Assembly: GCA_019752595.1 (NCBI GenBank)
Contig: JAIELV010000001.1
Location: forward strand, 553,209 to 617,208
Source of the DNA: Patescibacteria group bacterium
GTDB taxonomy: Bacteria > Patescibacteriota > Minisyncoccia > Phycocordibacterales > Phycocordibacteraceae
DNA length: 64,000 nt
Direction: 5' to 3'
In this document: in pieces, positions 1-64,000 of the stretch
How the letters are laid out: the number at the start of each line of letters is the position of its first letter
Position numbering within the stretch: the first letter of the stretch is position 1
Program-made: the position numbers and the translations under genes
Notes under the pieces: generated by a model
Told to the model about the DNA's origin: nothing
Seen by the model: only the letters and a program-made list of their open reading frames with translations
Database searches by the model: none

Positions 1-1472
1 CGTGGCCCGGTGAAATCATTTCACCAAATGATGCTGACGTTCAACCTCCGCGAGAAGGGGCAATTATCTCTTGGGAAGTATCGATTGGTGATTACGTGAA
101 CGCAGGGCAAGTCCTTGGTCGTTTGTCTGCTACTTCTCTCACTCCTGAGTTAGCAACGACACTTGCCGAACAAGCGGCCGCTCTCGCTCAAGCAAAAGCA
201 CGCGCCGCTTCAACGGATGCCTATGTTGGACAAACAAAAACTCAATTGAGTACGTTCACAACGAGCGACACTGCGCTACGAGCAATTGAGGAAGCGAAGC
301 AATCTGTTATTGCAACAAAGGAGAGTGTCCGAGCTACATTGCGACAATCTGTTGTTTCAGAATACTCCACGTTTTCAGGAAATAATCGGGATATTTTGTC
401 GTCTACAAATAATCTCTTTAACTCAAGTATTCCCTGGTGGTTTGGTGCTACAAATTCTAGCCTCAGAGACAAGTATCTTACCGCTACAATGGCCGCGCTC
501 GATGCGCTCGAAAAAGATGCTGTCCCTCAACAGGTCGGTGTGAGCTACTTCTTGGCAGCGACTCAACTTGCTTCCGCTAGTATTGCGAGCGGAGAATCAT
601 TCACCCAAACAAACCTAAACGATTTGCGCAAGGATATTGCGGACGATCAGTCATCCTTCAATGAAGCTGTGGAAAAATATCGCGATGCAGTACTTAATGT
701 ATCTGAAAAAGAAAAAGAATACGCTGAGCGTTCTCGTGATACATCTCAAAAGTCGACCGAGCTTGACCGAGAGAAAATAATTGCACAAGGAGAACTTGAA
801 GCAGCCGAGGCGTCATATCGAGCAGTCTCAGGCGCTATTACGGGCGGAAGTGCAATTGTCGCTCCTAAAAGCGGTTACGTTTCGGCAATCACAAGTCAGA
901 TTGGAGAGTTCGTGGCCCCGGGTAGAGCCGTTGCGTCCATCAGCTCGGGCGTAAAGACAAATAAAATTGTTCGCTTCCGCATTCCAAGCAATGTTGAAGT
1001 ACCAAAGAAAGGTGATGTGGTAAAGATCGTCCGTCCGGGTTTTGCCAAGGACGTAAGGACGGCAACAATCTCTGGTGTAGGAACAGCACTTGATGGAAAT
1101 GGCGCATTTATGGCTGATGCGCGAATCGACGCAAGCATTGATTGGCCAGCACACCTTTCTGTTCGAGTCATTCCAAACGCAAAGACTGCTCAAACAATCG
1201 CCGTTCCTTTCGACGCTGTCTTTTGGGATGAAGAGAATCATCCGCATGTATGGAATGTAACCGCAGAAGGCATTGTGCAATCGCGCGAAGTTACTACAGG
1301 ACGCACGTTTGGAGACGCAGTAGAAATTCTGAAAGGACTTGCGATTGGAGATATCTATCTACTGCAAGCAACTGAATCTATTACTGAGGGTATGCGAGTC
1401 GAGCAACCTAACACAACAGTGAGCGAACCTGCACCTGAAGGAGATGGGCATGGACATGCTCACGATGAATAA
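1..1472 (+). CDS. Efflux RND periplasmic adaptor (membrane fusion protein, HlyD/CusB-like), 5'-partial. The frame is open to the window start. C-terminal His-rich tail GDGHGHAHDE.
   Basis: No stop in-frame upstream of the listed start at 96. Biotin-lipoyl-like N-terminal segment (GDYVNAGQVLGRL), then coiled-coil region, then beta-barrel C-terminal half typical of MFPs. Immediately upstream of and co-directional with an RND pump. Confidence 0.75.
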   Translation, partial: WPGEIISPNDADVQPPREGAIISWEVSIGDYVNAGQVLGRLSATSLTPELATTLAEQAAALAQAKARAASTDAYVGQTKTQLSTFTTSDTALRAIEEAKQSVIATKESVRATLRQSVVSEYSTFSGNNRDILSSTNNLFNSSIPWWFGATNSSLRDKYLTATMAALDALEKDAVPQQVGVSYFLAATQLASASIASGESFTQTNLNDLRKDIADDQSSFNEAVEKYRDAVLNVSEKEKEYAERSRDTSQKSTELDREKIIAQGELEAAEASYRAVSGAITGGSAIVAPKSGYVSAITSQIGEFVAPGRAVASISSGVKTNKIVRFRIPSNVEVPKKGDVVKIVRPGFAKDVRTATISGVGTALDGNGAFMADARIDASIDWPAHLSVRVIPNAKTAQTIAVPFDAVFWDEENHPHVWNVTAEGIVQSREVTTGRTFGDAVEILKGLAIGDIYLLQATESITEGMRVEQPNTTVSEPAPEGDGHGHAHDE

Positions 1473-1475
1473 AAT

Positions 1476-4400
1476 ATGTTGAACAAAATCATATCTTTTT
1501 CGCTGAAACATCAGTGGAGAGTGGTTGCGGTATTCATCGCCATCAGTGGGCTCGGCGTGTGGAGTTTTCTCACGATGAAGGTGGATGTATTGCCCGACAT
1601 CAACAAGCCGACAGTCGCTGTGTTTACCGAAGCTGAGGGGCTTGCCCCCGAAGAAGTCGAACGACTCGTTCTTGCTCCAGTTGAGAACGCAGTTGCAGGA
1701 GCACCTGGTGTTACGCGTGTGCGAGGAACAGCATCATTCGGGCTCGCAATTGTGCAAGCAGAATTTGATTGGGGTTCGGACATCTATCGCAACCGACAAA
1801 TAATTCAAGAGCGAATTTCTCGTCTTGATCTTCCTCAGAACGTTCGACCTGTACTTGGTCCCGTGAGTTCCATCATGGGAGAAATTATGTGGGTTGGGCT
1901 TACTTCTGAAGAATCCACACTGGATGGTAAAGAATTGCGCACACTAGCAGATTGGACCGTTCGACCAGCCCTTCTTCGTGTTCCGGGCGTCAGCGATATC
2001 ATCGTGCTTGGCGGTGATGTCAAAGAGTGGCAAGTCAATCTAAATCCGGAAGCAATGCGCCGCTATGACCTTACTATTGCCGACGTAGAAGAAAAACTAT
2101 CATCAGTGCTTACGAATAAAAGTGGCGGACTCTTGGTGCAGGGAGGAAAAGAATATCCTCTGCGCATATTGGTTGCACCACAAGATATTGCTGAAATAGA
2201 AGAAGTTGGGATTACCACTTGGAATGGCCGCGGCGTACGGTTGGCTGACATAGGCACTGTCGTTGCGGGCGTAAGCCCTGTTCGGGGAGGTGCCACAATA
2301 GATGGGAAACCAGGAGTCATCCTGCGCATAGCCAAACAACCGGAAGCAGAAACTTTGGCAGTTACCGCTGCCGTTGATGAGGCACTAGAAAGCATTCGAC
2401 AATCCCTACCAACGGGTGTCACTCTCAAGAACGATCTTTTCCGGCAAGAGTGGTTCATCGACGCTGGCCTCAACAACGTGTATCGGGCCCTGCTTGAGGG
2501 TATCGTCGTTGTCGCTATCATTCTCGCGTTATTCCTCATGCATCGGAGGGTTACGTTCATCACGCTCATATCTATTCCGCTCAGTATCGTGGTAACCGCG
2601 ATTGTATTCAAACTCCTCGGATTTTCCGTGAACGTAATGACTTTGGGTGGTATTGCGGTTGCAGTGGGTGAGCTGGTGGACAACGCCATAGTAGGTGTTG
2701 AAAACGTGTTTAGAAGGTTGCGAGAATGGAAAGCTTCAGGCTCATCAGAACCAATACACACAGTAGTGTTTGAAGGTACACGAGAAGTATTGAACTCAAT
2801 CGTGATTGCGACCATTCTCGTCATGATTGTATTCCTGCCAGTGTTCTTTATCCCCGGAGTAGAAGGGCGACTCCTCGCATCTCTTGGGAGTGCCTACCTC
2901 ATAGCACTTTTGTCATCGCTCGTAGTATCAGTCACCATAATCCCAGTTTTGTGTGCACTCCTTCTCTCGCCAAAACACCTTACTGGACATGAGAGCGATA
3001 CGAGGTTCGTGCGCTTCGTGAAAACCAAGATGGCCCCTGCAATTATGTGGGGTATTGAACATGTGAAGCCTCTGATGATTGCCACAATAATTGGCATTGT
3101 CATCACTGCTGGTATGTATGTTTTTGCAGGCAAAGAAGGCATTCCGCCCTTCAATGAAGGGTCGGCGACCATTTCTGTGATTCTCCCAGTGGGGACAGAT
3201 CTTGGTACTTCAAACGCGTTTGCTTCCCGAGTGGAAAAAGAGATAGGAAAAATAGAAGGGGTTGTGCGTGTGGGACATATTACTGGCCGAGCCGGAGCCG
3301 ACCCTCATGATAGCGGAGCAAACACGAGCGAGATTCAAGTTACTTTTGAACAGGGGCTTGAGGGTGAACGAGAACGACTGTTTGCGGAAATACAAAAGGT
3401 AGTTGAACGATTCCCGGCGGCAGACTTCTCTATCGGGCAGCCAATAACTCACCGCGTTGAAGAGTTGCTATCTGGTATACGAGCGCCTATCGTCATTAAA
3501 GTATATGGTGATGATCTTTCGGGTCTTAAACAGACGGCAGAGAGAATTCGCGCGGAGCTTGCAAAGCAAGAGGGGGTAAAAAATCCTCAAGTTCAAAAAG
3601 AGGTATTGCTCCCCGAGTTACGCATCTACCCTGACCGCAACCGACTCGCTGATTACGGCCTCTCAAGCGGACAAGTTGCTGAAGAGCTCGAAGAGGGCTT
3701 GCTCGGCGTTCGTATAGGGCAAGTACAGGAAGGCTCGGCGCGAACAGCTGTAGTGCTACGATACGACCCTTCTTGGCGTGGTAATAGCGACGGCATACGA
3801 GATATATCTCTTCCGTTTGAGAACGTGGAGGCTCTCGGCAATGCAGCAGAGTTGCGCCTCGATGCTGGACGTAATAAATTCAGTCACGAAGGAGGCAAGC
3901 GCGTGCTTGTTGTGAGTGCAAACTACGATGGTGGAGATATCGTGGGTGCGGTGGAAGCGGTCAAACAAACGATGGACAAAGAAAAATTGCCATCGGGGCA
4001 GTCCATCTCGTACGAAGGCACCTATAAAAGTCAGAAAGAAAATAGCCAGCGTCTTGGCATATTGTTTGCCGTGGGACTTATTCTAATCTTGTGGGTGTTG
4101 TACCAGACATTCAAATCAATTCCGATTGCATTACAGATAATGCTCAACATTCCATCAGCCATATTCGGCGGCATGGTCGCCGTGTGGCTTACTGGTGGGG
4201 AGATAAACCTTGCGCACCTAGTTGGCTTTATCTCACTTGCGGGAATTGTTTCAAGAAATGGAATCATTCTCATCAGTCATACGCTCGACTTGGTCGGAGA
4301 GGAAAATGGTAACGGTGTATTAAAAGAGGTGGTTCTCAAAGCTACGCTCGATCGTGTTGTGCCGGTGCTCATGACATCCTTAGTCACCGCACTTGCACTT

Positions 4401-4598
4401 GTGCCACTTCTCATAGGTGGAGATGAGCCAGGAAAAGAGTTGCTGCATCCTCTAGCGGTAGTTATATTCGGAGGGCTTATCAGCTCAACCATCGTCTCGC
4501 TTATTTTCACGCCGTCAGTGTTCTACCACTTCAGAAAACACGACGCTCCGAAACTTGAGCGGTTCTTGAAGAAAGTCCAGGAGGTAACAGATCAATAG
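1476..4598 (+). CDS. RND efflux pump, heavy-metal-efflux (CusA/CzcA) family, 1040 aa
   Basis: Full-length 12-TM RND architecture. N-terminus MLNKIISFSLKHQWRVVAVFIAISGLG...PDINKPTVAVFTEAEGLAPEEVE is CusA/CzcA-like. Separated from the MFP stop by 4 nt. Confidence 0.9.
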   Translation: MLNKIISFSLKHQWRVVAVFIAISGLGVWSFLTMKVDVLPDINKPTVAVFTEAEGLAPEEVERLVLAPVENAVAGAPGVTRVRGTASFGLAIVQAEFDWGSDIYRNRQIIQERISRLDLPQNVRPVLGPVSSIMGEIMWVGLTSEESTLDGKELRTLADWTVRPALLRVPGVSDIIVLGGDVKEWQVNLNPEAMRRYDLTIADVEEKLSSVLTNKSGGLLVQGGKEYPLRILVAPQDIAEIEEVGITTWNGRGVRLADIGTVVAGVSPVRGGATIDGKPGVILRIAKQPEAETLAVTAAVDEALESIRQSLPTGVTLKNDLFRQEWFIDAGLNNVYRALLEGIVVVAIILALFLMHRRVTFITLISIPLSIVVTAIVFKLLGFSVNVMTLGGIAVAVGELVDNAIVGVENVFRRLREWKASGSSEPIHTVVFEGTREVLNSIVIATILVMIVFLPVFFIPGVEGRLLASLGSAYLIALLSSLVVSVTIIPVLCALLLSPKHLTGHESDTRFVRFVKTKMAPAIMWGIEHVKPLMIATIIGIVITAGMYVFAGKEGIPPFNEGSATISVILPVGTDLGTSNAFASRVEKEIGKIEGVVRVGHITGRAGADPHDSGANTSEIQVTFEQGLEGERERLFAEIQKVVERFPAADFSIGQPITHRVEELLSGIRAPIVIKVYGDDLSGLKQTAERIRAELAKQEGVKNPQVQKEVLLPELRIYPDRNRLADYGLSSGQVAEELEEGLLGVRIGQVQEGSARTAVVLRYDPSWRGNSDGIRDISLPFENVEALGNAAELRLDAGRNKFSHEGGKRVLVVSANYDGGDIVGAVEAVKQTMDKEKLPSGQSISYEGTYKSQKENSQRLGILFAVGLILILWVLYQTFKSIPIALQIMLNIPSAIFGGMVAVWLTGGEINLAHLVGFISLAGIVSRNGIILISHTLDLVGEENGNGVLKEVVLKATLDRVVPVLMTSLVTALALVPLLIGGDEPGKELLHPLAVVIFGGLISSTIVSLIFTPSVFYHFRKHDAPKLERFLKKVQEVTDQ

Positions 4599-4608
4599 GT
4601 ACTGATAG

Positions 4609-4637
4609 AAAAAACACTCCGTACGGAGTGTTTTTTC
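4609..4637 (+). terminator. Rho-independent terminator hairpin (ACACTCCG-TA-CGGAGTGT followed by TTTTTT)
   Basis: Perfect 8-bp GC-containing stem followed by a T-run directly after the RND pump stop. A-run on the 5' side makes it bidirectional. Confidence 0.7.
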
Positions 4638-4700
4638 TATGCATGCGGGTCGCACTATTGCCATAGGCAATAAGGACACGCCGATACAAAGTTGTCAATG

Positions 4701-4788
4701 CGGAGAGGGAGGGATTCGAACCCTCGGAACCCTTTTGAGGTTCAACACATTAGCAGTGTGCTGCATTCGACCGCTCTGCCACCTCTCC
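4701..4788 (-). tRNA. tRNA-Ser (anticodon GCT), class II with long variable arm, 88 nt, CCA not encoded
   Basis: Reverse complement folds as GGAGAGG acceptor, GCA/TGC D-stem, GCACA-CTGCTAA-TGTGT anticodon arm (GCT), GAACC/GGTTC variable arm, GAGGG-TTCGAAT-CCCTC T-arm. Confidence 0.85.
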
Positions 4789-4844
4789 AGTCAAAGCACT
4801 ATAAGACACCGTGGGGTGTTTTCAAAACACTAGTCCGAGCCGAA

Positions 4845-5621
4845 CTACTTCTCTGCGCGAGGTAAAACTTCATACACCTCCTGCAATACACCTTCCTTTA
4901 TAAGCAATGCTTTCATGGAGAGAGCAGCGTATTCTGGATTGATTGTAAGCCCCAACGATTTCTTGAGGGTGGTAATACGGTCCATTTTTATAGACTCAGA
5001 AAGATCAGATACATCTTCCGCTTCAACAACATACAGCGGATTAATGTCTCTCCCTTGCACATTCGTAAATATGTCGAGGTCAACTTGCAAATCCCGATAC
5101 GCTCGTTTTTTCTTCTCCGCCTTAGAACGCTCCACAACATATGATGTTCTGGGTTTACCGACCAGCAGTTGTTCTCGGGTGAGATCGGAATCAAGATTTA
5201 ATGCGTGAAGAATGAGACCTAACGTTCTGTGCGCCGCTTCGAACGAAGCCTCAACACCTTCAATCTCATCTTTGTTTTTGAGAGGACGCGTTGGAACTCC
5301 CGCCTCTGAGTCAAATTTTATTGTCCACTTATATTCCGTGGGCAAAACTGAGTCATCAGGAATAGATTCCCGAATACGGACACTGACTCCCTTTTTCGGG
5401 CTTTGGAAGATGTATGTCTTTGTGTGGCCTTCAAAAACCTTTTTTGCTTTCTTTGCTTCGACAAGTTTATCCAGCTTGGCGCGCACTGTCTGAAAACCTT
5501 TCAAAGTTACCTTGGTCTTCACTTCTGCTTCCTTTTGTCTGGAGATGAGTATTTTCAGCGACGCGAGTTCAGCAAGCATCCGAGTATGTTCCTGCGTCTC
5601 CGCTCCAGAGAGTTTCACCAT
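4845..5621 (-). CDS. Hypothetical protein, 258 aa. Weak CYTH-like hints (ExExK at EAEVK; acidic ExE patch VVEAEDV).
   Basis: Long ORF divergent from recG. No confident family assignment from sequence alone. Confidence 0.5.
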   Translation of the reverse strand: MVKLSGAETQEHTRMLAELASLKILISRQKEAEVKTKVTLKGFQTVRAKLDKLVEAKKAKKVFEGHTKTYIFQSPKKGVSVRIRESIPDDSVLPTEYKWTIKFDSEAGVPTRPLKNKDEIEGVEASFEAAHRTLGLILHALNLDSDLTREQLLVGKPRTSYVVERSKAEKKKRAYRDLQVDLDIFTNVQGRDINPLYVVEAEDVSDLSESIKMDRITTLKKSLGLTINPEYAALSMKALLIKEGVLQEVYEVLPRAEK

Positions 5622-5649
5622 ATGACCGCTACTATATACTTCTCACAGG

Positions 5650-7788
5650 ATGAATGCGAACAGCACTATAGACGAACTCACCCGCCTCACCCACGCTCAG
5701 CGCGCGGGCCTCAAAAAGCTTGGAATCACCACCGTTCGCGACCTCCTGTACCACTTCCCCTCCCGTTACGAATCCTCTGCAGACATCAAAAGCCTCGAGG
5801 GCGTGAGTGAGGGTGAAACCGCCACCATCTACGGGCAATTCACCAAGCTCGAGATGAAGAAATCGTGGAAAACAAAAGTGCCGATGGCAGAAGGTACTTT
5901 TTCGGACGGCACAGGCACGCTTCGCGTTACATGGTTTCATCAGCCGTACTTAGCAAAAATGATTCCGACAAACGCGCTCGTTCGCCTGCGCGGGAAAATA
6001 ACCGAAAGAAACGGAAGAAAAAACGTCGTTAATCCTGACGTTGAAAAAGCCGACAGCGTTCCTATTCTTTCTGCAAAAGATGCATTCTTCCCTGTCTACC
6101 CAGAATCAGCAGGTATCACCAGTTTGTGGTTTTATCACGCTGTTAGAAAGGCGCGCGAACAAAAACTTCCTGAAGCATTGGAAGATCCAATCCCCGAAAA
6201 AATTCTATCCGCATATCACCTGCCAAAGCTTTCAACGGCGCTTCACTGGATTCACGAACCTCGTGAAGAGAAAGACATGCAGGCAGCGCGAAAACGATTT
6301 GCATTTGAAGAAGTATTTTTGATTCAGGTTGCTCGCGCAAAAGAGCGTGAAGCAAACAAAGAAAAGAAAGCGTTTGAAATAGATGCCGAGGAAAAGCGCG
6401 TGGCGGAATTCATGAAATCGTTTCCGTTTGAAGCAACGAAGGGGCAAAAAAATGCGATTGCAGATATCCTGGCAAACTTTTTAGAGCCGTATCCTATGGC
6501 ACGCCTTTTGGAAGGCGACGTGGGAAGCGGAAAAACGGCGGTTGCCGCCGCCACGGCATACGCCGTTGTTACTTCACACCCGAAAAATGCGGAGGGTAAA
6601 AAACAGACATTCGGCAATCTGCAGGTTGCATACATGTGTCCTACTGAAATATTAGCGAAACAACACTTCGCGACATTCACTTCGTTCTTCAAAAAACATC
6701 CGATACAAATAGGCCTCATCACTTCTTCAGGTTGTTACAAATTTCCTTCAAAAGCATTCCCTGGAGGCGCAACCGACATTTCCCGCTCACAACTTTTGAA
6801 ATGGGTCGCAAACGGCGAGATACCAATTCTCATCGGCACACACTCATTGATTCAAAAAACGGTGCAATTCAAACACCTCGCGTACGCAATCATCGACGAA
6901 CAACATCGCTTCGGCACCGCACAGAGAAAAGCAATCACATCAAAGACAACAACGAACCCGCACCTCTTATCGATGACCGCAACACCCATCCCCCGCACGC
7001 TCGCGCTCACTCTCTATGGCGATTTGGATTTAACAGTCTTAGACGAAATGCCGAGCGGAAGGAAACCTATCCAGACAGACATCATCACACCGTCACGCCG
7101 TGACCATGCGTACGAAAAAATCCGTTCTCTTATTAAGGAAGGACGTCAGGCATACGTCATCTGCCCACGCATAGACGAACCCGACGAAACAAAAGCCCTC
7201 GCACTTCAGGCTCGCTCCGTAGCATCCGAGATGAAACGCTTGTCTACGAAAGTGTTTCCCGAATTCACCATTGCGAAACTGCACAGCAAAATGACACCGA
7301 AAGAAAAGGAAGAGACGATGGCGGAGTTTGAAAAAGGGAAAATAAACATTTTGATATCAACCTCGGTCGTCGAGGTTGGCGTGAACGTGCCGAATGCCAC
7401 CGTCATTATGATTGAAGGTGCAGAGAGGTTTGGGTTGGCACAGCTTCATCAGCTCCGTGGCCGCGTGATGCGCTCTACGCATCAGCCCTACTGTTTTTTG
7501 ATGACGGAAGGCAAAGGAGAAAATGCCCGACTGAAAGCAATCATGACTGCCAAAAACGGGTTTGAACTTGCTGAAAAGGATTTATCCATTCGTGGCGCAG
7601 GAGAGCTGTACGGAAAACATCAGTCGGGTATTTCCGATATTGGCATGGAAGCACTCAAAAATTTGAAACTTGTGGAGGCCGCCCGCAAAGAAGCGCTCGC
7701 GCTTGTTGCCAAAGACCCGCATCTGAAAAAACACCCCCTTCTTGAGGTGCTCTCGAAAGAAAAGGCCCAGTCACTTCATTTCGAATAA
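5650..7788 (+). CDS. recG: ATP-dependent DNA helicase RecG
   Basis: Wedge/OB N-terminal region. Helicase motif I LLEGDVGSGKTAVAA, DEQHRFG (motif II), C-terminal RecG-type helicase domain QLHQLRGRV. Confidence 0.9.
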   Translation: MNANSTIDELTRLTHAQRAGLKKLGITTVRDLLYHFPSRYESSADIKSLEGVSEGETATIYGQFTKLEMKKSWKTKVPMAEGTFSDGTGTLRVTWFHQPYLAKMIPTNALVRLRGKITERNGRKNVVNPDVEKADSVPILSAKDAFFPVYPESAGITSLWFYHAVRKAREQKLPEALEDPIPEKILSAYHLPKLSTALHWIHEPREEKDMQAARKRFAFEEVFLIQVARAKEREANKEKKAFEIDAEEKRVAEFMKSFPFEATKGQKNAIADILANFLEPYPMARLLEGDVGSGKTAVAAATAYAVVTSHPKNAEGKKQTFGNLQVAYMCPTEILAKQHFATFTSFFKKHPIQIGLITSSGCYKFPSKAFPGGATDISRSQLLKWVANGEIPILIGTHSLIQKTVQFKHLAYAIIDEQHRFGTAQRKAITSKTTTNPHLLSMTATPIPRTLALTLYGDLDLTVLDEMPSGRKPIQTDIITPSRRDHAYEKIRSLIKEGRQAYVICPRIDEPDETKALALQARSVASEMKRLSTKVFPEFTIAKLHSKMTPKEKEETMAEFEKGKINILISTSVVEVGVNVPNATVIMIEGAERFGLAQLHQLRGRVMRSTHQPYCFLMTEGKGENARLKAIMTAKNGFELAEKDLSIRGAGELYGKHQSGISDIGMEALKNLKLVEAARKEALALVAKDPHLKKHPLLEVLSKEKAQSLHFE

Positions 7789-7806
7789 AACCACATTGAG
7801 CCCTGC

Positions 7807-8562
7807 CTACGCGTCCCGATCTTCTTCATCGTTTTTTCCCCGCAACAGAATCTCCCTTACTGCACTCAGGCGCTCATCGAGCACCGTGATGACCGCACCA
7901 AAGAAATTTGGTCTCGACGCCCAATCACTTTTTGATGAATCAAGCATGAGGTCGCACAATTGCGAAAGCGTGTGGCGAGAAACGATAGCTTGGTGTAATG
8001 CCATCTCTGCATGATTAGGCTGAATTCCGCATTCATCCATTATGTACACCGTTATCACGTCAGTGTTGTCGCGCGCGCGTAATACTCGCTGATGGTTAGA
8101 CATAGTGAACAGTGCATCTGAAGTCGCTCGCTCTTTCTCTGTCCCAGAGGTGGTTCGGTGCATGGTATCGATACGATGCGAGAGTTCGGCAATAACCGCA
8201 AGATAGTACGAAGGCTTTTCCTTCCACATGCTCTGCGTACTACTGGTGAGTGATTCGCAAAGCGCGCTCAGAGGTGTTTCTTTCAAACCCTGGAGACGTA
8301 TACCTATATTCCGTTCATTTCTGGAAAATCCCTGGATTCTGGAAATCATCTTTTCAATTGTTCCCGCTTCAGTCACCGCACGGGCAACAAGGTCATGCTG
8401 CGTTTTATAGAAAGTAGCGTCATCATTTTCCGATTCAGATACTGCTATTTCTGGCGTTGAAGGCACACCGCGCGAATCCATACGTTGCGCTGTCACGTTT
8501 GGCTGTCTGATAGTTTCGCGGGTGAAAAGACTCACCACTTTTCCGTCCTTTCCTTCTGCCAT
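7807..8562 (-). CDS. Hypothetical protein, 251 aa
   Basis: Long ORF, no recognisable motifs. Divergent from the next gene across a palindrome-containing spacer. Confidence 0.5.
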   Translation of the reverse strand: MAEGKDGKVVSLFTRETIRQPNVTAQRMDSRGVPSTPEIAVSESENDDATFYKTQHDLVARAVTEAGTIEKMISRIQGFSRNERNIGIRLQGLKETPLSALCESLTSSTQSMWKEKPSYYLAVIAELSHRIDTMHRTTSGTEKERATSDALFTMSNHQRVLRARDNTDVITVYIMDECGIQPNHAEMALHQAIVSRHTLSQLCDLMLDSSKSDWASRPNFFGAVITVLDERLSAVREILLRGKNDEEDRDA

Positions 8563-8675
8563 AGTGGAGATACTGTACTCCTCAAAAAAGAAAAAGTGAA
8601 ATCAGTCAATGCATAACAACAACGTTCAAAATTTCTCCACCTTTCTCTCATTCTCCCTCATCTCTCCGTGATAAC

Positions 8676-8695
8676 TGATATGATATATCATATCA
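8676..8695. promoter_or_regulatory. 20-bp perfect palindrome TGATATGATATATCATATCA in a divergent promoter region
   Basis: Self-complementary 20-mer verified by reverse complement. Lies 35 nt upstream of the 8730 start and in the 5' region of the divergent 7807..8562 gene. Confidence 0.4.
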
Positions 8696-8729
8696 TTGAT
8701 TTTTAGTAAAAAAGTGGTAAAAAGCGTTC

Positions 8730-9449
8730 ATGGCAGTCGCTGAAACGCTGAATCTTAATGGGGTGCTACAGGGCATACGCGGACGCAGGGCGTTTGCACG
8801 AAGAACGCGGGAGACGAGGAGTTCAAATGAAAAACCTTCACTGGTCGCACTTCACGAAGCGGCGCACGTGTTTGTTGCGCTAGCAACAGGCACAGCTGAC
8901 CCAAAGAGCGCAAACATCATTCCCCACGGAATGGTAGAGGGCACCACGTGGCTTTCAAATTTCAGTGCCGTGGTCGCCGCTGCGGGCGAAGCAATTGGGG
9001 ATCACGCAGGCGCAGGTGGTGACAGACAAATTGCTGCGAACGAAGGGGTAAATTGGAAACGAGCTGTCGAAGGCGCGAAAGCAGCGATAAGCGGAAATAT
9101 GCACGTGATTTACGCCCTCGCTTCAGCGCTCCAGAAATGGAAGGAGCTCGGGAGCGGAGATTTGCGCGACGTCTACAGCGAAGCCAAGAACGGCGCGGAA
9201 GTGATGATTACTTTTACTGATGAGACTGGCGATACGCAAACCGAAACAACACGAACCAAGCCAGGGACTCATGAGGTCAAAGTCCCCGCGTGGCTTTTCG
9301 TTGCTTTGATGGAAGCGGCGGGTGAAGAAGCGGAAGATTTGAAAAAAGAAGGGGTTACTGTTGGTGGATTTCCGAAAAGAAATACGCGCGGTGTGAAAGT
9401 AGATGTAGTGACCGAAAAAGATTTGGCCGACCTGCAGAGAGACGTTTAA
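8730..9449 (+). CDS. Stand-alone FtsH-like (peptidase M41-type) metalloprotease domain protein, with no AAA ATPase module
   Basis: LHEAAHVFVALATGTADP...IIPHG..G.T mirrors the FtsH protease-domain block [28 protein letters not shown] in the ftsH encoded in this window. HExxH zinc motif present. Only 239 aa. Confidence 0.5.
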   Translation: MAVAETLNLNGVLQGIRGRRAFARRTRETRSSNEKPSLVALHEAAHVFVALATGTADPKSANIIPHGMVEGTTWLSNFSAVVAAAGEAIGDHAGAGGDRQIAANEGVNWKRAVEGAKAAISGNMHVIYALASALQKWKELGSGDLRDVYSEAKNGAEVMITFTDETGDTQTETTRTKPGTHEVKVPAWLFVALMEAAGEEAEDLKKEGVTVGGFPKRNTRGVKVDVVTEKDLADLQRDV

Positions 9450-9497
9450 ACAGCGAGGTCGACCTAGTGCGCGACATTAAAACTTACTCAAGTGAGG

Positions 9498-10301
9498 TTA
9501 CTTCGCTTTTTTAGTTTGGGCGATCACTCCCATAGTGAGAATCATAACGTCCCCTGCGATGTCTCGCTCTTGCGCAAAACGCTCAATACTTCGAGTCCTG
9601 ATTTTGATCTGTGCCTTCTTCCATACGGATTCGATATCTCCTGCAAGACGTTTAGCAGCTTCTTCTGGTCTATCTGCCATGATGTCTGGTGACCGTTCTT
9701 GAAGTCGATCTCCGCGAATGTGTGGCAGTGCATACACATACAAGACAAGAGCGTGCTTAAAAAAGTCAGCTGGAACACCCGACAGTTCAGACTCCTCTGA
9801 AAAGAAATCAAGATTCGCTGAGTAAATAGGGATGCTTCCTTGGGGAGGCTTTTCGAAACCGTACCATTCAACACGTCCACCCTGTTCTTTCTGATCCATC
9901 TTTCTGCGCCATCGAATTCCCTTGCCGACTTTCTCTTTGAATTCGTCGAGGTTTGCAGCGAAATCGTTTTCTACGAGGTTATCATTCGCGCGTTGAGGGC
10001 GCGACACAATCCGTTTCGGTATGACGAAATGTGCATCCGCAAGTTCAGGATCATTGATATACGTTCGCGCGACATCAACCAAGGAACTCTTTCCAGCCCC
10101 TGAAGGACCTACGACTACAATTGCATCTATACGCTCTAAGGCTGCAAGTTTTTCAGGAGAATAATCTAAAAGAGAGTGATCCGTCTCTCCTTCAACGTGA
10201 CGCGCCATGTACCACATAGGCTTTATAAGGGCCGCACCTTCTGCTCCGCGCTTAAAGCCTTCTGCTCCGCGCTCTAAAATCGAACCTAGGGAGAGATCCA
10301 T
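9498..10301 (-). CDS. P-loop kinase, PhnN-like (ribose-1,5-bisphosphate phosphokinase / guanylate-kinase fold)
   Basis: Walker A VVVGPSGAGKSSL. Downstream block HFVIPKRIVSRPQRANDNLVENDFAANLDEF resembles PhnN [23 protein letters not shown]. Confidence 0.5.
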   Translation of the reverse strand: MDLSLGSILERGAEGFKRGAEGAALIKPMWYMARHVEGETDHSLLDYSPEKLAALERIDAIVVVGPSGAGKSSLVDVARTYINDPELADAHFVIPKRIVSRPQRANDNLVENDFAANLDEFKEKVGKGIRWRRKMDQKEQGGRVEWYGFEKPPQGSIPIYSANLDFFSEESELSGVPADFFKHALVLYVYALPHIRGDRLQERSPDIMADRPEEAAKRLAGDIESVWKKAQIKIRTRSIERFAQERDIAGDVMILTMGVIAQTKKAK

Positions 10302-10315
10302 AAAATTTTTTGTAG

Positions 10316-10389
10316 TCCGCCCTCTTGGACTCGAACCAAGGACCCCAGAGGTATAAGCTCTGTGCTCTAACCAACTGAGCTAAGGGCGG
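10316..10389 (-). tRNA. tRNA with anticodon TAT (tRNA-Ile, UAU), 74 nt, CCA not encoded
   Basis: CCGCCCT acceptor, GCTC-AGTTGGTTA-GAGC D-arm, CAGAG-CTTATAC-CTCTG anticodon arm, CTTGG-TTCGAGT-CCAAG T-arm, discriminator A. Anticodon read directly from the reverse complement. Confidence 0.8.
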
Positions 10390-10446
10390 ATGGTAATTAC
10401 TATATATCCTTAAAACCGAGACGCAAAGAAGAACCTACACGGTTCA

Positions 10447-10851
10447 CTAACTCCTCACAAGCGCCTCTATTTTATTTTTCACCATATCGCGTACGGTGCG
10501 GTGGAATTCAATCGGGGTTCGCACAGCGTCAGGAACATCAGCCCACCGTTCTAGTTTTGATGAATTCTCTACGTATGCAGGCATCGGGTAGTCAGTGATA
10601 ACAATCACCTTGTCCGCACGTTCCACCATCTCTTTAGTAATTACTTTTCTTATTTTCTTAGACACATCAATACCAACTTCTTTCATCACCTCGACAACGA
10701 GTTCGGGTACTGACGGGTCATCCCCTTTTACGGAATTCGCCAAATCAACTCCCGCGCTCGTCGCGTCTTCTGTTCCTGTCATTGAGTTATAAAATCCTTC
10801 CGCCATCTGGCTTCGTCCTGCGTTCGCACGACAAATAAAAAGAACCTTCAT
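10447..10851 (-). CDS. Low-molecular-weight phosphotyrosine phosphatase family protein / thioredoxin-type arsenate reductase (ArsC-like)
   Basis: N-terminal VLFICRANAGRSQMAE is the CX5R(S) P-loop of the LMWP/ArsC family. Size 134 aa. Confidence 0.75.
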   Translation of the reverse strand: MKVLFICRANAGRSQMAEGFYNSMTGTEDATSAGVDLANSVKGDDPSVPELVVEVMKEVGIDVSKKIRKVITKEMVERADKVIVITDYPMPAYVENSSKLERWADVPDAVRTPIEFHRTVRDMVKNKIEALVRS

Positions 10852-10885
10852 TCCTTGTAGTATAGCTTTCTAAAAACATCTAAGC

Positions 10886-11062
10886 CTACTCAGCAAAACG
10901 TTCACGCCGAATGCTTTCCATAATTTTTTCTACAAACCAAGGATCATGCGGATAAGCAAACAATTCCTCTGGGAACGCCCTAGTAAATGCAGAACGCCCG
11001 TACATCTCTGGCTCTTTCGGAGCGCGGGGTACGAACGGAATCACATTCCCCTCTCGTGCCAT
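10886..11062 (-). CDS. Small hypothetical ORF (58 aa) downstream of ftsH. Below the size cut-off of the ORF track.
   Basis: ATG...TAG open frame MAREGNVIPFVPRAPKEPEMYGRSAFTRAFPEELFAYPHDPWFVEKIMESIRRERFAE found by hand translation. No family recognised. Confidence 0.2.
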   Translation of the reverse strand: MAREGNVIPFVPRAPKEPEMYGRSAFTRAFPEELFAYPHDPWFVEKIMESIRRERFAE

Positions 11063-11092
11063 ACCTTCAAGGTACGCCTAGAGAGGTTGCCG

Positions 11093-13054
11093 TCAAGCCT
11101 GATGCTCTATGTCTTTTTTCACCTTCGGCGTAATGCCGTTTGCAATCAAAATCTTTTCAAATTCGTCTCGCTCAAGGGTTTCAACTTCCATCAATCGGGC
11201 AGCAATGGCATCGAGAAGTTTTCGTTCTTTCGTAATAATGTCGTGTGCCTTTTTGTATGAGCCGTCGATAATTTTCTTCACTTCGGCGTCAATCTTTGCG
11301 GAAATTTCATCCGAGTATTCTTTGTCGGATACACCACGACCGAAGAGCGTTCTACCGCCCTCACCTTCAAGTGCCATCGGGCCAAGCTCATCAGACATAC
11401 CGTACTTCGTCACCATGTCACGCGCCAAAGCCGAAAGAACTTGAAGATCGTTTGACGGGCCCGTGGTCAAATCCTTAAAGACCTCTTTCTCCGCAATGTA
11501 ACCGCCGAGTGATACTGCAATGTCGTCGAGGAATTCATTCTTCGATTGCATCTTTGTATCTTCCAAAGGAAGTTTCAGTGTGTATCCAGCAGCGCGACCG
11601 CGGGAAATGATTGAGATTTTATGTACAGGATCAGCGTACGGAAGGATGGACGCAACAATCGCGTGGCCCGCTTCGTGATACGCGGTGATTTCTTTTTCTT
11701 TTCTGTTCAACACATGACTCTTCCTTTCGGGACCGAGCATCACTTTCTCAATCGAGCGGATGAGGTCAAACTGCGCGACTGTCTTTCTGCTTTCGCGCGC
11801 AGCAAGAATTGCGCCTTCGTTCATGAGCGAGTACAAATCGGCACCTGAAAATCCTGGCGTGCGCTCTGCAATAACAAGAAGGTTTACATCTTCTGCCAAC
11901 GGTTTTTTACGTGCGTGCACTTTCAGTATCGCTTCGCGGTCGCTCCTGTCAGGCAAATCAATCATCACGCGTCTGTCGAAACGGCCTGGGCGCAAAAGTG
12001 CGGGGTCCAAAACATCAGGACGGTTTGTTGCCGCCATGACAATTACTTTCTCGTTCGGTTCAAAGCCGTCCATCTCAACCAAAATCTGATTCAACGTTTG
12101 TTCGCGCTCATCATTACCACCACCGACACCTGTTCCGCGTACGCGGCCTACGGCATCAATTTCGTCCACGAATATAATGGCTGGCGCCGCGTGCTTAGCC
12201 ATATGGAAAAGGTCGCGCACGCGGCTTGCACCAACACCAACAAACATTTCGACGAACTCAGAACCTGAAATAGAGAAGAACGGCACACCTGCTTCGCCCG
12301 CAACCGCGCGGCCCAAGAGTGTCTTCCCTGTTCCTGGAGCACCCATGAGAAGTACGCCTTTCGGAATGCGTGCGCCAATGTCGAGGAATTTTTTAGGATT
12401 TTTGAGGAAGTCGACGATTTCAGTCAGCTCTTCTTTTGCTTCTTTTGCACCCGCAACATCGGCAAATGTGATTCTCTGTGTTGCGTCTCTTGGATCCACC
12501 ATGCGAGCTTTTGATTGCCCGAAGGTAAATGCTTGCATACCGCCCTGCTTTACTTGCTTCGACAAAAACCAAATAAAGACACCGATCAAAATAAGTGGCA
12601 AGAGAATTGGCGCGAGGTTGAAGAACCAGTATTTAAATCCTGTCTCATCCTTCACTTCTATTTTTACTTTCGCCAAAGCTTCAGGTGTGATGCCGTAGTA
12701 CGAAAGCGTTTCAGACAGTGCGACGTCCGTTTCTTTTTTACTCTTCTTTTTTACATCTTCCGCGTACGTAGCGGTCAGTGTATTTCCTTCAACCAAAACT
12801 TCCTGCACTAATCCTGATTGAATATCGTTTGCAAGAACGGAAAGCGCAATGTCTTCTGGTTTCTGCTGAGGTGCAAAGAAAAATGAGTACAGCGTGTAGA
12901 GAATTAGTACCGCGAGAAAAACGCTGGTCATGTTGCCCCACCAATCTCCTTTTGGCGGTGTCGGCATTTTCTTAAAAAAACCTTCCAATTCGGTTTTTTT
13001 CTTGTGCTGTTTTGATTTTTCGGTCATTTTTTCTGGTGCTTTGTTTTTGGGCAT
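11093..13054 (-). CDS. ftsH: ATP-dependent zinc metalloprotease FtsH
   Basis: Two N-terminal TM segments. AAA module [23 protein letters not shown], second region of homology. M41 protease HEAGHAIV. Confidence 0.95.
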
Positions 13055-13159
13055 GAAAATGGTTGTCGCGGTATTATATCTTAGAAGCCTTTACGCGCGA
13101 AGCGCGTTAGGGCTTCTTAGATGCCGAAGAGTATACTTCGGCGCTGACTAAATTATGTT

Positions 13160-13609
13160 ATGGGCGCACTTGTCGAAAATAAAAAAGCAAGACTCGAATA
13201 CGAAATCCTGGAATCATTCGAAGCAGGAATGCAGCTTTTCGGCTACGAAGTGAAGGCGCTTCGCATGGGGAGAGCATCCCTCGTCGGTTCGCGCGTCGTG
13301 GTGCGTGCAGGTGAAGCGTTTCTCGTTGGCGCCACTATCTCTCCGTACCAAGAAAAAAACACACCCAAAACATATGACGCTGAACGCACACGCCGCTTAC
13401 TGCTCTCGAAGAAAGAGATTGCTGATTTAGGAGATACTGAGGGGAAAAAAGGGTTGACAATTATACCTATCATGGTGTATAATAAGAGGAACAGGCTGAA
13501 ACTCCAGGTCGCTATCGTTCGTCATAAGAAAAAACATGACAAACGTGAGACACTCAAAGACCGCGACACCAAACGGATTATCGACCGCACCTTGAAAAAT
13601 CAATATTAG
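13160..13609 (+). CDS. smpB: SsrA-binding protein SmpB
   Basis: Conserved SmpB core (NKKARLEYEILESFEAGMQLFGYEVKALR...) and basic C-terminal tail. Followed by tmRNA. Confidence 0.9.
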   Translation: MGALVENKKARLEYEILESFEAGMQLFGYEVKALRMGRASLVGSRVVVRAGEAFLVGATISPYQEKNTPKTYDAERTRRLLLSKKEIADLGDTEGKKGLTIIPIMVYNKRNRLKLQVAIVRHKKKHDKRETLKDRDTKRIIDRTLKNQY

Positions 13610-13772
13610 GACCCATTCCCGAATCTGCTTTCGAAAAGCGAGATGTCGGTTTTTCGCAGCGAGAATGCTCGGCGCAGGCTGAAGCGTACCTTAGGTTACG
13701 CTGAAAACGAGCCGTTAGCGTTCGTAGCAGAAAAACAACATTGAGCCGAAATGAGATTCGGGAATGGGTCCT
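13608..13772. repeat. ~165-bp element bounded by perfect 18-bp inverted repeats AGGACCCATTCCCGAATC / GATTCGGGAATGGGTCCT
   Basis: Left arm 13608..13625 overlaps the smpB stop. Right arm 13755..13772. Arms are exact reverse complements enclosing ~129 nt with internal short hairpins. Confidence 0.4.
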
Positions 13773-13868
13773 CTCACTGTTAGAAAGACAGTCCTTCCCC
13801 GCACACTAATTTTTGAATAGCACCTTGTGCGTTTCGGCAAGCCGAAACAATCCAAAATTTAGTGTGCG

Positions 13869-14236
13869 GGGGATGATTTGATTCGACAGTGGGTCACGCT
13901 ATATACATGCGAAACGGTGAATGTTGGAGAACACCTAAAATCTCGAACAACAAACGTGTAAGAACGTCTGTACCGTCCTACTCCCTCGCGGAGATGGATC
14001 TCGCTTACGCTAACGCCTAAGCGGCGCCAAACTTTCAACGCCTTATAGAAAGTTCTTGGTGTCATAACATAAGGCTCTAAGAAATCGATTGCTCACCGAT
14101 TTCTCAAACTTACGAGCTCGACTGTGCGCGCTTTCGTTCGTTTCTTAACGCACCGTCTAAAACCCAAAAGCGAACTAGGTTCCGTAGATTGTACTAGCAA
14201 CACTCATTGGACGGGGTTTCAACACCCCCATCTCCA
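13869..14236 (+). ncRNA. ssrA: tmRNA (ssrA), standard one-piece, ~368 nt
   Basis: 5' GGGGATGATTTGATTCGACAGTGGG and 3' TTGGACGGGGTTTCAACACCCCCATCTCCA match the tRNA-like domain consensus. Acceptor GGGGATG pairs with CATCTCC. Sits directly downstream of smpB. A possible tag frame ends ...AEMDLAYANA-TAA at 14018..14020, but this is uncertain. Confidence 0.8.
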
Positions 14237-14240
14237 CAGA

Positions 14241-14270
14241 AAAATAACCCCCCTACGGGGTTATTTTATT
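14241..14270 (+). terminator. Rho-independent terminator after ssrA (TAACCCC-CCTAC-GGGGTTA followed by TTTTATT)
   Basis: 7-bp GC-rich stem followed by a T-run immediately after the tmRNA 3' end. Confidence 0.7.
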
Positions 14271-14369
14271 TAGGGCGCGACCGAGCGAAGAGCGAGGAAG
14301 TACTGAGGCCAGCAGGCCGAGTGTGGTTTTGCCTTTTCTCCTTATATAGGCTACTCTAAATGAAACATT

Positions 14370-14993
14370 TTGAAACCCCGAGTACGCATCAATAACGAAA
14401 TTCGAGCCAAAGAACTCCGCGTCATCAAAGACGACGGTGGCAACCTTGGCGTCATCTCTACCGAAGAGGCTTTGAGGGTCGCAAAAGAGCTGGGATTGGA
14501 CTTAATCGAGATATCTCCTGGGGCCGTCCCTCCCGTTGCGAAAATAATGGATTATGGTAAATTTCAATATCTTGAGCAGAAAAAAGACCGAGAAATCAAG
14601 GCTAAATCCCACGTTACCGAGACCAAATCAGTACAGGTCGAAGTAGGCACTGGAGAGAACGACTTGATGCGAAAGGCCCGCCAGGCCGCAGGTTGGCTCA
14701 AGGACGGACACCGCGTCCGTATAGAGCTCTTTTTGAAAGGTAGGTACAAATACATGGATCCAGCGTTCCTCAAAGAGCGCCTCCAGAGATTCGTACTTTT
14801 GGTGCCCGAGGACTACAAGATTGCGGAAGCAGTCACCAAAGGTCCAAAAGGATTCACCACGATTATCGAGCGCGCAGGAAAAGGACCGAAGAAAGACGCT
14901 CCTATGTCTTCCCCCGCCTCTTCCCCTGCTCCCGCTAAGCCCGTCGTAAAACAAGAACCCAAACCCGAACAACCGAAACATGAAAACAAATAA
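14370..14993 (+). CDS. infC: Translation initiation factor IF-3, with a Pro/Lys/Ala-rich C-terminal extension. Non-AUG start (TTG at 14370; an in-frame ATT at 14367 is an alternative).
   Basis: RINNEIRAKELRVI...LGLDLIEISPGAVPPVAKIMDYGKFQY is the IF-3 N- and C-domain core. Followed by rpmI and rplT in the canonical operon order. Confidence 0.9.
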   Translation: MKPRVRINNEIRAKELRVIKDDGGNLGVISTEEALRVAKELGLDLIEISPGAVPPVAKIMDYGKFQYLEQKKDREIKAKSHVTETKSVQVEVGTGENDLMRKARQAAGWLKDGHRVRIELFLKGRYKYMDPAFLKERLQRFVLLVPEDYKIAEAVTKGPKGFTTIIERAGKGPKKDAPMSSPASSPAPAKPVVKQEPKPEQPKHENK

Positions 14994-15165
14994 GTCATAC
15001 ACGAAACGCTTGAAAGTAACCCGTAAGGGCAAATTGATTGCGCGCATGGCTGGCCAGAACCATTTCAATGCAAAAGAAGGAAGAAAGACTCGCACCAAGA
15101 AAGGCCGCACGACTGCGGTTGTGATGAACGCAGGAGATCGCGCACGCTTTCTTGCAGGTTCATAG
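14980..15165 (+). CDS. rpmI: 50S ribosomal protein L35
   Basis: 61-aa highly basic protein between infC and rplT. The KRLKVTRKGKLIAR...RKTRTKKGR pattern fits bL35. Overlaps the infC 3' end by 14 nt. Confidence 0.8.
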   Translation: MKTNKSYTKRLKVTRKGKLIARMAGQNHFNAKEGRKTRTKKGRTTAVVMNAGDRARFLAGS

Positions 15166-15170
15166 TTCTT

Positions 15171-15254
15171 AGAAAATCTTATGAGCATAGCGATGTAGAT
15201 TTTCTTAGACCCCGCCCTCTGAGCACCTGAACTTCGAGAGCAAAGAGGGCGGGG
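15171..15254. repeat. Palindromic element copy A: TTAGAAAATCTTA...AGATTTTCTTAGACCCCGCCCTCT-(23 nt)-AGAGGGCGGGG
   Basis: 11-bp GC-rich stem CCCCGCCCTCT/AGAGGGCGGGG (15210..15220 and 15244..15254), preceded by the inverted repeat AGAAAATCT/AGATTTTCT. Near-identical flank and stem at 34771..34867. Confidence 0.5.
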
Positions 15255-15297
15255 TGGAAGATTTTTTAATTCATTTCATTCATAACAAAATCTAACC

Positions 15298-15648
15298 ATG
15301 GCACGCACCAAAGGAGGAGTAAAACCAAGTAAGAAAAGGAAGAGCATCCTTAAGGCCGCAAAAGGCTTCCGTTTCGGACGCTCTAAGAAGAAACGATCCG
15401 CTTTGGACGCCCTCAAGCACGCTGGCAAATACGCATTCCGCGACCGAAGAGCTAAGAAGCGCAGTATGCGCGGCCTCCACATCGTCCGCATCAATGCAGC
15501 GCTTCGCGCAAACGGTTTCAAAAACTACAGCTCATTCATCGGCGCTTTGAAGAAAGCAAAAATTGACCTCGACCGCAAAGTGCTCTCACAGCTTGCCGAG
15601 CTCCATCCCGCGGCATTTGAACGCCTTGTAAAGAAAGTCGCCGCTTAA
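15298..15648 (+). CDS. rplT: 50S ribosomal protein L20
   Basis: [31 protein letters not shown]...[19 protein letters not shown] is the canonical bL20. Confidence 0.95.
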
Positions 15649-15656
15649 ATTTCAAC

Positions 15657-15686
15657 TTCCCCGCTCACGCGGGGATTTTGCTTTTT
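15657..15686 (+). terminator. Rho-independent terminator after rplT (CCCCGC-TCAC-GCGGGG followed by ATTTTGCTTTTT)
   Basis: 6-bp GC stem followed by a T-rich tract directly downstream of the rplT stop. Confidence 0.65.
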
Positions 15687-15699
15687 ATACTTTTCGTGC

Positions 15700-15705
15700 T
15701 ATAAT
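15700..15705 (+). promoter_or_regulatory. Consensus -10 box TATAAT, 9 nt upstream of the 15715 ATG (implies a leaderless or near-leaderless mRNA)
   Basis: cgtgcTATAATgcgataagtATGg. Located right after the rplT terminator. Confidence 0.4.
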
Positions 15706-15714
15706 GCGATAAGT

Positions 15715-16260
15715 ATGGTATTTGGACGAGAGCGAGTCAGAGCGGGTCGCGCCTTCGGAACGAGGGCGTTTTTAACTGTTGTATCACTCTTTGCTACTGC
15801 CACTCTAACCACTCCCGCACGAGCACAGGAGGCTTCCGAGCCTAGCAACGTAGTTGCACTAGAAGGCGTGGACTTTACAGATAGAACGATCTCCTCTTTC
15901 GCACCTTTAGGAGCTACGTTTGCAGACGTGCCACGACTCAACTTAGGAGAGACACCTCGAACAAGAGACGAGAGCGAAGGACCAGGAGAAGATGAAATTA
16001 TTGTAACCGCGCAGAGAGAGGAGGGTTTTGCAGTTGCTCCTCACCCAGACGATTTAGTTGACCCCTTTGAAAGATTGGGCATGAGGACAAATCACAATCT
16101 AGAAAACGAAGGTCTTGACGAGAGATTTATTCGACCAGAAGACAGAGAAGGTTGGAGAGGAGTAGATGTGAGTCTTCTGAATACAGGCCGTTTTTCTATT
16201 GAAGCACAGGTAAAACGCGGTGCTGGATTTGAATTTACATATCATTTCGGAAGAGATTAA
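15715..16260 (+). CDS. Hypothetical secreted protein (N-terminal signal peptide ...VVSLFATATLTTPARAQE), acidic, 181 aa
   Basis: ORF with hydrophobic signal-like N-terminus and AXA cleavage-like site. Own -10 box and preceding terminator. No family recognised. Confidence 0.4.
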   Translation: MVFGRERVRAGRAFGTRAFLTVVSLFATATLTTPARAQEASEPSNVVALEGVDFTDRTISSFAPLGATFADVPRLNLGETPRTRDESEGPGEDEIIVTAQREEGFAVAPHPDDLVDPFERLGMRTNHNLENEGLDERFIRPEDREGWRGVDVSLLNTGRFSIEAQVKRGAGFEFTYHFGRD

Positions 16261-16289
16261 TTGTCAGTTTCGTAGCCCTTATAATTTTT

Positions 16290-16688
16290 TTGCATTCAAA
16301 ACTTCTTTCAGGTATAGTCCTACTTTCTATGCAAGAAGCAAAAAGCCACACTGAAACGGGAGACGCGGAGCACGGTCACAACGGGCCATTCTGTCACTAC
16401 TGCATGGGGCAAGGTGTCGGGAAAGAAGGAGAAGTTCCTGCAGAAGCAAACGGAGTATTATGCAGAACGCATTTGAATGACCCTCACATATTCGGCTTCT
16501 ACGAAGTAGAACTCGAGGGAACAGACTTTAGCGATCAATTGAGCCTTGAGATGCAGCAGTTGGTTGCAAGCGGTTTTATAGAACGCGGGCGCGCTGAACT
16601 TAATGCAACTCTCGCCCGTATGGAAGCTGAAAAAGTTCAGGTGACTGTAGTACCGCGGAGAACTCCACGAATGCGGTCTGGTCAGTAA
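16290..16688 (+). CDS. Hypothetical protein, 132 aa. Cys/His-containing: HGHNGPFCHYCMGQG.
   Basis: ORF co-directional with and 30 nt downstream of the 15715 ORF. No family recognised. Confidence 0.35.
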   Translation: MHSKLLSGIVLLSMQEAKSHTETGDAEHGHNGPFCHYCMGQGVGKEGEVPAEANGVLCRTHLNDPHIFGFYEVELEGTDFSDQLSLEMQQLVASGFIERGRAELNATLARMEAEKVQVTVVPRRTPRMRSGQ

Positions 16689-16689
16689 T

Positions 16690-18081
16690 TTAGAGCTCGT
16701 ACACTTCCCCTTCCCTTGGAACATCGACAGGGATATCAAAAAATCCTGAAATGCGTTGCGCTAGAAACGTAGCTCCTTCGGTTTCTCCTAACACCACAAA
16801 TGCGCGCTTCGGCGCGATTTTTTCTGCAAAATCCATAAGGTCGTCGCGATCGGCATGTGCTGAAAAGCCTCCAACCTTTAAAACTTTCGCGCGAATTTTT
16901 ATTTTTTGTCCGTCTATATCCACTTCTTTCGCACCATCCATAATGCGTCTCCCCAAAGAGCCTGGCACTTGGTAGCCGACTAAAAGAATGGTGGTTTCTT
17001 TATGTGGTAAATATTCCGCTTCGTGTTTTTTTATGCGTCCGCCGTGGCTCATGCCTGCGCCTGCGATAATCACTTTAGGTCCTGGCACTTTTGAAATGGC
17101 AGGCGATTCGTCAGGTCGAAGGGTCACCTTCAACGATGGGAATGCGAACGGGTCGTCGCCACCTTCAAGGCGCTTTCGTATCTCCTCACGTAAAAATTCA
17201 GGATGTCTTTTATAGACGGCGGTCACTTTGGCAGCAAGCGGAGAATCCATAAACACGGGTATCGAGGGTAGCGTGCCCGCGCTCATGGCAGCGTCGATGA
17301 TTGAGAGAATAATCTGCGTACGCTCCAAAGAAAAAGCAGGGATCAAAAGCGTGCCTTTCTTTGCAACCGCGCCGCGTACCGCTTCAAGGAGCGCTTCTTT
17401 GCTGTCCTCAATCGAGCCATGTGTGCGGTTCCCGTACACACTCTCGGTCACCAGTATTTCCGTACCTTCAGGAACTTCATGATCAGGAACCAGTGCCGAC
17501 GGCACACGTCCCAAATCCCCTGTCATAACTATGCGTCTACCATCGATATCTAAGACGACAAGCGCGGAGCCCAAAATATGCCCTGCGTTATATAGAGTTA
17601 CGGTAATACCTGGTGCCACGCTGACAGGCGAATGATAGTCGAGAGCGGTTATATGCTCGACTGCACGCGCAACGTCTTCACCATCGTACGGAGGTTCGTT
17701 GTTGCAGCGCTTTGCTTCAAGTGCGATGAGTTGGACCGAATCCTCGAGCATGATTGGCATCAATTCTTTTGTTGCCACAGTCGCGTATGCTTTGCCCACA
17801 AAACCTTCTTTCACAAGGCGCGGGAAAAGCCCAATGTGATCCGCGTGTGCGTGAGTAAAAAATATTGCATCAACCGTTTTAGGGTCGTATGAAAATGGTT
17901 GACTATTGGTGAGTTCGCAAAATCGTTCGCCCTGAGAGAGTCCGCAGTCAATCAGTATGCGCGTTGTCTTTCCGCCTGCCCCGAGCGTAGCCGAGGGGTT
18001 ATCTTCTATTTCAAAAAGAAAATTTGAGCCAGTGACCCTGCGTGCGCCACGAGCGAATGTCGCTTTAATTGTCTTAGCCAT
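16690..18081 (-). CDS. Metallo-beta-lactamase fold beta-CASP ribonuclease (RNase J-like), short form
   Basis: MBL motif FFTHAHADHIG, beta-CASP region, C-terminal GGFSAHADRDDL (motif C with His). Start placed at MAKTIKATF (18081); the track start at 18123 is an alternative. Confidence 0.8.
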   Translation of the reverse strand: MAKTIKATFARGARRVTGSNFLFEIEDNPSATLGAGGKTTRILIDCGLSQGERFCELTNSQPFSYDPKTVDAIFFTHAHADHIGLFPRLVKEGFVGKAYATVATKELMPIMLEDSVQLIALEAKRCNNEPPYDGEDVARAVEHITALDYHSPVSVAPGITVTLYNAGHILGSALVVLDIDGRRIVMTGDLGRVPSALVPDHEVPEGTEILVTESVYGNRTHGSIEDSKEALLEAVRGAVAKKGTLLIPAFSLERTQIILSIIDAAMSAGTLPSIPVFMDSPLAAKVTAVYKRHPEFLREEIRKRLEGGDDPFAFPSLKVTLRPDESPAISKVPGPKVIIAGAGMSHGGRIKKHEAEYLPHKETTILLVGYQVPGSLGRRIMDGAKEVDIDGQKIKIRAKVLKVGGFSAHADRDDLMDFAEKIAPKRAFVVLGETEGATFLAQRISGFFDIPVDVPREGEVYEL

Positions 18082-18484
18082 TGTTTTTGAAACGCGAGAA
18101 CACCATATACGAAAGAGTAGCACCTAAGACATCCATGACGAGGTCAATCGCTGTATCGATCTGCCTGACAGGGTATGAAAATTCCCTGTCGATGCCAACA
18201 AAAAACTCAAAGACCTCCCACAAAATACCGACGAGAAGCGAGAACGCGAAAACGTATAAAAATGTTTCATATTTTTTAAAAAATGCAGGCAACTCATACC
18301 GCACGACCCAGAGATACACTGCGCCGACCACCACGCCACCCAAAAAATGCATCAGAATGTCATACCACGAGTACCGCCAGTACAAATAATGCGCAAACGC
18401 CAGTTGCTGAAGGGCGCCCAAAAGGGCGACGAGCGCAAAAATAACCAAAAGTGAAATAAGTCGTGGCGACATACTGGGTATCAA
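18074..18484 (-). CDS. Hypothetical integral membrane protein, 136 aa, about 4 predicted TM helices
   Basis: Hydrophobic segments LISLLVIFALVALLGAL, FLGGVVVGAVYLWVV, LYVFAFSLLVGILWEVF. Overlaps the RNase J-like gene start by 8 nt. Confidence 0.5.
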   Translation of the reverse strand: MIPSMSPRLISLLVIFALVALLGALQQLAFAHYLYWRYSWYDILMHFLGGVVVGAVYLWVVRYELPAFFKKYETFLYVFAFSLLVGILWEVFEFFVGIDREFSYPVRQIDTAIDLVMDVLGATLSYMVFSRFKNNG

Positions 18485-18514
18485 AAATCCGTCATACGGT
18501 CTGACGGATTCTTA

Positions 18515-18660
18515 ATTGGGGTTTCTGGGAAATAGTAACCTCAGGCGCTTGGCCTAGGTGGGTGTCCGCAGTCTTTTTCCACCATCGGAACCGCGAGGGC
18601 TCACCAGAGTGTGACGATTTAAGACTCCCTATTGAATTATATCGAGGTTACTATTCACCC
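18515..18660. other. Candidate structured region: long imperfect inverted repeat GGGGTTTCTGGGAAATAGTAACCTC ... GAGGTTACTATTCACCCAATAACCCC enclosing ~100 nt
   Basis: 12-bp perfect core AATAGTAACCTC/GAGGTTACTATT extended to ~25 bp with mismatches. Lies in a 200-nt spacer with no ORF. No SRP, 6S or RNase P signature found. Confidence 0.25.
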
Positions 18661-18688
18661 AATAACCCCACTACTATTGTATCAAATG

Positions 18689-19207
18689 CTACCTCTCTCC
18701 AAGAATTGAGGCGAAAGTCCCCGTAGAGATACGCTTTACTACCTCCTCTGGAGAAAAAATGTGAGCATTCATTGCAACGTATATTCCTGCGGGAAGATAT
18801 TCGGTCTGTGCAATCGCATATCCTAGATTAAATGGCCCATCAGAAGGAGAGAAACCTTTTATAGGAATCAAAGAGCCTGTCAAAATAACGGTCTTATCAG
18901 TTTGTTTTAGTTTTGCCTTTAAAAAGCGGGCGGTATCGGGCATTGTGTAAGTGCCGTGTGTAATAATTATTTTTGAATATGGGCTCTCCTCAAGTGTAGC
19001 AAGTATTGAGTCCAAATCGCCCTCAGTAAGCCCCCTACTGTCTTTCATGCACACCTGACTAAATTCAAGGGGGGTATCCGTTTTGATCAACGCCATCACT
19101 TCGGGGAGAATTGATTTTTCACTCGGAACAGCAGTATCTTTAGTCCCGTCATAGACAGAGTCTATCGTGCCACCAGTAATCACAAAGTGGATGCCGTTTT
19201 TCAACAT
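18689..19207 (-). CDS. L-asparaginase / GatD N-terminal-like domain protein, 172 aa
   Basis: N-terminal VITGGTIDS threonine-containing motif typical of the asparaginase/glutaminase family. Only the N-terminal domain is present. Confidence 0.55.
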   Translation of the reverse strand: MLKNGIHFVITGGTIDSVYDGTKDTAVPSEKSILPEVMALIKTDTPLEFSQVCMKDSRGLTEGDLDSILATLEESPYSKIIITHGTYTMPDTARFLKAKLKQTDKTVILTGSLIPIKGFSPSDGPFNLGYAIAQTEYLPAGIYVAMNAHIFSPEEVVKRISTGTFASILGER

Positions 19208-19212
19208 AATTG

Positions 19213-19836
19213 TTATTCCAAGATACCGTCCAAGTTCACGTCGTAGAGCATTTGCTCTTGGAGGAGGCGATATTTCACTATTTCCTCAGGTTTAAACCAT
19301 ACTTGCAGCTCTCTTTCAGCTTCTTCAGGGGACTCCGAGCAGTGAATGAGGTTCCTCACAGCCCTGTTCTGGACTGAAGAGTGATCGTAGGAATCAACGG
19401 TGAAATCTCCACGAATCGTACCGACGTCTGATGTTTTCGGCTCTGTAGCGCCTACCAATTTCTTCACCACAGCGACCGATTCATTACCCTGCACGACAAA
19501 CGCAAGAATCGGACCCGCCGTCATAAAATTGACGATGAGATCAATTATCTCTCTCCCATAGTCCATTGCGTCTTTTTCAACGGGCAAATTGTGTAACTTT
19601 CTGTCTGCCACCACGCGCGCACCTTTTGCCGCAAACCACGCATCATCCTTGTTGTAGTGGGCCACAAGCTGTTCACGGTTTGGAACCAAAAGCTTGAATG
19701 CCACAAATTTTAATCCTGTACGTTCAATTCTGCGAATAATTTCACCCATCAACGAGCGCTGGACGCCGTCGGGCTTAATCAATACAAGCGTTCTTTCTTC
19801 TTGAAACTTAAGAATACTGTCGGCCATTTCGGGCAC
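19213..19836 (-). CDS. ndk: Nucleoside diphosphate kinase, with insertions (207 aa)
   Basis: ERTLVLIKPDGVQRSLMGEIIRR, Kpn-loop region, active-site NLIHCSE (NxxHGSD-like). Confidence 0.8.
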   Translation of the reverse strand: MPEMADSILKFQEERTLVLIKPDGVQRSLMGEIIRRIERTGLKFVAFKLLVPNREQLVAHYNKDDAWFAAKGARVVADRKLHNLPVEKDAMDYGREIIDLIVNFMTAGPILAFVVQGNESVAVVKKLVGATEPKTSDVGTIRGDFTVDSYDHSSVQNRAVRNLIHCSESPEEAERELQVWFKPEEIVKYRLLQEQMLYDVNLDGILE

Positions 19837-19871
19837 TCTAACATACCTTTATAAGGAGGCAACTCGCCGTT

Positions 19872-22793
19872 TTACGTGCCCTGCTCTTTTTGCGCCTCGC
19901 GCATCTGGTTGTACTTTATGTTGATTTCTTCTTCGACGGCATCGCGTGCGCGCCCAAACCGCTGATACGACATCTGCTTCAGTGCTTCCATGTTCATCGG
20001 ATCACCATTTTGGAATGCAATCGTTTCTATAGAAAATGGTGAAACTGGCTTGCCGCCAGCCAAGAGCTTCACGTACGCGTGAAAGTTATCGAGCTTAAAG
20101 AAATCGGTCGTTTCAAACACTGGCTGATACTGCTTTGCTAAAAATTCCGCATCTTCTGTACCGACACGGAACGTTGCCATCGTACCCACGTTACCGAATA
20201 CTGATTCTTTAATTTCTTTCGACAGCTGAGAGATGTACTGGTGCGCAATAGTGAGCGAAAGTCTGAATTTTCTGGCTTCAGAAAGAATTGTGGCAATGGT
20301 GTTTGTGGTTACGTTCTGGAACTCGTCGATATAGAGGTAGAAGTTCGGCGGATTGGTGTGCAGATAATCCGTACGCGCAAGCGCGGTCATCATGATTTTA
20401 CCGACAATCACAAGCCCGAGGAGGTTCGCGTTCAAATCTCCCAAACGGCCTTTCGAAAGGTTCACCAAAAGGATTTTCTTGTTATCCATGATGTCCTTGA
20501 AATTGAAAGCGCTCCTCTGCTGACCGACAATCGGGCGCATGATTTCGTTCGCGATAAAGATGTCGAATTTTGACGTAATGTATGGCACTACGTTTCGAAG
20601 GTCTCCCTCCCCACGTACATTTTCCGCAATATCCTCCCAGAAGTGATTCACTACAGAGTTTCTTGAACGGGAAAGTTTCAGTGCGCGGAAATTGTCGTCC
20701 GCCAAAACACGTGAAATATCCATAAGTGTAGAGCCCGTTTCGGGATCTTCAAGCACCAAAAGCGTGGCGTTTCGGAAGTATTGTTCGAATATCGGACCGA
20801 ATGCCTCAGGCACATCGCCGTACAGCTTCTTGAATATCTTGAACATCTCGTCCACCACGAATGTTTTCTGCTCAGGAAAACGGGGATCATACTCCAGCAT
20901 GTTCAAGCCCATCGGGCGCGCGGTGTATGCGGGATCAAAATAAATCACATCGTCGTAACGTTCCTTCGGAATGCGCGAAAGAATTTCCTGCACGTCAACA
21001 CCGTGCGGGTCTATAAAACACACGCCAGCCCCGCGCTCGATGTCCTGCATAATCATGTGTTTCAGGAAGTTCGTCTTACCCGTACCAGTCTGTCCGATGG
21101 TGTACATGTGACGGAGGCGATCTTCGTCGCCGAAGTGCACTAATGTTTCGATGTTCGAATAACGGTTTCTACCAATCGTAATACCGACTTGCGGCAATCC
21201 TGGTGGCGCAGGTGCAAGTTTTGCACTCGAAGTTTTTGCTTCGCGTGATGCGGTTCCGCCTGCAATGGTCCAGTGAAACATTGTCGAAAGCTCTGAAAGG
21301 TTCATCGGCATCAATGTGCTTCCCTCCACCATCGGTGTTGGTACTTTTTTCGTAAACTCCCAAATCAACTGCTCAATAACGGATTCGTGCGCATCACGGT
21401 CAAACAAACGGAAAATAAATTCGCGCATCAGTTTTCGTTTCGCACTCTTTCCATGCGGCGAATGAAACTTCAAACGATTTCCCTTTGCGTCTTCGTACTG
21501 ACCGAATGTTCCTTCAATTTCCGCAATAATTGCTTTTGCACGCTCTTTAGTACGCGCAGACGCCACAACGCGAATGTTGACGCCGACAATCACGCTCTTT
21601 ATTTTTTTATTGACCGCTTCAACCGTCAGCGTGTCCACGTGCTTATCATGCCCGCCACCACCACCTCCGCCATGCCCACCACCTGAAGAAGACTTCATCA
21701 TGTCTTTGGCCTCTTTTGCCGCCCCTACGAGAAACTGACGCCACAGGGGTTCTGGCTGTTCATACATGTGGTCAAGGAAAATGTACCCATGGCTTTTTTT
21801 CCCTTCATTCAAATCGTGAAGCACTTTGAGCATGCGTTTTGTGTGGTAATCTCCTGCGCCAGCAACAGAAATTTGTATCGATGCACCTTCGCCCTCCTGT
21901 GCGATTTTTGAAAGAGACGCGAGCGTGATGTTTAACGGGTCGTACGTAAAATCTTCAATAGTCTTTAGTGGTAGTGGTGCGGGACGTTTGTATTCTGCGT
22001 AAGCGATTTCAGTTGCGCCAAATTGGTTAAACGGATTGTAGTCATCTTTCTTTTCCGCCACGCGCGCGCGAGGGAAGATAGCAAAAATCTGCTTTTCAAA
22101 AAAGTCTCGTTTTTTGCGCGGAACCGCGAGGTAAAAAATCGCAAATTCGTTTGTATGCGACACCGCGATCTCCATGGTGAAGTGCTCCTTATGAAGCACC
22201 TTCCTGCGTTGTAAATCTTTGAGGAAATACACATCAGGAATAGAAACGAGCGGGATAACCGCCTGATAGAACTGCTCCATCTGCGTGATGATGTCTTTCA
22301 AACTCCCTCCTGCTTTTCCTGCGCCAGACTCAGGCACTGCAACCTCCAAAAGCACAAAATCAAGCGCTCTTGCGATTGGGTCGTGTGGGTCAAGGCCTGG
22401 GATAGCGTGCCCTTCTTTTTTGTACTGCACCAACAATCGGTGGAAATCGTCCTCGAGGTGCGGGTTGTCTATTTCTTCAAGCGCCTTCAGGGCCGCGGAG
22501 AAACCTTTCTCGCGAAGAATGCCAAGGAGGTGCTCCATGTCTTTGTCGTTCGCGTCAGGCGTGAGTTCCAAAATGATTCCCTTATCGCCTGGTTGGTGAT
22601 TTTGAGGCGCCGTAGAATCATCTGAAGCAGGCACCACAGGCGCTTCAACAGGCGGTCGAGGTTCATTACGGTACCCGTATCCACCCCCACCAGAACGGGC
22701 ATTTTCACGCATCTTTGCCATCTGCCTCTCAGGAGAAAGTTTTGCGTTTGCAGTCGAATCAGGACCTTTTAATTGCCCAAATGCCATACGCAT
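19872..22793 (-). CDS. Large FtsK/HerA-superfamily ATPase of the VirD4/TraD/TrwB coupling-protein type (973 aa). Low-complexity Pro-rich N-terminus and internal Gly/His-rich tract GGGHGGGGGGGHDKH.
   Basis: Walker A TIGQTGTGKTNF. CFIDPHG and YFDP blocks. Walker B-like YLYIDEFQ. C-terminal SLTIAHQY...L typical of the TraD/TraG C-terminal region. No N-terminal TM helices. Confidence 0.6.
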   Translation of the reverse strand: MRMAFGQLKGPDSTANAKLSPERQMAKMRENARSGGGGYGYRNEPRPPVEAPVVPASDDSTAPQNHQPGDKGIILELTPDANDKDMEHLLGILREKGFSAALKALEEIDNPHLEDDFHRLLVQYKKEGHAIPGLDPHDPIARALDFVLLEVAVPESGAGKAGGSLKDIITQMEQFYQAVIPLVSIPDVYFLKDLQRRKVLHKEHFTMEIAVSHTNEFAIFYLAVPRKKRDFFEKQIFAIFPRARVAEKKDDYNPFNQFGATEIAYAEYKRPAPLPLKTIEDFTYDPLNITLASLSKIAQEGEGASIQISVAGAGDYHTKRMLKVLHDLNEGKKSHGYIFLDHMYEQPEPLWRQFLVGAAKEAKDMMKSSSGGGHGGGGGGGHDKHVDTLTVEAVNKKIKSVIVGVNIRVVASARTKERAKAIIAEIEGTFGQYEDAKGNRLKFHSPHGKSAKRKLMREFIFRLFDRDAHESVIEQLIWEFTKKVPTPMVEGSTLMPMNLSELSTMFHWTIAGGTASREAKTSSAKLAPAPPGLPQVGITIGRNRYSNIETLVHFGDEDRLRHMYTIGQTGTGKTNFLKHMIMQDIERGAGVCFIDPHGVDVQEILSRIPKERYDDVIYFDPAYTARPMGLNMLEYDPRFPEQKTFVVDEMFKIFKKLYGDVPEAFGPIFEQYFRNATLLVLEDPETGSTLMDISRVLADDNFRALKLSRSRNSVVNHFWEDIAENVRGEGDLRNVVPYITSKFDIFIANEIMRPIVGQQRSAFNFKDIMDNKKILLVNLSKGRLGDLNANLLGLVIVGKIMMTALARTDYLHTNPPNFYLYIDEFQNVTTNTIATILSEARKFRLSLTIAHQYISQLSKEIKESVFGNVGTMATFRVGTEDAEFLAKQYQPVFETTDFFKLDNFHAYVKLLAGGKPVSPFSIETIAFQNGDPMNMEALKQMSYQRFGRARDAVEEEINIKYNQMREAQKEQGT

Positions 22794-22825
22794 TAGTATA
22801 ACGCTCTCTCTGGCACTCAGCGCAA

Positions 22826-22853
22826 AGAAAAACCCCGCGATTGCGGGGTTTTG
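22826..22853. terminator. Bidirectional Rho-independent terminator (A-run, then CCCCGC-GATT-GCGGGG, then TTTT)
   Basis: 6-bp GC stem flanked by A- and T-runs. On the minus strand it lies between the 22977..23831 gene and the large ATPase. Confidence 0.6.
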
Positions 22854-22976
22854 TATTACTTCTTTTTATCCTGTTTTGGTTTCTTCTTTTCTTTTCTTCG
22901 CGAATCGTTGCCTTTTGCCATAGAAAATAATTACTTGTATCTACCTATAATATCACCGCCGAGAACTGGTGCGGAT

Positions 22977-23831
22977 CTATTTTAGAAAACCCACCGTCGA
23001 GAGAAACGGAGTGAAATCTTTTTTAATCTGCGATTCTTGATCAAGATACGAACCTGATATTACGTACACGCGCCCTTCGTGCGCCACCACAAGTGTTTCT
23101 GAGGCGTACAAACCGTCGCCATCATACCGAATTCCTTTTGCACCGTTCAGTGTTGTGTCTGTCACTTCCCCACGTGCGAGTGTAATATTCGAAACACTTG
23201 GATTTGCCTCCGCCCACGCACGCGCAGATTGCGCTTTAGGATTCTTATAAATCAACACACTGATAGTCGGCGGCCCTTCACGTCCAGGCTCCCCAGCCTG
23301 AAGTGCGTCATACTCCGACTTCTGCGTAAGAATGTAGGCTTCTTCAAAATCAGCAGCTTCTTCGTTGCCGTGTGGTGGGGTTGTAAGAACGTACCCATCC
23401 TGCGTACCTTTCCGATAATGGAATCGCACCTTAAGTTCGCGGTCTAACACAATACCTGTAATGCGCAGATAGTGCTCCATGGAACCACACGGCACCACGA
23501 CACCCTCTTCTGTTATGTCACCTACTACTTCAAGCCCGTCGCCAATTGAAAGGGTTGATATATCTCCGATAGAATCTTTCGCTTCGCACAAATTCATCCT
23601 CGCAGGAACTTCAATGGTGTAACTCTTTCCATCTTCAGTTGCCAATATAATTCTTCCAGGACCGTCATACGTCATTGGCTCTAAGTCGACCGCGGTCACA
23701 AGACCGAGTAATTCAATTCGTTTCGTGTCAGACTGCTTTTCGTTATAAATGTACGTGTTCAACGCAAAGAACGCGCCAATTAAGAGTGCGAGAATAATTC
23801 CCCCGCCGATGAGTATGTTTTTTAAATTCAT
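22977..23831 (-). CDS. Hypothetical membrane-anchored protein (single N-terminal TM helix, 284 aa)
   Basis: N-terminal NILIGGGIILALLIGAFFAL hydrophobic helix, then a soluble domain. No motif recognised. Confidence 0.5.
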   Translation of the reverse strand: MNLKNILIGGGIILALLIGAFFALNTYIYNEKQSDTKRIELLGLVTAVDLEPMTYDGPGRIILATEDGKSYTIEVPARMNLCEAKDSIGDISTLSIGDGLEVVGDITEEGVVVPCGSMEHYLRITGIVLDRELKVRFHYRKGTQDGYVLTTPPHGNEEAADFEEAYILTQKSEYDALQAGEPGREGPPTISVLIYKNPKAQSARAWAEANPSVSNITLARGEVTDTTLNGAKGIRYDGDGLYASETLVVAHEGRVYVISGSYLDQESQIKKDFTPFLSTVGFLK

Positions 23832-23887
23832 ATATATATTCTATCAGGGAGACGAAAGTACCACCCTCACTCTTACATTCCCCCAGT

Positions 23888-23908
23888 GTGCTATACTAAG
23901 TATAGCAC
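23888..23908. repeat. REP unit copy GTGCTATACTAAGTATAGCAC (+ATTTTCTG), solitary
   Basis: 21-bp palindrome identical, apart from the central base, to the units flanking the RAYT gene at 37733.. and 38483.. and to the copy at 47922... Confidence 0.6.
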
Positions 23909-23921
23909 ATTTTCTGTAAAA

Positions 23922-24470
23922 CTACGTTGCTTTCGTTTTGAGGTAAAAATCCAAAGCGTGACGAATTCCTTGTGAAAAATCTGAAGGTTGTTTCTTTATC
24001 CAATCCTGCAAATCTGACATCGAAATCCATCTCACGTCTGAAACCTCGCCAGGGTCAAATTGTATTGGGCCGTCGTAGCGCCCTTCGTACACCATGTTAA
24101 ATCGCTTTCGTGTGGGTGTTTCTTCGGTAATTTCTGAGTAATGTTTCCCGATCTCTTTGAGGGTTACATTTTCTATACCAACCTCTTCTTTCAGTTCACG
24201 TACTGCTGCTTCTAAATATTCTTCGCCTTCATCAACATGTCCTGCAGCACTATCATCCCACCGATTCGGGAAAGAGGAGACATGCGAAGAGCGTTTTTGA
24301 ATCAACATCTCCCCTTTCGAGTTAAAAATGAATACTCGAGAGATTCTGTGGATAATTCCTTTCTCAACCGCATCAGGGCGTGAGCCTGCGCCTATAACAT
24401 TGTCGTCAACATCAACATATACAATCTTCTTCTCCATATTTGCAGTATACGGTTTAAGAACCGCAGACAA
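23922..24470 (-). CDS. NUDIX hydrolase
   Basis: Nudix box GHVDEGEEYLEAAVRELKEEVGI. Confidence 0.75.
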   Translation of the reverse strand: MSAVLKPYTANMEKKIVYVDVDDNVIGAGSRPDAVEKGIIHRISRVFIFNSKGEMLIQKRSSHVSSFPNRWDDSAAGHVDEGEEYLEAAVRELKEEVGIENVTLKEIGKHYSEITEETPTRKRFNMVYEGRYDGPIQFDPGEVSDVRWISMSDLQDWIKKQPSDFSQGIRHALDFYLKTKAT

Positions 24471-25242
24471 AAGTGAGGGTGTGTTGTTTGCTCTTCAAGA
24501 GGTTAACTTCAGTTTTTACTCCCAAAAGCGAAGCCTCGTCTAACTGAATGTCAGACACACGATTTGCAACGGGATATGAGCCTGAGAATCCAATTGCTGC
24601 TATCTCCAATATTCCAGGGCGTGTGCCGTCAATGGTTACTGGAACAGGGGGTATGGCCGCAACAGCAGATTCACCGTTTTGTATGGAAACGTCAGGAAGC
24701 GAAACACCAGGGAATTTGATATCAAAAGAAGCTGGCGATTCTATAGTGCTACACCCTCTATTTTCAATTACCACATCGACCGCTGTTACGTGAAGTGCGC
24801 CTACTACCCCCACAGCAACAATGGTGATAATTCCCATGGGTCCTTTCACGGTGCGGAAAATTCCTTCCCAAGGAGTTTTCGCACTTCCACTTGCGTTAGT
24901 TTTTTCGGCTACATCAAATTCCTGCTCAACCCGTGCGATTTCTTTTTTTAGTTGAGTGAAAAACGCAAAGAGGCCGAGGACTGCTTTCTTCCTCTTCTTT
25001 TCTTCTTCCGTTCCTTCGGGCATTGCTTCGGCGGAAAGACTCAGGACTTCCCCATTCAAAACTTTCTCTACTTTCCCGAGTTCTGATTCTGCGCGCAGTA
25101 CATGCGACTCTAGCTCAGGATGCATTCCTTTCAGAATGATTCGAATAGAATTCAGTTTTTCCTTGGGCGTTGAAGAATCAGCAAAAACGGCCTGCGCCGC
25201 CGTCAACCGTTTCTTCACGTCCACATAATCTATCTGCTTCAC
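24454..25242 (-). CDS. Hypothetical protein, 262 aa, with an internal hydrophobic segment
   Basis: Long ORF overlapping the NUDIX start by 17 nt. No family recognised. Confidence 0.45.
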   Translation of the reverse strand: MKQIDYVDVKKRLTAAQAVFADSSTPKEKLNSIRIILKGMHPELESHVLRAESELGKVEKVLNGEVLSLSAEAMPEGTEEEKKRKKAVLGLFAFFTQLKKEIARVEQEFDVAEKTNASGSAKTPWEGIFRTVKGPMGIITIVAVGVVGALHVTAVDVVIENRGCSTIESPASFDIKFPGVSLPDVSIQNGESAVAAIPPVPVTIDGTRPGILEIAAIGFSGSYPVANRVSDIQLDEASLLGVKTEVNLLKSKQHTLTFVCGS

Positions 25243-25286
25243 AAAAAAATTATACCTCCGTTTCGAAAAAGAGCGCCTCGGCGCTC

Positions 25287-25583
25287 TTAAAGTCTCTCGG
25301 TGTCAAGCATGCGATAGCGACTTTCAATCTGTGTTCTCAGACCCGCACGTTCCGCAGGTGTGGCGCCTATGATATCCAAATAGAGTTCAGCAGTTCTGCG
25401 TCCGTCTCCAGGTTCTTCGTCAACAACGACTTTTACAGGCGCGACACGCCCTTCTCTATATCTTTTGGCACTCGCCTCACGCTCTCGAAACTGCGCTCGT
25501 GCGAAATCGTCCAAATGTGCCTGCGACCAAACCATACCGTTCATTACACACCCATAATACGCCTCTGTCAAACTCACTCTCAA
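25287..25583 (-). CDS. Hypothetical protein, 98 aa
   Basis: ORF ending 4 nt inside the suhB start. No family recognised. Confidence 0.35.
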   Translation of the reverse strand: MRVSLTEAYYGCVMNGMVWSQAHLDDFARAQFREREASAKRYREGRVAPVKVVVDEEPGDGRRTAELYLDIIGATPAERAGLRTQIESRYRMLDTERL

Positions 25584-26341
25584 ACCTTGAGAGCACGAAG
25601 CAATTCGTCATGCACGTGAGCGTTTGAAGCCACGAATCCGTTCACTTTTCCGTCATACCGCTGCTCAGCGCCCTTTAAATCAGTCACTTTCCCGCCTGCT
25701 TCTTCTACTACGATTTTTACCGCAGCAGCATCCCACGGCTTGTCATAGGGATATATTGCCGCTACGAATTCCCCTGTTGCAACCAGCATGCTTGCGTACA
25801 CGCAGGAATAAATTGTGGGAACGTAACATTCTTTCTCATGTAAATACGCACGGAGCGAAGTCATTCTGTCGTCGGTATTTAATTCGACGAATGATTGTTT
25901 GGTAATTTCCTTTTCGGAAGACACTGAAATTTTCTGTCCGTTCAAATGCGCACCCTTTCCTTTTTCAGCGGATATCATGCGATCCATAATTGGGTCATAC
26001 ATCACCCCAAGAATGCTTTCGCCGTTTTTCGTGAGCGCCAAGGAAAACGCGAACGTCGGGAAACCGTGTGAAAACGGAATCGTGCCGTCCACGGGGTCAC
26101 ACACCCACGCGTATTCGCTTTCTTTCAGATTGCTGGCTTCCTCCCCGATGACAGAGTGCGAGGGATACGCCTTCGAAATGGCTTCAATAACAAGCTTATT
26201 GATTGCGGTGTCGGTTACCGTAAGTGGAGTGTTGTCCGACTTCCACTCTTTCTTCATGCCTGTAACGCCGAGCGAGAAATTCTCCCGCATTATTTTCCCT
26301 GCCTCCCGCGCCAACCCTTCTGCAAATTCAAGCTCTTTCAT
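25580..26341 (-). CDS. suhB: Inositol monophosphatase family protein
   Basis: IGEEAS...WVCDPVDGTIPFSHGFPTFAFSLAL and C-terminal WDAAA motifs of the IMPase family. Confidence 0.8.
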   Translation of the reverse strand: MKELEFAEGLAREAGKIMRENFSLGVTGMKKEWKSDNTPLTVTDTAINKLVIEAISKAYPSHSVIGEEASNLKESEYAWVCDPVDGTIPFSHGFPTFAFSLALTKNGESILGVMYDPIMDRMISAEKGKGAHLNGQKISVSSEKEITKQSFVELNTDDRMTSLRAYLHEKECYVPTIYSCVYASMLVATGEFVAAIYPYDKPWDAAAVKIVVEEAGGKVTDLKGAEQRYDGKVNGFVASNAHVHDELLRALKV

Positions 26342-26377
26342 GCCCCTATTCTACATCTATTCTCAATTCGTAGCGGG

Positions 26378-26419
26378 CAGTATATCACTATGGTAACATG
26401 TTACCATAGTGATATACTG
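26378..26419. promoter_or_regulatory. 42-bp perfect palindrome CAGTATATCACTATGGTAACATGTTACCATAGTGATATACTG
   Basis: Exact self-complementarity verified. Lies between the map 3' end and the suhB 5' end on the minus strand. Confidence 0.5.
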
Positions 26420-26474
26420 GGCAAAAAACTAACCAATTTCGATTACACTTCAAGAGATTGCGCTTCAAGATTAG

Positions 26475-27242
26475 TCATTCAAGGGTCAAGATTTCAGGTT
26501 TGCCTTTTGTTATCAAAATCGTGTGTTCGAAATGTGCAGCTCGGGAACCATCTTTGGTTACAAACGTATATCCGTCTGGCATCAATTTCACCCTCGGTGT
26601 ACCTTCCGTAAACATAGGCTCAATTGCCAATACCATATTCGGTAAAAGCTCTTCTCCTGTTCCTGCGTCCCCCACATTCGGGATATACGGCTCTTCATGC
26701 ACGCGATGTCCTACGCCGTGCCCACCAAGCTCATACACGATGCCGTAGCCTTTCTCCACGCCTATCTTTTCTATAGCAGCACTGATATCGCCTACGCGCG
26801 CGCCACCTTTTGCAGCATTGATGCCCGCCATCATGGCGTCTTTGGTTGCCTGTAATAGCGCGCGCGTCTCCGCGTCTTTAGTATCGCCTGCTATGACGGA
26901 AATCGCGTGGTCGGTAATCAAACCTTTATGCGTGACCCCGCAATCCAAACTAACAATGTCCCCATTCTGAACCGTGCGCGGATCTTCGTTCGCGACACCG
27001 TGAACTATTTCCTCATTTATAGAAATGCATATAGCCGCGGGGAACGGGCGTTTCGCGCCGCTCGGGGTATAGCCGAGAAACGACGGCGTGTCGCCATTCT
27101 CTCGAATCAATTTTTCCGCTAAGTCATTTAACTCGAGCGTCGTCACTCCTGGCACCACTGCCTTTGCGACTTCCGCCACGACGCGCGCCAAACGTTTACC
27201 GCCTTCACGCAGTATCAGAACTTCTTCGTCAGTCTTCACCAT
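26475..27242 (-). CDS. map: Methionine aminopeptidase, type I
   Basis: Pita-bread fold metal ligands (D..D..H..E..E pattern) and HGVANEDPRTVQNGDIVSLDCGV. Confidence 0.9.
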   Translation of the reverse strand: MVKTDEEVLILREGGKRLARVVAEVAKAVVPGVTTLELNDLAEKLIRENGDTPSFLGYTPSGAKRPFPAAICISINEEIVHGVANEDPRTVQNGDIVSLDCGVTHKGLITDHAISVIAGDTKDAETRALLQATKDAMMAGINAAKGGARVGDISAAIEKIGVEKGYGIVYELGGHGVGHRVHEEPYIPNVGDAGTGEELLPNMVLAIEPMFTEGTPRVKLMPDGYTFVTKDGSRAAHFEHTILITKGKPEILTLE

Positions 27243-27244
27243 AG

Positions 27245-27811
27245 TTAGATTTTTTTTGAAGCGACGTCCATCATCTGCGAAAATACTTCTTCGGGTGTTT
27301 TTTCACCGTCGACGTCAACACAATTACCTATCGAGTGGAAGTACTGAATCGCAGGGTGCGTCAAACGCGCATACTCCGACAGACGACTTTTAATAGCCTC
27401 TTCGTTTTTATCAATGCTATCGCGCCCACGTGCCATGGAACGTGCAAGCACTGTTTCATCTTTTACTTCAAGATTAAATACCGTATACGGGCGCCCGAGC
27501 CATGTGCAGACGCGGTCAATGGTTTCCGCCTGTTCGCGGTCGCGGCCAGAACCTTCAAACACCGCACCCTCTTCGGGAGGAAGGTTGAAAATAAAATCCT
27601 CGAACATATAATCTGCCACCCACGCAGGCATCAAAAGGCCTTTCTCGTAGTCTCCCTTTATCTTCGCTCCGAGCTGAGAGCCCGAGGCAATAATTTCGCG
27701 AAAACGCGCGCCCGTTGAAAACATTTTGAAACCCACCTTCTCAGCCAACAGCCTGCTCTGCGTCTCTTTGCCTGACGCCGGCTTGCCTACAAGAAAAAAC
27801 AAATGTTTCAT
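27245..27811 (-). CDS. adk: Adenylate kinase
   Basis: P-loop FLVGKPASGKETQ. The NMP-binding and LID regions are short (no Zn LID). Confidence 0.9.
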   Translation of the reverse strand: MKHLFFLVGKPASGKETQSRLLAEKVGFKMFSTGARFREIIASGSQLGAKIKGDYEKGLLMPAWVADYMFEDFIFNLPPEEGAVFEGSGRDREQAETIDRVCTWLGRPYTVFNLEVKDETVLARSMARGRDSIDKNEEAIKSRLSEYARLTHPAIQYFHSIGNCVDVDGEKTPEEVFSQMMDVASKKI

Positions 27812-27831
27812 GAAAGTAGAGTGTACCGCGC

Positions 27832-28407
27832 CTAACGAATAGCCTCAACAAGGGTGCGAATAGCGTTTTCGAAATCCTTTTTTGCCTGCTCCACCTCGCC
27901 CTGCTTGTTTTGAATCACGATGTCCGCTTCTTTCATATAGCTCATCTCGTCATCATAGTGCGCCCGTCGCTTCAAAAGCTCTTCGGTAGACATGGGTGAG
28001 CGCGCTTTGATGCGCGCTTCGACGTCTTCCCACGAACCCGCGTTAATGAATACAATCACCAAATCCTCTTTCGGCATTTTTTCGCGTATCTGTCGCACGC
28101 CTTGCACTTCAAGTTCTTTGAGCACAATCTTCCCTGCCTCAACTTGCACTACCACTTCCGCTTTCAAAGTGCCGTATAAATTCCCGCCATATTCCGCCCA
28201 CTCCAAAAACTCGCCGTTATTCACCCTCCCTTCGAAATCTTCCTTCGATACGAAGTAGCGGTAGCCAGAATCTTCACCCTCGCGCGGGGCACGTGTGACA
28301 CATGATTTCGCATACACTACTTCAGGAAACAGCGGGCGTACATGCTCAATAAGTGTATTTTTCCCACTTCCTGAGGTGCCGACAACTAATACGAATTTGC
28401 CTTTCAT
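27832..28407 (-). CDS. gmk: Guanylate kinase
   Basis: P-loop VVGTSGSGKNTL, YAKSCVTRAPREGE...GYRYFVS (GMP-binding), EYGGNLYGT. Confidence 0.8.
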   Translation of the reverse strand: MKGKFVLVVGTSGSGKNTLIEHVRPLFPEVVYAKSCVTRAPREGEDSGYRYFVSKEDFEGRVNNGEFLEWAEYGGNLYGTLKAEVVVQVEAGKIVLKELEVQGVRQIREKMPKEDLVIVFINAGSWEDVEARIKARSPMSTEELLKRRAHYDDEMSYMKEADIVIQNKQGEVEQAKKDFENAIRTLVEAIR

Positions 28408-28454
28408 AATGGCTTCTTAGCACTATACGCTAGACCCTAATCGCTAAACACTTC

Positions 28455-29726
28455 CTAGTACTCGCGAAGTGAAACTTGCGCGTCAATTTTGCGAACCAAG
28501 TCCAAAATAACTGAAACCACGATGAGGAGTGCCGTACCGCCGATAGCCAAGGACGCGAGGCCTGTAATCCCTTGCATGATGAGCGGTAACACTGCAATAC
28601 CTCCCAAGAAGAGCGCGCCCACGAGCGTAATGCGAGTAATGATTTTACCCAAGTGCTCTGATGTTTGGGTCCCTGGGCGAACACCTGGAACGAATGCGCC
28701 ATTTTTCTGCAAGTTCGTTGCAAGTGTGTTGGGATCAAACGTAATTGCGGTGTAGAAATACGTAAAGAGAAAGACGAGAAGGAAGTAGAAGATACCTGAA
28801 AGTATTGCTCCTCCGCTCCAGGACAGAAGTCCTGTTGCAGTCGTCGCAAGCCATGCGATTTGCGATTGCGCGGCAAACTGCAAGATGAGCTGAGGGAAAA
28901 GAAGAATTGAAAGAGCGAAAATAATCGGAATCACGCCAGCCTGATTCAAACGAAGCGGGAGGTATGTGGAAACGCCTCCGTAGAGCTTGTTTCCGCGTAC
29001 GCGCTTTGCATAGGTCACGGGCACAGGGCGTTCTGCCTCGGTCATCACCACGACTGAGTACACAATCGCAAGTCCTGCGGCAAGAGAAGCGACGACTACG
29101 GGAATCTGAGCGGGGTCAAATGAGAATACGAACTGTGAAATAACCTGCGGAAGGCTCGCCACGATACCTGCAAAGATAATGAGGGAAACGCCGTTACCAA
29201 TACCAAACTCCGATACCAACTCACCAATCCACATAAGGAGCATTGAGCCTGCTGCCACAACGGTAACTGCAACGGCAACATCGATAACGGAAAGTGCGTT
29301 CAAAATACCCTGGCTCTGGAAGAGGTAGATGTATGCGTATCCCTGAAGGAACGCGAGCGGAACCGAGAGAAGGCGTGAGTACTGTGCAAATTTTTTCTTT
29401 CCCTGATCCCCTTCTTCCTGGTACATCGCTTTCAAATTGGGGAAGATAATCGTCAACAACTGCATGATGATGGATGCGGTGATGTAGGGACCGACACCGA
29501 GCATGACAATCGAGAGGTTCGCAAGACCACCTCCTGAGAAAATGTTCAAAAGCCCCAAGAATTGGTTGTTCGAGAAAAACTGTTCAAGCTGAGCAGTATC
29601 AATACCAGGGACAGGAATCGTCGCCAAAAGGCGGAATCCCACGAGAGCCGCAAGCACAAAGCCAAGCTTCCCGAGCAAGTCCTTGTCGGTGAGTATGAGT
29701 TTCAGTTTGGAGCCGAACGTGCTCAT
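28455..29726 (-). CDS. secY: Preprotein translocase subunit SecY
   Basis: 10-TM SecY architecture. Conserved GIMPFINASI-like region (GVGPYITASIIMQLL). Canonical position after rplO. Confidence 0.95.
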   Translation of the reverse strand: MSTFGSKLKLILTDKDLLGKLGFVLAALVGFRLLATIPVPGIDTAQLEQFFSNNQFLGLLNIFSGGGLANLSIVMLGVGPYITASIIMQLLTIIFPNLKAMYQEEGDQGKKKFAQYSRLLSVPLAFLQGYAYIYLFQSQGILNALSVIDVAVAVTVVAAGSMLLMWIGELVSEFGIGNGVSLIIFAGIVASLPQVISQFVFSFDPAQIPVVVASLAAGLAIVYSVVVMTEAERPVPVTYAKRVRGNKLYGGVSTYLPLRLNQAGVIPIIFALSILLFPQLILQFAAQSQIAWLATTATGLLSWSGGAILSGIFYFLLVFLFTYFYTAITFDPNTLATNLQKNGAFVPGVRPGTQTSEHLGKIITRITLVGALFLGGIAVLPLIMQGITGLASLAIGGTALLIVVSVILDLVRKIDAQVSLREY

Positions 29727-29729
29727 AGG

Positions 29730-30179
29730 CTAGGCAGTCACTGTACCACCCTTCGCTTCAATCGCTGATTTCGCTGATGCAGAAACAACGACGCCTTCAA
29801 CTTTCAATTTCTTCGTCAGTTCTCCGTTGCCCAAAATCTTCACAGAAGGCACTTTGCCACCACTTCTCTTCACGAGGCGTGCGCGCATAAGGGTTGTCAA
29901 AGAAACAACGTCGCCATCCTTAAATGTTTTTGAAAGAAGATCGAGATTGATTGCGCGCTGAGCTCCTTTCGGGATTGCGGTGTCTGCGCGGTTCTTGCCG
30001 TGTCCGCGGAGTTTCGGAATTTTCTTGATGATATCGCGCCATTCAGGACGTCGCTTGTTACCAGCGCGAGCTTTCTGACCCTTGGTACCACGACCTGCAG
30101 TTTTACCGCGCTTACCTCCGCGACCAACGCGAGTTTTCTTTTCAATTCTTCCTGATTTTCCGATTGAGTGAAGTTCCAT
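29730..30179 (-). CDS. rplO: 50S ribosomal protein L15
   Basis: Gly/Arg/Lys-rich N-terminus GRGGKRGKTAGRGTKGQKAR typical of uL15. Confidence 0.9.
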   Translation of the reverse strand: MELHSIGKSGRIEKKTRVGRGGKRGKTAGRGTKGQKARAGNKRRPEWRDIIKKIPKLRGHGKNRADTAIPKGAQRAINLDLLSKTFKDGDVVSLTTLMRARLVKRSGGKVPSVKILGNGELTKKLKVEGVVVSASAKSAIEAKGGTVTA

Positions 30180-30204
30180 GTTACTTGTAGTGAGTTTTAC
30201 GAAT

Positions 30205-30813
30205 CTATTTCAATTTTGAAAGCGCCTTAATAGTCGCGCGTGCAATGTTCAACTTATTCTTTGACGGTGAGTGAATCTTTGCAGTGACGTCTTTTACGCC
30301 AGCAAGCTCCAACACCATTTTAACTGCTGAACCTGCAACGATACCTCGAAGTGGCGCAGGGCGAATTTCAACGATACCTGAAGATTCCTTTGCCATAACG
30401 TCGTGAGGGATCGAAAGAGTTTTCGTCGTCTTCACCGTAATCATGTTTTTCTTCGCGTCCCGTAGCGCTTTCTCGATTGAACCTGCGGTGTCGCCTCCCT
30501 TGCCGATACCAACGCCCACGCGACCTTTGCGGTCACCGATAACGATAGCTGCTGAGAAACTGAAGCGACGACCTCCTGCGGTCACACGAGCAACACGGCG
30601 CAAGAGAAGTGTTTTCTGATCGAATTCAGAGCGAGGGCGGTCTTCACGCTTTCCGCCTGAACGACGATTTCCTCCACGGCTTCCGCCACCTCCCTGAGGG
30701 CCACGGCGTCCGCGAGGACCTCCGCGCGTATCGCGAGGAGCACCTGCAACAGGAGCTACCGCTTCAGGAGTAGCTTCGACAATCGGTTCTGCTGTGTTTT
30801 GTTCATCCATCAT
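30205..30813 (-). CDS. rpsE: 30S ribosomal protein S5, with a Gly/Arg-rich N-terminal extension. No rpmD (L30) gene lies between it and rplO.
   Basis: S5 dsRBD core LLRRVARVTAGGRRFSFSAAIVIGDRKGRVGVGIGKG and C-terminal domain. The 25-nt gap to rplO leaves no room for L30. Confidence 0.9.
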   Translation of the reverse strand: MMDEQNTAEPIVEATPEAVAPVAGAPRDTRGGPRGRRGPQGGGGSRGGNRRSGGKREDRPRSEFDQKTLLLRRVARVTAGGRRFSFSAAIVIGDRKGRVGVGIGKGGDTAGSIEKALRDAKKNMITVKTTKTLSIPHDVMAKESSGIVEIRPAPLRGIVAGSAVKMVLELAGVKDVTAKIHSPSKNKLNIARATIKALSKLK

Positions 30814-30822
30814 ATGCGTTCG

Positions 30823-31176
30823 TTAAAATTTCAATCCTCCTTCGCGCGCTGCATCCGCCAAGGTCTTAATAACTCCGATGTATTTGAAACCTCCGCGGTC
30901 GAAAACAACTTTCGTAATACCTTTTGCAGCGGCATCCTTTGCAAGTTTCACACCAACCGCCTTTGCGCCTTCAGTCATACCGCCCTTCATACCTTTTGAA
31001 GTTGCAGAAACAACGGTAACGCCTTTGTCGTCATCAATGACTTGCGCGTAGATGTATTTATTCGAACGAAATACAGCCAAGCGAGGCGCGGTTTCAGTTC
31101 CAGCAACCTTTCCGCGAATGCGCTTGTGACGGCGAACGCGAAGTTCTGATTTTGTTTTCGGTGTTAATTTGCTCAT
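30823..31176 (-). CDS. rplR: 50S ribosomal protein L18
   Basis: [28 protein letters not shown] is the uL18 signature. Confidence 0.9.
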
Positions 31177-31216
31177 GTTTTTTTCTATTCGCTATACCCT
31201 AATCCCTATACGCTAA

Positions 31217-31753
31217 CTAGGCAGTTGCTTTCTTACCTTGCTTCTGGCGAACGTATTCACCTTCGTAGCGAATACCCTTGCCCTTGTACGGTTCAGGTTT
31301 CTTCACGAAGCGAATGTTTGCTGCAAACTGGCCAACTGCGTCTTTATCAATTCCTGAAACAGTCATGTTGTTCTTATCTACCGCAACAGCAACGTTCTCA
31401 GGAACGGCCATGATGACGGGGTGAGAAAAACCAACAATGAATTTCAAATTTTTTCCTGTAAGTTCCACGCGGTACCCAATACCCTGCAACTCCAATTTTT
31501 TTTCAAATTTCTTATTGACGCCGGCAATCATGTTTTTGATGTGTGATGCGAACGTGCCCCAGAGTGAGCGTGCGAGTTTGGTGTTGTTCTTCGGAGTAAC
31601 CGTGACTTTGCCGTCAGCAACGCTTATAGAAACCATTTCGTGAACGGGCTTTGTGATTGCACCCAATGGGCCTTTCACGGTCAACACACCGTCAGCTACA
31701 GTGACCTCTGTTTTCTCGGGAATCGTAATTGCGTTTTTTCCTATGCGTGACAT
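31217..31753 (-). CDS. rplF: 50S ribosomal protein L6
   Basis: Two-domain uL6 MSRIGKNAITIPEKTEVTV...GYRVELTGKNLKFIVGFSHPV. Confidence 0.9.
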   Translation of the reverse strand: MSRIGKNAITIPEKTEVTVADGVLTVKGPLGAITKPVHEMVSISVADGKVTVTPKNNTKLARSLWGTFASHIKNMIAGVNKKFEKKLELQGIGYRVELTGKNLKFIVGFSHPVIMAVPENVAVAVDKNNMTVSGIDKDAVGQFAANIRFVKKPEPYKGKGIRYEGEYVRQKQGKKATA

Positions 31754-31762
31754 ATACGTTTG

Positions 31763-32164
31763 TTACCAGATGGTGAAAAGTGTTTCGCCTCCAACGCGGT
31801 CTTTGCGCGCCTCAGCATCGGTCAAAATTCCTTTCGGAGTCGTCAAAACCATCACACCCTTGCCGTATTTCACTGGATGAACCTTTGAAACACCTGCGTA
31901 GAGGCGGCGGCCTGGCTTTGAGATTCTCTTCACGCCGTTGATTTTCGGGTCACCTGCTTCAGAATATAAAAGTTCGCAAACAAGCATTTTTGATGTGCCC
32001 GTACCCGTTTCTGAAATTTCACCCAAGTACCCACACTTTTTAAGTGAGAGCGCAATCGCGAGCTTCATTTTTGAAAACGGCATCTCAACACGCTTCTTAT
32101 TGACCGCAGTTGCGTTCTTCAAGCGAATGATGAGGTCTCCGATGGGATCTGTAATGACTGACAT
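31763..32164 (-). CDS. rpsH: 30S ribosomal protein S8 (start placed at MSVITDPIGD; the longer track ORF probably over-extends upstream)
   Basis: MSVITDPIGDLIIRLKNA...LTTPKGILTDAEARKDRVGGETLFTIW matches uS8 end to end. Confidence 0.9.
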   Translation of the reverse strand: MSVITDPIGDLIIRLKNATAVNKKRVEMPFSKMKLAIALSLKKCGYLGEISETGTGTSKMLVCELLYSEAGDPKINGVKRISKPGRRLYAGVSKVHPVKYGKGVMVLTTPKGILTDAEARKDRVGGETLFTIW

Positions 32165-32168
32165 ATAT

Positions 32169-32438
32169 TTACCAAGAAGATTTCTTAACTCCAGGGATTT
32201 CTCCGCGGCGGGCCATTTCTCTAAACTGCTGACGTGAGATACCAAAGTAGCGCATGTAGCCGCGAGAACGACCAGTGACCGCACAGCGGTTTTTCACACG
32301 AACAGGAGAACTGTTTTTGGGCAACTTCTGAAGTGCCTCCCAGTTTCCTTCTTTCTTTAGTGCCAAGCGTTTAGCGTTCATACGCTCGCTCATGCGGATA
32401 CGTTTAATGTTTCGTGCAATTTGTGATGTTTTTGCCAT
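32169..32438 (-). CDS. rpsN: 30S ribosomal protein S14, long non-zinc type (89 aa)
   Basis: [13 protein letters not shown]...[39 protein letters not shown]. Confidence 0.85.
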
Positions 32439-32622
32439 AAAAAATACCCTTTTCAGGGTGCCCACAAACAAAAAGTTTTGGGACAACCTGTGCCACTCGT
32501 AAGTGGCTGGTTTTGTCGCCTTTTGGCCTTGTTCTGCTTTCCTTTCGGGAGCCAGTACACGGACTTAAAGCTCGGATGACTATAGCAGATGCCCCCCCAG
32601 CGGTCAAACTCGACTTTCTATA

Positions 32623-32651
32623 CAAAAACACCCCCATACAAGGGGTGTTTT
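32623..32651. terminator. Bidirectional terminator hairpin (ACACCCC-loop-GGGGTGT with flanking A- and T-runs)
   Basis: 7-bp stem. On the minus strand it follows the 3' end of the inserted 32663..33778 gene, just upstream of rpsN. Confidence 0.6.
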
Positions 32652-32662
32652 AAGAGAGATTT

Positions 32663-33778
32663 TTAATTTGAATCTCTAGCTCCAGGGAAATCGGCAAGAC
32701 TTGGATCCATCCCCACTTTATTAAGAAGTGCAATCAATACATCACGTTGATGCTGATGGAAACGATCATCTGCTTCTCTTAATGCCTTATCTTTTTCCTT
32801 AATTGCCACCTCCAAGTCATCGTTCCTTGCTTTGAGGGCCTTAATGGAATCCTCCATATCAGTAATACGACGCTTCTCGGCCTCTTCCAGAGCAAGTCTG
32901 CCTGCTTCCTCAGTAAGTGCTGCGCGTGCTTTTTCCCCACCGAGCTTAAGCAATGCTAAATCGCGTTCTGGTCCAGATGCAGGAAGCTCGGCATTCGCAA
33001 GAAGAGCAGCTACAGGATCGAGCTCAAGCATTACAGGCATTTCAAACTGCTGTTCCTCTTCAATGCCTTGGGCCTCAAACTTCCACACGTTACCTTCGCG
33101 GTGGAGGTTAAGTCGCAAACCTACTCTACTTAGCTGTTCATCGAGTGCTTCGAAACTGCCAAGTTCAACGATATCCAAAAATTGCTCTCCTGATTCAGCT
33201 AGTTTCGCTTTTTCCCTCTCGAGACCTAACTTCTTTCTATTTTCCCATGCTCCTTGCCTTACCCAACCGAAAGGAGAGCGCGCTTTCTTTTCAAACTTGG
33301 CATCCTGAGCAACCATCTCATCGTATTCTGCGTTTGCAGAAGAAAGAATTTCGCTTTTTACCTTGCCGTCAACTTCATCTATGTCACGAATTTCTTTTTT
33401 CTTCCCAGTCTGGCGCTCCTGGGCCTCTGCCATATACACACCATCCGAAATACCAACAAGACCAGTTTTTTCGTCCGCGGCAAGGAAGCTGAGATCCACC
33501 CTTCCTTTTTCGTCAGGCACGAGTTCCTGCAAATCTGCATCGCCCCCCCCTGCTTCAGCTGCGTCGATCTTCGCTTTAAGCTTTTCTGCAGCCGAACGCA
33601 ACGCAACATGTATTTCGAAAACACGATCGACTTTCGCAAGTCCTTCAGCTTTTTTTCTTACAACGTCTGGGTTTGCGGCGCGCACATTCTGCGCTCTTCC
33701 ATTCAAACGCGGTCGCTCACCACGAATAGCTCGGGAAAACACGACATCACCTGGACCGACTCCATTACCTTCAGCCAT
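32663..33778 (-). CDS. Hypothetical coiled-coil protein (371 aa, Glu/Lys/Ala-rich) inserted between rplE and rpsN
   Basis: Long ORF of heptad-like charged low-complexity sequence. Its own AT-rich upstream region (33779..33870) and flanking terminators indicate an independent transcription unit. Confidence 0.5.
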   Translation of the reverse strand: MAEGNGVGPGDVVFSRAIRGERPRLNGRAQNVRAANPDVVRKKAEGLAKVDRVFEIHVALRSAAEKLKAKIDAAEAGGGDADLQELVPDEKGRVDLSFLAADEKTGLVGISDGVYMAEAQERQTGKKKEIRDIDEVDGKVKSEILSSANAEYDEMVAQDAKFEKKARSPFGWVRQGAWENRKKLGLEREKAKLAESGEQFLDIVELGSFEALDEQLSRVGLRLNLHREGNVWKFEAQGIEEEQQFEMPVMLELDPVAALLANAELPASGPERDLALLKLGGEKARAALTEEAGRLALEEAEKRRITDMEDSIKALKARNDDLEVAIKEKDKALREADDRFHQHQRDVLIALLNKVGMDPSLADFPGARDSN

Positions 33779-33876
33779 ACGCTTTATATAAAAAGTATTA
33801 AATAAGTAAAGTATTAAACAACGATATTCTATATTGTAAATCCTCTACGGGTATTTGTCAAGCCCGTGCGGTGGAT

Positions 33877-33900
33877 GAAAAACACCCCTTTCGGGGTGTT
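33877..33900 (-). terminator. Rho-independent terminator directly downstream of rplE (ACACCCC-TTTC-GGGGTGT, then TTTTT on the minus strand)
   Basis: Hairpin 5 nt after the rplE stop. Strong T-run in the minus-strand orientation. Confidence 0.65.
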
Positions 33901-33904
33901 TGGA

Positions 33905-34435
33905 TTACTGAAGCGGGAACTTGAGGTGGCGGAAGAATGCTTCTGCCTCTTTCTTGCCCTTGGCTGAGGTTACAACGGTAACCGCAAGCCCGAAGACGTC
34001 TTTCAGGTCTTCGTCTGAAGTTTCAGGGAAGATGGTGTGCTCCTTGATACCAACAGTCATGTTACCCAAAGAATCAATACCTTTTGGTGAAATGCCGCGG
34101 AAGTCGCGTGTACGAGGGAATGCGATGTGAATCAGTTTATCCAAAAAGTCATACATACGTGCGCCACGAAGCGTTACTTGGTAGCCCACTACGTCACCCT
34201 GACGGACCTTAAAGGTTGCGATTGATTTCTTCGCGCCACGAGCTGCTGCTTTCTGGCCCGTGATTTTCGCAAGACGATCCTGAATGACTTCAATCTTGTT
34301 TTTATCCTTTATCTTGCCAACACCCGTTGAAATAACCACTTTCTGCAAGCGAGGTGTCTGAAGGCGGTTCTTATATTTGAACTCGCCCTTCAGTGCGTCA
34401 TATGCGCCCTTTTCTGTTTCTTTAGTTATATTCAT
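33905..34435 (-). CDS. rplE: 50S ribosomal protein L5
   Basis: YKNRLQTPRLQKVVISTGVGK...KITGQKAAARGAKKSIATFKVRQG is the uL5 core. Confidence 0.9.
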   Translation of the reverse strand: MNITKETEKGAYDALKGEFKYKNRLQTPRLQKVVISTGVGKIKDKNKIEVIQDRLAKITGQKAAARGAKKSIATFKVRQGDVVGYQVTLRGARMYDFLDKLIHIAFPRTRDFRGISPKGIDSLGNMTVGIKEHTIFPETSDEDLKDVFGLAVTVVTSAKGKKEAEAFFRHLKFPLQ

Positions 34436-34740
34436 ACGAGTTCTGATTTGCTCTTCTTAGTAACACGTGCGCGCTTGCCGTTCTTTCTTTCAATGCCAAC
34501 GCGGGTCGGTTTGCCTGATTTCGGGTCAACAAGCATAACATTTGATACATGAATCGGAAGTGCCTTCTCGACAATCTGACCCTGCTGACCACCACGGCGA
34601 GGTTTCTGGTGCTTCTTTCTCATGTTCACACCTTCAACAATCACTTTGTTTTCTTTTGGTATTGCAAGCGTCACGGTACCAGTTTTGCCCTTGTCCTTAC
34701 CTGCCATCACAATTACTTTGTCGTTCTTTTTTATTTTCAT
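34432..34740 (-). CDS. rplX: 50S ribosomal protein L24
   Basis: MKIKKNDKVIVMAGKDKGKTGTV (KOW motif), uL24. Confidence 0.9.
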   Translation of the reverse strand: MKIKKNDKVIVMAGKDKGKTGTVTLAIPKENKVIVEGVNMRKKHQKPRRGGQQGQIVEKALPIHVSNVMLVDPKSGKPTRVGIERKNGKRARVTKKSKSELV

Positions 34741-34770
34741 ATCTTAGATTTTGTTACCGAGTCCGCGAGG

Positions 34771-34867
34771 TTAGAAAATCTTAGACCCCGCCCTCTAAGC
34801 TTATCCGAGAAACGGGTGGGGACATTTTCTATTCCGATGTGTTTCATTGTTTGCATAGAGGGCGGGG
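34771..34867. repeat. Palindromic element copy B: TTAGAAAATCTTAGACCCCGCCCTCT-(59 nt)-AGAGGGCGGGG. It fills an unusually long rplN-rplX spacer.
   Basis: Same 26-nt 5' flank and 11-bp GC-rich stem as copy A at 15171..15254. rplN and rplX are normally adjacent; here they are 160 nt apart. Confidence 0.5.
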
Positions 34868-34900
34868 TGATGAAAAATATATTCGCTTCGCTCATTATTT

Positions 34901-35281
34901 TTACACCACTTCAGGTGCGAGGGAACCTATTTTCTGGTAACCGAGGTCGACGATTTCGCGAGGAATAGGGCCGAACACGCGGTTTGCTTTCGGTTCAAAC
35001 GGGTCTTTTGCATTTTTCGAAAGAATAACCACTGCGTTGTCGTCGAAACGGATGTACGAACCATCAGTTCGGCGGAATGGCTTGGTCTGGCGAACCACAA
35101 CGCCCGTCAAGACATCCTTTTTCTTCACCATTTTGCGAGGCTCTGCAATCTGCACTGAAAGCACTACCAAATCCCCGATAGAAGCAGTGCGCTTCTTTGA
35201 GCCACCAAGCACTTTGAAAATGCGTCCGATTTTACCTCCGGTGTTGTCTGCGATAACGACGAGTGAGCGATCTTGAATCAT
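34901..35281 (-). CDS. rplN: 50S ribosomal protein L14
   Basis: MIQDRSLVVIADNTGGKIGRIFKVLGG... is the uL14 core. Confidence 0.9.
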   Translation of the reverse strand: MIQDRSLVVIADNTGGKIGRIFKVLGGSKKRTASIGDLVVLSVQIAEPRKMVKKKDVLTGVVVRQTKPFRRTDGSYIRFDDNAVVILSKNAKDPFEPKANRVFGPIPREIVDLGYQKIGSLAPEVV

Positions 35282-35285
35282 AAAA

Positions 35286-35531
35286 TTATTTCACTACTTC
35301 GAAATGCTTATGCTTTGACAGTGGTCGTGTAGAGCGGATGGTGACCTTGTCTCCTATCTGTGCGGTGTTGCCTGGGTCATGCGCGAGGTATTTCTTGGTG
35401 CGCATAGAATACTTCTTGTACTTTGGGTGCTTCACGTATGCGGAAACCGCAACCGAAACCGTGTCTTTCATTTTGTTTGAGACAACGACGCCGACCAAAG
35501 TCTTCTTCTGTACTGCTGTTTTTGTTTCCAT
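35286..35531 (-). CDS. rpsQ: 30S ribosomal protein S17
   Basis: KTLVGVVVSNKMKDTVSVAVS...YLAHDPGNTAQIGDKVTIRSTRPLSKHKHFEVV, uS17. Confidence 0.9.
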   Translation of the reverse strand: METKTAVQKKTLVGVVVSNKMKDTVSVAVSAYVKHPKYKKYSMRTKKYLAHDPGNTAQIGDKVTIRSTRPLSKHKHFEVVK

Positions 35532-35534
35532 ACG

Positions 35535-35726
35535 TTAGGCTTTATTTGATTCACTCATAACAGTTTTGATGCGGGCGATGTCTTTGCGGATTGCTCGTGC
35601 GCGCTTCACATTTTTCGTTCTCCCGCCCGACATACCGAAACGAAATTCACGAAGCTCTGTTTCAAGCTCGGTAAGCTCTTTCGTAAGGTCTGCCCCGCTC
35701 TTCTTTCTGATGTCTTTTGCTTTCAT
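35535..35726 (-). CDS. rpmC: 50S ribosomal protein L29 (start at MKAKDIRKK)
   Basis: MKAKDIRKKSGADLTKELTELETELREFRF, uL29. The longer track ORF overlaps rplP and probably over-extends. Confidence 0.85.
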   Translation of the reverse strand: MKAKDIRKKSGADLTKELTELETELREFRFGMSGGRTKNVKRARAIRKDIARIKTVMSESNKA

Positions 35727-35730
35727 ATGT

Positions 35731-36150
35731 TTATGCACGACTGACGACAACGCTTTTAAGAGGAAGTTTTGCACCTGCCTTCTTCAAAGCTTCGCGTGCA
35801 GTCTTGTCATCCAAACCGTCAATTTCGTAAATCAAACGTCCAGGTTTTATGTCGCAAATGAAGCGGTACGGGTCACCCTTTCCTTTACCCATCGGTAGTT
35901 CTCCACCTTTTTTGGTCTCAGGACGGTCGGGAAATACGCGAACCCACACACGGCCAGTCTTGCCCAAGAGGCGTGCCATTGCGCGACGTCCTGCTTCAAT
36001 CTGATTTGAAGAAATGCGGGCAGGCGTCGTTGCTTTCAGTGCGTGTGAGCCGAAGGAAATAGTAATACCGCGGGTCGCGACCTGCTTCTTGGCTGGGTTC
36101 ACTCGCATCGAGTGCCACTTTCTGAATTTTACTTTTTTAGGAAATAACAT
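35731..36150 (-). CDS. rplP: 50S ribosomal protein L16
   Basis: MLFPKKVKFRKWHSMRV...GRRAMARLLGKTGRVWVRVFPD, uL16. Confidence 0.9.
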   Translation of the reverse strand: MLFPKKVKFRKWHSMRVNPAKKQVATRGITISFGSHALKATTPARISSNQIEAGRRAMARLLGKTGRVWVRVFPDRPETKKGGELPMGKGKGDPYRFICDIKPGRLIYEIDGLDDKTAREALKKAGAKLPLKSVVVSRA

Positions 36151-36168
36151 AGTGGTAGTGAAAGATGC

Positions 36169-36837
36169 TTATTTTGTTCTCTCGGCAAACACATCTCCCT
36201 TATAGATCCAGACAGTCACACCGATAGTACCCAAAGGAAGTTGCGCTTCGTCGTGTGCGTAATCAATATCTGCGCGGAACGTCTGAAGCGGAATTCTACC
36301 TTTCTTCAACTCTTCTTTGCGGGACATTGATGCTGCACCGAGCATTCCTGAAACTGCAATACGAACTCCTTTCACATCGCGGTTTGCCATCACTTTATCA
36401 ATCGTCTGCTTCATGACACGTCTAAACGGCATGCGCTTCTCCAAACCTTCAACCACCATCGCTGCAACAATTGCTGAGTTTGATTCGGGAGAACGGACTT
36501 CAATAATATCCAAATGCATCTGTGGAACTGACGTCAATTTCAACGTTTTCATGAGTTGAACCAAGTCCTTCTTGAGTTTCGTTGCTGATTCACCTGAGCG
36601 ACCGATAATCATACCGGGGCGTGCCGTGTGAATCTGGACGCGAAGGTCTTTCTGTGAGCGTTCGATTTCAATGTTTGAAACGTAATTGCCTTTCAGACGC
36701 TTTGCCAAAAAGCCACGGAGCGCTGCATCCGTCTTCACAAACTCGCGCATTTTCTTTGCGCTTCCTGCATACCAGCGGCTCTTCCAGTCACGGATAATGC
36801 CAAGGCGGTGTGCGTAAGGATGTACAATTTTTGTCAT
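36169..36837 (-). CDS. rpsC: 30S ribosomal protein S3
   Basis: KH-domain N-terminus and C-terminal domain GVRIAVSGMLGAASMSRKEELKKGRIPLQTFRADIDYA, uS3. Confidence 0.9.
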   Translation of the reverse strand: MTKIVHPYAHRLGIIRDWKSRWYAGSAKKMREFVKTDAALRGFLAKRLKGNYVSNIEIERSQKDLRVQIHTARPGMIIGRSGESATKLKKDLVQLMKTLKLTSVPQMHLDIIEVRSPESNSAIVAAMVVEGLEKRMPFRRVMKQTIDKVMANRDVKGVRIAVSGMLGAASMSRKEELKKGRIPLQTFRADIDYAHDEAQLPLGTIGVTVWIYKGDVFAERTK

Positions 36838-36838
36838 A

Positions 36839-37276
36839 TTACTTTTTTTCTGCTGACTTCTTTACCGTTTTCTTTGCCACTTTCTTCGCTACTGGTGCTA
36901 CCCCAGCGCCTCCGCGTGCCGCAATTTTCTTTGCGCGCTTTGACTGCTTCGGGATTCCCTTCTCAAGTGTGATGGTCACATGGCTCATGCGGTGACGGAT
37001 AGTTGCAGCACGGCCGAATGCCCGAGGAAACATGCGCTTTGCAACGATACCTTTGTTGACTGTAATGTTCTTCACAATAAGACCGCGTGCGTCTTCCCCC
37101 TGCTTTTCTGCATTTGCGATAGCAGAAGCCAAGAGCTTTGCCATCGGGGATGCGGCTCGTTTATTCAAAAATTTAAGCGCAATCAAAGCGTCAGAAACGG
37201 TTTTACCCTTTACCAAATCAGTCACGAGACGTGTTTTGCGGGGAGACTGGCGATAATTTGTGAGTGTGGCTTTCAT
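36839..37276 (-). CDS. rplV: 50S ribosomal protein L22, with a Lys/Ala-rich C-terminal tail
   Basis: YRQSPRKTRLVTDLVKGKTVSDALIALKF...RMFPRAFGRAATIRHRMSHVTI, uL22. Confidence 0.9.
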   Translation of the reverse strand: MKATLTNYRQSPRKTRLVTDLVKGKTVSDALIALKFLNKRAASPMAKLLASAIANAEKQGEDARGLIVKNITVNKGIVAKRMFPRAFGRAATIRHRMSHVTITLEKGIPKQSKRAKKIAARGGAGVAPVAKKVAKKTVKKSAEKK

Positions 37277-37304
37277 GAGTTACGTGTAGTGAGCGTAGTT
37301 CGAA

Positions 37305-37652
37305 CTATTTCTTCTTTGCATCGGCTGCGGGTGCTTTTGCAGCTTGTGCGGCTGCTATTTCAGCCTCTTTCTTCTTCTGTTCAAGCTCTTTCTGCATCTT
37401 TCCTCCGTGACGAGTGAATTTAGTTGACGGTGAAAATTCACCGAGGCGGTGACCAACCATTTCTTCAGTAACAAGGACATCAATGAAATCCTTTCCGTTG
37501 TGAACCGCAAACGTAAAACCAACCATTTCAGGTGAAATTTCAGACGAACGCGCCCATGTTTTTATGGGAGCGGTTGCGCTTGGTTTCTTTCCGTCAATTT
37601 TCTTCAAAAGTTTGAAGTAGACGTACGGACCTTTTTTGAGTGATCGTGCCAT
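37305..37652 (-). CDS. rpsS: 30S ribosomal protein S19, with a Lys/Ala/Glu-rich C-terminal extension (start at [11 protein letters not shown])
   Basis: [19 protein letters not shown]...[17 protein letters not shown], uS19. Confidence 0.9.
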
Positions 37653-37731
37653 TGTTTTTATTTCAGAAAAAGAAAACGCCTTTCGGCTCGCTTGAAGATA
37701 CACCTTCTCGCCTCACCCGTCAACCTCAAAA

Positions 37732-38507
37732 AGTGCTACACTTAGTATAGCACATTCCTGAGGAATGTGCTATACTAAGTGTTGAACATGATTAAAAAAT
37801 CACGACATGGAGTTGCCCCAGGCGAGTATTATCATATTTTTAACCGCGGAAGTAATCGTAGCGCTATCTTTACCGACAAAGCAGAGCGCCAGCGATTTCT
37901 TTTCAACATCCTGTACCTGCAATCCCCCGAATCGTTCAGGAACGTAAATCGTATTTCGGGAAATTATACCCCTGACGAAGGATTCCCTGTGTCCGCTGAA
38001 GCGACGGAAGCGATACTGAAGAATCGCTACGTAGAACTAGTGTCATTCTGTCTCATGCCGAACCACTTCCACCTTATGGTCAAAGAGGTAGAAGACGGCG
38101 GAATTGCGAAGTATATGCACCGTGTGGCGGTTGGGTATGCAAAGTATTTCGGTGAAAAACATGAACATTCAGGGCATGTGTTCCAAGGCTCATATAAAGC
38201 CGTCCCTGTGACTGACAATCGCCAGCTTCTTTACCTTTCGGCCTATATACACAAAAATCCACACGAACTTGCTGACTGGAAAGGGCGCGAGGCTGAATAT
38301 CCGTGGTCATCGCTCCAAGACTTCACTGTCGCGAACCGTTGGGGAGGATTGATTGTGCCTGACATCATTACAGGGCAATTCGAACAAACAAAAAACAGCA
38401 ATTACGCTGATTTTGTGAAAAGCTCAACCGCGAAACTTCTTAAAGAAGAACTTGCTGACCTCAATCTCCCGTAAAACAAAAAGTGCTATACTTAGTATAG
38501 CACTTTT
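37732..38507 (+). mobile_element. REP-RAYT-REP unit: an IS200-like Y1 (HUH) transposase gene flanked by inverted REP palindromes, inserted antisense between rpsS and rplB
   Basis: 5' flank: GTGCTACACTTAGTATAGCAC plus a nested 41-bp perfect palindrome ACTTAGTATAGCACATTCCTGAGGAATGTGCTATACTAAGT (37740..37780). 3' flank: AAAAGTGCTATACTTAGTATAGCACTTTT (38479..38507). The transposase ORF lies between them. Confidence 0.7.
37788..38474 (+). CDS. REP-associated tyrosine transposase (RAYT; IS200/IS605 TnpA-like Y1 HUH enzyme, E. coli YafM-type)
   Basis: N-terminal GEYYHIFNRGSNRSAIF block. HUH motif in LMPNHFHLMV. HVFQGSYKAV, and catalytic-tyrosine motif SAYIHKNPHE. Opposite strand to the surrounding r-protein genes. 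Confidence 0.75.
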   Translation: MIKKSRHGVAPGEYYHIFNRGSNRSAIFTDKAERQRFLFNILYLQSPESFRNVNRISGNYTPDEGFPVSAEATEAILKNRYVELVSFCLMPNHFHLMVKEVEDGGIAKYMHRVAVGYAKYFGEKHEHSGHVFQGSYKAVPVTDNRQLLYLSAYIHKNPHELADWKGREAEYPWSSLQDFTVANRWGGLIVPDIITGQFEQTKNSNYADFVKSSTAKLLKEELADLNLP

Positions 38508-38520
38508 GGATTTGAGAAAA

Positions 38521-38548
38521 CAAAAACAGCCCCTGCGGGCTGTTTTTG
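38521..38548. terminator. Bidirectional terminator (CAGCCC-CTGC-GGGCTG with A-run 5' and T-run 3')
   Basis: Serves the + strand RAYT gene, and the minus-strand rplB whose stop is at 38554. Confidence 0.6.
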
Positions 38549-38553
38549 TTTCG

Positions 38554-39411
38554 TTATGCGCCCTTTCGTTTCTTGCCGACTTTGCGACGAGAAACAATGA
38601 ACGGATTCGAGTATTTCTTCGGTGTGCGCGACTTCTGACCCTTGCCTGTCGGCTTGCCCCACATGCTCTTTGCACGGCGCAAACCTCGACCCTGACGTCC
38701 CTCTCCTCCTCCGTGTGGGTGGTCTACTGGGTTCATTGCAGTACCGCGAACGGTTGGGCGGATACCCATGCGGCGTGAGCGGCCTGCTTTACCAAGTTCA
38801 ACCAAGTGATGCGACGGATTTGAAACTTCTCCAATTGATGCCCATGCAGTATCAACGACTTTACGAATTTCAGTAGAAGGAAGTTTCAACTGTGCGTAGC
38901 CAGCGTCCAATGCCACGAGCTCCGCGTAATTTCCAGCTGAGCGTCCAAACTTTGCTCCACCGTTTGCGTGAATTTCAATATTGTAGATGAACGTACCGAC
39001 AGGAATATTTCTGAGTGGCAAGCGGTTACCAGGAGTGATTGGTGCGGTTTCTGACGAAATAACCGTGTCATCAACTTTCAAAGACTGAGGGGCGAGGATG
39101 TAGCGACGTTCACCGTCTTTGTAGACAACGCGCGCGATAAAGCCCGAGCGGAAAGGGTCGTACTCAATGTGCTCTACGCGACCTGGAATATTTTTCTTAT
39201 CAAAAATGAAATCCACGATGCGCACGCGTTTCTTGTGTCCGCCTCCTTGGTGACGAGTGGTAATGCGACCCGCAGAGTTTCGTCCTGCACGGTTCTTCTT
39301 ACCCTTCGTCAAAGATTTGAGCGGGGTATCCGTCGTGAGGTAGTCACGGTAACGAACAACGCTCATGTGGCGTGTGCTTTTTGTTCTTGCTTTGTAGTTT
39401 CTAATAGACAT
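38554..39411 (-). CDS. rplB: 50S ribosomal protein L2
   Basis: uL2 core including GRNSAGRITTRHQGGGHKKRVRIVDF and C-terminal HPHGGGEGR. Confidence 0.95.
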   Translation of the reverse strand: MSIRNYKARTKSTRHMSVVRYRDYLTTDTPLKSLTKGKKNRAGRNSAGRITTRHQGGGHKKRVRIVDFIFDKKNIPGRVEHIEYDPFRSGFIARVVYKDGERRYILAPQSLKVDDTVISSETAPITPGNRLPLRNIPVGTFIYNIEIHANGGAKFGRSAGNYAELVALDAGYAQLKLPSTEIRKVVDTAWASIGEVSNPSHHLVELGKAGRSRRMGIRPTVRGTAMNPVDHPHGGGEGRQGRGLRRAKSMWGKPTGKGQKSRTPKKYSNPFIVSRRKVGKKRKGA

Positions 39412-39428
39412 ATGTTTTCGTTATCAAA

Positions 39429-39827
39429 TTATGAGAACTGAATTTCCTGACCTTTCTTCAAAGTGACATATGCTTTTCTTCCTGCGCTCGATTTACCGAA
39501 ACCGCGCTTCGTGCGCATACGTACGCGCTTTGCAGGAGTGTTTACGGTCGTAACCTTAATCGGATCAACTTTGTAGAGCTTCTTCACCGCGTCCGCAACA
39601 TCCTTCTTCGTCGCATTTTTGCGAATATCAAATGTGTACACATGATTCACCGTCATGTTTGCAGCTTTTTCAGTTATGCGTGGGCGAACCAAGACATCCT
39701 TCACGCCGAGAACTGCAACTACTTTTGCAACTTTCTTTTCTGCAGGCGCAGCAACAGTTTTAGCCGCTGCCTTTTTCTGAGGAGCTGCTTTCTTTGTCTC
39801 TGCTTTTTTGTTTCCGAAGATTGCCAT
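39429..39827 (-). CDS. rplW: 50S ribosomal protein L23, with an Ala/Lys-rich N-terminal extension
   Basis: DVLVRPRITEKAANMTVNHVYTFDIRKNATKKDVADAVKKLYKV, uL23. Confidence 0.9.
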   Translation of the reverse strand: MAIFGNKKAETKKAAPQKKAAAKTVAAPAEKKVAKVVAVLGVKDVLVRPRITEKAANMTVNHVYTFDIRKNATKKDVADAVKKLYKVDPIKVTTVNTPAKRVRMRTKRGFGKSSAGRKAYVTLKKGQEIQFS

Positions 39828-39837
39828 ACAGTTTTAT

Positions 39838-40506
39838 TTATTTACTCTCGAGGCGTGATGCCAAAAGTTTAACGCTTGCTTCAGGGTTGACCACAACCAA
39901 GTAGCGGTATTTCAAGATATCAACTGGGTTTGCGTTTCGTGTTTCTTCAGTCATGACGTTACCCATGTTGCTGAAGCTTTTCATAACTGCGTCTGATTTA
40001 CCACTCAAGAGGAAAAGTGCTGCGTTGTTCCTTCGTGTCGCCAATTCTGCAAATCCTTTTACCTTTGCAAGACCTCCGAGAGCTGCCTTTGCGTCTTTCG
40101 TCTTTGGTGCTGTCATCGGGAGTGAGTCAACAAACAACAAGCGTCCGTCTTTCATTTTCTGGGTAAGCGCAATCGCAACTGCCTTTGCGCGCATTTTCTT
40201 GTTCAACTTTTGAGAATAATCCTTGTCTTTCAAAGGTCCGTGTGTTGTACCTCCGCCTCTCCAAATCGGTGAACGAATAGAACCGTGGCGAGCGCGACCT
40301 GTGCCTTTCTGCTTCCACGGCTTCTTGCCTCCTCCACGAACATCACCGCGGCCCTTGGTGTGCGCAACGGGAGTTCTCTTGTTTGCTTCAATACCAAGAA
40401 CAATCTGGCGCAACAGTGCGTCATTTCTCTTTGCGTCAAACAAAGCCTCTGGGAGTTCTACTGACCCGACTTCGCTACCTTTGATGTTGTAAACCGATGC
40501 TTTCAT
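39838..40506 (-). CDS. rplD: 50S ribosomal protein L4
   Basis: GRGDVRGGGKKPWKQKGTGRARHGSIRSPIWRGGGTTHGP, uL4. Confidence 0.9.
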   Translation of the reverse strand: MKASVYNIKGSEVGSVELPEALFDAKRNDALLRQIVLGIEANKRTPVAHTKGRGDVRGGGKKPWKQKGTGRARHGSIRSPIWRGGGTTHGPLKDKDYSQKLNKKMRAKAVAIALTQKMKDGRLLFVDSLPMTAPKTKDAKAALGGLAKVKGFAELATRRNNAALFLLSGKSDAVMKSFSNMGNVMTEETRNANPVDILKYRYLVVVNPEASVKLLASRLESK

Positions 40507-40507
40507 A

Positions 40508-41116
40508 TTATTTTGAAACTATCTCGACGAGCGTACCGCGGCGACCAGGAACAGCTCCTTCGATAAGGAGTTCTCCCTTTTCCACGTCAACGCGAATAAC
40601 AGTAAGATTCGGAACCGTAATGCGGTCACCCCCCATGCGGCCTGCCATTTTCATACCCTTCACCACGCGACCTCCTGCGCGACCTGGACCGCCTCCTGAA
40701 GAACCTCTTTCGCGTTCAGAGTGTTTCTGACCGTGTGTGCGAGGACCTCCTGCAAAACCGTGGCGCTTCACCACGCCCTGGAAACCTTTACCTTTTGAAA
40801 TTGCGGAAACCTGTACTTTCTCTCCTTCTTTAAAATCAGTTGCCAAAACTTCATTGCCAACAGCAAATGCAGAAACATCGTCCATGCGAAATTCTTTCAA
40901 GCCACGGACGTTGCCTTTCGGCTTCTGTGCTTTGTTGATGCGAAATTCTTTCTGCTCACCATACCCCACCTGAACTGCCGTATAGCCGTCCGTCTCTTTG
41001 CTTTTGACCTGAGTAACAACAGTCTTCTGAAGTACGAGCACAGTGACAGGATGAACCACGCCATCTGCGTCGAAGACCTGCGTCATGCCTTTTTTTGTTC
41101 CTAGAATGAATTTCAT
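40508..41116 (-). CDS. rplC: 50S ribosomal protein L3
   Basis: MKFILGTKKGMTQVFDADGVVHPVTVL...KGKGFQGVVKRHGF, uL3. Confidence 0.9.
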   Translation of the reverse strand: MKFILGTKKGMTQVFDADGVVHPVTVLVLQKTVVTQVKSKETDGYTAVQVGYGEQKEFRINKAQKPKGNVRGLKEFRMDDVSAFAVGNEVLATDFKEGEKVQVSAISKGKGFQGVVKRHGFAGGPRTHGQKHSERERGSSGGGPGRAGGRVVKGMKMAGRMGGDRITVPNLTVIRVDVEKGELLIEGAVPGRRGTLVEIVSK

Positions 41117-41242
41117 GAAAGAAAAATGCGCTCAAAGTATTCCTGCTTTGTGCGCGAATACCATTGGTCCGAAAGTTGCCTATTGGGCTTTCGTACGTAG
41201 CGTTAGGAGACTATACATGAGGGTCAAAAAAGATGCAAGGAT

Positions 41243-41629
41243 CTATGTTTGACGAATTTCCCTTAAAAACAAATCGTGAACTGCAAGCGTTCTTTTGAGG
41301 TTACTCAACCGAATACCGTCGTCAGAGGGGCTCACCTGTTCGGTTTTAATGAGACTTTGGAGAATTTGAATATTTAACTCTAGAGAACCAGTTATGGTAG
41401 CAGGGACGTACTGCTTCTTTGGCCCGCGTCCCGTCATCAAATGTGCCTCTAAAAAACCTTCTGGGTTGGAAGTTGCAAAAGCCTGTTCTACAAGATCAAC
41501 CACTCGCCTACTTAATTCGTCCATTGTTCTTTGACTATCCTCACTCCAATGCATTCGCTCAATCTCTCGGCCTAAACGCTCCGATTGCCTAGCGCGCCAC
41601 GCCTTTTTCATCCTATTAATCCATTCCAT
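41243..41629 (-). CDS. Hypothetical protein (128 aa) inserted between rpsJ and rplC
   Basis: ORF preceded on the minus strand by a strong terminator and an AT-rich promoter-like stretch. No family recognised. Confidence 0.45.
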   Translation of the reverse strand: MEWINRMKKAWRARQSERLGREIERMHWSEDSQRTMDELSRRVVDLVEQAFATSNPEGFLEAHLMTGRGPKKQYVPATITGSLELNIQILQSLIKTEQVSPSDDGIRLSNLKRTLAVHDLFLREIRQT

Positions 41630-41643
41630 ATTTTTTATAGTAA

Positions 41644-41677
41644 CAAAAAACCACCCTTTCGGGCGGTTTTTTGTTTT
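41644..41677 (-). terminator. Rho-independent terminator downstream of rpsJ (CCACCC-TTTC-GGGCGG followed by TTTTTTGTTTT on the minus strand)
   Basis: Hairpin plus long T-run 4 nt after the rpsJ stop. Breaks the tuf/rpsJ unit from rplC. Confidence 0.6.
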
Positions 41678-41680
41678 GCT

Positions 41681-42061
41681 TTAGAGCATCTTCACATCAA
41701 CCGAAACCCCAGACGGCAATGACAAGTTTGTCAGAGCGTCGATGATTTTCGGAGTCGGATTCAAGATGTCGATGATTCTTTTGTGTGTGCGGATTTCAAA
41801 CTGCTCACGGGCATCTTTGTAGATGAACGTTGAAGCGTTGACCGTAAATTTTCTGATATCAGTTGGAAGTGGTACGGGACCCACAATCACCGCATCAAAG
41901 CGGAGTGCGGTATCAATAATCTGCTTCACTGATTGATCAAGAACTTTATGGTCATAGCCGCGAACTTTCAGGCGCAGTTTTGCTGCTGCCGCTTCCGCTG
42001 CTTTTGCTGTCTTTGCCGAGCTCTTTCGAGAAGGCGTCTTTTTTGTAGTTGATTCAGCCAT
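41681..42061 (-). CDS. rpsJ: 30S ribosomal protein S10, with an Ala/Lys-rich N-terminal extension
   Basis: LRLKVRGYDHKVLDQSVKQIIDTALRFDAVIVGPVPLPT...FEIRTHKRIIDI, uS10. Confidence 0.9.
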   Translation of the reverse strand: MAESTTKKTPSRKSSAKTAKAAEAAAAKLRLKVRGYDHKVLDQSVKQIIDTALRFDAVIVGPVPLPTDIRKFTVNASTFIYKDAREQFEIRTHKRIIDILNPTPKIIDALTNLSLPSGVSVDVKML

Positions 42062-42083
42062 ATGTGTACGCCTTCTCAGAGAA

Positions 42084-43280
42084 CTAAGCTACGATTTTCG
42101 TTACGACACCTGCGCCTACAGTCTTGCCTCCTTCACGGATAGCGAAGCGCTGCTGCTCTTCAAGTGCGACTGGTGCAACCAACTTCACTTTGAATTTGGT
42201 TGTGTCACCTGGCATAACCATTTCAACGCCTTCAGGCAAGGTTACATCTCCTGTCACGTCCGTCGTACGAACGTAGAACTGAGGTTTGTAGCCAGTGAAG
42301 AACGGCGTGTGGCGACCTCCTTCTTCCTTAGAAAGAATGTAGACCTCTGCTTCGAAATCAGTGTGCGGCGTAACTGAACCAGTCTTGCACAACACCTGAC
42401 CGCGGTGCACGTCTTCCTTCTTTGTACCGCGCAAGAGAATACCTGCGTTGTCGCCTGCCATACCTGACTGAAGCGACTTGTTGAACATTTCGATACCAGT
42501 GATGGTGGTCTTGACTGTCGGCTGAAGACCGATGATTTCAACTTCTTCACCAACCTTGATTTCTCCGCGTTCAATACGGCCCGTAACTACGGTACCGCGA
42601 CCTTCAATTGAGAAGATGTCTTCAATCGGCATCAAGAACGGCTTTGCGATATCGCGGACTGGGTCAGGAATAAATTCATCGAGTGCTTTCGCGAGCTCCA
42701 TGACTTTGTCTGACCATTCATTGCCTACTGCTGGGTTTTCAAGAGCCTTGAGGCCTGAACCACGGATAACCGGAGTTGCCTTGCCATCGAAGCCTTGCTT
42801 GGTCAAAAGTTCACGGACTTCTTCTTCAACCAAATCCACGAGGTCTTTATCGTCAACCATGTCTACCTTGTTGAGGAAGACGATGATTTTCGGAACGCCG
42901 ACCTGTTTAGCGAGGAGGATGTGTTCACGCGTCTGGGGCATCACACCGTCGGTTGCTGCAACCACGAGCACTGCGCCGTCCATTTGAGCGGCACCCGTAA
43001 TCATGTTCTTGATGTAGTCGGCGTGACCTGGAGCGTCGATGTGCGCATAGTGGCGCTTCGGCGTTTCATACTCCGAGTGGGAGAGAGAAATAGTAATACC
43101 ACGTGCCTTTTCTTCAGGCGCGTTGTCGATCTGATCAACACCTTTGACGGTTGCCGTATAGCCATTCCCTGCCTTTGAAAGGACAGTGAGGATGGCAGCA
43201 GTGAGTGTCGTCTTGCCGTGGTCCACGTGGCCGATAGTACCGACGTTGACGTGGGGCTTTGTTCTTGCAAAATCTACCAT
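42084..43280 (-). CDS. tuf: Elongation factor Tu
   Basis: [26 protein letters not shown], and the full three-domain EF-Tu. Confidence 0.95.
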
Positions 43281-44158
43281 ACGTTTTTATTAATTTTTTA
43301 ATTAACTTTTTACTTGTTTTAAAGAGCCTGCACAATAGAGCTCTTTGCCTCGCCTTAGGCCTCTAAAACCAGAGCCCATAGACGAAAAGAACGCGTGAAG
43401 CGTTAGGGTTAGTGTACGCATTCTTCGGAAACCGTCAAGTTTTCTAGGCTTCAATTCTCTTTATGCCTTATGCCGATCTCTCGCCACCCCTGTTGAAAGA
43501 ACAAACCTCTCCCCTTGTGCGGGCGCGGAATCAAAAAGCACCTCGTAGTTACTCCCCTGGCACGCCCCACCGATTGTCGAGCTATGTCGCGGTATCAGTG
43601 CACGGGATGGCTGATATGGATTATGTGGAGCAACCCTGAAGGTGGTTCTGCAAAAACGACACGTCACACTCCTTGGTGGAAGAGGCCCGAAGTCTTTTCT
43701 CGACTCAGGTGCTGCCATGTACTTATAATTCTACCTATCAAAAAACAATACGCTACCACCGAGTGTGCTTTGGCCGAACAAGGGTTACCGTCCCATACAT
43801 AATTGCTCATCCCAATTTTTATGACTCGGAATCGGCGTATACCCCCCAGCGTGAGGACGATACAAACGCACAAAACGATTACACTTCGGGCACGCGGTGT
43901 ACTCGGGTTCAGTAAAAATGTCGCTCCCTTCTTTGCTGTTGAATACCATCTTCCCGCATTAGTGAAGACGACTAAAAACCTGTGCTCCCATGAGGGTAAG
44001 ACACACTGCACCGCCACAATAATCCCCTTCGCGCGCAAGCATCGTACAGTCGTCCTCTGCACAGGTTTTATGTCCGCTCATCGGAGGCGGGATACGAAAT
44101 ACATCTCCAGACAAAACCCCTCTCTCGTGAGATTGAGCAGCTGACATAAAGAGTGAAT

Positions 44159-46306
44159 TTATTTACGTGCGGCCTTGATGGTCTCCGCGACGTTTTGCGG
44201 TACGACTTCGTAGTGATCGAATTCCATAGTCATTGAACCTCGGCCTTCAGTCATCGAGCGAAGTGCGGTGGTATAACCGAACATTTCAGAAAGCGGTACT
44301 TTTGCGTTCACCACTTTTGCGAGTCCGCGGTCTTCCATGCTTTCAATCTGTCCGCGTTTCGAGGTGATGTGCCCAGTGATGTCACCCATGAATTTTTCAG
44401 GAACAACAATCTCCACTTTCATGATCGGCTCAAGAATAACGGGCTTTGCGCGCGCTGCAGCATCCTTGAATGCCTGTGAAGCAGCGATTTTGAAGGCGAT
44501 TTCCGATGAGTCGACGTCGTGGTACGAACCGTCGTTCAGCTCAAGTGAAATGTCTTCCATCTTGTAACCTGCAACGATACCGCGCTCCATTGCTTCCCTT
44601 ACACCCTTCTCAACAGCTGGAATGAATTCCTGAGGAATAACACCTCCCTTAATGTTGTTGATGAATTCGAAGTGGTCGTATCGCTTAACGTTGTTCTTAA
44701 TCTTTGCGCCTTCTTCCAATTTCTCGAGCGGTTTAATCTTGATGACGACGTGACCGTACTGACCCTTACCTCCTGTTTGCTTGATGTATTTGTTGTCGGC
44801 TTCAGCTTCTTTTTGAATCGTCTCACGGTACGCCACCTGTGGCTTGCCTGTGTTTGCGTTCACATTGAACTCGCGCTTCATGCGGTCAATGATAATTTCC
44901 AGGTGCAGCTCACCCATGCCTGAAATAATGGTTTCCATTGTTTCAGTGTCAGACGACACGCGGAATGTTGGATCTTCGTCAGAAAGTTTCTTCATCGCAA
45001 GACCCATTTTTTCTTGGTCCGCTTTTGTTGCTGGTTCAATTCTCATTGAAACCACTGGTTCAGGGAATTTAATTTCCTCCAACACAATTGGGTTCTCTTC
45101 GTCAGAAAATGTGTGCGATGTTTTTGCTTCTTTAAGTCCTACGGCTGCAGCGATTTCTCCTGCAAACACCTCTTTCACTTCTTCACGCTTGTCCGCCTGC
45201 AGACGCACAATGCGTCCAAGGCGTTCCTTCGTGCCTGTTGTTGAGTTGTAGATGTATGAGCCAGCTGCAATTGAGCCTGAGTACACGCGGAAGAATGTCA
45301 GCGCACCGACGAATGGGTCTGTCTGAAGTTTGAACGCGAGCGCACAGAACGGTTCACTGTCCGATGCGTTTCGAATAACCTCTTCCCCTGTTTTCGGGCT
45401 AATGCCTTTTACAGGAGGAATGTCCAACGGTGACGGAAGGTATTCAACGACGGCATCCAAAACCAGCTGAACGCCTTTGTTTTTCAAAGCGGAACCTGCA
45501 AACACAGGAACAATTTTGTTTTCAATGACTGCCTTTCTGAGAATTTTCTTCAACTCAACTATCGAGGGCTCCTTGCCTTCAAGGTATGCGTTCATCGCAA
45601 CGTCGTCTTCAGCAACAATTTTTTCAATCAATTCCGCGCGGTACTTTGCGGCATCAGCTTTCAAATTTTCAGGAATTGCCTCACGACGGATAGTCTCGCC
45701 CATGTCGCCGTCAAAATACACAGCGTCGTTTTCGAGAAGATCAATAACTCCGTTGTGCTCTCCTTCTTCGCCGATAGGAATCTGCATACGAACCGCTTGC
45801 TTGGTGAGACGATCAAGAATAGAAGCGTACGAGCGTTCAAAAGAAGCACCCGTTCTGTCCAATTTATTGATGAAACAAATGCGTGGCACTTTTCCTTCGT
45901 CCGCATAGCGCCAGTTAGTTTCCGACTGTGGCTCGACGCCTGCAACGCCGTCAAACACCACAACCGCTCCGTCCAAAACGCGAAGCGAGCGCTTCACCTC
46001 GACGGTGAAGTCGATGTGTCCAGGGGTGTCGATAATATTGAAACGAATTTTCTGAGCTGTATCTTTTTTATCAGCAACGTATGTCGGTGACCAGAAACAC
46101 GTAACCGCAGCTGCCGTAATAGTGATGCCGCGCTCGCGCTCCTGTTCCATCCAGTCAGTGGTGGTCTCACCTTCGTGCACCTCACCGATTTTGTGCTGAG
46201 AGCCTGTGTAGTACAGCACGCGTTCTGAGGTCGTAGTCTTACCTGCGTCAATGTGCGCAATGATTCCGAAGTTTCGGGTACGGTCGAGTGGGTAGTCGCG
46301 TGCCAT
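44159..46306 (-). CDS. fusA: Elongation factor G
   Basis: NFGIIAHIDAGKTTTSERVLYYTG and the five-domain EF-G, 715 aa. Confidence 0.95.
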   Translation of the reverse strand: MARDYPLDRTRNFGIIAHIDAGKTTTSERVLYYTGSQHKIGEVHEGETTTDWMEQERERGITITAAAVTCFWSPTYVADKKDTAQKIRFNIIDTPGHIDFTVEVKRSLRVLDGAVVVFDGVAGVEPQSETNWRYADEGKVPRICFINKLDRTGASFERSYASILDRLTKQAVRMQIPIGEEGEHNGVIDLLENDAVYFDGDMGETIRREAIPENLKADAAKYRAELIEKIVAEDDVAMNAYLEGKEPSIVELKKILRKAVIENKIVPVFAGSALKNKGVQLVLDAVVEYLPSPLDIPPVKGISPKTGEEVIRNASDSEPFCALAFKLQTDPFVGALTFFRVYSGSIAAGSYIYNSTTGTKERLGRIVRLQADKREEVKEVFAGEIAAAVGLKEAKTSHTFSDEENPIVLEEIKFPEPVVSMRIEPATKADQEKMGLAMKKLSDEDPTFRVSSDTETMETIISGMGELHLEIIIDRMKREFNVNANTGKPQVAYRETIQKEAEADNKYIKQTGGKGQYGHVVIKIKPLEKLEEGAKIKNNVKRYDHFEFINNIKGGVIPQEFIPAVEKGVREAMERGIVAGYKMEDISLELNDGSYHDVDSSEIAFKIAASQAFKDAAARAKPVILEPIMKVEIVVPEKFMGDITGHITSKRGQIESMEDRGLAKVVNAKVPLSEMFGYTTALRSMTEGRGSMTMEFDHYEVVPQNVAETIKAARK

Positions 46307-46588
46307 GGTTAATTTTATTATTTAATTTATTTTTTTCTATCTAAATCCAAGAAATTCCACATCGCGTCCCCCTGGCCTTTACTGATCGGGGAGAAGCCTC
46401 CCTGTCCCAAGACAAACGCTTCGCCTGGCGCAGACCTTTTCGGACGTCTTTCATTACTGCCCTGTTCTTGGGCTTCAGAACGCCCCCCTTCGATTACTTT
46501 TGGTTTCCAGACCATACATCAGTAAAAACAAAAACGCCGAAGCGTTACAAGCAAGAATACTGGAGATTGTAAAAAAATCAATCAATTA

Positions 46589-46783
46589 TTAGTCCCCTGT
46601 GCGTTTCGGCGCCTCCTTTCCAGTCAAACCAGCCCTTACAGCATTCAAATGTTCCAAGGCTCTTCCTCCTCCTGCTTGGCGCTGAAGTGCCTTAACGACG
46701 CGTGCAGCTTCCTCAGCATATCGAGCATTCACGGTTCGGATGAGAGCCGCCTCTTCATGCCCCATAACATTTCGACTTGTCAT
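46589..46783 (-). CDS. Small hypothetical ORF (64 aa) in the rpsG-fusA spacer
   Basis: Only an open frame. A terminator for rpsG lies upstream of it. Confidence 0.25.
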   Translation of the reverse strand: MTSRNVMGHEEAALIRTVNARYAEEAARVVKALQRQAGGGRALEHLNAVRAGLTGKEAPKRTGD

Positions 46784-46814
46784 ATTTCTAATGTACCGAA
46801 CTCCGACAAATACG

Positions 46815-46842
46815 CAATAAAAAAGCCCCAGTTTGGGGCTTT
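46815..46842 (-). terminator. Rho-independent terminator after rpsG (AGCCCCA-loop-TGGGGCT followed by TTTTTTATT on the minus strand)
   Basis: GC-rich hairpin with a T-run in the minus orientation, 90 nt downstream of the rpsG stop. Confidence 0.6.
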
Positions 46843-46935
46843 CGGGAACTACGATCGAGTGAGTGAGGGGAATGGAAATTTATTTACATTCCCGAACGAG
46901 CGATGATCGAAAGCAATTTGCCTTCGGCAAATTGC

Positions 46936-47406
46936 TTACCAAGCGAGATGGGCAAACGCGCGGTTTGATTCCGCCATGCGGTGCACGTCTTCGCGTTTCT
47001 TGATTGCAGAACCTTCGTTCTTCACTGCTGCCAAGAGTTCGTCAGCCAATTTTTGAGCCATCGGTTTACCTTTACCTGCGCGTGCTGCAGCCACAATCCA
47101 GCGGAATGCCAAAGAGCGACGGCGTTCAGGGCGTACTTCGCGTGGCACCTGGTAGTTTGCACCTCCCACGCGGCGTGAGCGTACTTCAACAGTCGGAGCG
47201 ACATTCTGAATTGCGGTTTCAAAGATAACTAGAGGGTCGGCAGATGCATCACGCTTCTTGATTTCATCAAGCGCGGCGTAAACCACCGAGCGAGCAACTG
47301 ATTTTTTACCGTCCTGCATGATGACGTTTATAAAACGTGCCAAAAGCTCAGACTGGTATTTAGCCTCGGGAGCAACGGTATGTTTATTTTTTATCTTTCG
47401 TCTCAT
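46936..47406 (-). CDS. rpsG: 30S ribosomal protein S7
   Basis: uS7 core ...ARFINVIMQDGKKSVARSVVYAAL...VEVRSRRVGGANYQVP. Confidence 0.95.
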   Translation of the reverse strand: MRRKIKNKHTVAPEAKYQSELLARFINVIMQDGKKSVARSVVYAALDEIKKRDASADPLVIFETAIQNVAPTVEVRSRRVGGANYQVPREVRPERRRSLAFRWIVAAARAGKGKPMAQKLADELLAAVKNEGSAIKKREDVHRMAESNRAFAHLAW

Positions 47407-47412
47407 GAAATA

Positions 47413-47823
47413 TTAGGCTTTCGGTCTCTTAGCACCGTATCGTGAGCGACCGCGGCGGCGTTTCTCCAAACCTGCAGTGTCCAAACGGCCACGGACAACT
47501 TTGTAGCGAAGTGAAAGGTCTTTTGTACGACCACCGCGGAGCATAACCACAGAGTGTTCCTGAAGGTTGTGACCTTCTCCTGGAATGTATGCCGTAACTT
47601 CCATTCCGTTTGAAAGACGGACGCGGGCAATTTTACGAACAGCTGAGTTCGGCTTTCTTGGAGTCTTTGTAGTTACTTTCGTGCACACACCGCGCTTGAA
47701 CGGAGATGGATAGAAAGTAGGACGGTTATTCAATACGTTAAAACCGCGCTGTAGCGCTGTTGTTTTGCTCTTCCTCTTCTTGATAGTGCGAGGTTTGCGT
47801 CTGAGTTGATTGATTGTGGACAT
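47413..47823 (-). CDS. rpsL: 30S ribosomal protein S12 (start at MSTINQL; an alternative start at 47844 would add 7 aa)
   Basis: [12 protein letters not shown]...[49 protein letters not shown], uS12. Confidence 0.9.
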
Positions 47824-47921
47824 TTGTCTACGAAAAACTGCCACAAAGGCAGTGCGCGTACTATACAGAATCGCTATTTAAAAAGCAAGGATAAGAGTCA
47901 GAGAATGCCGAAAACCTCGCT

Positions 47922-47942
47922 GTGCTATACTTAGTATAGCAC
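47922..47942. repeat. REP unit copy GTGCTATACTTAGTATAGCAC (+ATTCTGGGGG), solitary, upstream of rpsL
   Basis: Identical 21-bp palindrome and ATTCTG tail as the RAYT-flanking copies. Confidence 0.6.
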
Positions 47943-47952
47943 ATTCTGGGGG

Positions 47953-48588
47953 TCAGAAGACAACCCCCGTCAGGAAACCGAAAATGGCACGAGTAATGCC
48001 TGAAAGCACTGGGGAGAGGAAGTTAAATATAACTATGAGGACAACGAGTAACCCTACTGGCCCAAGAGAGTAAGTTAGGTTCTCAAGTCCGCGATACTGA
48101 ATATAGAGAGCTGGCGGAAGAAATGCTGCAAGCACTTTTGAACCGTCCAACGGCGGGATAGGAAGCATGTTGAGAAGTGCGAGGCCCACATTGCTATAGG
48201 CAACCGCCGCAAGTATTTCCGTGCCACTCTCGGACATCACCCCTCCTGCGAATCGGATGACAAGTAGTGCAACAAAGGCAATAAGCATGTTTGTTGCGGG
48301 TCCTGCAAACCCTACGAGCGATTCACCCCACTTTCCGTACTTCAAGTTGTACGGATTTATGGGCACAGGCTTTGCCCACCCGAGTATGAAACCGCCAAGC
48401 ATAAAACCGATTCCTGGTATAAGCACTGAACCAACAGGATCGATGTGTGGAAAAGGATTGAGTGTCATCCTTCCCGCGTACTTTGCAGTTGGATCGCCGA
48501 GCCAGTACGCCACATAGCCGTGTGCAATCTCGTGAAGAATTATCGAAAAGATAATGAGCCCGAGAATTACAAAACCAATAGTTTCCAT
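47953..48588 (-). CDS. Site-2 protease-like peptidase M50 family membrane metalloprotease
   Basis: HEIAHG (HExxH) inside a TM helix and a multi-TM layout typical of M50B. 211 aa. Confidence 0.7.
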   Translation of the reverse strand: METIGFVILGLIIFSIILHEIAHGYVAYWLGDPTAKYAGRMTLNPFPHIDPVGSVLIPGIGFMLGGFILGWAKPVPINPYNLKYGKWGESLVGFAGPATNMLIAFVALLVIRFAGGVMSESGTEILAAVAYSNVGLALLNMLPIPPLDGSKVLAAFLPPALYIQYRGLENLTYSLGPVGLLVVLIVIFNFLSPVLSGITRAIFGFLTGVVF

Positions 48589-48634
48589 GCGTATAAGTGT
48601 ACAGCGCGCAGGCTAAAGGGTACAGTTGATGTGA

Positions 48635-49324
48635 ATGCCGCAAAAAGATTTCTGGAACAAACAGTATAAAAATCCTACGCACCTTGAACTTTCAGACACG
48701 GCTTCTGAGGATTTGGAAAAATTTACTCGCTATCTTCTGCGCGAGCACGGGAAGAAATTTTTAAATGTCACCACGAAAACAGTGGACTTGGGTTGCGGGA
48801 ACGGAAGGAACCTTATTTATCTTGCCAAAGAATTTGGCGTCCACGGATTCGGGTACGACACTTCTAAGGAAGCGATCATGCAGGCACGCAAAAACGCAGG
48901 AGGGCTTCAGCTCACCTTCGAAGTCGGCTCCATTGCAGATCCAATTCCTCTTCCTGATTCATCAGTCATGCTGGCCCTCGACATGATGAGCTCGCATGTA
49001 CTTCTTCGCCATGAGCGCGAGCATTTGCGCTCAGAAATACTCCGCGTGCTTCGGCCTGGCGGTTGGCTTTTCTTTAAGTCATTCCTTTTGGACGATGACT
49101 TGAATGCTGAGCGCATGCTTCGCGAAAACCCTGGCCCTGAAATCGGCATGTACATGCATCCCGAAATCGGCGCGCCAGAATACGTGTGGACCGAACACGC
49201 ACTCAGAGAATTTTTCAATGGGTACCTAACAATTCATAAAATAGAAAAATCATTCAAACATCGCCACGCTGACGGCAGTGCGTGGAAACGCCGCACTATA
49301 TGTGCGTATCTTCAGAAAGTCTAG
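48635..49324 (+). CDS. Class I SAM-dependent methyltransferase
   Basis: Motif I VDLGCGNGRNLIYLA, acidic loop GYDTS, motif post-I. 229 aa. Confidence 0.75.
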   Translation: MPQKDFWNKQYKNPTHLELSDTASEDLEKFTRYLLREHGKKFLNVTTKTVDLGCGNGRNLIYLAKEFGVHGFGYDTSKEAIMQARKNAGGLQLTFEVGSIADPIPLPDSSVMLALDMMSSHVLLRHEREHLRSEILRVLRPGGWLFFKSFLLDDDLNAERMLRENPGPEIGMYMHPEIGAPEYVWTEHALREFFNGYLTIHKIEKSFKHRHADGSAWKRRTICAYLQKV

Positions 49325-49575
49325 TCTTCGGGCGGATATTCAAAATACGCTGGTGCCCCACTACAATTTCCGATTGGCCGAGCATCGTTCATCGCCTGAA
49401 TAATTTCGGGTTCATCAGCAAACATTACTTCAAAAAAGTGCGTACTACTTTCTCGTCCTTTCATGCACTCAAACCTCCGAGTCTTCTTTACTGCATCAAC
49501 AAAAATTACTAGGCGCGGACACATCGTGTCATGACGAAGACAAACTTTTTCCACATGGCCTTCAGGAATTGCCAT
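49321..49575 (-). CDS. Small Cys/His-rich protein, paralogue 2 of a tandem pair (84 aa)
   Basis: Shares HxEKVC(L)RH...C...ECMK...HFF...NC(S/T)GAP.(Y/F)F with the upstream ORF. Confidence 0.45.
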   Translation of the reverse strand: MAIPEGHVEKVCLRHDTMCPRLVIFVDAVKKTRRFECMKGRESSTHFFEVMFADEPEIIQAMNDARPIGNCSGAPAYFEYPPED

Positions 49576-49578
49576 AAC

Positions 49579-49884
49579 CTACTCCACCCGTCCCGTAATT
49601 AGAAAATCAGGAGCGCCAGTGCAATTTTCACCCTGAGGATCGCCAGGAAATGTTTTTAAATCGATTTTTCTGTAAAAGTGAGCCTGTTTATATCCAACGT
49701 TTGCTTTCATACACAAAGGTCCAGCACTACCGCCAACGGCCAAAAATTTGCAGGCTTTTTCTCCCTGCCCGTGACGGCACACTTTCTTTAAGTGTGCTTC
49801 ACTTGGAACAGGGTCTCCTGTCGCCTTTTCCTTTGCCACTGATGCCATACCCCTAGAGCCTACTCTTCTCGGTGTGCGCGTCAA
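49579..49884 (-). CDS. Small Cys/His-rich protein, paralogue 1 of a tandem pair (101 aa)
   Basis: HLKKVCRHGQGEKACKF...PLCMK...HFY...NCTGAPDF aligns with paralogue 2. The genes are 3 nt apart. Confidence 0.45.
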   Translation of the reverse strand: MTRTPRRVGSRGMASVAKEKATGDPVPSEAHLKKVCRHGQGEKACKFLAVGGSAGPLCMKANVGYKQAHFYRKIDLKTFPGDPQGENCTGAPDFLITGRVE

Positions 49885-49932
49885 GAACGCTGATTTGTCA
49901 AAAAAAGGCTCATATAGTAGTATGCTCGGACT

Positions 49933-50175
49933 ATGGCAAAGGAATGCGCAATCACTGGCAAATCATCCCTTACAGGAGGGCGCTATTCGAACAGAACTCG
50001 CGCAACCCAGTACAACCCTACGGTGAAGGTCCGCAGAAAGGCTAACCTCCAGAAGAGGAAGATTTTTATACCTGAACTCAACAAAACTATTACCTTGACC
50101 GTCTCTGCTCGCGCATTGAAGACCATCGGTAAGCGCGGTGCATACGCTACGCTTAAGAAAGCAGGCGTCGTTTAA
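49933..50175 (+). CDS. rpmB: 50S ribosomal protein L28
   Basis: MAKECAITGKSSLTGGRYSNRTRATQ...ITLTVSARALKTIGKRG follows the bL28 pattern (CxxTGK...TxxRVSxKxxRxIdKxG). Confidence 0.75.
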   Translation: MAKECAITGKSSLTGGRYSNRTRATQYNPTVKVRRKANLQKRKIFIPELNKTITLTVSARALKTIGKRGAYATLKKAGVV

Positions 50176-50385
50176 GCGATGTCAGAGAAGCCATCACTTG
50201 AGTACCTCAGATCTGAGCTTGACCGACTTGGCTGTAATGGGTCAGCTCGGATATATCGCGAAGCAAGGTCCGCGGGGTATGGAGTGTGCCTTCTGTGTTC
50301 TGCGTTGATGCGAAGTCCTTCAGGTCCATGCAATTCGTGCGGTTTCGGAACCACTCCTCTTGGTAGAAATGCGGATGTTGGAGCA

Positions 50386-51216
50386 CTAATGCCTGAGACT
50401 AGCCGTCTCGCCGTCTGAAACAAACGTAATCATTCCTTCCCTACACGTATCGAGTGTGGGGATTTTTAATTTCTCAAATAGCGCGACAACCGTTTCGTGT
50501 GGGTGACCATAACTGTTGCCGCATCCTCGAGAGAAAATAGCGTACTGCGGGTTGACCGCTGTCACAAAACTTTCTACGTTCGATGTTTTTGAGCCGTGGT
50601 GCCCCACTTTCAATACATCGCTCTGCAATTTTTCTCCGTAACTAGCGAGCAAAGATTTTTCTACCGAAAGCGGCGCATCGCCCGTCAACATAAATTCAAC
50701 TTCTCCGTACACCACACGCAGAATAATTGAACCTGCGTTTGTATCTTTAAGACTTGAAACGTCTGTGGTGGGATACAAAACATCTGCGTACACATCTTCC
50801 CCAAGCATGAATCGCATACCGCGCCGCGCGAGGATACGCGCGGCGTTTTCTGACTGCGCTCCCAACTCAAACGAACGCGTGAACGAAGTATTGTGAGAAA
50901 CTCCAGATTCAACAATTGTGCCGATATCGTACCTCTTCAGCACGTCCACCAGTCCGCCGATGTGGTCCTTGTCGGGGTGCGTGGCAACAACCGCATCAAT
51001 ACTCCTATCCCAAAACGGCATGCGATTTCCTAAACCACGAAGGACTGAAGAATCGGGCCCGCCGTCAATCAAAAGCTCAACGCCGTCTTTCGTTTGAATA
51101 AAAATCGCATCACCCTGTCCGACATCAAAAAAAGAAACCGTAAGCCCGTTCGGAGTCGGCACTGCGAAAACAATTGCACAGAGGGCAATCAAAACAAGAA
51201 TGAAAACAGCGCGCAT
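50386..51216 (-). CDS. ComEC-type metallo-beta-lactamase domain protein (C-terminal ComEC module as a separate ORF with its own signal/TM N-terminus)
   Basis: DVGQGDAIFIQT...ATHPDKDHIGG...VGHHGS motifs of the ComEC MBL domain. Confidence 0.7.
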   Translation of the reverse strand: MRAVFILVLIALCAIVFAVPTPNGLTVSFFDVGQGDAIFIQTKDGVELLIDGGPDSSVLRGLGNRMPFWDRSIDAVVATHPDKDHIGGLVDVLKRYDIGTIVESGVSHNTSFTRSFELGAQSENAARILARRGMRFMLGEDVYADVLYPTTDVSSLKDTNAGSIILRVVYGEVEFMLTGDAPLSVEKSLLASYGEKLQSDVLKVGHHGSKTSNVESFVTAVNPQYAIFSRGCGNSYGHPHETVVALFEKLKIPTLDTCREGMITFVSDGETASLRH

Positions 51217-51245
51217 GCCATAATGGTATCTCTAAACAAACATAT

Positions 51246-51818
51246 ATGTACACCGCTCAAAAATTCACCTTTAACGCTCTCGATGGGATTTCCGAGAAGC
51301 AGTTGGACGTTCATATAAAGCTTTACGAAGGCTACGTAAAATTTTTAAACACCCTTGAATCGGTGCAGGCGGATTTGATGAAAGACTCTGAGAAAAACGC
51401 GTACGCGCTTTCCGAAGTCACTCGCCGAATTGGATTCGAATGGAACGGTATGCGCATGCATGAACACTACTTCTCACAGTGGGAAGGCGCTCCCTCACCT
51501 ATCGGCGGGAAATTGGCGGAGGCGCTTTCGGCTCAGTATGGCTCGTACGATGCGTGGCTCGCCCAATTCAAAGGAGTTTCAATGATGCGCGGTATCGGTT
51601 GGGCAATACTTTCCTACGACGCGAAAACAAACCGCTTCACCAATCACTTCGTCGCCGACCACGAGCTTGGGCAATTGAACGGCCTCACCACGATTCTTGC
51701 CCTCGACATGTGGGAGCACGCCTTTATGGTAGATTACGTACCTGCTGAAAAAGCAAAATATGTAGAGGCTTTCTCCAAAAACCTGAACGGAGATGCTATA
51801 ACAAAACGCTATGGGTAA
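51246..51818 (+). CDS. sod: Superoxide dismutase, Fe/Mn family
   Basis: N-terminal helical hairpin with His ligands (MRMHEHYF...), C-terminal DMWEHAF metal-ligand motif. Confidence 0.85.
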   Translation: MYTAQKFTFNALDGISEKQLDVHIKLYEGYVKFLNTLESVQADLMKDSEKNAYALSEVTRRIGFEWNGMRMHEHYFSQWEGAPSPIGGKLAEALSAQYGSYDAWLAQFKGVSMMRGIGWAILSYDAKTNRFTNHFVADHELGQLNGLTTILALDMWEHAFMVDYVPAEKAKYVEAFSKNLNGDAITKRYG

Positions 51819-52245
51819 TCATGAGAGAAAAATAGCTACTGATGCGGGAGGGCGCCCGCTATCCCTTTTTGAGTTATTGATTGCAAACGGTTTCAGACTT
51901 GCCGTTAAAGAGCGAGAACAGAGGGCGCGAGAAAACAACGAACCTGAACCGCCGAGAGGAGGCGCAACAGGAATGTGGTCTTAATAAGCTAATGTATTGA
52001 AAGAATTATGGTTATAGAACTCGGCCCTGACAATGCGTATTTAAGAAGACAAGAAGCTCTAAAACGAGAAAAGCCGATTAAAGAAGAGGCGAAAATCCCC
52101 GTGCCGACGGAGGACCAGAAGCATTGGCTAGCAAGTGGTCGTGGCGTAGTGAGCGAGACAGATATTTTCTCTTAAGACGGCGGCACTGGAAAAGAGGTTT
52201 GCATAACAGGCAAGCGAATTTTACTTTTTACAAAAGTATTGTGTA

Positions 52246-52722
52246 GTGCTATACTCCCCCGCAATGAGCGCGGAAGGTGCACCAGCAGGAGGAGAAGTAG
52301 CGAATGACAATAAAAAATTGCCAGGGCCAGTTTGGTTTATTTCCGAAGTGCTAAAACCGATTCCTGTATTTGTGCCAATTGTCGGTGGTCTTGCGGTGAA
52401 GGGTGAAGAGGCTGGTCACAGTGACGACCACGGCGGCGGCCACGGTGATGAACACGGAGGAGGACATGGCGACGACCATGGCGGAGGTCATGGAGACGCG
52501 CACGGCGGAGATCATGGTGGTGGTCACGGAGATGCACATGGTGGTGGACACGGAGAAGCACATGGCGGTGAAGCGCATGGTGACGGCCATGGCGGTGAAC
52601 ACGGAGGTGGACACGGAACTGAAGCCGCGCACGGAGCTGAAGCAGCCCATGACGCTGATCCGCATGCCCCAGCAAATGATCACGCCCCAGCGCCTGCAGC
52701 GGCACACCGCACGGCGGCGTAA
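52246..52722 (+). CDS. His/Gly-rich repeat protein (about nine tandem HGGGHGD(E/D/A)-type heptads), putative metal-binding
   Basis: 21-nt tandem nucleotide repeats encode HGGGHGDEHGGGHGDDHGGGHGDAHGGDHGGGHGDAHGGGHGEAHGG... The start codon is uncertain. Confidence 0.55.
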   Translation: MLYSPAMSAEGAPAGGEVANDNKKLPGPVWFISEVLKPIPVFVPIVGGLAVKGEEAGHSDDHGGGHGDEHGGGHGDDHGGGHGDAHGGDHGGGHGDAHGGGHGEAHGGEAHGDGHGGEHGGGHGTEAAHGAEAAHDADPHAPANDHAPAPAAAHRTAA

Positions 52723-52926
52723 TAAATAATTTTAAACGTTATGACTGAAGGAGAAAAAGAAAAAGCAGGGATAGACACATCGGACACAGATGTTTCAGTG
52801 CCTACCACCAGAACTCCCGTTATTGTCCGCGCACCACGCACGCGAGCTGATGAACTAGACATTGAACGCCTACGCGAGCGTGGCTTCGACCCGCAAATAG
52901 CTTCTGAAGATAAAACTGAATAACCT

Positions 52927-54273
52927 TCAATTGATGGTTTTTGATTTTGAAACAAACAGAAATGCGAGCGCATAGAGTGCGAGCAACATTCCGAGCGTTT
53001 CAAGTGAAAGCTCTGCAGGAATTGCAAATGCGGAGAAAGAAAAACTGCCGAGCCACACGGAAATTTGAATGATGTAGTGGAGAATTGCATACGCAAGCGC
53101 GGTGAATGGAAACGCTAGGACGGAGGAAAGCAGGCTCACGATTGCCGCCACGAAACCAAAAAGCATTGCCGCTGGGACCGCTGGCAAGACGAGGATGTTT
53201 GCGATGAGAGAAACAACAGAGACGGAACCAATAGAAAAAATCAAAAGCGGAAGCACAGTGATTTGTGTGGCAACTGTGGTGGCAACAATTTCTCTCAAGC
53301 CTAAAGTTTCAGGCACAAACTGCATTCGTTTTTGCAGGGGATTCGAAAACAGCACGAGCCCCAGTGTGGCGAGCATCGACAACTGATACGAAAGGTCAAA
53401 CAGCACCAGATACGGATTGAAAAGCGCCATGCCCGCACCTGCAATGAGAAGTATGCGCACGCCTTCCGTGGGACGTCGCAAGAATTGCGCAAGAAGCACA
53501 ATGAGCGCCATCACTGATGCGCGAACGCCCGTTTCCGTGGCGCCCGTCATGACCACGAACGCCAGTATGCCAACGCCCGCAACAGCGAGCGCAACGCCAC
53601 GGGAGAAAATTCTTTGCGCAATAAATAAAATCGCACCTATGACGAGAGCGACGTTGTAGCCTGAAAGGACAATTATGTGCACCACTCCTGCGTTTCGGAA
53701 TGATTCAGTAATTTTTTCTCCAAGCGATTGTTTTTCTCCAAGCAGTAACCCCGCCAAAAGCGCGCTTTCTGGCTCAGGAAGCGCGCGCTGTATGCCTTCG
53801 ACGAGTGCGTGTTTCAATCCCAAAAGCGTGGCGACTAACACGTTCCCCTCTCCACTGCCGAGAACTTCGACATCGGCAAACTGTACGGTGTGCGTGACGC
53901 CGTGCGCCAAAAGATATTTCGGGTAATCAAACGTTCTGCCGCCATCAGTTTCGAACGGTTCAGGGAGTTTCAGTTTCCCTGAAACGGTTATGCGGTCGCC
54001 GTAGCTGATGTCTGAAAAGCGGTCGACCGAAGCAAGTATTCTTCCTTTTGTTTGTTCTTCGTTTACTGTGTCTACGTCGACGGTGAGGAAAATAAATTTC
54101 TCTCTGATATCAGGGTCGCGTGAAACTACACCTTCAATTACCGTTTCGGTGTCTACAGCCGAGGTGAGAGCGGGCGAAACAGGAGCAGGAGCGAAAACGG
54201 AATACAGCGCGGCGCCGAAAATAACAAAAACACAGAGAATAGGGACTATTCCACGCGCTACCCAGTGGGGCAT
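52927..54273 (-). CDS. comEC: ComEC/Rec2 membrane competence domain protein (DUF4131 plus competence domain), no MBL domain
   Basis: N-terminal OB-fold-like soluble region followed by the polytopic competence domain (VVHIIVLSGYNVALV...). Ends without the MBL module. Confidence 0.75.
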   Translation of the reverse strand: MPHWVARGIVPILCVFVIFGAALYSVFAPAPVSPALTSAVDTETVIEGVVSRDPDIREKFIFLTVDVDTVNEEQTKGRILASVDRFSDISYGDRITVSGKLKLPEPFETDGGRTFDYPKYLLAHGVTHTVQFADVEVLGSGEGNVLVATLLGLKHALVEGIQRALPEPESALLAGLLLGEKQSLGEKITESFRNAGVVHIIVLSGYNVALVIGAILFIAQRIFSRGVALAVAGVGILAFVVMTGATETGVRASVMALIVLLAQFLRRPTEGVRILLIAGAGMALFNPYLVLFDLSYQLSMLATLGLVLFSNPLQKRMQFVPETLGLREIVATTVATQITVLPLLIFSIGSVSVVSLIANILVLPAVPAAMLFGFVAAIVSLLSSVLAFPFTALAYAILHYIIQISVWLGSFSFSAFAIPAELSLETLGMLLALYALAFLFVSKSKTIN

Positions 54274-54326
54274 TGAATAATGTTACCGCGCTCTATGTGT
54301 CTTGATGCGCGCTCTCTATAATTAGT

Positions 54327-54360
54327 ATGTCAACGTGTTACCATGGTAACACGTTGACAT
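54327..54360. promoter_or_regulatory. 34-bp perfect palindrome ATGTCAACGTGTTACCATGGTAACACGTTGACAT, adjacent to a TATAAT-like box
   Basis: Exact self-complementarity. Located in the 5' region of comEC and downstream of rnhA. Its core is a permutation of the palindrome at 26378. Confidence 0.5.
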
Positions 54361-54455
54361 TAAGACAGGATGTCAGGATGTGGCGGTAGGTCAGGATATG
54401 ACGGTAGACTTTGCCGTGGTGTTTATGCACCGCGCATGCTTATGCGCCGCGGCAC

Positions 54456-54872
54456 TTATGACCCACGATCCATGGCGTCGTTCGCGTATTGGTCGGCCAC
54501 TTTGTTTTCTTCGCGTGGGACGTGCTGGAATTTGATGTTGGGAAACGATTCCATAATCAAGAGGCGGACTTCCTGATGTTTCTCCTTCAACACTGGGTGT
54601 TTTACCTTATATTCCCCCTTCATCTGTTTCACAATCAGTTCCGAGTCCATTTTGATGGTGACAGGGGCAGTGACGGGGCTTCCGAGAACTTTGTGTGTAG
54701 TTTGAAGTGCAAGAATCAGCGCTTCGTATTCGGCAAAGTTGTTTGTCTGAATTCCGAGGTATTTAGAAACGTGTGCGATTTCAACATCGTCCTTATATAT
54801 AACCGCCCCAGAACCTGCTGGCCCTGGATTCCCGCGTGAACCTCCGTCTGTGAAAATAGTTACTTCAGCCAT
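54456..54872 (-). CDS. rnhA: Ribonuclease HI
   Basis: IFTDGGSRGNPGPAGSGAV...NNFAEYEALILAL...D catalytic DEDD-type residues of RNase H type 1. Confidence 0.85.
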   Translation of the reverse strand: MAEVTIFTDGGSRGNPGPAGSGAVIYKDDVEIAHVSKYLGIQTNNFAEYEALILALQTTHKVLGSPVTAPVTIKMDSELIVKQMKGEYKVKHPVLKEKHQEVRLLIMESFPNIKFQHVPREENKVADQYANDAMDRGS

Positions 54873-54928
54873 CGACGTAGTTTACCCTGCATTCGAGAGT
54901 AACTAAAAAGAAATTTCTTAGTTCATTG

Positions 54929-56203
54929 TTACCTAAAAAGTAAATCAATACCCCTTAGCGAATCTCTATAAAGCTCTAATAACGCTCTTTGAATTTTGAG
55001 CCAATCACCATTTTTATAGAATTCTAGAAGGTCTAATTTGGTCAACGCTTTTACCATACCCTCTTGATCGTCCGGATGTGCGGATTTATTAGGAACCAAG
55101 TTAAGACGTCTTAGCCCAAATAGATCATCAGGGACATCTTTTGAACGCGAAATCAAAAATAAATAAAACTTATTCAGCGGGGCTTTCATTTCTTCCTCAT
55201 TTGTGTTGGGAATGTGTTGCTTTGCAGTTTCGAAATCTATGCCATGATTTTCTATGCTTTCATGGAAAAGCATACTTGTCGCCCTTAGATCAATAGCGGA
55301 TTTAATGAGTTCAGCCTCGCTGTTAGCGTTTCGCATTTGCGAAGCAAGTAAATCTGAATCGGGGAGTAATTGGAATCCGAACCCACTGTCGGAAAGAGTA
55401 TGAAGGTTAATGGTTCTTTTAAGTCGATAAATTTCATCGATGACGTCCGCATTAGAAAATGTAGTGGCGGTAGATTCCGCTTTCTTTTCCGATTCTTTTT
55501 TTAAATCTTTCTTTATTCGATCGTGTTTCGCAGTGACTAGCTCCTTAGCTCTATCATTGCCATCCTCAAGAATCATTTCTTCAAGTTTTGTGACAAGACT
55601 TCCGTTCCAAGTGGTTAAGACTTCAGCGATTACATTATCAGATTTTGAATCTACTAGGGACTGAAAATTATCTATAAACCATTGGAGGTATTTTGTTGGA
55701 TCTAATTCTAAGAGTGCGCGGATCGCCGTTTCTCTAGTATCTTTTTGAAGTTTTTGTTTTTTTACAATAGTTAGAAATTGAGCGTCAACGCCTTGAAGTG
55801 CTCCAGCAAATTTTAAAAACTTCGCCATTTGCGAGATGTCGAAAGGTAAGAAATCATCATCGGAAGAGAGTATCTCTTTTATGCGAGAGATAACCCGATC
55901 GTCAAGAAAATTTATATCGGCAAGATAGTCTAAACTCCAAATAAAGGCTGCTTCGGGAGATTTGGGGTCGGAAGCAACGTCGGTTAAAAATTTTTTAACT
56001 TGTGGGGATGAGTATTTTTTCAAACTAGAAATGAAATAATGCGGAATGGTTGAGTCTGTAAACCGATAGTAAGTTTTCATAATTGCCCCAGTAAAGGAGG
56101 GATCTTTGATTTCATCCATCTCATTAAGTACTCTTACTACTTCACGTGAATCTTCAGCTGCCAAAAGATCTACAATTAAATTCCCGTTATGTTCGTCTGC
56201 CAT
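54929..56203 (-). CDS. Hypothetical protein, 424 aa. Encoded in a noticeably AT-rich stretch.
   Basis: Long ORF. By eye its base composition is lower in GC than flanking housekeeping genes. No family recognised. Confidence 0.5.
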   Translation of the reverse strand: MADEHNGNLIVDLLAAEDSREVVRVLNEMDEIKDPSFTGAIMKTYYRFTDSTIPHYFISSLKKYSSPQVKKFLTDVASDPKSPEAAFIWSLDYLADINFLDDRVISRIKEILSSDDDFLPFDISQMAKFLKFAGALQGVDAQFLTIVKKQKLQKDTRETAIRALLELDPTKYLQWFIDNFQSLVDSKSDNVIAEVLTTWNGSLVTKLEEMILEDGNDRAKELVTAKHDRIKKDLKKESEKKAESTATTFSNADVIDEIYRLKRTINLHTLSDSGFGFQLLPDSDLLASQMRNANSEAELIKSAIDLRATSMLFHESIENHGIDFETAKQHIPNTNEEEMKAPLNKFYLFLISRSKDVPDDLFGLRRLNLVPNKSAHPDDQEGMVKALTKLDLLEFYKNGDWLKIQRALLELYRDSLRGIDLLFR

Positions 56204-56272
56204 ATTTAAATTTTATTCTATAAGTATCCTTCTAACGATTAAGCGTGTGCGGTCACCTTACCCAGACTCAAA

Positions 56273-57955
56273 CTACAACACCAGATTCTCAATCCGAAGC
56301 CTCAGTTCCCTACGGCCAGCAAAATAGGAGCGCTCTATACAGGCGTCTACGGTACACGTGTCTCCGTCGGACAAAAGCGCGAGGGTGTCTTTGAATGTCG
56401 TTCTCGGGAAGAAAAATGCTATGGCGTCTGCCCGAGCGCCTGAATCATCGGTCAGGGTTATGCGTGCGTGTTCCTTGCTTGCTCCGAAATACGTAATCGC
56501 GTACGCGGTGACGCCCTTCAGGCGAAATATGGGTTTCGGGTTCTGCTGGCCGAACGGCGCCAAGGTGCGGAGGGCTTCGTACGCCATGTCGTTTACTTCC
56601 GTGAGATTCAGATGACTTTCAATATTTTCCAAGTCCACAATTTCTACCTCGTTCCCCGCATTCTTTTCCATCAGTCTTTGATGCGCGGCTTCCAGTTGCG
56701 CAGGCAACGTGTGAATTGAATTTGGGTCGACAGAAAAACCACCTGAAAGTTCATGTCCGCCGAAATCCAAGAACGCGTCTTTTGCTTCCACCAACAAATC
56801 CACGATGTTTACTTTCCCGTCCGAACGACACGAACCTTTAATCAGCTCCGCCTGTCCTGAGCCTGTCGAAGGATCCACCCCCCACAAACACACTGTCTTT
56901 TGATACGTCTGCACCACGCTCGTTGCGGCGATGCCCAAAAGTGACGGGCGCCACTCGCGACTTCCCATCACAATAACGGAACCCAAGGTCGGCAAACCTT
57001 CAATTTTTTTCTTCACATCTTTTGAAACGCGCATGCCTTCCATCTTTCTGTCTTTATTCAGCTTTACTAGTTCCTTGGCAATTTCTTTTGCGCGCTCAGA
57101 GGATTCCGTCGTCAAAAGCTCAAACGCCAACTTTGGGCTCTTCATGCGCGAAGACGCATTAATCTTCGGCGCAATTGAAAACGCGATGTCATCCTCGGTG
57201 ACAGAGTGAAGTGGGATTTTCTCCGCCTCAAGAAGTGCGCGAAGCCCTGGGCGTCTGCCTTTGTGAATCACGGTGAGCCCGTAGCGAACAAGTGTGCGGT
57301 TTTCGCCTGTAAGCGGCACCATGTCGGCAATCGTGGCGACTGCAACCAAATCCAACAACCACTTCTCTTGCCCCTCTTTGTGTTCCCATATATGGGAAGA
57401 TTTATTTTTCTGGATCAGGGCCTCTACAAGTTTGAACGCGACACCTGTTCCACATAACCCTTTGAACGGATACACATCGTCCGCCTGATGCGCATTGATG
57501 ACCGCAAACGCGGGCGGAAGCATCGCCTGTGGCAGATGGTGATCGGTGATGATAACGTCGATGCCGAGCGTGCGTGCGAATTCCACTTCTTCCACGTCGG
57601 TGATTCCGCAATCGACGGTCACTATCAAAGTCGCGCCTTCGTCTTTTAATTTCTGAATTCCTGTTTCATTCAGGCCGTACCCCTCACTTCTTTCAGCTAC
57701 ATACGTCAGAATTGGGAAACCGATTTGGCGGAAGAAATCAAAAAGAAGCGAACCGCCAGGAATACCGTCGCAGTCGTAGTCATGCCAGACCGCCATTTTC
57801 TCGCCTTTTTCTATTGCAGAGAGGATGCGCGCTACGCTCACCTCCATTCCTTTCAAAAGGAACGGGTCGTGGCGGGCATCGTACAAAGGGTTCAGGAACG
57901 CTTCGTGGTCGGTGATTTTTCTATTCTCAAGTATTCGCGTAACCAAGGGGTGCAT
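56273..57955 (-). CDS. recJ: Single-stranded-DNA-specific exonuclease RecJ
   Basis: DHH motifs HDYDCDGI, VTVDCG, ITDHH, and the DHHA1 region. Confidence 0.85.
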   Translation of the reverse strand: MHPLVTRILENRKITDHEAFLNPLYDARHDPFLLKGMEVSVARILSAIEKGEKMAVWHDYDCDGIPGGSLLFDFFRQIGFPILTYVAERSEGYGLNETGIQKLKDEGATLIVTVDCGITDVEEVEFARTLGIDVIITDHHLPQAMLPPAFAVINAHQADDVYPFKGLCGTGVAFKLVEALIQKNKSSHIWEHKEGQEKWLLDLVAVATIADMVPLTGENRTLVRYGLTVIHKGRRPGLRALLEAEKIPLHSVTEDDIAFSIAPKINASSRMKSPKLAFELLTTESSERAKEIAKELVKLNKDRKMEGMRVSKDVKKKIEGLPTLGSVIVMGSREWRPSLLGIAATSVVQTYQKTVCLWGVDPSTGSGQAELIKGSCRSDGKVNIVDLLVEAKDAFLDFGGHELSGGFSVDPNSIHTLPAQLEAAHQRLMEKNAGNEVEIVDLENIESHLNLTEVNDMAYEALRTLAPFGQQNPKPIFRLKGVTAYAITYFGASKEHARITLTDDSGARADAIAFFFPRTTFKDTLALLSDGDTCTVDACIERSYFAGRRELRLRIENLVL

Positions 57956-57978
57956 TTAGAAAATGTTAGCATGGGCGC

Positions 57979-58305
57979 ATGGATAACTGTGTATTTTGCA
58001 AAATCGTCGCAGGCGAAATTCCTTCCCCGCGAACGTACGAGGATGACAAACTCATTGCATTTCTGGATATTAGGCCGAAAGCCCCAGGACACACACTTCT
58101 TATTCCGAAGGAGCATTATCAATGGTTTTACGAACTCCCTGACGAATTGTCCGACCATTTGTTCCGCGTATCAAAAAAACTTGCAAAAGAGCTTAAGGAA
58201 AAACACGACGCAAGTCTCGTAAAACTATCAATTGTCGGCGACCAAGTGCCCCATACGCATGTGCACCTTATCCCGTATCCAAAAGAAGTTGAGGTTGGGT
58301 TATAA
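57979..58305 (+). CDS. HIT-family (histidine triad) protein
   Basis: CVFCKI...GHTLLIPKEH... and C-terminal HTHVHLIP histidine triad. Confidence 0.8.
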   Translation: MDNCVFCKIVAGEIPSPRTYEDDKLIAFLDIRPKAPGHTLLIPKEHYQWFYELPDELSDHLFRVSKKLAKELKEKHDASLVKLSIVGDQVPHTHVHLIPYPKEVEVGL

Positions 58306-58313
58306 ATTTGCGC

Positions 58314-58820
58314 TCAAACGCCCGAGCGCCTCTCATCCCTCACTGCTTGTTCAAGCCTCCGTCGAATTTCTCCTGTCGCGAAAGATCGCGAGGTGATACT
58401 AATTGGTAGGTCTATGTCTGTCTGAATTGAGCTCTCAGGAAACCACGTATTTATAAAATATGCGGCAACACGTAAGTCATCCGCAGAACAACCTTCAAGA
58501 GATGCATTGTAGCGGTCGGCTCGGGCAAGCTGTTGTTCAATCGGGCCCACATTGCGTTCGAAATAATAACTTCCTATGGAACTTAGTATTCTCATTCCGT
58601 CATTGAACGTTCCTGCATCGATAACCCCGCGCTCGAAAGGTTCGGCTCTGTGCACGCATGCATGTAAATCCGCCCCTGCCATGGGATTTTCCGCCTGAGC
58701 TTCTCTCGCAGTAGCCATCTGCGGGATTCGGGAAAAGGTGCGTTGTTCAGCAGCTAACGCGGGAACGGCGGAAACCGCGAGTGTGGCAAGTGACATTAGT
58801 CCAGCCTCTACTCTTCTCAT
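58314..58820 (-). CDS. Hypothetical secreted protein (signal peptide MSLATLAVSAVPALAAE), 168 aa
   Basis: ORF with a cleavable-looking signal peptide. No family recognised. Confidence 0.4.
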   Translation of the reverse strand: MRRVEAGLMSLATLAVSAVPALAAEQRTFSRIPQMATAREAQAENPMAGADLHACVHRAEPFERGVIDAGTFNDGMRILSSIGSYYFERNVGPIEQQLARADRYNASLEGCSADDLRVAAYFINTWFPESSIQTDIDLPISITSRSFATGEIRRRLEQAVRDERRSGV

Positions 58821-58869
58821 ATAAATGAGGGTACTCCTCTTTCACAGAGGGTCAAGCGAACAAGATGAA

Positions 58870-59991
58870 TTACTTTGAGTTTTTCAACGCCTCAATACCT
58901 GGCAATGTGCCGTTTGCAAGGAAATCGAGCATGGCGCCACCTGCTGTTGAGACGAAAGAAAATTTATCCATAAGATTCAAGCTCTGAATGGAAGAAAGCG
59001 TGTCGCCACCCCCGACAACGGATTTCGCGCTTGAGCCTGCAATGAGTTTTGCCAGATCATCGGTGCCTGAACGAAAGCCTTTTTCAAAATTTCCCATCGG
59101 ACCATTCCAAAGAATAGATTTTGATTTCGCCACAATCGGCGCCAATTTCTGGATTGCCGTCGGCGAAATATCGATAATCACATCTTCCGTTCCCACTTCG
59201 GTTGCCACCGTTTCGTGCGAACCTGCGGGGTTTAACACAATCAGTTCATTCGGAAGAATAATTTTTGAATTCGTGAGCATCGGTTTCGCGTGATCCGCCC
59301 CTGACACCAACGATTTTCCGACTTCGTATCCTTTTGCGCGATAAAAATCGTTTACAATTGCCCCGCCCACAAACACGTAATCGTATTTTGAAAGCAGAGT
59401 GTCAATCAATTTCACTTTCGTCACCAATTTCGCACCACCCACAATTGCGAGTGACGGGCTTTCAGGAGAAAGTGCGGGAGAAAGGCCTTCTACTTCCGCT
59501 ACCAGTTGAAAGCCTGCGTACGAAGGAAGTAGTTTTGAAACACCGACGACAGACGCATGCGCGCGGTGCGACACGGGGAACGCATCGTTCACATATATAT
59601 CGGCAAGAGACGCGAGTTCGCGAGCAAAACCTTCGTCATTCGCTTCTTCGCGCGCATCACGACGTATGTTCTGCAAGAGAAGCGCCGTTCCGTTTCCAAG
59701 CTTCCCCGCTTCTTCGCGTGCCTTAGTGCCACTAATATCATCAACGAACGAAACGTGAATTTTTGTTTTCAGATACGCATACACAGGCTGCAGCGTGCCC
59801 ATTTTGTCGCTCATGTGGCTCATCAACACTACGCGCGCACCGTGATCCAAAAGATATTTCACTGTCGGAAGCGCGCGCTCAATGCGATAGGGATCCTCCA
59901 CTCCTCCGTTTTGAATCGGCACGTTCAAATCAAGACGCACCAACACGCGCGCACCTGAAAGATTTTTAAGTTCGCTAATGCTTCGGACCAT
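58870..59991 (-). CDS. pgk: Phosphoglycerate kinase
   Basis: RVDLNVP, MSHMS-like region, GGGAMLDFL-type C-terminal domain. 373 aa. Confidence 0.9.
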   Translation of the reverse strand: MVRSISELKNLSGARVLVRLDLNVPIQNGGVEDPYRIERALPTVKYLLDHGARVVLMSHMSDKMGTLQPVYAYLKTKIHVSFVDDISGTKAREEAGKLGNGTALLLQNIRRDAREEANDEGFARELASLADIYVNDAFPVSHRAHASVVGVSKLLPSYAGFQLVAEVEGLSPALSPESPSLAIVGGAKLVTKVKLIDTLLSKYDYVFVGGAIVNDFYRAKGYEVGKSLVSGADHAKPMLTNSKIILPNELIVLNPAGSHETVATEVGTEDVIIDISPTAIQKLAPIVAKSKSILWNGPMGNFEKGFRSGTDDLAKLIAGSSAKSVVGGGDTLSSIQSLNLMDKFSFVSTAGGAMLDFLANGTLPGIEALKNSK

Positions 59992-59995
59992 ACGA

Positions 59996-60745
59996 TTATG
60001 AAAACGCTCGGATTATATTTGTAAATTCTTCGGCGTCAGTTGAAGCGCGCCCTGGGAGAAGCCCATGAATGCTTTTTTCTTCTTTGAAGAGCGCGGCGTT
60101 CTCCGCATCTACGGAAGCTCCGTAAATAATTCTAACTTTCATAGCCTTCTCTCTCCCCCACATATCTGCAATTGTCTTTCTGATGTAGAGAATTGCTTCA
60201 GCAGCAACGCGCGGAGAAGCGGCCTCTGTTTTTCCTATTGCCCACACAGGCTCATACGCAACCGTAAATTTTCCTGCGTCTTTTGGCTCAATACGCGAGA
60301 GAGACGCTTTGACACTTTTTTCAATTGTTGAGAAAAATTTTCCATCTTGATCGCGCTCTGTTTCACCGACGCAAATAATCGGATGTAATTTTGCAGAAAG
60401 AGCAGAAACAGCTTTTTTTGCGACCATTTCATCTGTATCCCCGAGTGCGCGCCGTTCCGAGTGCCCCACAAGCACATACGAAATGCCCGCAGATGCAAGA
60501 TGTGTGGCTGACACTTGGCCAGTAAACGCGCCATCTGTTTCCCAAAACGTATCCTGAGTCCCAAACGCGATTCTTTTCCCTTTGTACTCACGGCGAAGTG
60601 CTGCCGCTAATGCCACGGGCGGACAGACAACCACGGTTGTTTTCACGCCGCGGGGCATTTTTTTATCAATAGCCTTTAGAAGTTTCTTTCCTTCTTCTAA
60701 ACTTTTTATATATAATTTCCAATTACCAACGATGAGTTTTATCAT
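59996..60745 (-). CDS. tpiA: Triosephosphate isomerase
   Basis: Catalytic VGHSERR, VAYEPVWAIGTG-like AYEPVWAIGKTEAA, and the loop-6 region. Confidence 0.9.
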   Translation of the reverse strand: MIKLIVGNWKLYIKSLEEGKKLLKAIDKKMPRGVKTTVVVCPPVALAAALRREYKGKRIAFGTQDTFWETDGAFTGQVSATHLASAGISYVLVGHSERRALGDTDEMVAKKAVSALSAKLHPIICVGETERDQDGKFFSTIEKSVKASLSRIEPKDAGKFTVAYEPVWAIGKTEAASPRVAAEAILYIRKTIADMWGREKAMKVRIIYGASVDAENAALFKEEKSIHGLLPGRASTDAEEFTNIIRAFS

Positions 60746-60782
60746 ATAACTCTATACTTCTTACAAATGTGCGTGAAGAAGA

Positions 60783-61130
60783 TTACACGTCGCCAGTATA
60801 AGGAGCGTACACCACGGCTCGGTCACGTTCCGAATCCCACACGTCTCGCGAATCATGCGTCAAAAATTCAAACCCTTTACTGGTCGCATGAAAAGAGACG
60901 GGCGGCTTCACTCCGAGTAAATGATGACGGTGTCCATCATCAAAGTCGGCGAGTTCAGGCGGTTTCGGAATTTGCCCAAAACGAAATTGATGTTGAATGA
61001 AATTAAACGCCCACGCACCAGCTAAGTTCTGATTTTTAAGCGCCTTTTGCGCGTCTTTAATTGTTCCCGCCGTCTCCACCGGAATACTCTGAAAAATCTG
61101 AGCTCCTACTGCTTCGACGGATCTAGACAT
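60783..61130 (-). CDS. Hypothetical protein, 115 aa
   Basis: ORF only. Confidence 0.35.
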   Translation of the reverse strand: MSRSVEAVGAQIFQSIPVETAGTIKDAQKALKNQNLAGAWAFNFIQHQFRFGQIPKPPELADFDDGHRHHLLGVKPPVSFHATSKGFEFLTHDSRDVWDSERDRAVVYAPYTGDV

Positions 61131-61160
61131 AGTAATTATTATACCTTGCGAAGCTAGGCA

Positions 61161-62597
61161 TTAGAACGGAATGTTCTGGTCCTGCCAAATGATGAATTTG
61201 TAGTCGTCTGACGTCACTGGGGTAAAGGGCGGTGGATTTGATGAAAGAGTGCGGTCAAAGTTGTCGTACCGCTGACTAAACCCAGAGACGAATGTGCCGT
61301 TACTGGTCCACTTCGTACCCACTCGCCCATTCGAAACAACTGTGCCGTTGGTAGTTAATGTATTGCGAAGTACATACGGGTCAAGACTCCCAGGCAAACC
61401 TTGGTTCCCTGATGTCGTTGAGCAATCGTTCTGGCAATAGTGGTTTCTTCCGAATTTTCCGTTTTGCGCAATAAATATTCCGTGTATCGTCATCACGTCT
61501 GGCACCTGAAGCCCAATCAAAACATCTTTTTCACCAATGAGCGTGAGTCCGTTCCCAGACGCGCTCGCATACGTGATGTTGTTATTGATAATTGCGGAGC
61601 GTTCAACGCCAGGCGTAATAAGGTCTGCTGCGGCGAGCACAATTTTCCCCGACACGACTCCTTCTACCCACACGTTGTCTTCGACAAAAATAATCGGGCA
61701 GTCCGCATCGATGGTGTACAGCGTTTGCGCCTGCACATTCGACATCACTGTTCTCTCCTGCACCCAATCATTTTCCAAGCTATACCCCCACACCTGCGTT
61801 GTCCCGACCACTCTTCTGATGTTCACCGTTCCATCTGCGTTGAACGTTACACGATATCCGTATCCGCCAGATGGAGGGATGTAGGTGCCCGAGGAGGTGG
61901 CGTGATTTTTTATTTTATTGAGATCAACAGTGATGCCGTTAAAGTCCACCTGCGGAGCGGGGAACTGCCACAGTGATGATGGTCCGCCCGAACCGAAAAC
62001 GCCGTTTTGATTTGACGTTGGAGAACATCCGAATGACGAAGTGCATGACCACGTAGAAACACCAGAAGAAACTGTGGCGTTGTGTGTACCGTCCATACGA
62101 ATACCGCCGTTACTGTGGTACGGTCCTGAAATCACACGGTCACTGCCTACCCACACATTTGAATTTGTGATGGTTGAATAATCTGCAACGGTTGGCTTTG
62201 CGTAGCGCGCAACAAGCGTGCGTTTAAATGAGGGGTCGTTTGTGGAAGCACCTGTCGAGGTGATGGTGATATCTGTCAATTCATTGCATGCAGTTGTTCC
62301 GCCGATGTCGAGTGAGAACGTGCCCACAGTTCCTCCTTCGGGATCGGTAATGGTGTGTACGTACGGGCCAGCAACCCCCGTACCATCCTGCAGGTCATCA
62401 GGGTAGTGCGCCAAGTGCCAGCGATAGTACTCAAGGCCTGCCTCCGCTAAATTCTGTGCTTTTTGTTTGTTCACTTCAGCCAGCTGAACTTTTTTTTGTA
62501 CGAAAATAAAACCAGAGAGAGTGGCGATAAGCGTCATAAAAACGGCGGAAAATACCAACACGAGAAGTACGAAATGTGCTCGGCTTGTTTTTTTCAT
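61161..62597 (-). CDS. Large pilus-associated/pseudopilin-like secreted protein (N-terminal hydrophobic helix, Gly/Ser/Thr/Asn-rich beta-type body), 478 aa
   Basis: N-terminal FVLLVLVFSAVFMTLIATL TM segment. Cys pairs. Directly downstream of a type IV pilin-like gene. Confidence 0.45.
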   Translation of the reverse strand: MKKTSRAHFVLLVLVFSAVFMTLIATLSGFIFVQKKVQLAEVNKQKAQNLAEAGLEYYRWHLAHYPDDLQDGTGVAGPYVHTITDPEGGTVGTFSLDIGGTTACNELTDITITSTGASTNDPSFKRTLVARYAKPTVADYSTITNSNVWVGSDRVISGPYHSNGGIRMDGTHNATVSSGVSTWSCTSSFGCSPTSNQNGVFGSGGPSSLWQFPAPQVDFNGITVDLNKIKNHATSSGTYIPPSGGYGYRVTFNADGTVNIRRVVGTTQVWGYSLENDWVQERTVMSNVQAQTLYTIDADCPIIFVEDNVWVEGVVSGKIVLAAADLITPGVERSAIINNNITYASASGNGLTLIGEKDVLIGLQVPDVMTIHGIFIAQNGKFGRNHYCQNDCSTTSGNQGLPGSLDPYVLRNTLTTNGTVVSNGRVGTKWTSNGTFVSGFSQRYDNFDRTLSSNPPPFTPVTSDDYKFIIWQDQNIPF

Positions 62598-62599
62598 TG

Positions 62600-63265
62600 T
62601 TACTGTGGGCGGAGATTTCGAAGTGTTGCTCCTGACCTCAGTGTAAACTCTCCTGGCGCGTGAATCGGTGTTATGTCCACTATGATGTTGACCGACACGG
62701 AGACGACCCGAGCGATCTCGGCACTCGAAGTCACTTCGGCGCCTGCGGCATCGTAGTAACGAAACAGAGAAATGTTGTCATCAAAATTTCTTACGTAATC
62801 TGAAACTGTTGACGTGGAAACTGCTCCTGTGTAGGTCGGTGGATTTCCTGTGGAGCTTCTGACAGTGCGCGTTAATCGCTGTCCCGATAAACGATACTGC
62901 ACTTGTTCAATTGGATTTGTTCTATCGACGTCTGCGTAAAACGTAATTGATGAGGACGCAATTGCGCCCAAAGGATACGCGCCGTTGTCACCATACGTTG
63001 CTTCGCGCAAATCGCGTATTAACACCTGCAATCCGCGCTCGGCGCTTCGAATCTGATAGGACTCTTCAAACGCCACGCGATTTGCGCGGTAAAAAACTAT
63101 AACGGACTGGGTAATAGCAACTGTAATAACAGCGACGATGCCGACCGTTACTACCACCTCAATCAAAGTCATGCCACGAAGGTGGCCTGCTCTGACGGCG
63201 CTCGGACGCCATGAGAACAAGTTCTCATGGCGCTCCTTGCTTGTCATAGTCATTCCTCTTTTCAT
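62600..63265 (-). CDS. Type IV pilin-like (minor pilin/pseudopilin) protein
   Basis: Class III signal and N-terminal helix RG-MTLIEVVVTVGIVAVITVAI (prepilin peptidase site G|MTLIE with Glu+5). The true start is possibly an internal Met. Confidence 0.65.
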   Translation of the reverse strand: MKRGMTMTSKERHENLFSWRPSAVRAGHLRGMTLIEVVVTVGIVAVITVAITQSVIVFYRANRVAFEESYQIRSAERGLQVLIRDLREATYGDNGAYPLGAIASSSITFYADVDRTNPIEQVQYRLSGQRLTRTVRSSTGNPPTYTGAVSTSTVSDYVRNFDDNISLFRYYDAAGAEVTSSAEIARVVSVSVNIIVDITPIHAPGEFTLRSGATLRNLRPQ

Positions 63266-63266
63266 A

Positions 63267-63947
63267 TCAGGATGCAGTAAGCGCTACTGATACAACCGTC
63301 GAACCTGTAACTGAAAGTGTTTCAACAGAATCTAAGTATCCTGGCGCAGAAACGGTGACAGTGTATGAACCAGCAGGTATCCCTCCGAAAAACGCTTGTC
63401 CGCACGCGGATGTTTGTTTGTTCTGATTTACCCCACCCACAATGGTGACCGTAGCATTTCCAATTTGCGCTCCATTTCCTATCGCAACAACACGAAGTGA
63501 ATTAGTTACCGCGTCCACCAACGTTACAGAAACCGAAAGGTCTGTATCGGGTGAAACGGATGGCGCAGGTACACACATCTCTGAAATCGTGTGGGGGGAC
63601 GCTGAAGGCAGAGAAATTGTATACAAATCGGCTTCAATCGGATCAATAATCCATTCTCCAAATTGCGTTGTGGTGTGCGATTCATCGTACTTATATAGAG
63701 GAGCACCCTGAGAAGAGACCCCGATTGTTTTTGCGCCGCGAATATCAAAATCGACGTCTGCTAACGGCGTCGGGCCTGCTGTATATGAAACACTCCAATC
63801 ACGTATCTCGGGCGTCACTCCTGCGTCACTTGAACTCAGTGCGGCTTGAAGTTTTAGTGTTCCATACGTTACAACGGAGAGCGCTGAAATATCGACGCTT
63901 CCACTCGTGAGCCCCGCACTGTTGCCAGGAATTTCAGAATCGGGCAC
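63267..63947 (-). CDS. Pilus-cluster secreted beta-rich protein, possibly 5'-truncated by the window end
   Basis: Ser/Thr/Val-rich repetitive beta-like sequence. Immediately upstream of the pilin-like gene, with a 1-nt gap. Confidence 0.4.
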   Translation of the reverse strand: MPDSEIPGNSAGLTSGSVDISALSVVTYGTLKLQAALSSSDAGVTPEIRDWSVSYTAGPTPLADVDFDIRGAKTIGVSSQGAPLYKYDESHTTTQFGEWIIDPIEADLYTISLPSASPHTISEMCVPAPSVSPDTDLSVSVTLVDAVTNSLRVVAIGNGAQIGNATVTIVGGVNQNKQTSACGQAFFGGIPAGSYTVTVSAPGYLDSVETLSVTGSTVVSVALTAS

Positions 63948-64000
63948 GAGTACATATGTCGACCCATTCCAATAATAGAGCGCTACTGTAGCGGTAGTAT

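Follow-up and report, generated by a model that had tools for sequence, protein, structure and literature searches.

A tRNA-Ile gene with the anticodon UAU downstream of ftsH in a Patescibacteria bacterium, and its probable part in TilS-independent reading of AUA

In Mycoplasma mobile the tRNA-Ile2(UAU) has an unmodified U34, and the absence of both tilS and tRNA-Ile(CAT), the adaptation of IleRS (Arg865) and discrimination against AUG at the level of the ribosome have all been shown experimentally (PMC3575796). IleRS enzymes that accept U34 in other bacteria have either Arg or Lys in place of E. coli Trp905 or are of the eukaryote type, and tRNA-Ile(UAU) has been recorded in nine species from three clades (PMC3575796). 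The same survey lists Lactobacillus casei, L. plantarum, Cyanothece PCC 7424 and Ferrimonas as possessing both tRNA-Ile(TAT) and tilS, and its authors, Taniguchi et al., proposed a pre-TilS state in early life (PMC3575796). Deletion of tilS in Bacillus subtilis is suppressed by a G34U change in tRNA-Ile1, ie UAU without modification is enough to read AUA, and AUG is read only weakly (Kohrer 2014, PMC3919564). Reviews and a 2026 preprint treat tRNA-Ile(UAU) as a rare exception in bacteria. In an incomplete search of the literature we found no discussion of UAU decoding, or of a lack of TilS, in the CPR/Patescibacteria.

The window analysed here is a stretch of 64 kb, and the reading given below is drawn from that part of a genome of roughly 0.83 Mb. 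It contains a tRNA-Ile gene of 74 nt at 10316..10389 on the minus strand, with TAT at nucleotides 34-36, ie the anticodon UAU, identified by ARAGORN, by the Rfam model RF00005 and by orthologues in the related loci L003-L006 and L001. ARAGORN called two tRNAs in the 64-kb window, one being tRNA-Ile with the anticodon (tat) at position 35 (10315-10389, minus strand); there was no CAT tRNA among its calls. RF00005 aligned to 10316-10389 (minus strand) over the full model (1-71/71) with a score of 68.1 bits (E=1e-12; the gathering score is 29 bits) and with a posterior probability of '*' at all positions. The 5' part of the RNA reads CCGCCCU-UA-GCUC-AGUUGGUUA-GAGC-A-CAGAG-CUUAUAC-CUCUG and the 3' part GGGUC-CUUGG-UUCGAGU-CCAAG-AGGGCGG-A. 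The stems are of 7+4+5+5 pairs, all Watson-Crick, and U33, A37, G18G19, the T54-psi55-C56 positions and the discriminator A73 are present. CCA is not encoded; CTACA directly follows A73. An initial annotation of this DNA had described a minus-strand cloverleaf with the anticodon loop CTTATAC. That description is borne out by ARAGORN, the RF00005 score and the paired stems, and the placing of TAT at 34-36 by both predictors and the sequence itself, ARAGORN returning the same anticodon and fold as had been claimed. The single-sequence MFE fold was not the cloverleaf, and its energy was below that of 200/200 shuffles (z=-3.1); a non-cloverleaf MFE structure is usual for tRNAs and is therefore no mark against the call.

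The identity set of E. coli tRNA-Ile comprises A73, A37, C4-G69 and U12-A23. All of these, together with an NAU anticodon, occur in the window tRNA. Position 34 encodes T, and C34, the substrate of TilS in canonical tRNA-Ile2, is absent. Neither a second copy nor orphan halves of the gene were found in a search across the window, where it is single-copy.

The window resembles CPR genomes in its gene content: many ORFs match no Pfam family, and comEC, smpB, a tmRNA gene and a gene like that for a T4SS coupling protein are present. Its FtsH is 100% identical to a protein of a 'Patescibacteria group bacterium', and further top matches were to proteins named Paceibacterota, Parcubacteria or Kaiserbacteria. 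In the ribosomal operon uS5 (30205-30813) is separated by 25 bp from uL15 (29730-30179), which is followed by SecY, adenylate kinase and Map, and there is no uL30 gene between uS5 and uL15 (window 29730-30813). A missing uL30 is reported as a CPR trait (PMC9297842). The GC content of the window is 47-49%. As judged from its genes, the host of the tRNA is a Patescibacteria (CPR, Paceibacteria-like) bacterium.

The upstream neighbour of the tRNA is ftsH (11093..13054, minus strand), identified by Pfam, homologues and its linkage in relatives. Between the two lies a gene for a low-molecular-weight phosphotyrosine phosphatase (10447..10851, minus strand; PF01451, 1.3e-12). It is separated from the tRNA by a terminator-like hairpin, GAACC-GTGTA-GGTTC with a T-rich tail (10431..10445, minus strand; a consensus match only), and by a block, AGGATATATAGT, containing a -10-like TATAGT (10399..10410, minus strand), 9 nt before the tRNA 5' end. 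The block has the same letters in L003 and also occurs upstream of the 5' half of the host tRNA in L001. It is possibly the promoter of tRNA-Ile(UAU), a candidate put forward on this conservation; a consensus promoter scan gave no full sigma-70 site near the tRNA. The phosphatase gene is a variable insert, its place being taken by a 57-aa ORF in L003-L006, and the flanks of the tRNA are a variable spot (window 7807-10851 compared with L003:11993-15388). In L003, whose FtsH is 98% identical, ORFs of 236 aa and 166 aa follow the tRNA; the window has an extra ORF of 251 aa (7807-8562). No recombinase was found near the window tRNA by Pfam analysis of the neighbouring ORFs. Upstream of ftsH, and divergent from it, are smpB (13160-13609, plus strand) and a full-length tmRNA gene (13869-14239, plus strand; 72.8 bits). 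The order T4SS-like gene, ndk, RNase J-like gene, infC, tmRNA/smpB and ftsH is syntenic in the window, L001 and L003; in the gene tables of the latter two, infC also has the L20 and L35 genes as neighbours. Downstream of the tRNA, the ORF at 9498-10301 encodes a 267-aa protein without assigned function that is 81% identical in L003. Two copies of a direct repeat, GCGCGGAGCAGAAGG, lie 22 nt from each other within this ORF (window 10239-10275, minus strand) and encode the peptide RGAEG twice near the N-terminus of the protein.

A tRNA-Ile(tat) also lies on the downstream side of ftsH in L003-L006, whose FtsH is 98% identical, and in L001, where the identity is 81%; in L003-L006 both the tRNA sequence and the 40-nt upstream block are the same as in the window. 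A further 80 metagenome loci were chosen solely by an FtsH 63-82% identical to that of the window and, since FtsH was the only basis of choice, the sample is unbiased towards the tRNA. The tRNA-Ile(tat) was found downstream of ftsH in 51 of the 80, in 33 of the 37 with a full 5-kb flank, and upstream in none; the median distance from ftsH was 1050 bp, and 34 were on the same strand as ftsH. Among the matches listed from the species-genome scan described below, ftsH adjoins the tRNA in 41 of 120 loci, usually 12-600 bp upstream and on the same strand.

Where copies of the tRNA differ in a stem, the change is compensatory: pair 7-66, U-A in the window, is C-G in the L001 host copy, and anticodon-stem pairs 27-43 and 28-42 are changed on both sides. 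All four Watson-Crick forms occur at pair 29-41 among 126 homologues, and at pair 1-72 there are 85 with G-C, 28 with C-G, 10 with G-U and three with A-U. The 17 pairs of the acceptor, anticodon and T stems are all intact in 113 of the 126. A73 is present in every homologue and C4-G69 in 91; C32, U33 and A37 are also found in all 126, a figure partly fixed by the search pattern, and the anticodon loop is CUUAUAA or CUUAUAC in 124. The tRNA-Ile(UAU) is a canonical tRNA under purifying selection, fixed beside ftsH across the lineage. A pseudo-tRNA was considered and rejected because of the score (68.1 bits), the synteny and the covariation.

Insertions into trnI(UAU) were observed in some relatives; none of the L001 or L048 kind occurs in the window. 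In L001 (GCA_040384205.1, JAWVGZ010000004.1; 12199-21817) a 9.5-kb insert splits the host trnI(UAU) at the anticodon into a 5' half (12199-12234) and a 3' half (21780-21817). Starting 23 nt into the insert is a complete tRNA-Ile(UAU) (12264-12338, 74 bits) with another acceptor stem. The insert also encodes a 530-aa large serine recombinase (12297-13889, minus strand), an HTH protein, a 1270-aa PIN-TPR-GreABC protein and an 818-aa unknown protein. By its gene content it looks like a mobile element that uses the anticodon loop as attB and brings a spare tRNA. Nested tRNAs in L048 (1176-1402) and L154 (7574-7821) consist of a 5' half, a spacer, an intact trnI(UAU), a second spacer and a 3' half; the inserts, of about 165-180 nt, follow A37 with TATA at both junctions, and the acceptor stem of the intact copy differs from that of the orphan halves. 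In L088 (3639-3785) a trnI(UAU) 5' half is followed by an intact copy. Possibly these short inserts are related to the L001 element and have decayed or are non-autonomous. Since the insertions always restore a complete tRNA, we infer that the cell cannot do without tRNA-Ile(UAU). ORFs like the L001 recombinase abut or overlap tmRNA genes in L180 (1303-3273, E=5e-155) and L193 (1493-3460, 1e-104), and, to judge by these positions, genes for small RNAs (tmRNA, tRNA-Ile) seem to be the targets of this recombinase family. A comparison of the L001 recombinase with viral contigs gave one match, 35% identical, and no tRNA there.

To gauge the breadth of tRNA-Ile(UAU), 185,579 species, each represented by one genome, were scanned with a pattern whose only fixed elements are the D arm, YTTATA and the T loop. 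At least 120 matches were obtained, and ARAGORN called tRNA-Ile(tat) at 120/120 of those listed. Among these listed matches 78 of the 120 are labelled as CPR, under about 20 lineage names, ie Kaiser-, Jorgensen-, Taylor-, Nomura-, Adler-, Vogel-, Uhr-, Falkow-, Kuenen-, Morani-, Shapiro-, Levy-, Woese-, Dojka- and Peribacteria, WWE3, Saccharibacteria, Paceibacterota, Minisyncoccia and Parcubacteria. A further 17 are an unnamed 'bacterium', several with a CPR-type FtsH beside the tRNA, and 12 are 'Uncultured Gammaproteobacteria', a label that is doubtful because two of them share an odd CAT tRNA with CPR loci. The remaining listed matches are DPANN or other archaea (5), Ignavibacteria (3), Dormibacterota (2), Chloroflexota (1), Planctomycetota (1) and Lachnospiraceae (1). 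The tally is biased by the fixed D arm of the pattern and covers only the matches listed, so it is no census. The tRNA-Ile(UAU) is common across the CPR and the norm in this organism's lineage. The initial annotation had called a UAU isoacceptor rare and confined to scattered lineages; this matches the literature, but does not hold in this organism's lineage, the tRNA occurring under about 20 CPR names and in 33/37 loci. The window tRNA is thus ordinary for its lineage and of a kind already known from Mycoplasma mobile-type decoding. What seems to be under-reported is the scale, a whole radiation compared with nine species in three clades. In viral contigs of IMG/VR at least 120 pattern matches to tRNA-Ile(TAT) were also obtained (loci L210-L289; pattern match only), and by these matches it is a common member of the tRNA sets of phages or giant viruses.

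The use of AUA was examined in 53 ORFs of the window. ATA accounts for 187 of 16,309 codons, or 11.5 per 1000, and for 17.5% of the Ile codons. Its share of the Ile codons is 0/27 in EF-Tu, 1/59 in EF-G and 27/90 in an AcrB-like pump; avoidance in the elongation factors together with frequent use in the pump is what is usually seen for codons served by a minor tRNA. When the window ATA codons were aligned with L003, 33 were unchanged; of 25 that had changed, 19 were ATC or ATT, six were Val, Leu or Thr, and none was ATG. Comparison in the other direction, and with L001, gave a like result. On these alignments AUA is a used codon with the meaning Ile, and the codon statistics suggested with the initial annotation bear out its regular use. 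Reassignment of AUA to Met was rejected because there are no AUA/AUG exchanges in the L003 and L001 alignments.

In many bacteria the gene order is tilS-hpt-ftsH. In the window a divergent smpB, not tilS, lies upstream of ftsH, and no TilS was found among the main ORFs of the window as a whole. Ten ORFs upstream of ftsH in related loci were likewise not TilS; they include those for a patatin, a protein with an S1 domain, EF-P and a class-I W/Y-type aminoacyl-tRNA synthetase (PF00579), as well as unknowns. Searches with E. coli TilS (phmmer) and for the SGGxDS PP-loop motif gave nothing in about 0.8 Mb of genome loci or in 0.69 Mb of FtsH-selected loci, both searches being run with no CPR TilS as a positive control. 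The position upstream of ftsH lacks tilS in the 64 FtsH-selected loci with at least 1.5 kb of upstream sequence, and in the genome loci. The CPR bacterium Southlakia epibionticum differs in having tilS (SEML1_0730) directly upstream of ftsH (SEML1_0729) (PMC10633639). Its annotation contains one tRNA-Ile and three 'tRNA-Met' (CAT) genes clustered just upstream of tilS-ftsH. In the Dojkabacteria-/Woesebacteria-like loci L059, L113 and L101, two CAT tRNAs and one TAT tRNA stand upstream of ftsH, and there is no tilS. Going by annotation only, a tilS state and a TAT-tRNA state look like two alternatives at one locus.

Published counts per protein family, which are CPR-wide rather than specific to this sub-lineage and include many incomplete MAGs, place TilS (K04075, PF01171) in 123 CPR and 866 non-CPR genomes, ie as a depleted family, with no members in DPANN or other archaea (Meheust 2019, Suppl. 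Data 1, PMC6744442). In the same table FtsZ (2037 CPR and 943 non-CPR), EF-Ts (1983 and 1046) and GyrB (1985 and 1057) are equally distributed (PMC6744442). TilS is thus depleted roughly 15-fold in the CPR relative to universal families. Among the other tRNA modification enzymes MnmG (5 CPR genomes of roughly 2000, and 897 non-CPR) and TruA (5 and 958) are depleted, and MnmA (1495 and 948), TsaD (1942 and 995) and TsaE (1528 and 949) are equally distributed (PMC6744442). The initial annotation had taken a UAU isoacceptor usually to signal loss or absence of tilS and a special modification of the anticodon. The former stands at the level of the lineage only, in the TilS counts and the empty place upstream of ftsH; the latter is unsupported, U34 being unmodified in M. 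mobile, the only natural case to have been studied, and MnmG almost missing from the CPR.

The CAT tRNAs found near the TAT tRNA were considered as tRNA-Ile2(CAU) and rejected; they look initiator-like or elongator-Met-like and are 56-72% identical to the TAT tRNA. An unusual CAT tRNA of 70-72 nt (TGCGGGGTAGTGTACGG..CCCCGCAA), with U1-A72 and a very short, atypical D arm, was seen at L010:98-168, L017:5794-5865, L029:1153-1223, L093:5873-5942 and L101:4723-4793, and also in MAGs labelled 'uncultured Gammaproteobacteria'. A normal elongator-type CAT tRNA is always nearby, and the unusual one may therefore serve some CPR lineages as a reduced form of the initiator. IleRS was sought with the E. 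coli enzyme (phmmer) and was not found in the window or the lineage loci; apart from weaker class-I synthetase matches, the one candidate was in an 'archaeon' MAG (L052:863-3858). There a tRNA-Ile(UAU) (3785-3858, minus strand) stands 10 bp upstream of an ORF of 970 aa, which, with a match to E. coli IleRS of 1.8e-105, is probably the synthetase gene paired with its own tRNA.

Taken with these results, we think it likely that the window tRNA is a functional minor tRNA-Ile that reads AUA independently of TilS. The UAU anticodon would pair directly with AUA through U34-A, and the tRNA would be the sole decoder of that codon, standing in for a TilS/tRNA-Ile2(CAU, lysidine) system that was lost or never possessed. 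IleRS would charge it by way of A73, C4-G69, U12-A23, A37 and the anticodon, and would have to accept U34. A37 is probably t6A, since TsaD and TsaE are retained in the CPR. As MnmG is nearly absent from the CPR, U34 would be without an xm5 group and is probably unmodified, as in M. mobile. Misreading of AUG could be kept low because an unmodified U34 pairs weakly with G and because tRNA-Met competes for the codon; features of the ribosome may contribute as well. The state of U34, the charging and the discrimination against AUG are proposed here by analogy with the M. mobile and B. subtilis precedents and from the CPR gene table.

A different reading has tilS and a tRNA-Ile2(CAU) outside the window, which is about 8% of the source genome, with the UAU tRNA as a second reader of AUA. 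Coexistence of this kind is documented, and redundancy was proposed, for L. casei and L. plantarum (PMC3575796), and 123 CPR genomes, together with Southlakia, do have a TilS family member. We nevertheless regard redundancy here as unlikely, as the place upstream of ftsH is without tilS in the window and in all the related loci looked at (the 64 FtsH-selected loci and the genome loci) and the family is so strongly depleted in the CPR. Judged from this comparison of loci, coexistence with tilS in the present genome looks unlikely. Southlakia, which has tilS, has no second annotated tRNA-Ile, and this suggests that the two systems alternate rather than coexist. It is very improbable that the gene is an accessory or decaying copy, ie a mobile-element or phage tRNA, or a pseudo-tRNA, outside the core decoding set. 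Element-borne copies do occur in L001, L048, L154 and L088, tRNA-Ile(TAT) genes are abundant in viral contigs, and the genes flanking the tRNA differ between the window and L003. However, the acceptor stem in the window is of the host type (CCGCCC..), like that of the split host halves in L001 and L154, and the cloverleaf is perfect, at 68 bits, with no orphan halves or recombinase nearby. Its place after ftsH and its upstream block are conserved, and the linkage to ftsH holds in 33/37 loci of the unbiased sample.

The last alternative leaves the role of the tRNA unchanged and differs over its specificity, reading of A only being enforced by a modified U34, through 2-thiolation by MnmA, pseudouridylation or a new modification. 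MnmA is retained in 1495 CPR genomes, an engineered haloarchaeal tRNA-Ile with U34 becomes modified, and eukaryotes use tRNA-Ile(psi-A-psi), likewise a U34-type decoder of AUA, in which both U's are modified to pseudouridine. Known MnmA substrates have U35, and the A35 of tRNA-Ile(UAU) counts against a modified U34. So do the unmodified U34 of the natural M. mobile case and the selected B. subtilis case and the near absence of MnmG and TruA from the CPR. Taniguchi et al. left a modified UAU open for M. suis (PMC3575796). We consider a modified U34 doubtful, with perhaps one chance in several of being correct, and prefer the TilS-independent reading with an unmodified U34.

Compared with M. mobile, the organism shares a genomic UAU anticodon for AUA, a reduced genome and a lineage without, or poor in, tilS, and probably also A37 as t6A and the lack of xm5U machinery; a TAT tRNA-Ile gene and the use of AUA as Ile were both found in the window. 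It differs in that M. mobile is one Tenericutes species studied by experiment, whereas here the trait is superphylum-wide, linked to ftsH and known from sequence alone. Bifidobacterium and Neorickettsia, which are tilS-less, also have tRNA-Ile(UAU) in place of the TilS system, together with a horizontally acquired IleRS of the eukaryote type. The B. subtilis suppressor likewise uses UAU for AUA and demonstrates that the switch is a one-step change, but it is a laboratory mutant of the major tRNA-Ile1, whereas the present tRNA is a natural, conserved minor species. L. casei, L. plantarum, Cyanothece PCC 7424 and Ferrimonas have the UAU isoacceptor too, but have kept tilS. With canonical tRNA-Ile2(CAU, lysidine) the window tRNA has in common the codon, the minor role, A73, C4-G69, C5-G68 and the GCUC/GAGC D stem; unlike it, it encodes T34 and not C34, so lysidine is neither needed nor possible. 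The archaeal tRNA-Ile(UAU) of Nanoarchaeum, Korarchaeum and DPANN is also a U34-type AUA decoder in ultra-small symbionts, but belongs to another domain, in which the missing enzyme is TiaS (agmatidine), not TilS.

The broadest form of the proposal is that AUA is read across the Patescibacteria, which account for much of the diversity of bacteria, by an indispensable U34 tRNA-Ile without lysidine, arising from a single ancient swap at the ftsH locus or from retention of a pre-TilS state, and to this we would give about an even chance. The anchoring of trnI(UAU) at ftsH, where other bacteria, and the few CPR with TilS such as Southlakia, keep tilS, suggests such a swap or retention. TilS is regarded as essential, as close to universal in bacteria and as a possible target for antibiotics, and tilS is a bac120 marker. 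If the CPR generally use UAU without TilS, the enzyme would not be near-universal in bacteria, the 'exception' would comprise thousands of species, and tilS would be systematically missing from CPR genomes for a biological reason. In annotation, tRNA-Ile(UAU) would be expected in CPR MAGs rather than treated as odd. Cultivable CPR co-cultures would then offer a natural system in which to study how U34 avoids AUG in a split codon box.

Follow-up and report, generated by a model that had tools for sequence, protein, structure and literature searches.

REP sequences are short imperfect palindromes with a GTAG or CGTC head (PMC3733652), the free-standing GIY-YIG homing endonuclease genes of T-even phages, the Seg family, are known for 'intronless homing' (PMC1564403, PMC2330249), and bacterial MITEs such as Correia/NEMIS, ERIC and RUP are co-transcribed in operons (reviewed in PMC3184786, PMC2229807 and PMC10969869). 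The prokaryotic Slx1-like minimal GIY-YIG proteins form a family of stand-alone domains of unknown function (PMC1564403). In the window, by which we mean the whole 64,000-nucleotide stretch of DNA that was analysed, the spacers of two ribosomal-protein operons are occupied by a palindromic element that, by analogy, would work most like a cross of T-even GIY-YIG homing genes, REPIN-RAYT and operon-embedded MITEs. We consider it probable, at roughly three chances in four, that the two spacer sequences belong to a selfish palindromic element that is widespread in Patescibacteria, and that they are MITE-like, non-autonomous copies without its gene.

As in REPIN-RAYT, one small nuclease gene lies between inverted palindromic repeats that are almost invariant, and gene-less hairpin doublets are dispersed extragenically. 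The element differs from that partnership in that its nuclease is of the GIY-YIG (Slx1-like) type instead of an HUH Y1 transposase (RAYT), the arms CCCCGCCCTCT(ATGC) have no GTAG/CGTC head, copies stand exactly in front of start codons, and many loci contain the nuclease gene itself. With the T-even Seg genes it shares the GIY-YIG catalytic domain (here in full-length relatives), the location between conserved co-oriented genes, presence or absence between related genomes, and recurrent occupation of the same junction in different lineages. In contrast to the Seg genes, its protein comprises only 71–89 aa and has no DNA-binding (NUMOD-type) domain, the cassette is bracketed by a near-invariant inverted repeat, gene-less derivatives and near-identical copies at unrelated loci occur, and the hosts are Patescibacteria chromosomes, not phages. 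In homing endonucleases, it is a separate DNA-binding domain that gives a long asymmetric target.

The window copies, 132 and 160 nt long, resemble MITEs in having inverted ends and no ORF, in forming mRNA hairpins and in being polymorphic, but the only ORF of the full-length partner encodes a GIY-YIG nuclease instead of a DDE or other known transposase, no clear target-site duplication is seen, and the insertion is tied in its position to the ATG that follows. The Slx1-like/UPF0213 proteins BH0048 (1zg2) and EF2693 (1ywl), likewise minimal stand-alone domains, are the best sequence and fold matches of the nuclease, although identity to the two structures is only 22–30 %. In open-access papers and bioRxiv we found no mention of UPF0213 proteins being bracketed by hairpins, and a full-text search of the same sources returned no description of hairpin-bracketed mini GIY-YIG cassettes. 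The element is apparently undescribed so far, and there is a substantial chance that it represents a distinct class of mobile element.

Two hairpin-forming copies in ribosomal-protein operons

Copy A (15166..15297, plus strand) is 132 nt long and constitutes the entire spacer between rpmI (14980-15165, plus strand; Pfam L35) and rplT (15298-15648, plus strand; Pfam L20). Copy B (34741..34900, minus strand) constitutes all 160 nt between rplN (34901-35281, minus strand; Pfam L14) and rplX (34432-34740, minus strand; Pfam L24). The first-pass annotation had placed both hairpin sequences correctly and was also right that the first fills the rpmI-rplT spacer and that the second inflates the normally tiny rplN-rplX junction to 160 nt; the extents it assigned, 15171-15254 and 34771..34867, were too small. 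Both copies share the same anatomy, consisting of an AU hairpin (H1), the 11-bp GC stem CCCCGCCCTCT/AGAGGGCGGGG (H2) that had already been recognised as common to the two, and a second AU hairpin (H3). The H1 cap follows the consensus GAGCnnnGCGA in both, and H3 ends 0–3 nt from the downstream ATG.

In copy A, the AU-rich hairpin H1 (15167..15209; AGAAAAUCU/AGAUUUUCU, cap GAGCAUAGCGA) folds with -11.7 kcal/mol (z = -2.55). It is followed by the 5' GC arm CCCCGCCCTCT (15210..15220), a 23-nt H2 loop (15221..15243) at the site that carries the GIY-YIG ORF in full-length relatives, and the 3' GC arm AGAGGGCGGGG (15244..15254), both arms being supported by a motif search and an arm-pairing test. 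The loop starts with GAGC and ends with GCAA, compared with ATGC...GCTT in ORF-bearing copies. H3 (15255..15297; AAGAUUUU...AAAAUCU) is supported by covariation that includes the two nucleotides just 5' of the ATG, and its closing pairs GG/CC adjoin the rplT ATG at 15298.

Copy B, located on the minus strand throughout, begins with a weak AU hairpin H1 (34868..34906; cap GAGCGAAGCGA; -3.9 kcal/mol, z = -0.3), the 5' strand of which overlaps the rplN stop codon. Read in transcript sense, the 5' GC arm CCCCGCCCTCT (34857..34867) and the 3' GC arm AGAGGGCGGGG (34786..34796), established by the same two tests, enclose an H2 loop (34797..34856) that starts with ATGCAA, ends with AAGCTT and measures 60 nt instead of the 59 nt first counted. 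H3 (34741..34785) reads UCUAAGAUUUUCUAA-CCUCGCGGACUCGG-UAACAAAAUCUAAGAU and ends at the rplX ATG (34740-34738); the right ends of the relatives L010 and L005 match it with 93–96 % identity over 57–58 nt.

The 11-mer CCCCGCCCTCT and its complement have exactly four matches in the window, all within copies A and B, where shuffled sequences predict 0.62 matches and none of 100 shuffles reaches four. As rplN and rplX lie on the minus strand, the copies have to be compared in transcript sense. The alignment then runs from the 3' arm through AAGATTTTyTAA, a 13–14-nt loop and TAACAAAATCTAA to the downstream ATG, and it is superior to the plus-to-plus alignment, which we discarded. A repeat finder reports both a direct match of 29 nt at 86 % and an inverted match of 31 nt at 84 % between the copies. 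The 26-nt 5' flank described initially as shared is exact in copy B, where the 26-mer TTAGAAAATCTTAGACCCCGCCCTCT occupies 34771-34796, whereas copy A matches it only on the other strand and with three mismatches (15244-15269). On its plus strand, copy A contains TAGATTTTCTTAGACCCCGCCCTCT at 15196-15220, and the TTAGAAAATCTTA part, 26 nt further upstream, pairs with it as a hairpin. The apparent common flank thus results from comparing the palindromic, inverted ends of the element plus-to-plus.

Folded in the transcribed orientation, both copies are more stable than shuffled sequences, with minimum free energies of -44.2 kcal/mol (z = -4.5) for copy A and -46.1 kcal/mol (z = -3.0) for copy B. 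A search with all end modules of the family found no copies in the window beyond these two, and neither the copies nor the rest of the 64-kb window contain a GIY-YIG gene. Short Logan contigs match the window at 100 % or 99.4 % identity. One of them, L003, corresponds to window 33942-34850, so that its end falls within the copy B H2 loop, and assemblies may break at this repeat.

A dispersed family with a nuclease gene in the central loop

The pattern AGAGGGCGGGGTNNAAGATTTT, which demands an exact 3' arm and would miss decayed copies, was scanned over one genome per GTDB species, the source genome not being among the representatives. Eight of the nine matches fall into five Saccharibacteria/Patescibacteria MAGs, and the ninth, inside a coding region of Terracidiphilus, was discarded as a chance match. 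All eight copies have the same layout and adjoin the ATG of a co-oriented gene, namely rplT (L009), rpsN (L010), rplM (L007), rpsM (L011), secF (L005 and L008), rplK (L004, genes on the minus strand) and a P-loop gene (L012). The 5' arm, which lies outside the search pattern, is exact in seven of them and carries a G-U-compatible change in the remaining one. With many further copies in other genomes, the refuting case of only two copies does not apply, and the initial description of a repeated, hairpin-forming, dispersed extragenic element proved accurate. Gene-less inverted doublets in extragenic space amount to ten copies in six genomes, plus two that were found by chance on the same contig as, and within 2 kb of, gene-bearing copies and whose arms covary.

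At the level of the family, the left end (H1 and arm) resembles the reverse complement of the right end (arm and H3), so that the element possesses inverted ends of about 45–50 nt. The H1 loop of L013 (CCGAGTCTGCGAGG), for example, matches the reverse complement of the H3 loop of copy B, and the H1 loop of L009 matches that of copy A. As H1 stems are out of register between copies, they were folded singly; in these single-sequence folds, nine of eleven family members show the H1 architecture with differing stem sequences. H3 covaries, and this includes the two bases after GGGGT, which change together with the two bases before the ATG (GG/CC, CT/AG, GT/AC, AT/AT and TT/AA). This covariation suggests that the geometry of H3 beside the AUG is under selection.

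The H2 loop ranges from 3 nt (L011) to 220 nt (L005) among the eight copies, and the full-length form of the element encodes a minimal GIY-YIG nuclease. The 220-nt loop of L005 consists of a 73-aa ORF (L005:1774-1992) that is assigned to Pfam GIY-YIG with E = 2.8e-7, above the curated cut-off; it starts with an ATG immediately behind the 5' arm and runs into the 3' arm, which shares its first two bases with the TAG stop. Homologues of this ORF form 24 clusters (49–63 % identity, 71–89 aa), and those at ftsE-ftsX, nusG-rplK and hicA-tauE are bracketed by arms in the same manner, with the arms at hicA-tauE covarying (CCCAGCCCTCT/AGAGGGCTGGG). Scanning metagenomes with the family alignment yielded 245 relatives, from which we retained 80 loci. 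Together with four loci found earlier, 84 loci were examined for arms. Both arms were found at 76 of these, the 5' arm ending 0–18 nt (mostly 0–11) before the ATG and the 3' arm lying over the stop codon; one more locus has covarying arms that the two-mismatch search had missed.

When 40 distinct arm pairs are compared, 97 % of the positions in the extended stem (A)CCCCGCCCTCTATGC/GCTTAGAGGGCGGGG(T) are paired. Compensatory double changes occur at six pairs, none of 500 shuffles reaches the observed values, and slid registers all score far lower. The arms are almost invariant while the proteins diverge to about 50 % identity, which makes them a convenient marker for finding the family; their higher conservation could equally mean a host or RNA function.

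Full-length relatives encode an intact nuclease, in which the catalytic residues Y, Y, G, R, H and E are invariant. All 73 aa belong to the catalytic domain, and no separate DNA-binding domain is present. The AF2 model reaches a pLDDT of 93.9, profile searches against the PDB return E = 4.4e-8 for 1zg2 and 4.7e-5 for 1ywl, and the top three Foldseek matches are 1zg2 (UPF0213 BH0048), Slx1 6seh and 1ywl (EF2693). NCBIfam offers no specific model for the GIY-YIG protein.

Most gene-less loops measure 23–77 nt and have the same ends, ATGC...GCTT, as the ORF, and such copies probably derive from gene-bearing ones, as judged from these sequences. The loop termini ATGC...GCnT in gene-less copies also extend the stem. 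A match of 20 of 23 positions between the H2 loop of copy B and the YIGY-coding part of L005 (p about 0.02, one of five targets) is not robust; being a single marginal local match, it is suggestive only, and we do not regard H2 loops as proven ORF remnants. Gene callers tend to be misled at these loci. They read through the 5' arm and add N-terminal extensions such as ...TPPSM (ACC CCG CCC TCT ATG), as in the database proteins P0002 and P0014, and the same read-through in copy B creates a spurious 52-aa ORF (window 34737-34895, minus strand).

Turnover among relatives and position before start codons

The occupied junctions differ between close relatives. The CAYHUW MAG encodes an L20 identical to that of the window, with DNA identity of 75–87 %. 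Its rplN-rplX junction on L010 reads TAA-ACGT-ATG, a 4-nt spacer compared with 160 nt in the window, and its rpmI-rplT junction on L100 holds an unrelated 40-nt spacer compared with 132 nt. Conversely, a copy of the element abuts the rpsN ATG in the CAYHUW MAG, a position that is free of it in the window although the upstream leaders can still be aligned, and further copies precede rplM and secF in this MAG. Three further relatives, chosen by L20 similarity (79–88 % identity), have rpmI-rplT spacers of 31–41 nt. Of these four relatives (L20 79–100 % identical), three were compared as DNA and show no element sequence at rpmI-rplT, the fourth being judged by gene coordinates only. In a more distant genome (L20 65 % identical) the element is present at rpmI-rplT, which implies either that this junction was entered independently or that the element was lost several times. 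The empty junctions are without any hairpin. Compared with them, filled sites have a substituted or lengthened spacer that reaches the ATG, and no duplication is clearly apparent. Both presence/absence polymorphism and recurrent occupancy of the same site are seen across genomes. We regard it as established that the window copies are insertions of a dispersed palindromic element that are dispensable and were gained or lost recently.

Since the same junctions are empty in close relatives, the element is no conserved leader, in keeping with the first-pass proposal of a dispersed repeat. A conserved leader of ribosomal-protein operons was rejected because of the empty orthologous sites and the Rfam results, as only tmRNA and tRNAs exceed the gathering score in the window, and L001 and L002, which carry both copies, give no Rfam match at E<=1. 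A host cis-regulatory RNA of these operons, serving as attenuator, RNase processing site or autoregulatory protein-binding site, would account for two copies in highly expressed translation operons in transcript sense, for folds that exceed shuffled sequences in stability, and for an H3 helix that covaries up to the AUG. We nevertheless regard it as very improbable, because the element also precedes such unrelated genes as secF, ftsX, mraZ, recR, parA, mreB and tauE, can hold a nuclease gene, and would have to be read through to express essential downstream genes. The attenuator or processing-site role originally suggested is not borne out either, as neither copy has a terminator call (the stem is followed by UGGAAGAUUUU or UCUAAGAUUUU, without a U tract, and the loops are 23 and 60 nt long) or a promoter consensus.

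A selfish origin with later exaptation was weighed as well, in which the GC hairpin protects the upstream mRNA from 3' exonucleases or uncouples neighbouring cistrons. Roles in mRNA stabilisation and uncoupling have been reported for REP, ERIC and Correia elements. A very stable GC helix of 11–15 bp inside a polycistronic transcript, arms that are perfectly kept in gene-less copies, and a 4-nt coupled junction replaced by a 160-nt structured spacer would all be expected of such a function. Against it stand the rapid turnover between close relatives and the fact that conservation of the 3' arm in gene-less copies is imposed by the search pattern, so that we judge exaptation to be unlikely, if less so than an original regulatory role.

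Nearly always, the element is followed directly by the start codon of some housekeeping gene. At 51 of 58 non-redundant gene-bearing loci, a same-strand ORF starts 1–139 nt after the 3' arm, with modes at 15–18, 40–45 and 61–69 nt. Among 49 non-redundant downstream genes, Pfam identifies MraZ 13 times, S16 nine times, RecR three times and L11 twice, while MreB, ParA-like, SecF, L21, NusA, S19, SerRS, FtsX, L10, TauE and Hsp20 occur once each. Neither a consensus beyond the ATG nor a target-site duplication was found among the targets, and the precise position beside the ATG could reflect selection rather than targeting. At L042, L058-L060, L063, L065, L069, L083, L096 and L099 the cassette separates the mraZ ATG from repeated TGTGGATAAC/TGGGAAAA motifs that probably represent the operator and promoter region bound by MraZ. 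Its location 3' of these motifs means that it would be transcribed from the dcw-cluster promoter.

Translation in the source genome seems to start without Shine-Dalgarno sequences. About 20 well-defined starts, those of all ribosomal-protein genes among them, were inspected, and none has a Shine-Dalgarno-like motif within about 15 nt. In such a genome, a reading of the arms as Shine-Dalgarno and anti-Shine-Dalgarno sequences was rejected, and an A-rich end with H3 at the AUG may serve as a plausible neutral substitute for the original junction. The motif AACAAAATCTAA does not qualify as a general translation signal, with 14 matches compared with 9.2 expected in the window. A context similar to AACAAAATCTAA precedes map, and many gene starts in the window lie 2–6 nt after the upstream stop codon.

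Identical cassettes are also found at unrelated loci. L085, located before rpsP, and L090, located before rplU, share 100 % identity over arms, ORF and right flank as far as the ATG, while the outer left module differs and the flanks beyond are unrelated; L030 and L043 encode 98.6 % identical proteins before different downstream genes. Protein identity at the same site amounts to 78 % for rpsP and 67 % for mraZ, compared with 62 % between sites. The greater likeness of same-site proteins, taken together with identical cassettes at different loci, indicates both site fidelity and jumping.

The palindromic module might itself be the primary dispersed repeat, otherwise mobilised or maintained by the host, with the GIY-YIG gene as a secondary homing parasite. 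The nuclease site would then be the palindrome CCCCGCCCTCT|AGAGGGCGGGG, and the window copies would be unoccupied or re-emptied targets. L011, a nearly perfect 25-bp palindrome around its 3-nt loop, looks like such a site, the ORF is inserted exactly at the palindrome centre, the arms are better conserved than the protein, and a 73-aa nuclease without DNA-binding domain fits a dimer on a palindrome. The differing left modules of L085 and L090 are likewise expected from conversion into a resident copy. The short gene-less loops with their ORF-like ends, however, suggest internal deletion, no other mobilising function was seen beside the copies, and junctions that are empty of any hairpin mean that the module itself must move too. 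A primary module is thus somewhat unlikely in our view, though well ahead of the regulatory and exaptation readings.

Candidate mode of spread and further features of the window

We return to the reading of a selfish element with gene-less copies, for which the following mode of movement is inferred. Near-invariant arms, an ORF at the palindrome centre and the lack of a DNA-binding domain point to a nuclease acting on the arms. It would probably do so as a dimer, on the palindromic site either in duplex form or as an extruded hairpin. Repair would then copy the cassette in a homing-like manner, the recipient being either a copy that lacks the gene or the corresponding junction of a related genome, and new junctions would occasionally be colonised. 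The window copies, lacking a gene of their own, would be mobile only with a nuclease supplied from elsewhere in the genome. The element would be co-transcribed with its operon, its RNA folding into three hairpins. Because the ATG pairs within the extended stem, the strong GC stem would bury and thereby hide the nuclease start codon in full-length copies, and H3 would set an A-rich, Shine-Dalgarno-free context at the downstream AUG. Insertion would be tolerated rather than useful.

More tentatively, and with somewhat less than even confidence, we propose that the family constitutes an unrecognised class of bacterial mobile element, the only protein of which, a minimal, probably dimeric Slx1-like GIY-YIG nuclease, recognises the near-invariant palindromic ends, and which spreads by homing into gene-less copies and by colonising positions before start codons. 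If this is true, the family would parallel the REPIN-RAYT partnership with a GIY-YIG nuclease in place of the transposase, would suit genomes that do without Shine-Dalgarno sequences, and would give a biological role to part of the UPF0213 family of unknown function. An anonymous palindrome in ribosomal-protein operons is now linked to a specific nuclease gene, and the minimal GIY-YIG proteins of Patescibacteria gain a role that can be tested on a defined substrate, namely the 11–15-bp arms as DNA or RNA. On the selfish-element reading, streamlined CPR genomes tolerate insertions of this kind in their most conserved operons, exactly at start codons, which bears on translation starts without Shine-Dalgarno sequences and on the separation of tightly coupled cistrons. 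For genome annotation, the element accounts for inflated spacers, for spurious small ORFs, those containing TPPSM among them, and possibly for contig breaks in MAGs.

The window's other palindrome family, initially termed the REP unit, is distinct from the element, as had been proposed. Its sequence TGTGCTATACTwAGTATAGCACA occurs in intergenic positions at 23887-23910, 37732-37755, 37766-37789, 38482-38505 and 47921-47944, and either half, taken on its own strand, has the form of an extended -10 promoter (TGnTATACT). An ATG (37787) follows 11 nt after the end of the box at 37766-37789. These features suggest bidirectional promoters and near-leaderless mRNAs rather than REP elements.

Several further features of the window were recorded. 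Between rplE and rpsN (32437-33904, minus strand), the spc operon is interrupted by, in this order, a terminator-like hairpin, a TTGACA/TACAAT promoter-like site, a 371-aa ORF (32663-33778, minus strand) without Pfam family, a second hairpin of the terminator type and some 200 nt of leader sequence; in L010 an unrelated 675-aa ORF, also without Pfam family, takes this place. A perfect 42-bp palindrome without spacer, CAGTATATCACTATGGTAACA|TGTTACCATAGTGATATACTG, is located at 26378-26419 between a 253-aa ORF (25580-26341) and the ORF at 26475-27242 that we take as map. A 12-nt tandem repeat inside an ORF (52380-52660, plus strand) encodes the His/Gly/Asp-rich sequence GHGDxHGGGHGD..., and the product may be a metal-binding, low-complexity protein. 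Upstream of copy A, smpB (13160-13609) is directly followed by tmRNA (13869-14239, Rfam 72.8 bits) and infC-rpmI-rplT, and the order smpB-tmRNA-infC-rpmI-rplT is kept in the relatives L100 and L103.

Follow-up and report, generated by a model that had tools for sequence, protein, structure and literature searches.

A conserved Y1/HUH gene and its hairpin repeats as long-standing residents of the rplB-rpsS junction in a clade of Patescibacteria

The window, by which we mean the whole stretch of 64,000 nucleotides (64 kb) of Patescibacteria DNA analysed here, contains a gene with the motifs of a Y1/HUH transposase between two ribosomal protein genes, and palindromes lie on both its sides. This raises the question of what such a gene and such palindromes do inside a ribosomal operon, and the locus thereby bears on the role of RAYT-like domesticated transposases and of REP sequences. 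We found no literature that ties RAYT or REP to Patescibacteria or to the rplB-rpsS junction. The gene and its two neighbors are placed as follows.

37788..38474, plus strand: Y1/HUH tyrosine endonuclease gene, identified from the list of open reading frames, Pfam, alignment A1, AF2/Foldseek and dN/dS
37305..37652, minus strand: rpsS, operon gene next to Y1 and transcribed away from it
38554..39411, minus strand: rplB, operon gene next to Y1 and transcribed toward it

The Y1 gene product has 228 aa when counted from the ATG, and 231 aa when counted from a GTG at 37779. The original prediction of a 228-aa open reading frame with a Y1/HUH motif set between rplB and rpsS held: the reading frame is real and all four quoted motifs are present (GEYYHIFNRG at residue 12, LMPNHFHLMV at 89, HVFQGSYK at 130, and SAYIHKNPHE at 151). 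The HUH pair is H93/H95, the catalytic tyrosine is Y153 within YIHKNP, and the tail carries the motif YPWSSLQD. Pfam Y1_Tnp (PF01797) matched residues 71-157 with 46.5 bits (E 4.8e-12, gathering threshold 23). Across 17 homologs of 52-94% identity (alignment A1) the HUH motif (H93-F-H95), Y153, and the long C-terminal tail were invariant; in the tyrosine motif Y153-I-H-K-N-P158, P158 was invariant as well and N157 was at least 90% conserved. A sequence search of the PDB with the single Y1 protein returned nothing relevant, and a profile search with the Y1 family gave only a marginal match to ISDra2 TnpA (E 0.04), so a fold search was needed. The AF2 model has a core (residues 14-160) with a pLDDT of about 80-90 and a C-terminal third of low confidence. 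The best 24 Foldseek matches of this model in the PDB were all IS608/ISDra2/IS200 TnpA or the RAYT 4er8 (probability 1.00, target TM-score 0.48-0.64), and identity to structurally known proteins was only about 14-15%. The reading frame is intact, and selection on it is strongly purifying (dN/dS = 0.025 with dS about 1.9, window vs. the related locus L003). Its GC content is that of the neighboring genes, and it is present in one copy within the 64-kb window. Judged from its motifs, the protein is a Y1/HUH enzyme, a class-2 TnpAY1 of subclass-2.1 type.

Class 2 of TnpAY1 is defined by the tyrosine motif Y---NP (PMC6006769). The closest relatives of the Y1 protein belong to subclass 2.1 (Quentin et al. 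2018, PMC6006769), which is the same group as RAYT Group 1 (Bertels et al. 2017, PMC5581495) and also takes in the TIRYTs described by Di Nocera et al. The motif set of this subclass is NH[YF]H, FQ, Y[IV]HxNP, and an SS tail (Table 1, PMC6006769), it has a distal C-terminal HTH domain (Bac_DnaA_C, HTH_23, or HTH_28), and Quentin et al. 2018 (PMC6006769) reported no REPs for it; some of the published members carry terminal inverted repeats of 25-26 nt whose core is GGGG[AT][CG]A[CG]. The Y1 protein has all four motifs (NHFH, FQ, YIHKNP, WSS) and a comparable length (228 aa vs. a median of 238). Over query residues 12-216 it is 27% identical to the Legionella adelaidensis 'transposase' WP_131739603.1 (E 1e-17), and similarity to an Acetoanaerobium homolog is near full-length. 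It differs from subclass 2.1 in an additional stretch of about 30 aa that separates the HUH strand from the first one, and in its C-terminus, where no HTH or DnaA_C-like domain was detected (no Pfam match to an HTH, Bac_DnaA_C, HTH_23, or HTH_28 at E up to 1) and which stops about 60 aa before the end of the Legionella homolog. The gene flanks differ too: they are self-complementary 23-bp hairpins that also occur as solitary copies and have no GGGG[AT][CG]A[CG] core. Terminal inverted repeats with that core were seen at the loci of the Legionella and Acetoanaerobium homologs (L096 and L097). Furthermore, Patescibacteria are essentially the sole hosts of the Y1 family, and the Quentin survey does not mention them.

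The original prediction had also named the protein a YafM-like RAYT. With E. coli TnpA-REP (RAYT, YafM; 4er8) it has in common the Y1/HUH fold (best query TM-score 0.48) and the class-2 Y---NP motif, but identity is about 14%, and the W-Q pair conserved in REP-associated subclasses (W94/Q95 in E. coli TnpA-REP) is F132-Q133 (HVFQG) in the Y1 protein. The Y1_Tnp part of the proposed HMM check was positive, whereas the NCBIfam RAYT equivalog model NF047646 gave 36.8 bits against a cut-off of 80. The 5' foot of REP hairpins bears the guide tetranucleotide GT[AG]G; the window repeats, in contrast to REP/BIME, have a TGT/ACA foot and no bulge. Because the score lies below the NCBIfam cut-off, FQ stands for WQ, and the GTAG foot is absent, the Y1 cassette is a RAYT relative but not a canonical RAYT. 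The earlier name was too specific, also in view of the subclass 2.1 motifs. The repeats next to the gene are these.

37733..37753, unstranded: upstream repeat unit 1, GTGCTACACTTAGTATAGCAC, differing from the consensus at one position
37738..37782, unstranded: upstream inverted doublet, 45-bp perfect palindrome (22+1+22), 5 nt before the Y1 ATG
37767..37787, unstranded: upstream repeat unit 2, a partial copy with three mismatches on the minus strand (family D2)
38479..38507, unstranded: downstream repeat, 29-bp perfect palindrome with core unit 38483-38503

The true repeat unit is the 23-bp TGTGCTATAC-TWA-GTATAGCACA (family D2), a hairpin with a TGT/ACA foot, a perfect 10-bp stem, and a loop of 1-3 nt. 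The 21-mer GTGCTATACTWAGTATAGCAC is found exactly at 23888, 38483, and 47922, with one mismatch at 37733, and as a partial copy at 37767; 0.00 occurrences are expected in dinucleotide shuffles of the window. The upstream palindrome had been described as 41 bp long (37740..37780) and is 4 bp longer, while the downstream 29-bp perfect palindrome, which begins 4 nt past the Y1 stop codon, was described correctly. Because of an internal C/A mismatch (GTGCTACAC vs. GTATAGCAC), upstream unit 1 forms an imperfect hairpin by itself, and in unit 2 the distal arm is degenerate where it runs into the start of the Y1 gene. As single-stranded DNA the upstream doublet folds with -22.8 kcal/mol (z -9.6 relative to shuffles), the downstream repeat with -11.7 kcal/mol (z -6.8), and single units with -8 to -12 kcal/mol. 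The hairpins are therefore far stabler than shuffles, and they have no bulges. ATTYCTG, which had been placed behind the unit on both flanks, stands 3' of it in 4/5 window copies, the downstream flank copy having TTTTGG instead; in metagenome copies nothing recurs beyond the unit except A-T pairs that make the palindrome longer. No Rfam family overlaps the cassette.

Perfect hairpins are common in spacers, and about 19% of control gene flanks carry one, so the hairpins might be ordinary intergenic terminators that stand by coincidence beside a degenerate transposase gene. To this explanation we assign almost no probability. Matching palindromes on both flanks were found at 43 of 81 homologous Y1 genes and at 4 of 643 control genes (Fisher p 6e-42), an enrichment of about 180-fold, and the gene is neither degenerate nor weakly constrained. 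The recurrence of the 21-mer (three exact copies and one with one mismatch), the dN/dS value, and the flank enrichment effectively refute coincidence.

The family consensus of the palindrome is TGTnCAACAC..GTGTTGnACA, with compensatory changes in 10/10 stem pairs, a count made on input hairpins that were pre-selected as perfect. In generalised form the cognate repeat is TGT-N7-loop-N7-ACA; the TGT...ACA foot is shared by the window and 25-30 of 32 species. The palindromes of the window and L003 are identical despite saturated synonymous sites, and a different one brackets the gene in L006, L008, L009, and L011, so that the flank palindromes co-vary in sequence with species. Relatives that have the reading frame in place were found to have palindromic flanks as well, so the refuting condition set by the original prediction, the ORF in place in relatives but no such flanks, did not hold. 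These comparative data support a REPtron-like reading of the cassette.

Outside the cassette the window holds two solitary copies, and a shorter element that had been proposed as a half-unit at 52245..52255.

23887..23909, unstranded: solitary repeat, with a NUDIX gene on one side of the spacer and a 284-aa gene on the other
47921..47943, unstranded: solitary repeat, flanked by a peptidase-M50 gene and rpsL
52246..52255, plus strand: 'half-unit' GTGCTATACT, 9 nt upstream of the ATG of a His/Gly-rich ORF

The identical units predicted elsewhere were confirmed at the two solitary sites. The half-unit did not hold: it amounts to one extra 9/10-mer vs. 0.17 expected in shuffles, which is not significant, and it is probably the extended -10 promoter of the His/Gly-rich ORF, not demonstrably a member of the repeat. 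The copy at 23887-23909 lies at one edge of a two-gene segment, and relatives L093-L095 have neither the segment nor the repeat. The copy at 47921-47943 lies about 40 nt upstream of a conserved rpsL promoter, and its ortholog in L092 shows a compensatory C>T/G>A stem change. Five further copies on unrelated metagenome contigs were intergenic in 5/5 cases. A gene bracketed by hairpin repeats, with the same repeat at solitary intergenic sites, is the anatomy of a REPtron, as had been proposed. The dispersal was nevertheless overstated when called canonical: there are two solitary repeats per 64-kb window, about 15 in 1.1 Mb of flanking sequence from family members, and none in 19-21 kb of three relatives. 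Solitary repeats are scarce, at about one per 30-70 kb, and proliferation may be marginal or extinct; we estimate tens of copies per genome, not hundreds.

Two further elements concern the transcription of the operon around the cassette.

38518..38551, unstranded: GC-rich hairpin between A and T runs, putative bidirectional intrinsic terminator
37695..37723, minus strand: rpsS promoter-like element, TTGACG-17-TATCTT, adjoining the repeat

The RNA of 38518-38551 folds with -25.4 kcal/mol on the plus strand and -24.3 kcal/mol on the minus strand (z about -5), and L003, L005, and L055 have analogous hairpins in the equivalent place. We interpret this element as an intrinsic terminator that works in both directions and separates rplB from the Y1 gene, which converge on it. 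The rpsS promoter-like element is kept in 14/14 clade loci, with either Y1 orientation, as TTGAC[GA]-17/18-TAGGAT/TAGTAT/TATCTT. TATACT stands 11 nt 5' of the Y1 ATG; the Y1 promoter probably overlaps or abuts the upstream repeat, which would yield a near-leaderless mRNA. The operon now consists of two units, one from rpsJ to rplB that runs up to the bidirectional terminator, and one from rpsS onward that has its own promoter. It is rebuilt around the cassette, by means of the putative terminator and the conserved rpsS promoter.

With such signals close by, the palindromes might themselves be host regulatory DNA or RNA (terminator, insulator, promoter, or operator), and the Y1 protein a domesticated hairpin- or operator-binding factor that has ceased to move DNA and controls, e.g., its own gene or the split ribosomal operon. 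Read on the minus (ribosomal-gene) strand, both Y1-flanking palindromes lead into T runs and have a terminator-like score. The T runs are confined to these gene-flanking copies, however, and are absent from both solitary ones (23887-23909, 47921-47943), and an ordinary terminator was rejected for this reason. TGCTATACT, an extended -10-like element, is present on both strands of the unit in the upstream doublet, which adjoins the probable Y1 promoter and the rpsS promoter, and solitary copies lie closely 5' of rpsL and other genes. A general role as bidirectional extended -10 promoter was ruled out, since cognate palindromes in most other species contain no -10-like sequence, and the true rpsL and rpsS promoters are separate conserved elements; the -10-like sequence is possibly a lineage-specific side effect. 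The low copy number of the repeats would suit a regulatory role, and purifying selection within a minimal genome argues for a host function, but the full HUH and Tyr set is invariant in the family, which is unexpected for a protein that only binds, and repeats at unrelated sites of related organisms imply movement. On balance we think a purely regulatory explanation rather unlikely.

Movement raises the matter of age. The 14 Y1 genes sampled at rplB|rpsS form one clade in the NJ tree, with 51-94% identity, and Y1 and rplB identities co-vary among loci. Since these genes are monophyletic, dN/dS is 0.025, and the rpsS promoter abuts the palindrome, the Y1 cassette did not arrive recently but is an old, conserved, and vertically inherited part of the operon. 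The data show a single arrival at the rplB-rpsS junction, in the ancestor of a clade of ultra-small Patescibacteria (CPR), after which the cassette remained in place. The word 'inserted' in the original prediction suggested a recent event, with which the ancestral position, the low dN/dS, the GC content shared with neighboring genes, and the rebuilt operon do not agree. Its surprise at finding such a system in CPR was likewise misplaced: the family has thousands of members, and the named ones are nearly all Patescibacteria. The best match in a scan of genome contigs was only 62% identical, which means that the source species is not a GTDB representative. Some movement has taken place within this framework. 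Both Y1 orientations occur at rplB|rpsS, and because the rpsS promoter beside the palindrome stays unchanged, the breakpoints of inversion are placed in the repeats. A sister clade has the cassette in either of two slots of one conserved neighborhood.

Such changes of slot and orientation would also be produced by an active, autonomous IS200-like insertion sequence of roughly 0.77 kb that targets the rplB-rpsS spacer, with the palindromes as its left and right end hairpins and the solitary palindromes as footprints or miniature derivatives. The cassette resembles IS200 in its compact size and its layout of hairpin, ORF, and hairpin, and the modelled fold of the Y1 protein suggests a common catalytic fold and hairpin-recognising chemistry with IS608/ISDra2/IS200 TnpA. 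Yet the tyrosine motif is the class-2 Y---NP and not the Y---Q of IS200/IS605, no tnpB is nearby, and both cassette ends share one symmetric palindrome in place of distinct left and right ends. An active element is also hard to reconcile with a gene that is single-copy in the 64-kb window and vertically inherited, with one close copy per locus (the second Y1 matches carried by a few loci are only 31-40% identical), and whose monophyletic position and co-divergence with rplB go together with saturated synonymous sites at the same site. Plasmids and phages have no close copies, only relatives at 34% identity or less. We therefore judge an active insertion sequence to be quite improbable.

The explanation that we favor, and hold to be probable, is a REPtron-type unit: a vertically inherited, constrained gene for a Y1/HUH ssDNA endonuclease together with cognate 23-bp hairpin repeats, few of which lie elsewhere. 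Like the E. coli REPtron it would comprise a low-copy gene between hairpin repeats that also occupy intergenic spacers, with vertical inheritance and housekeeping-like constraint; it differs in its fixed position within a ribosomal protein operon. Binding, cleavage, and repeat mobilisation are attributed to it by homology with IS608/ISDra2 TnpA and E. coli TnpA-REP. The Y1 protein would bind the hairpin extruded on single-stranded DNA, e.g. on the lagging-strand template, cut beside the hairpin foot by means of an HUH-bound metal (H93/H95) and Tyr153, and rejoin the strands. This cutting and rejoining could maintain the repeats and now and then copy them to new sites, and over evolutionary time the protein may invert or relocate the whole cassette. 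As the probable Y1 promoter overlaps or abuts the upstream repeat, binding at this repeat could in addition lead to autoregulation of the gene.

Understood as a REPtron-type unit, the cassette stands for a large branch of the family that resides in the smallest known bacterial genomes, under very strong purifying selection and with just a handful of cognate hairpins. Strong selection combined with so few hairpins argues for a host-level function without massive repeat amplification. The cassette also ties the 'REP-less' subclass 2.1/TIRYT branch to hairpin repeats, and it shows that the most conserved bacterial operon tolerates a lasting split by such a cassette, around which a terminator and a promoter have been rebuilt and whose repeats are the sites of inversion. 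As their target sites are few and their proteins small, such units would be convenient systems for biochemistry and comparison.

A more far-reaching hypothesis, to which we give a small chance, is that Patescibacteria possess a phylum-wide, vertically inherited Y1/HUH 'minimal REPtron' with mainly a host function and not repeat proliferation, and that the S10-clade unit was fixed at the rplB/rpsS boundary. Candidate functions are the processing of ssDNA hairpins or an invertible insulating switch. In the S10 clade the unit may define the terminator/promoter boundary between rplB and rpsS, and Y1 activity may be coupled to the expression of ribosomal genes. If this hypothesis were true, these units would be the simplest natural system for learning what domesticated RAYT-like proteins do.

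A second Y1-like stretch was noted in the window at 25434-25535 (tblastn, 38% over 34 aa, E 0.012). It was taken as a chance match, because a minus-strand ORF spans the same stretch. This weak match is located at the opposite edge of the two-gene indel from the repeat at 23887-23909.

Relatives compared at the rplB-rpsS junction of the S10 operon carry the Y1 gene there as well. Palindromes in relatives sit in two matching positions, one about 5-56 nt ahead of the gene's start codon and the other about 0-20 nt beyond its stop codon. In the window the 228-aa ORF is set in an extended series of ribosomal genes on the minus strand, as the original prediction had placed it. The features of the junction and the solitary repeat copies are:

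37305-37652 (-): rpsS, neighbour of the Y1 gene
37738-37782: palindrome upstream of the Y1 gene, 45 bp, perfect
37788-38474 (+): Y1 gene, 228 aa from ATG (231 aa if the GTG at 37779 is used)
38479-38507: palindrome downstream of the Y1 gene, 29 bp
38518-38551: GC hairpin with A and T runs on its sides, between the convergent rplB and Y1 genes
38554-39411 (-): rplB, neighbour of the Y1 gene
23888: solitary copy, spacer between a NUDIX gene and a 284-aa gene
47922: solitary copy, spacer between a peptidase M50 gene and rpsL

The four protein motifs quoted earlier were located at residues 12, 89, 130 and 151, and Pfam Y1_Tnp scored 46.5 bits (cut-off 23). Across 17 aligned homologs (52-94% identity) the HUH residues (H93, H95), Y153 and P158 were invariant and the tail was strongly conserved (YPWSSLQD, NRWGG, SNYADFV). 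PDB sequence searches matched almost nothing. The AlphaFold model (mean pLDDT 70.6; core 80-90; C-terminal third poorly predicted) had probability-1.00 matches to ISDra2 TnpA, to IS608 TnpA and to the E. coli RAYT 4er8, the last with the top query TM-score, 0.48. By analogy with these relatives of solved structure, the protein would act on single-stranded hairpins.

The claim of a canonical RAYT did not hold: the NCBIfam REP-associated tyrosine transposase equivalog gave only 36.8 bits against 80, and the WQ/GTAG features and the estimated copy number also differ. Taken together, the motifs NHFH / FQ / YIHKNP / WSS are those of TnpAY1 subclass 2.1, Bertels Group 1 (Quentin et al. 2018, PMC6006769). 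Two relatives on plasmids, one from Legionella and one from Acetoanaerobium, align almost end to end with the window protein (26-27% identity; pairwise E 1e-17 for the Legionella protein). They have an additional C-terminal domain that the window protein lacks; the window protein has an additional stretch of about 30 aa ahead of the HUH strand. On the flanks of the two plasmid genes lie terminal inverted repeats of 25-26 nt, of the TIRYT type. The window system is not a standard subclass 2.1/TIRYT member either, because it lacks an HTH domain and its repeats are hairpins, not terminal inverted repeats.

The 21-mer GTGCTATACTWAGTATAGCAC is found exactly at 23888, 38483 and 47922, with one mismatch at 37733 and as a partial copy at 37767, against an expected count of 0.00 in shuffles of the window. 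Repeat finding (family D2) defined a unit of 23-24 nt, TGTGCTATAC-TWA-GTATAGCACA(T). Folded as single-stranded DNA, the flank doublet reached -22.8 kcal/mol and single units -8 to -12 kcal/mol (z-scores -4.9 to -9.6). The downstream palindrome had been described correctly, and the upstream one, reported as 41 bp, extends to 45 bp. An ATTYCTG said to follow the unit on both flanks is absent from the downstream flank copy; past the unit in further copies, only A-T pairs lengthening the palindrome recur. A supposed half-unit at 52246 is a lone 9/10-mer (0.17 expected by chance), promoter-like and 9 nt upstream of an ATG. The ORF concerned, 52265-52722 (+), is mostly a 12-nt periodic repeat with a His/Gly/Asp-rich product of HGGGHGD-like units; the position of TGCTATACT, 9 nt before its ATG, suggests a leaderless mRNA.

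Palindrome sequence varies by species. Examples are GTGCTATAC..GTATAGCAC, found both in the window and at the homologous locus L003, GTGCAACCTCC/GGAGGTTGCAC in loci L006, L008 and L009, and TGTTAAACAC-CGA-GTGTTTAACA in L017 and L022. With a perfect stem of at least 8 bp and at least 12 nt in common as criteria, both flanks matched in 43/81 Y1 genes vs 4/643 other genes of the same loci (odds ratio 181, p = 6e-42). Thirty-two units aligned gap-free to the consensus TGTnCAACAC-N3-GTGTTGnACA. The hairpins were pre-chosen as perfect, which makes the percentage paired circular (slid controls fell to 30-43%), but not the compensatory variation, seen in 10/10 stem pairs (82 cells). The palindrome is identical in the window and L003 despite saturated synonymous sites, and in L092 the orthologous repeat ahead of rpsL carries one compensatory pair of changes (C>T/G>A). 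On these comparisons we consider that the repeat belongs with the Y1 gene. Anatomy and comparative evidence agree and fit a REPtron, i.e. a putatively domesticated Y1 endonuclease with cognate hairpins.

Homologs showed graded identities from 94% down to <55%, and those named were almost all Patescibacteria (Paceibacteria, Kaiserbacteria, Zambryskibacteria and others). A profile search returned 645 clusters (50% identity) at E <=1e-30 and 13,167 at E <=1e-10; the plasmids and phages searched yielded distant Y1 relatives only. The rplB-rpsS placement is common to the window, L003/L004 (94%), L005 (70%), L006/L008/L009 (61-62%), and L010-L012, L014-L016, L018 and L055 (51-61%). Insertion as a recent event is contradicted by the single clade formed by 14 genes so located (NJ tree, 83 family members), by co-variation of Y1 and rplB divergence among these loci (rho 0.44), by the comparison with L003 (82% DNA identity, dS ~1.9, dN/dS 0.025) and by GC and GC3 matching adjacent genes. 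The Y1 gene is, on this evidence from sequence, a long-standing resident of the S10 operon. That it is an active IS is unlikely given this vertical descent, the Y---NP motif, the absence of tnpB and the single copy, no second Y1 gene being found in the window.

The operon has been rebuilt around the cassette, with a candidate terminator and an rpsS promoter. We read the hairpin at 38518-38551 as a candidate bidirectional terminator because its folding energy is about -25 kcal/mol for either strand; counterparts are present in L003, L005 and L055. Toward rpsS, a few bases past the palindrome, TTGAC[GA]-17/18-TAGGAT/TAGTAT/TATCTT occurs in 14/14 loci. The Y1 gene is antisense in 10 loci and on the operon strand in L006, L008, L009 and L011, where a large surface-protein gene also follows rplB. 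This promoter-like element is kept under both orientations; the flanks have therefore stayed the same, and it is the stretch between the palindromes that has inverted, which places the breakpoints in the repeats. Alternatively, the palindromes may be mainly regulatory, and since the upstream repeat lies directly against the Y1 start as well as the rpsS promoter, such a role may coexist with the REPtron. The rpsS promoter region (37653-37723 (-)) has equivalents in L003, L005, L006, L008-L012 and L055. After the promoter, the rpsS leader of most relatives has a short GC hairpin and T run that could be an attenuator (e.g. GCGCGCACGGCGCGTTTTT in L012); in the window this hairpin is weak (z -0.17).

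In a sister clade (L017, L020, L024, L025, L028, L030, L032, L039, L050) the cassette is again beside translation genes. There it occupies either of two slots in a single conserved neighbourhood (by eye, rpsU (S21)/hisS-like or pth/rpsA (S1)). The Y1 tree intermingles the two positions, suggesting that the cassette relocated repeatedly over short distances. Given these alternative slots, the cassette does move, though rarely. L045, L017, L056, L062 and L078 have another, divergent Y1 paralog within 10 kb (31-40% identical to the query), in agreement with RAYT systems, in which one genome may hold several gene/repeat pairs.

Dispersal of the repeat is genuine but modest. Dispersed solitary REPs had been predicted, and intergenic copies do occur, including the expected two in window spacers, but they are few and their copy number appears not to be canonical. 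The exact 21-mer was found on five metagenome contigs, four from a single groundwater assembly, at intergenic sites unrelated to the window; one copy occupies a 24-nt gap of convergent genes. About 15 solitary copies were counted across 1.1 Mb of family flanks. Since the source genome is an 831-kb contig, we expect no more than a few tens of copies in it. The copy at 23888 borders a two-gene segment absent from three relatives (L093-L095), which showed no repeat within the 19-21 kb compared. The segment (23922-25242) holds a 262-aa gene of unknown function and the NUDIX gene, between inositol-monophosphatase and 284-aa genes that lie 18 nt apart in the relatives. A weak Y1-like tblastn match (E 0.012) at 25434-25535 lies near its other edge from the repeat (23887-23909).

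Our literature search brought up no work on such systems, either in Patescibacteria or for the rplB-rpsS junction. The cassette with its hairpins is a real feature and not a new mechanism. It extends hairpin-associated Y1 systems to CPR, from the 'REP-less' branch (subclass 2.1), and shows the S10 operon stably split and rebuilt around a cassette.

Other repeats and genes were noted. A second repeat family (15196-15269 and 34771-34881; TCTTAGACCCCGCCCTCTRAGC pairs with GAGGGCGGGGTG as an inverted repeat) had no Rfam match; one copy lies in the spc operon between rplN and rplX, whose spacer is unusually long. Perfect spacer palindromes at 26378-26419 (42 bp) and 54327-54360 (34 bp) have a common core, GGTAACA/TGTTACC, and the outer arms of the latter (ATGTCAACGTG) resemble the family-wide TGTnCAAC foot of other species' Y1-associated repeats. 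Another non-ribosomal interruption, a 371-aa gene (32663-33778 (-)), lies between rplE and rpsN in the spc operon. Its homologs in relatives had no Pfam match: L003 and L093 each have one of 333 aa, and L095 has three such genes together with a small ORF. Further features of the window are:

10315-10389 (-): tRNA-Ile, anticodon TAT
13869-14239 (+): tmRNA, full-length, 72.8 bits
19872-22793 (-): 973-aa protein with domains like type IV secretion coupling proteins (TraG/VirD4/TrwB)

A tRNA-Ile with a TAT anticodon is an uncommon way in bacteria to read AUA. The 973-aa protein gene is conserved at the matching position in L093 and L095.
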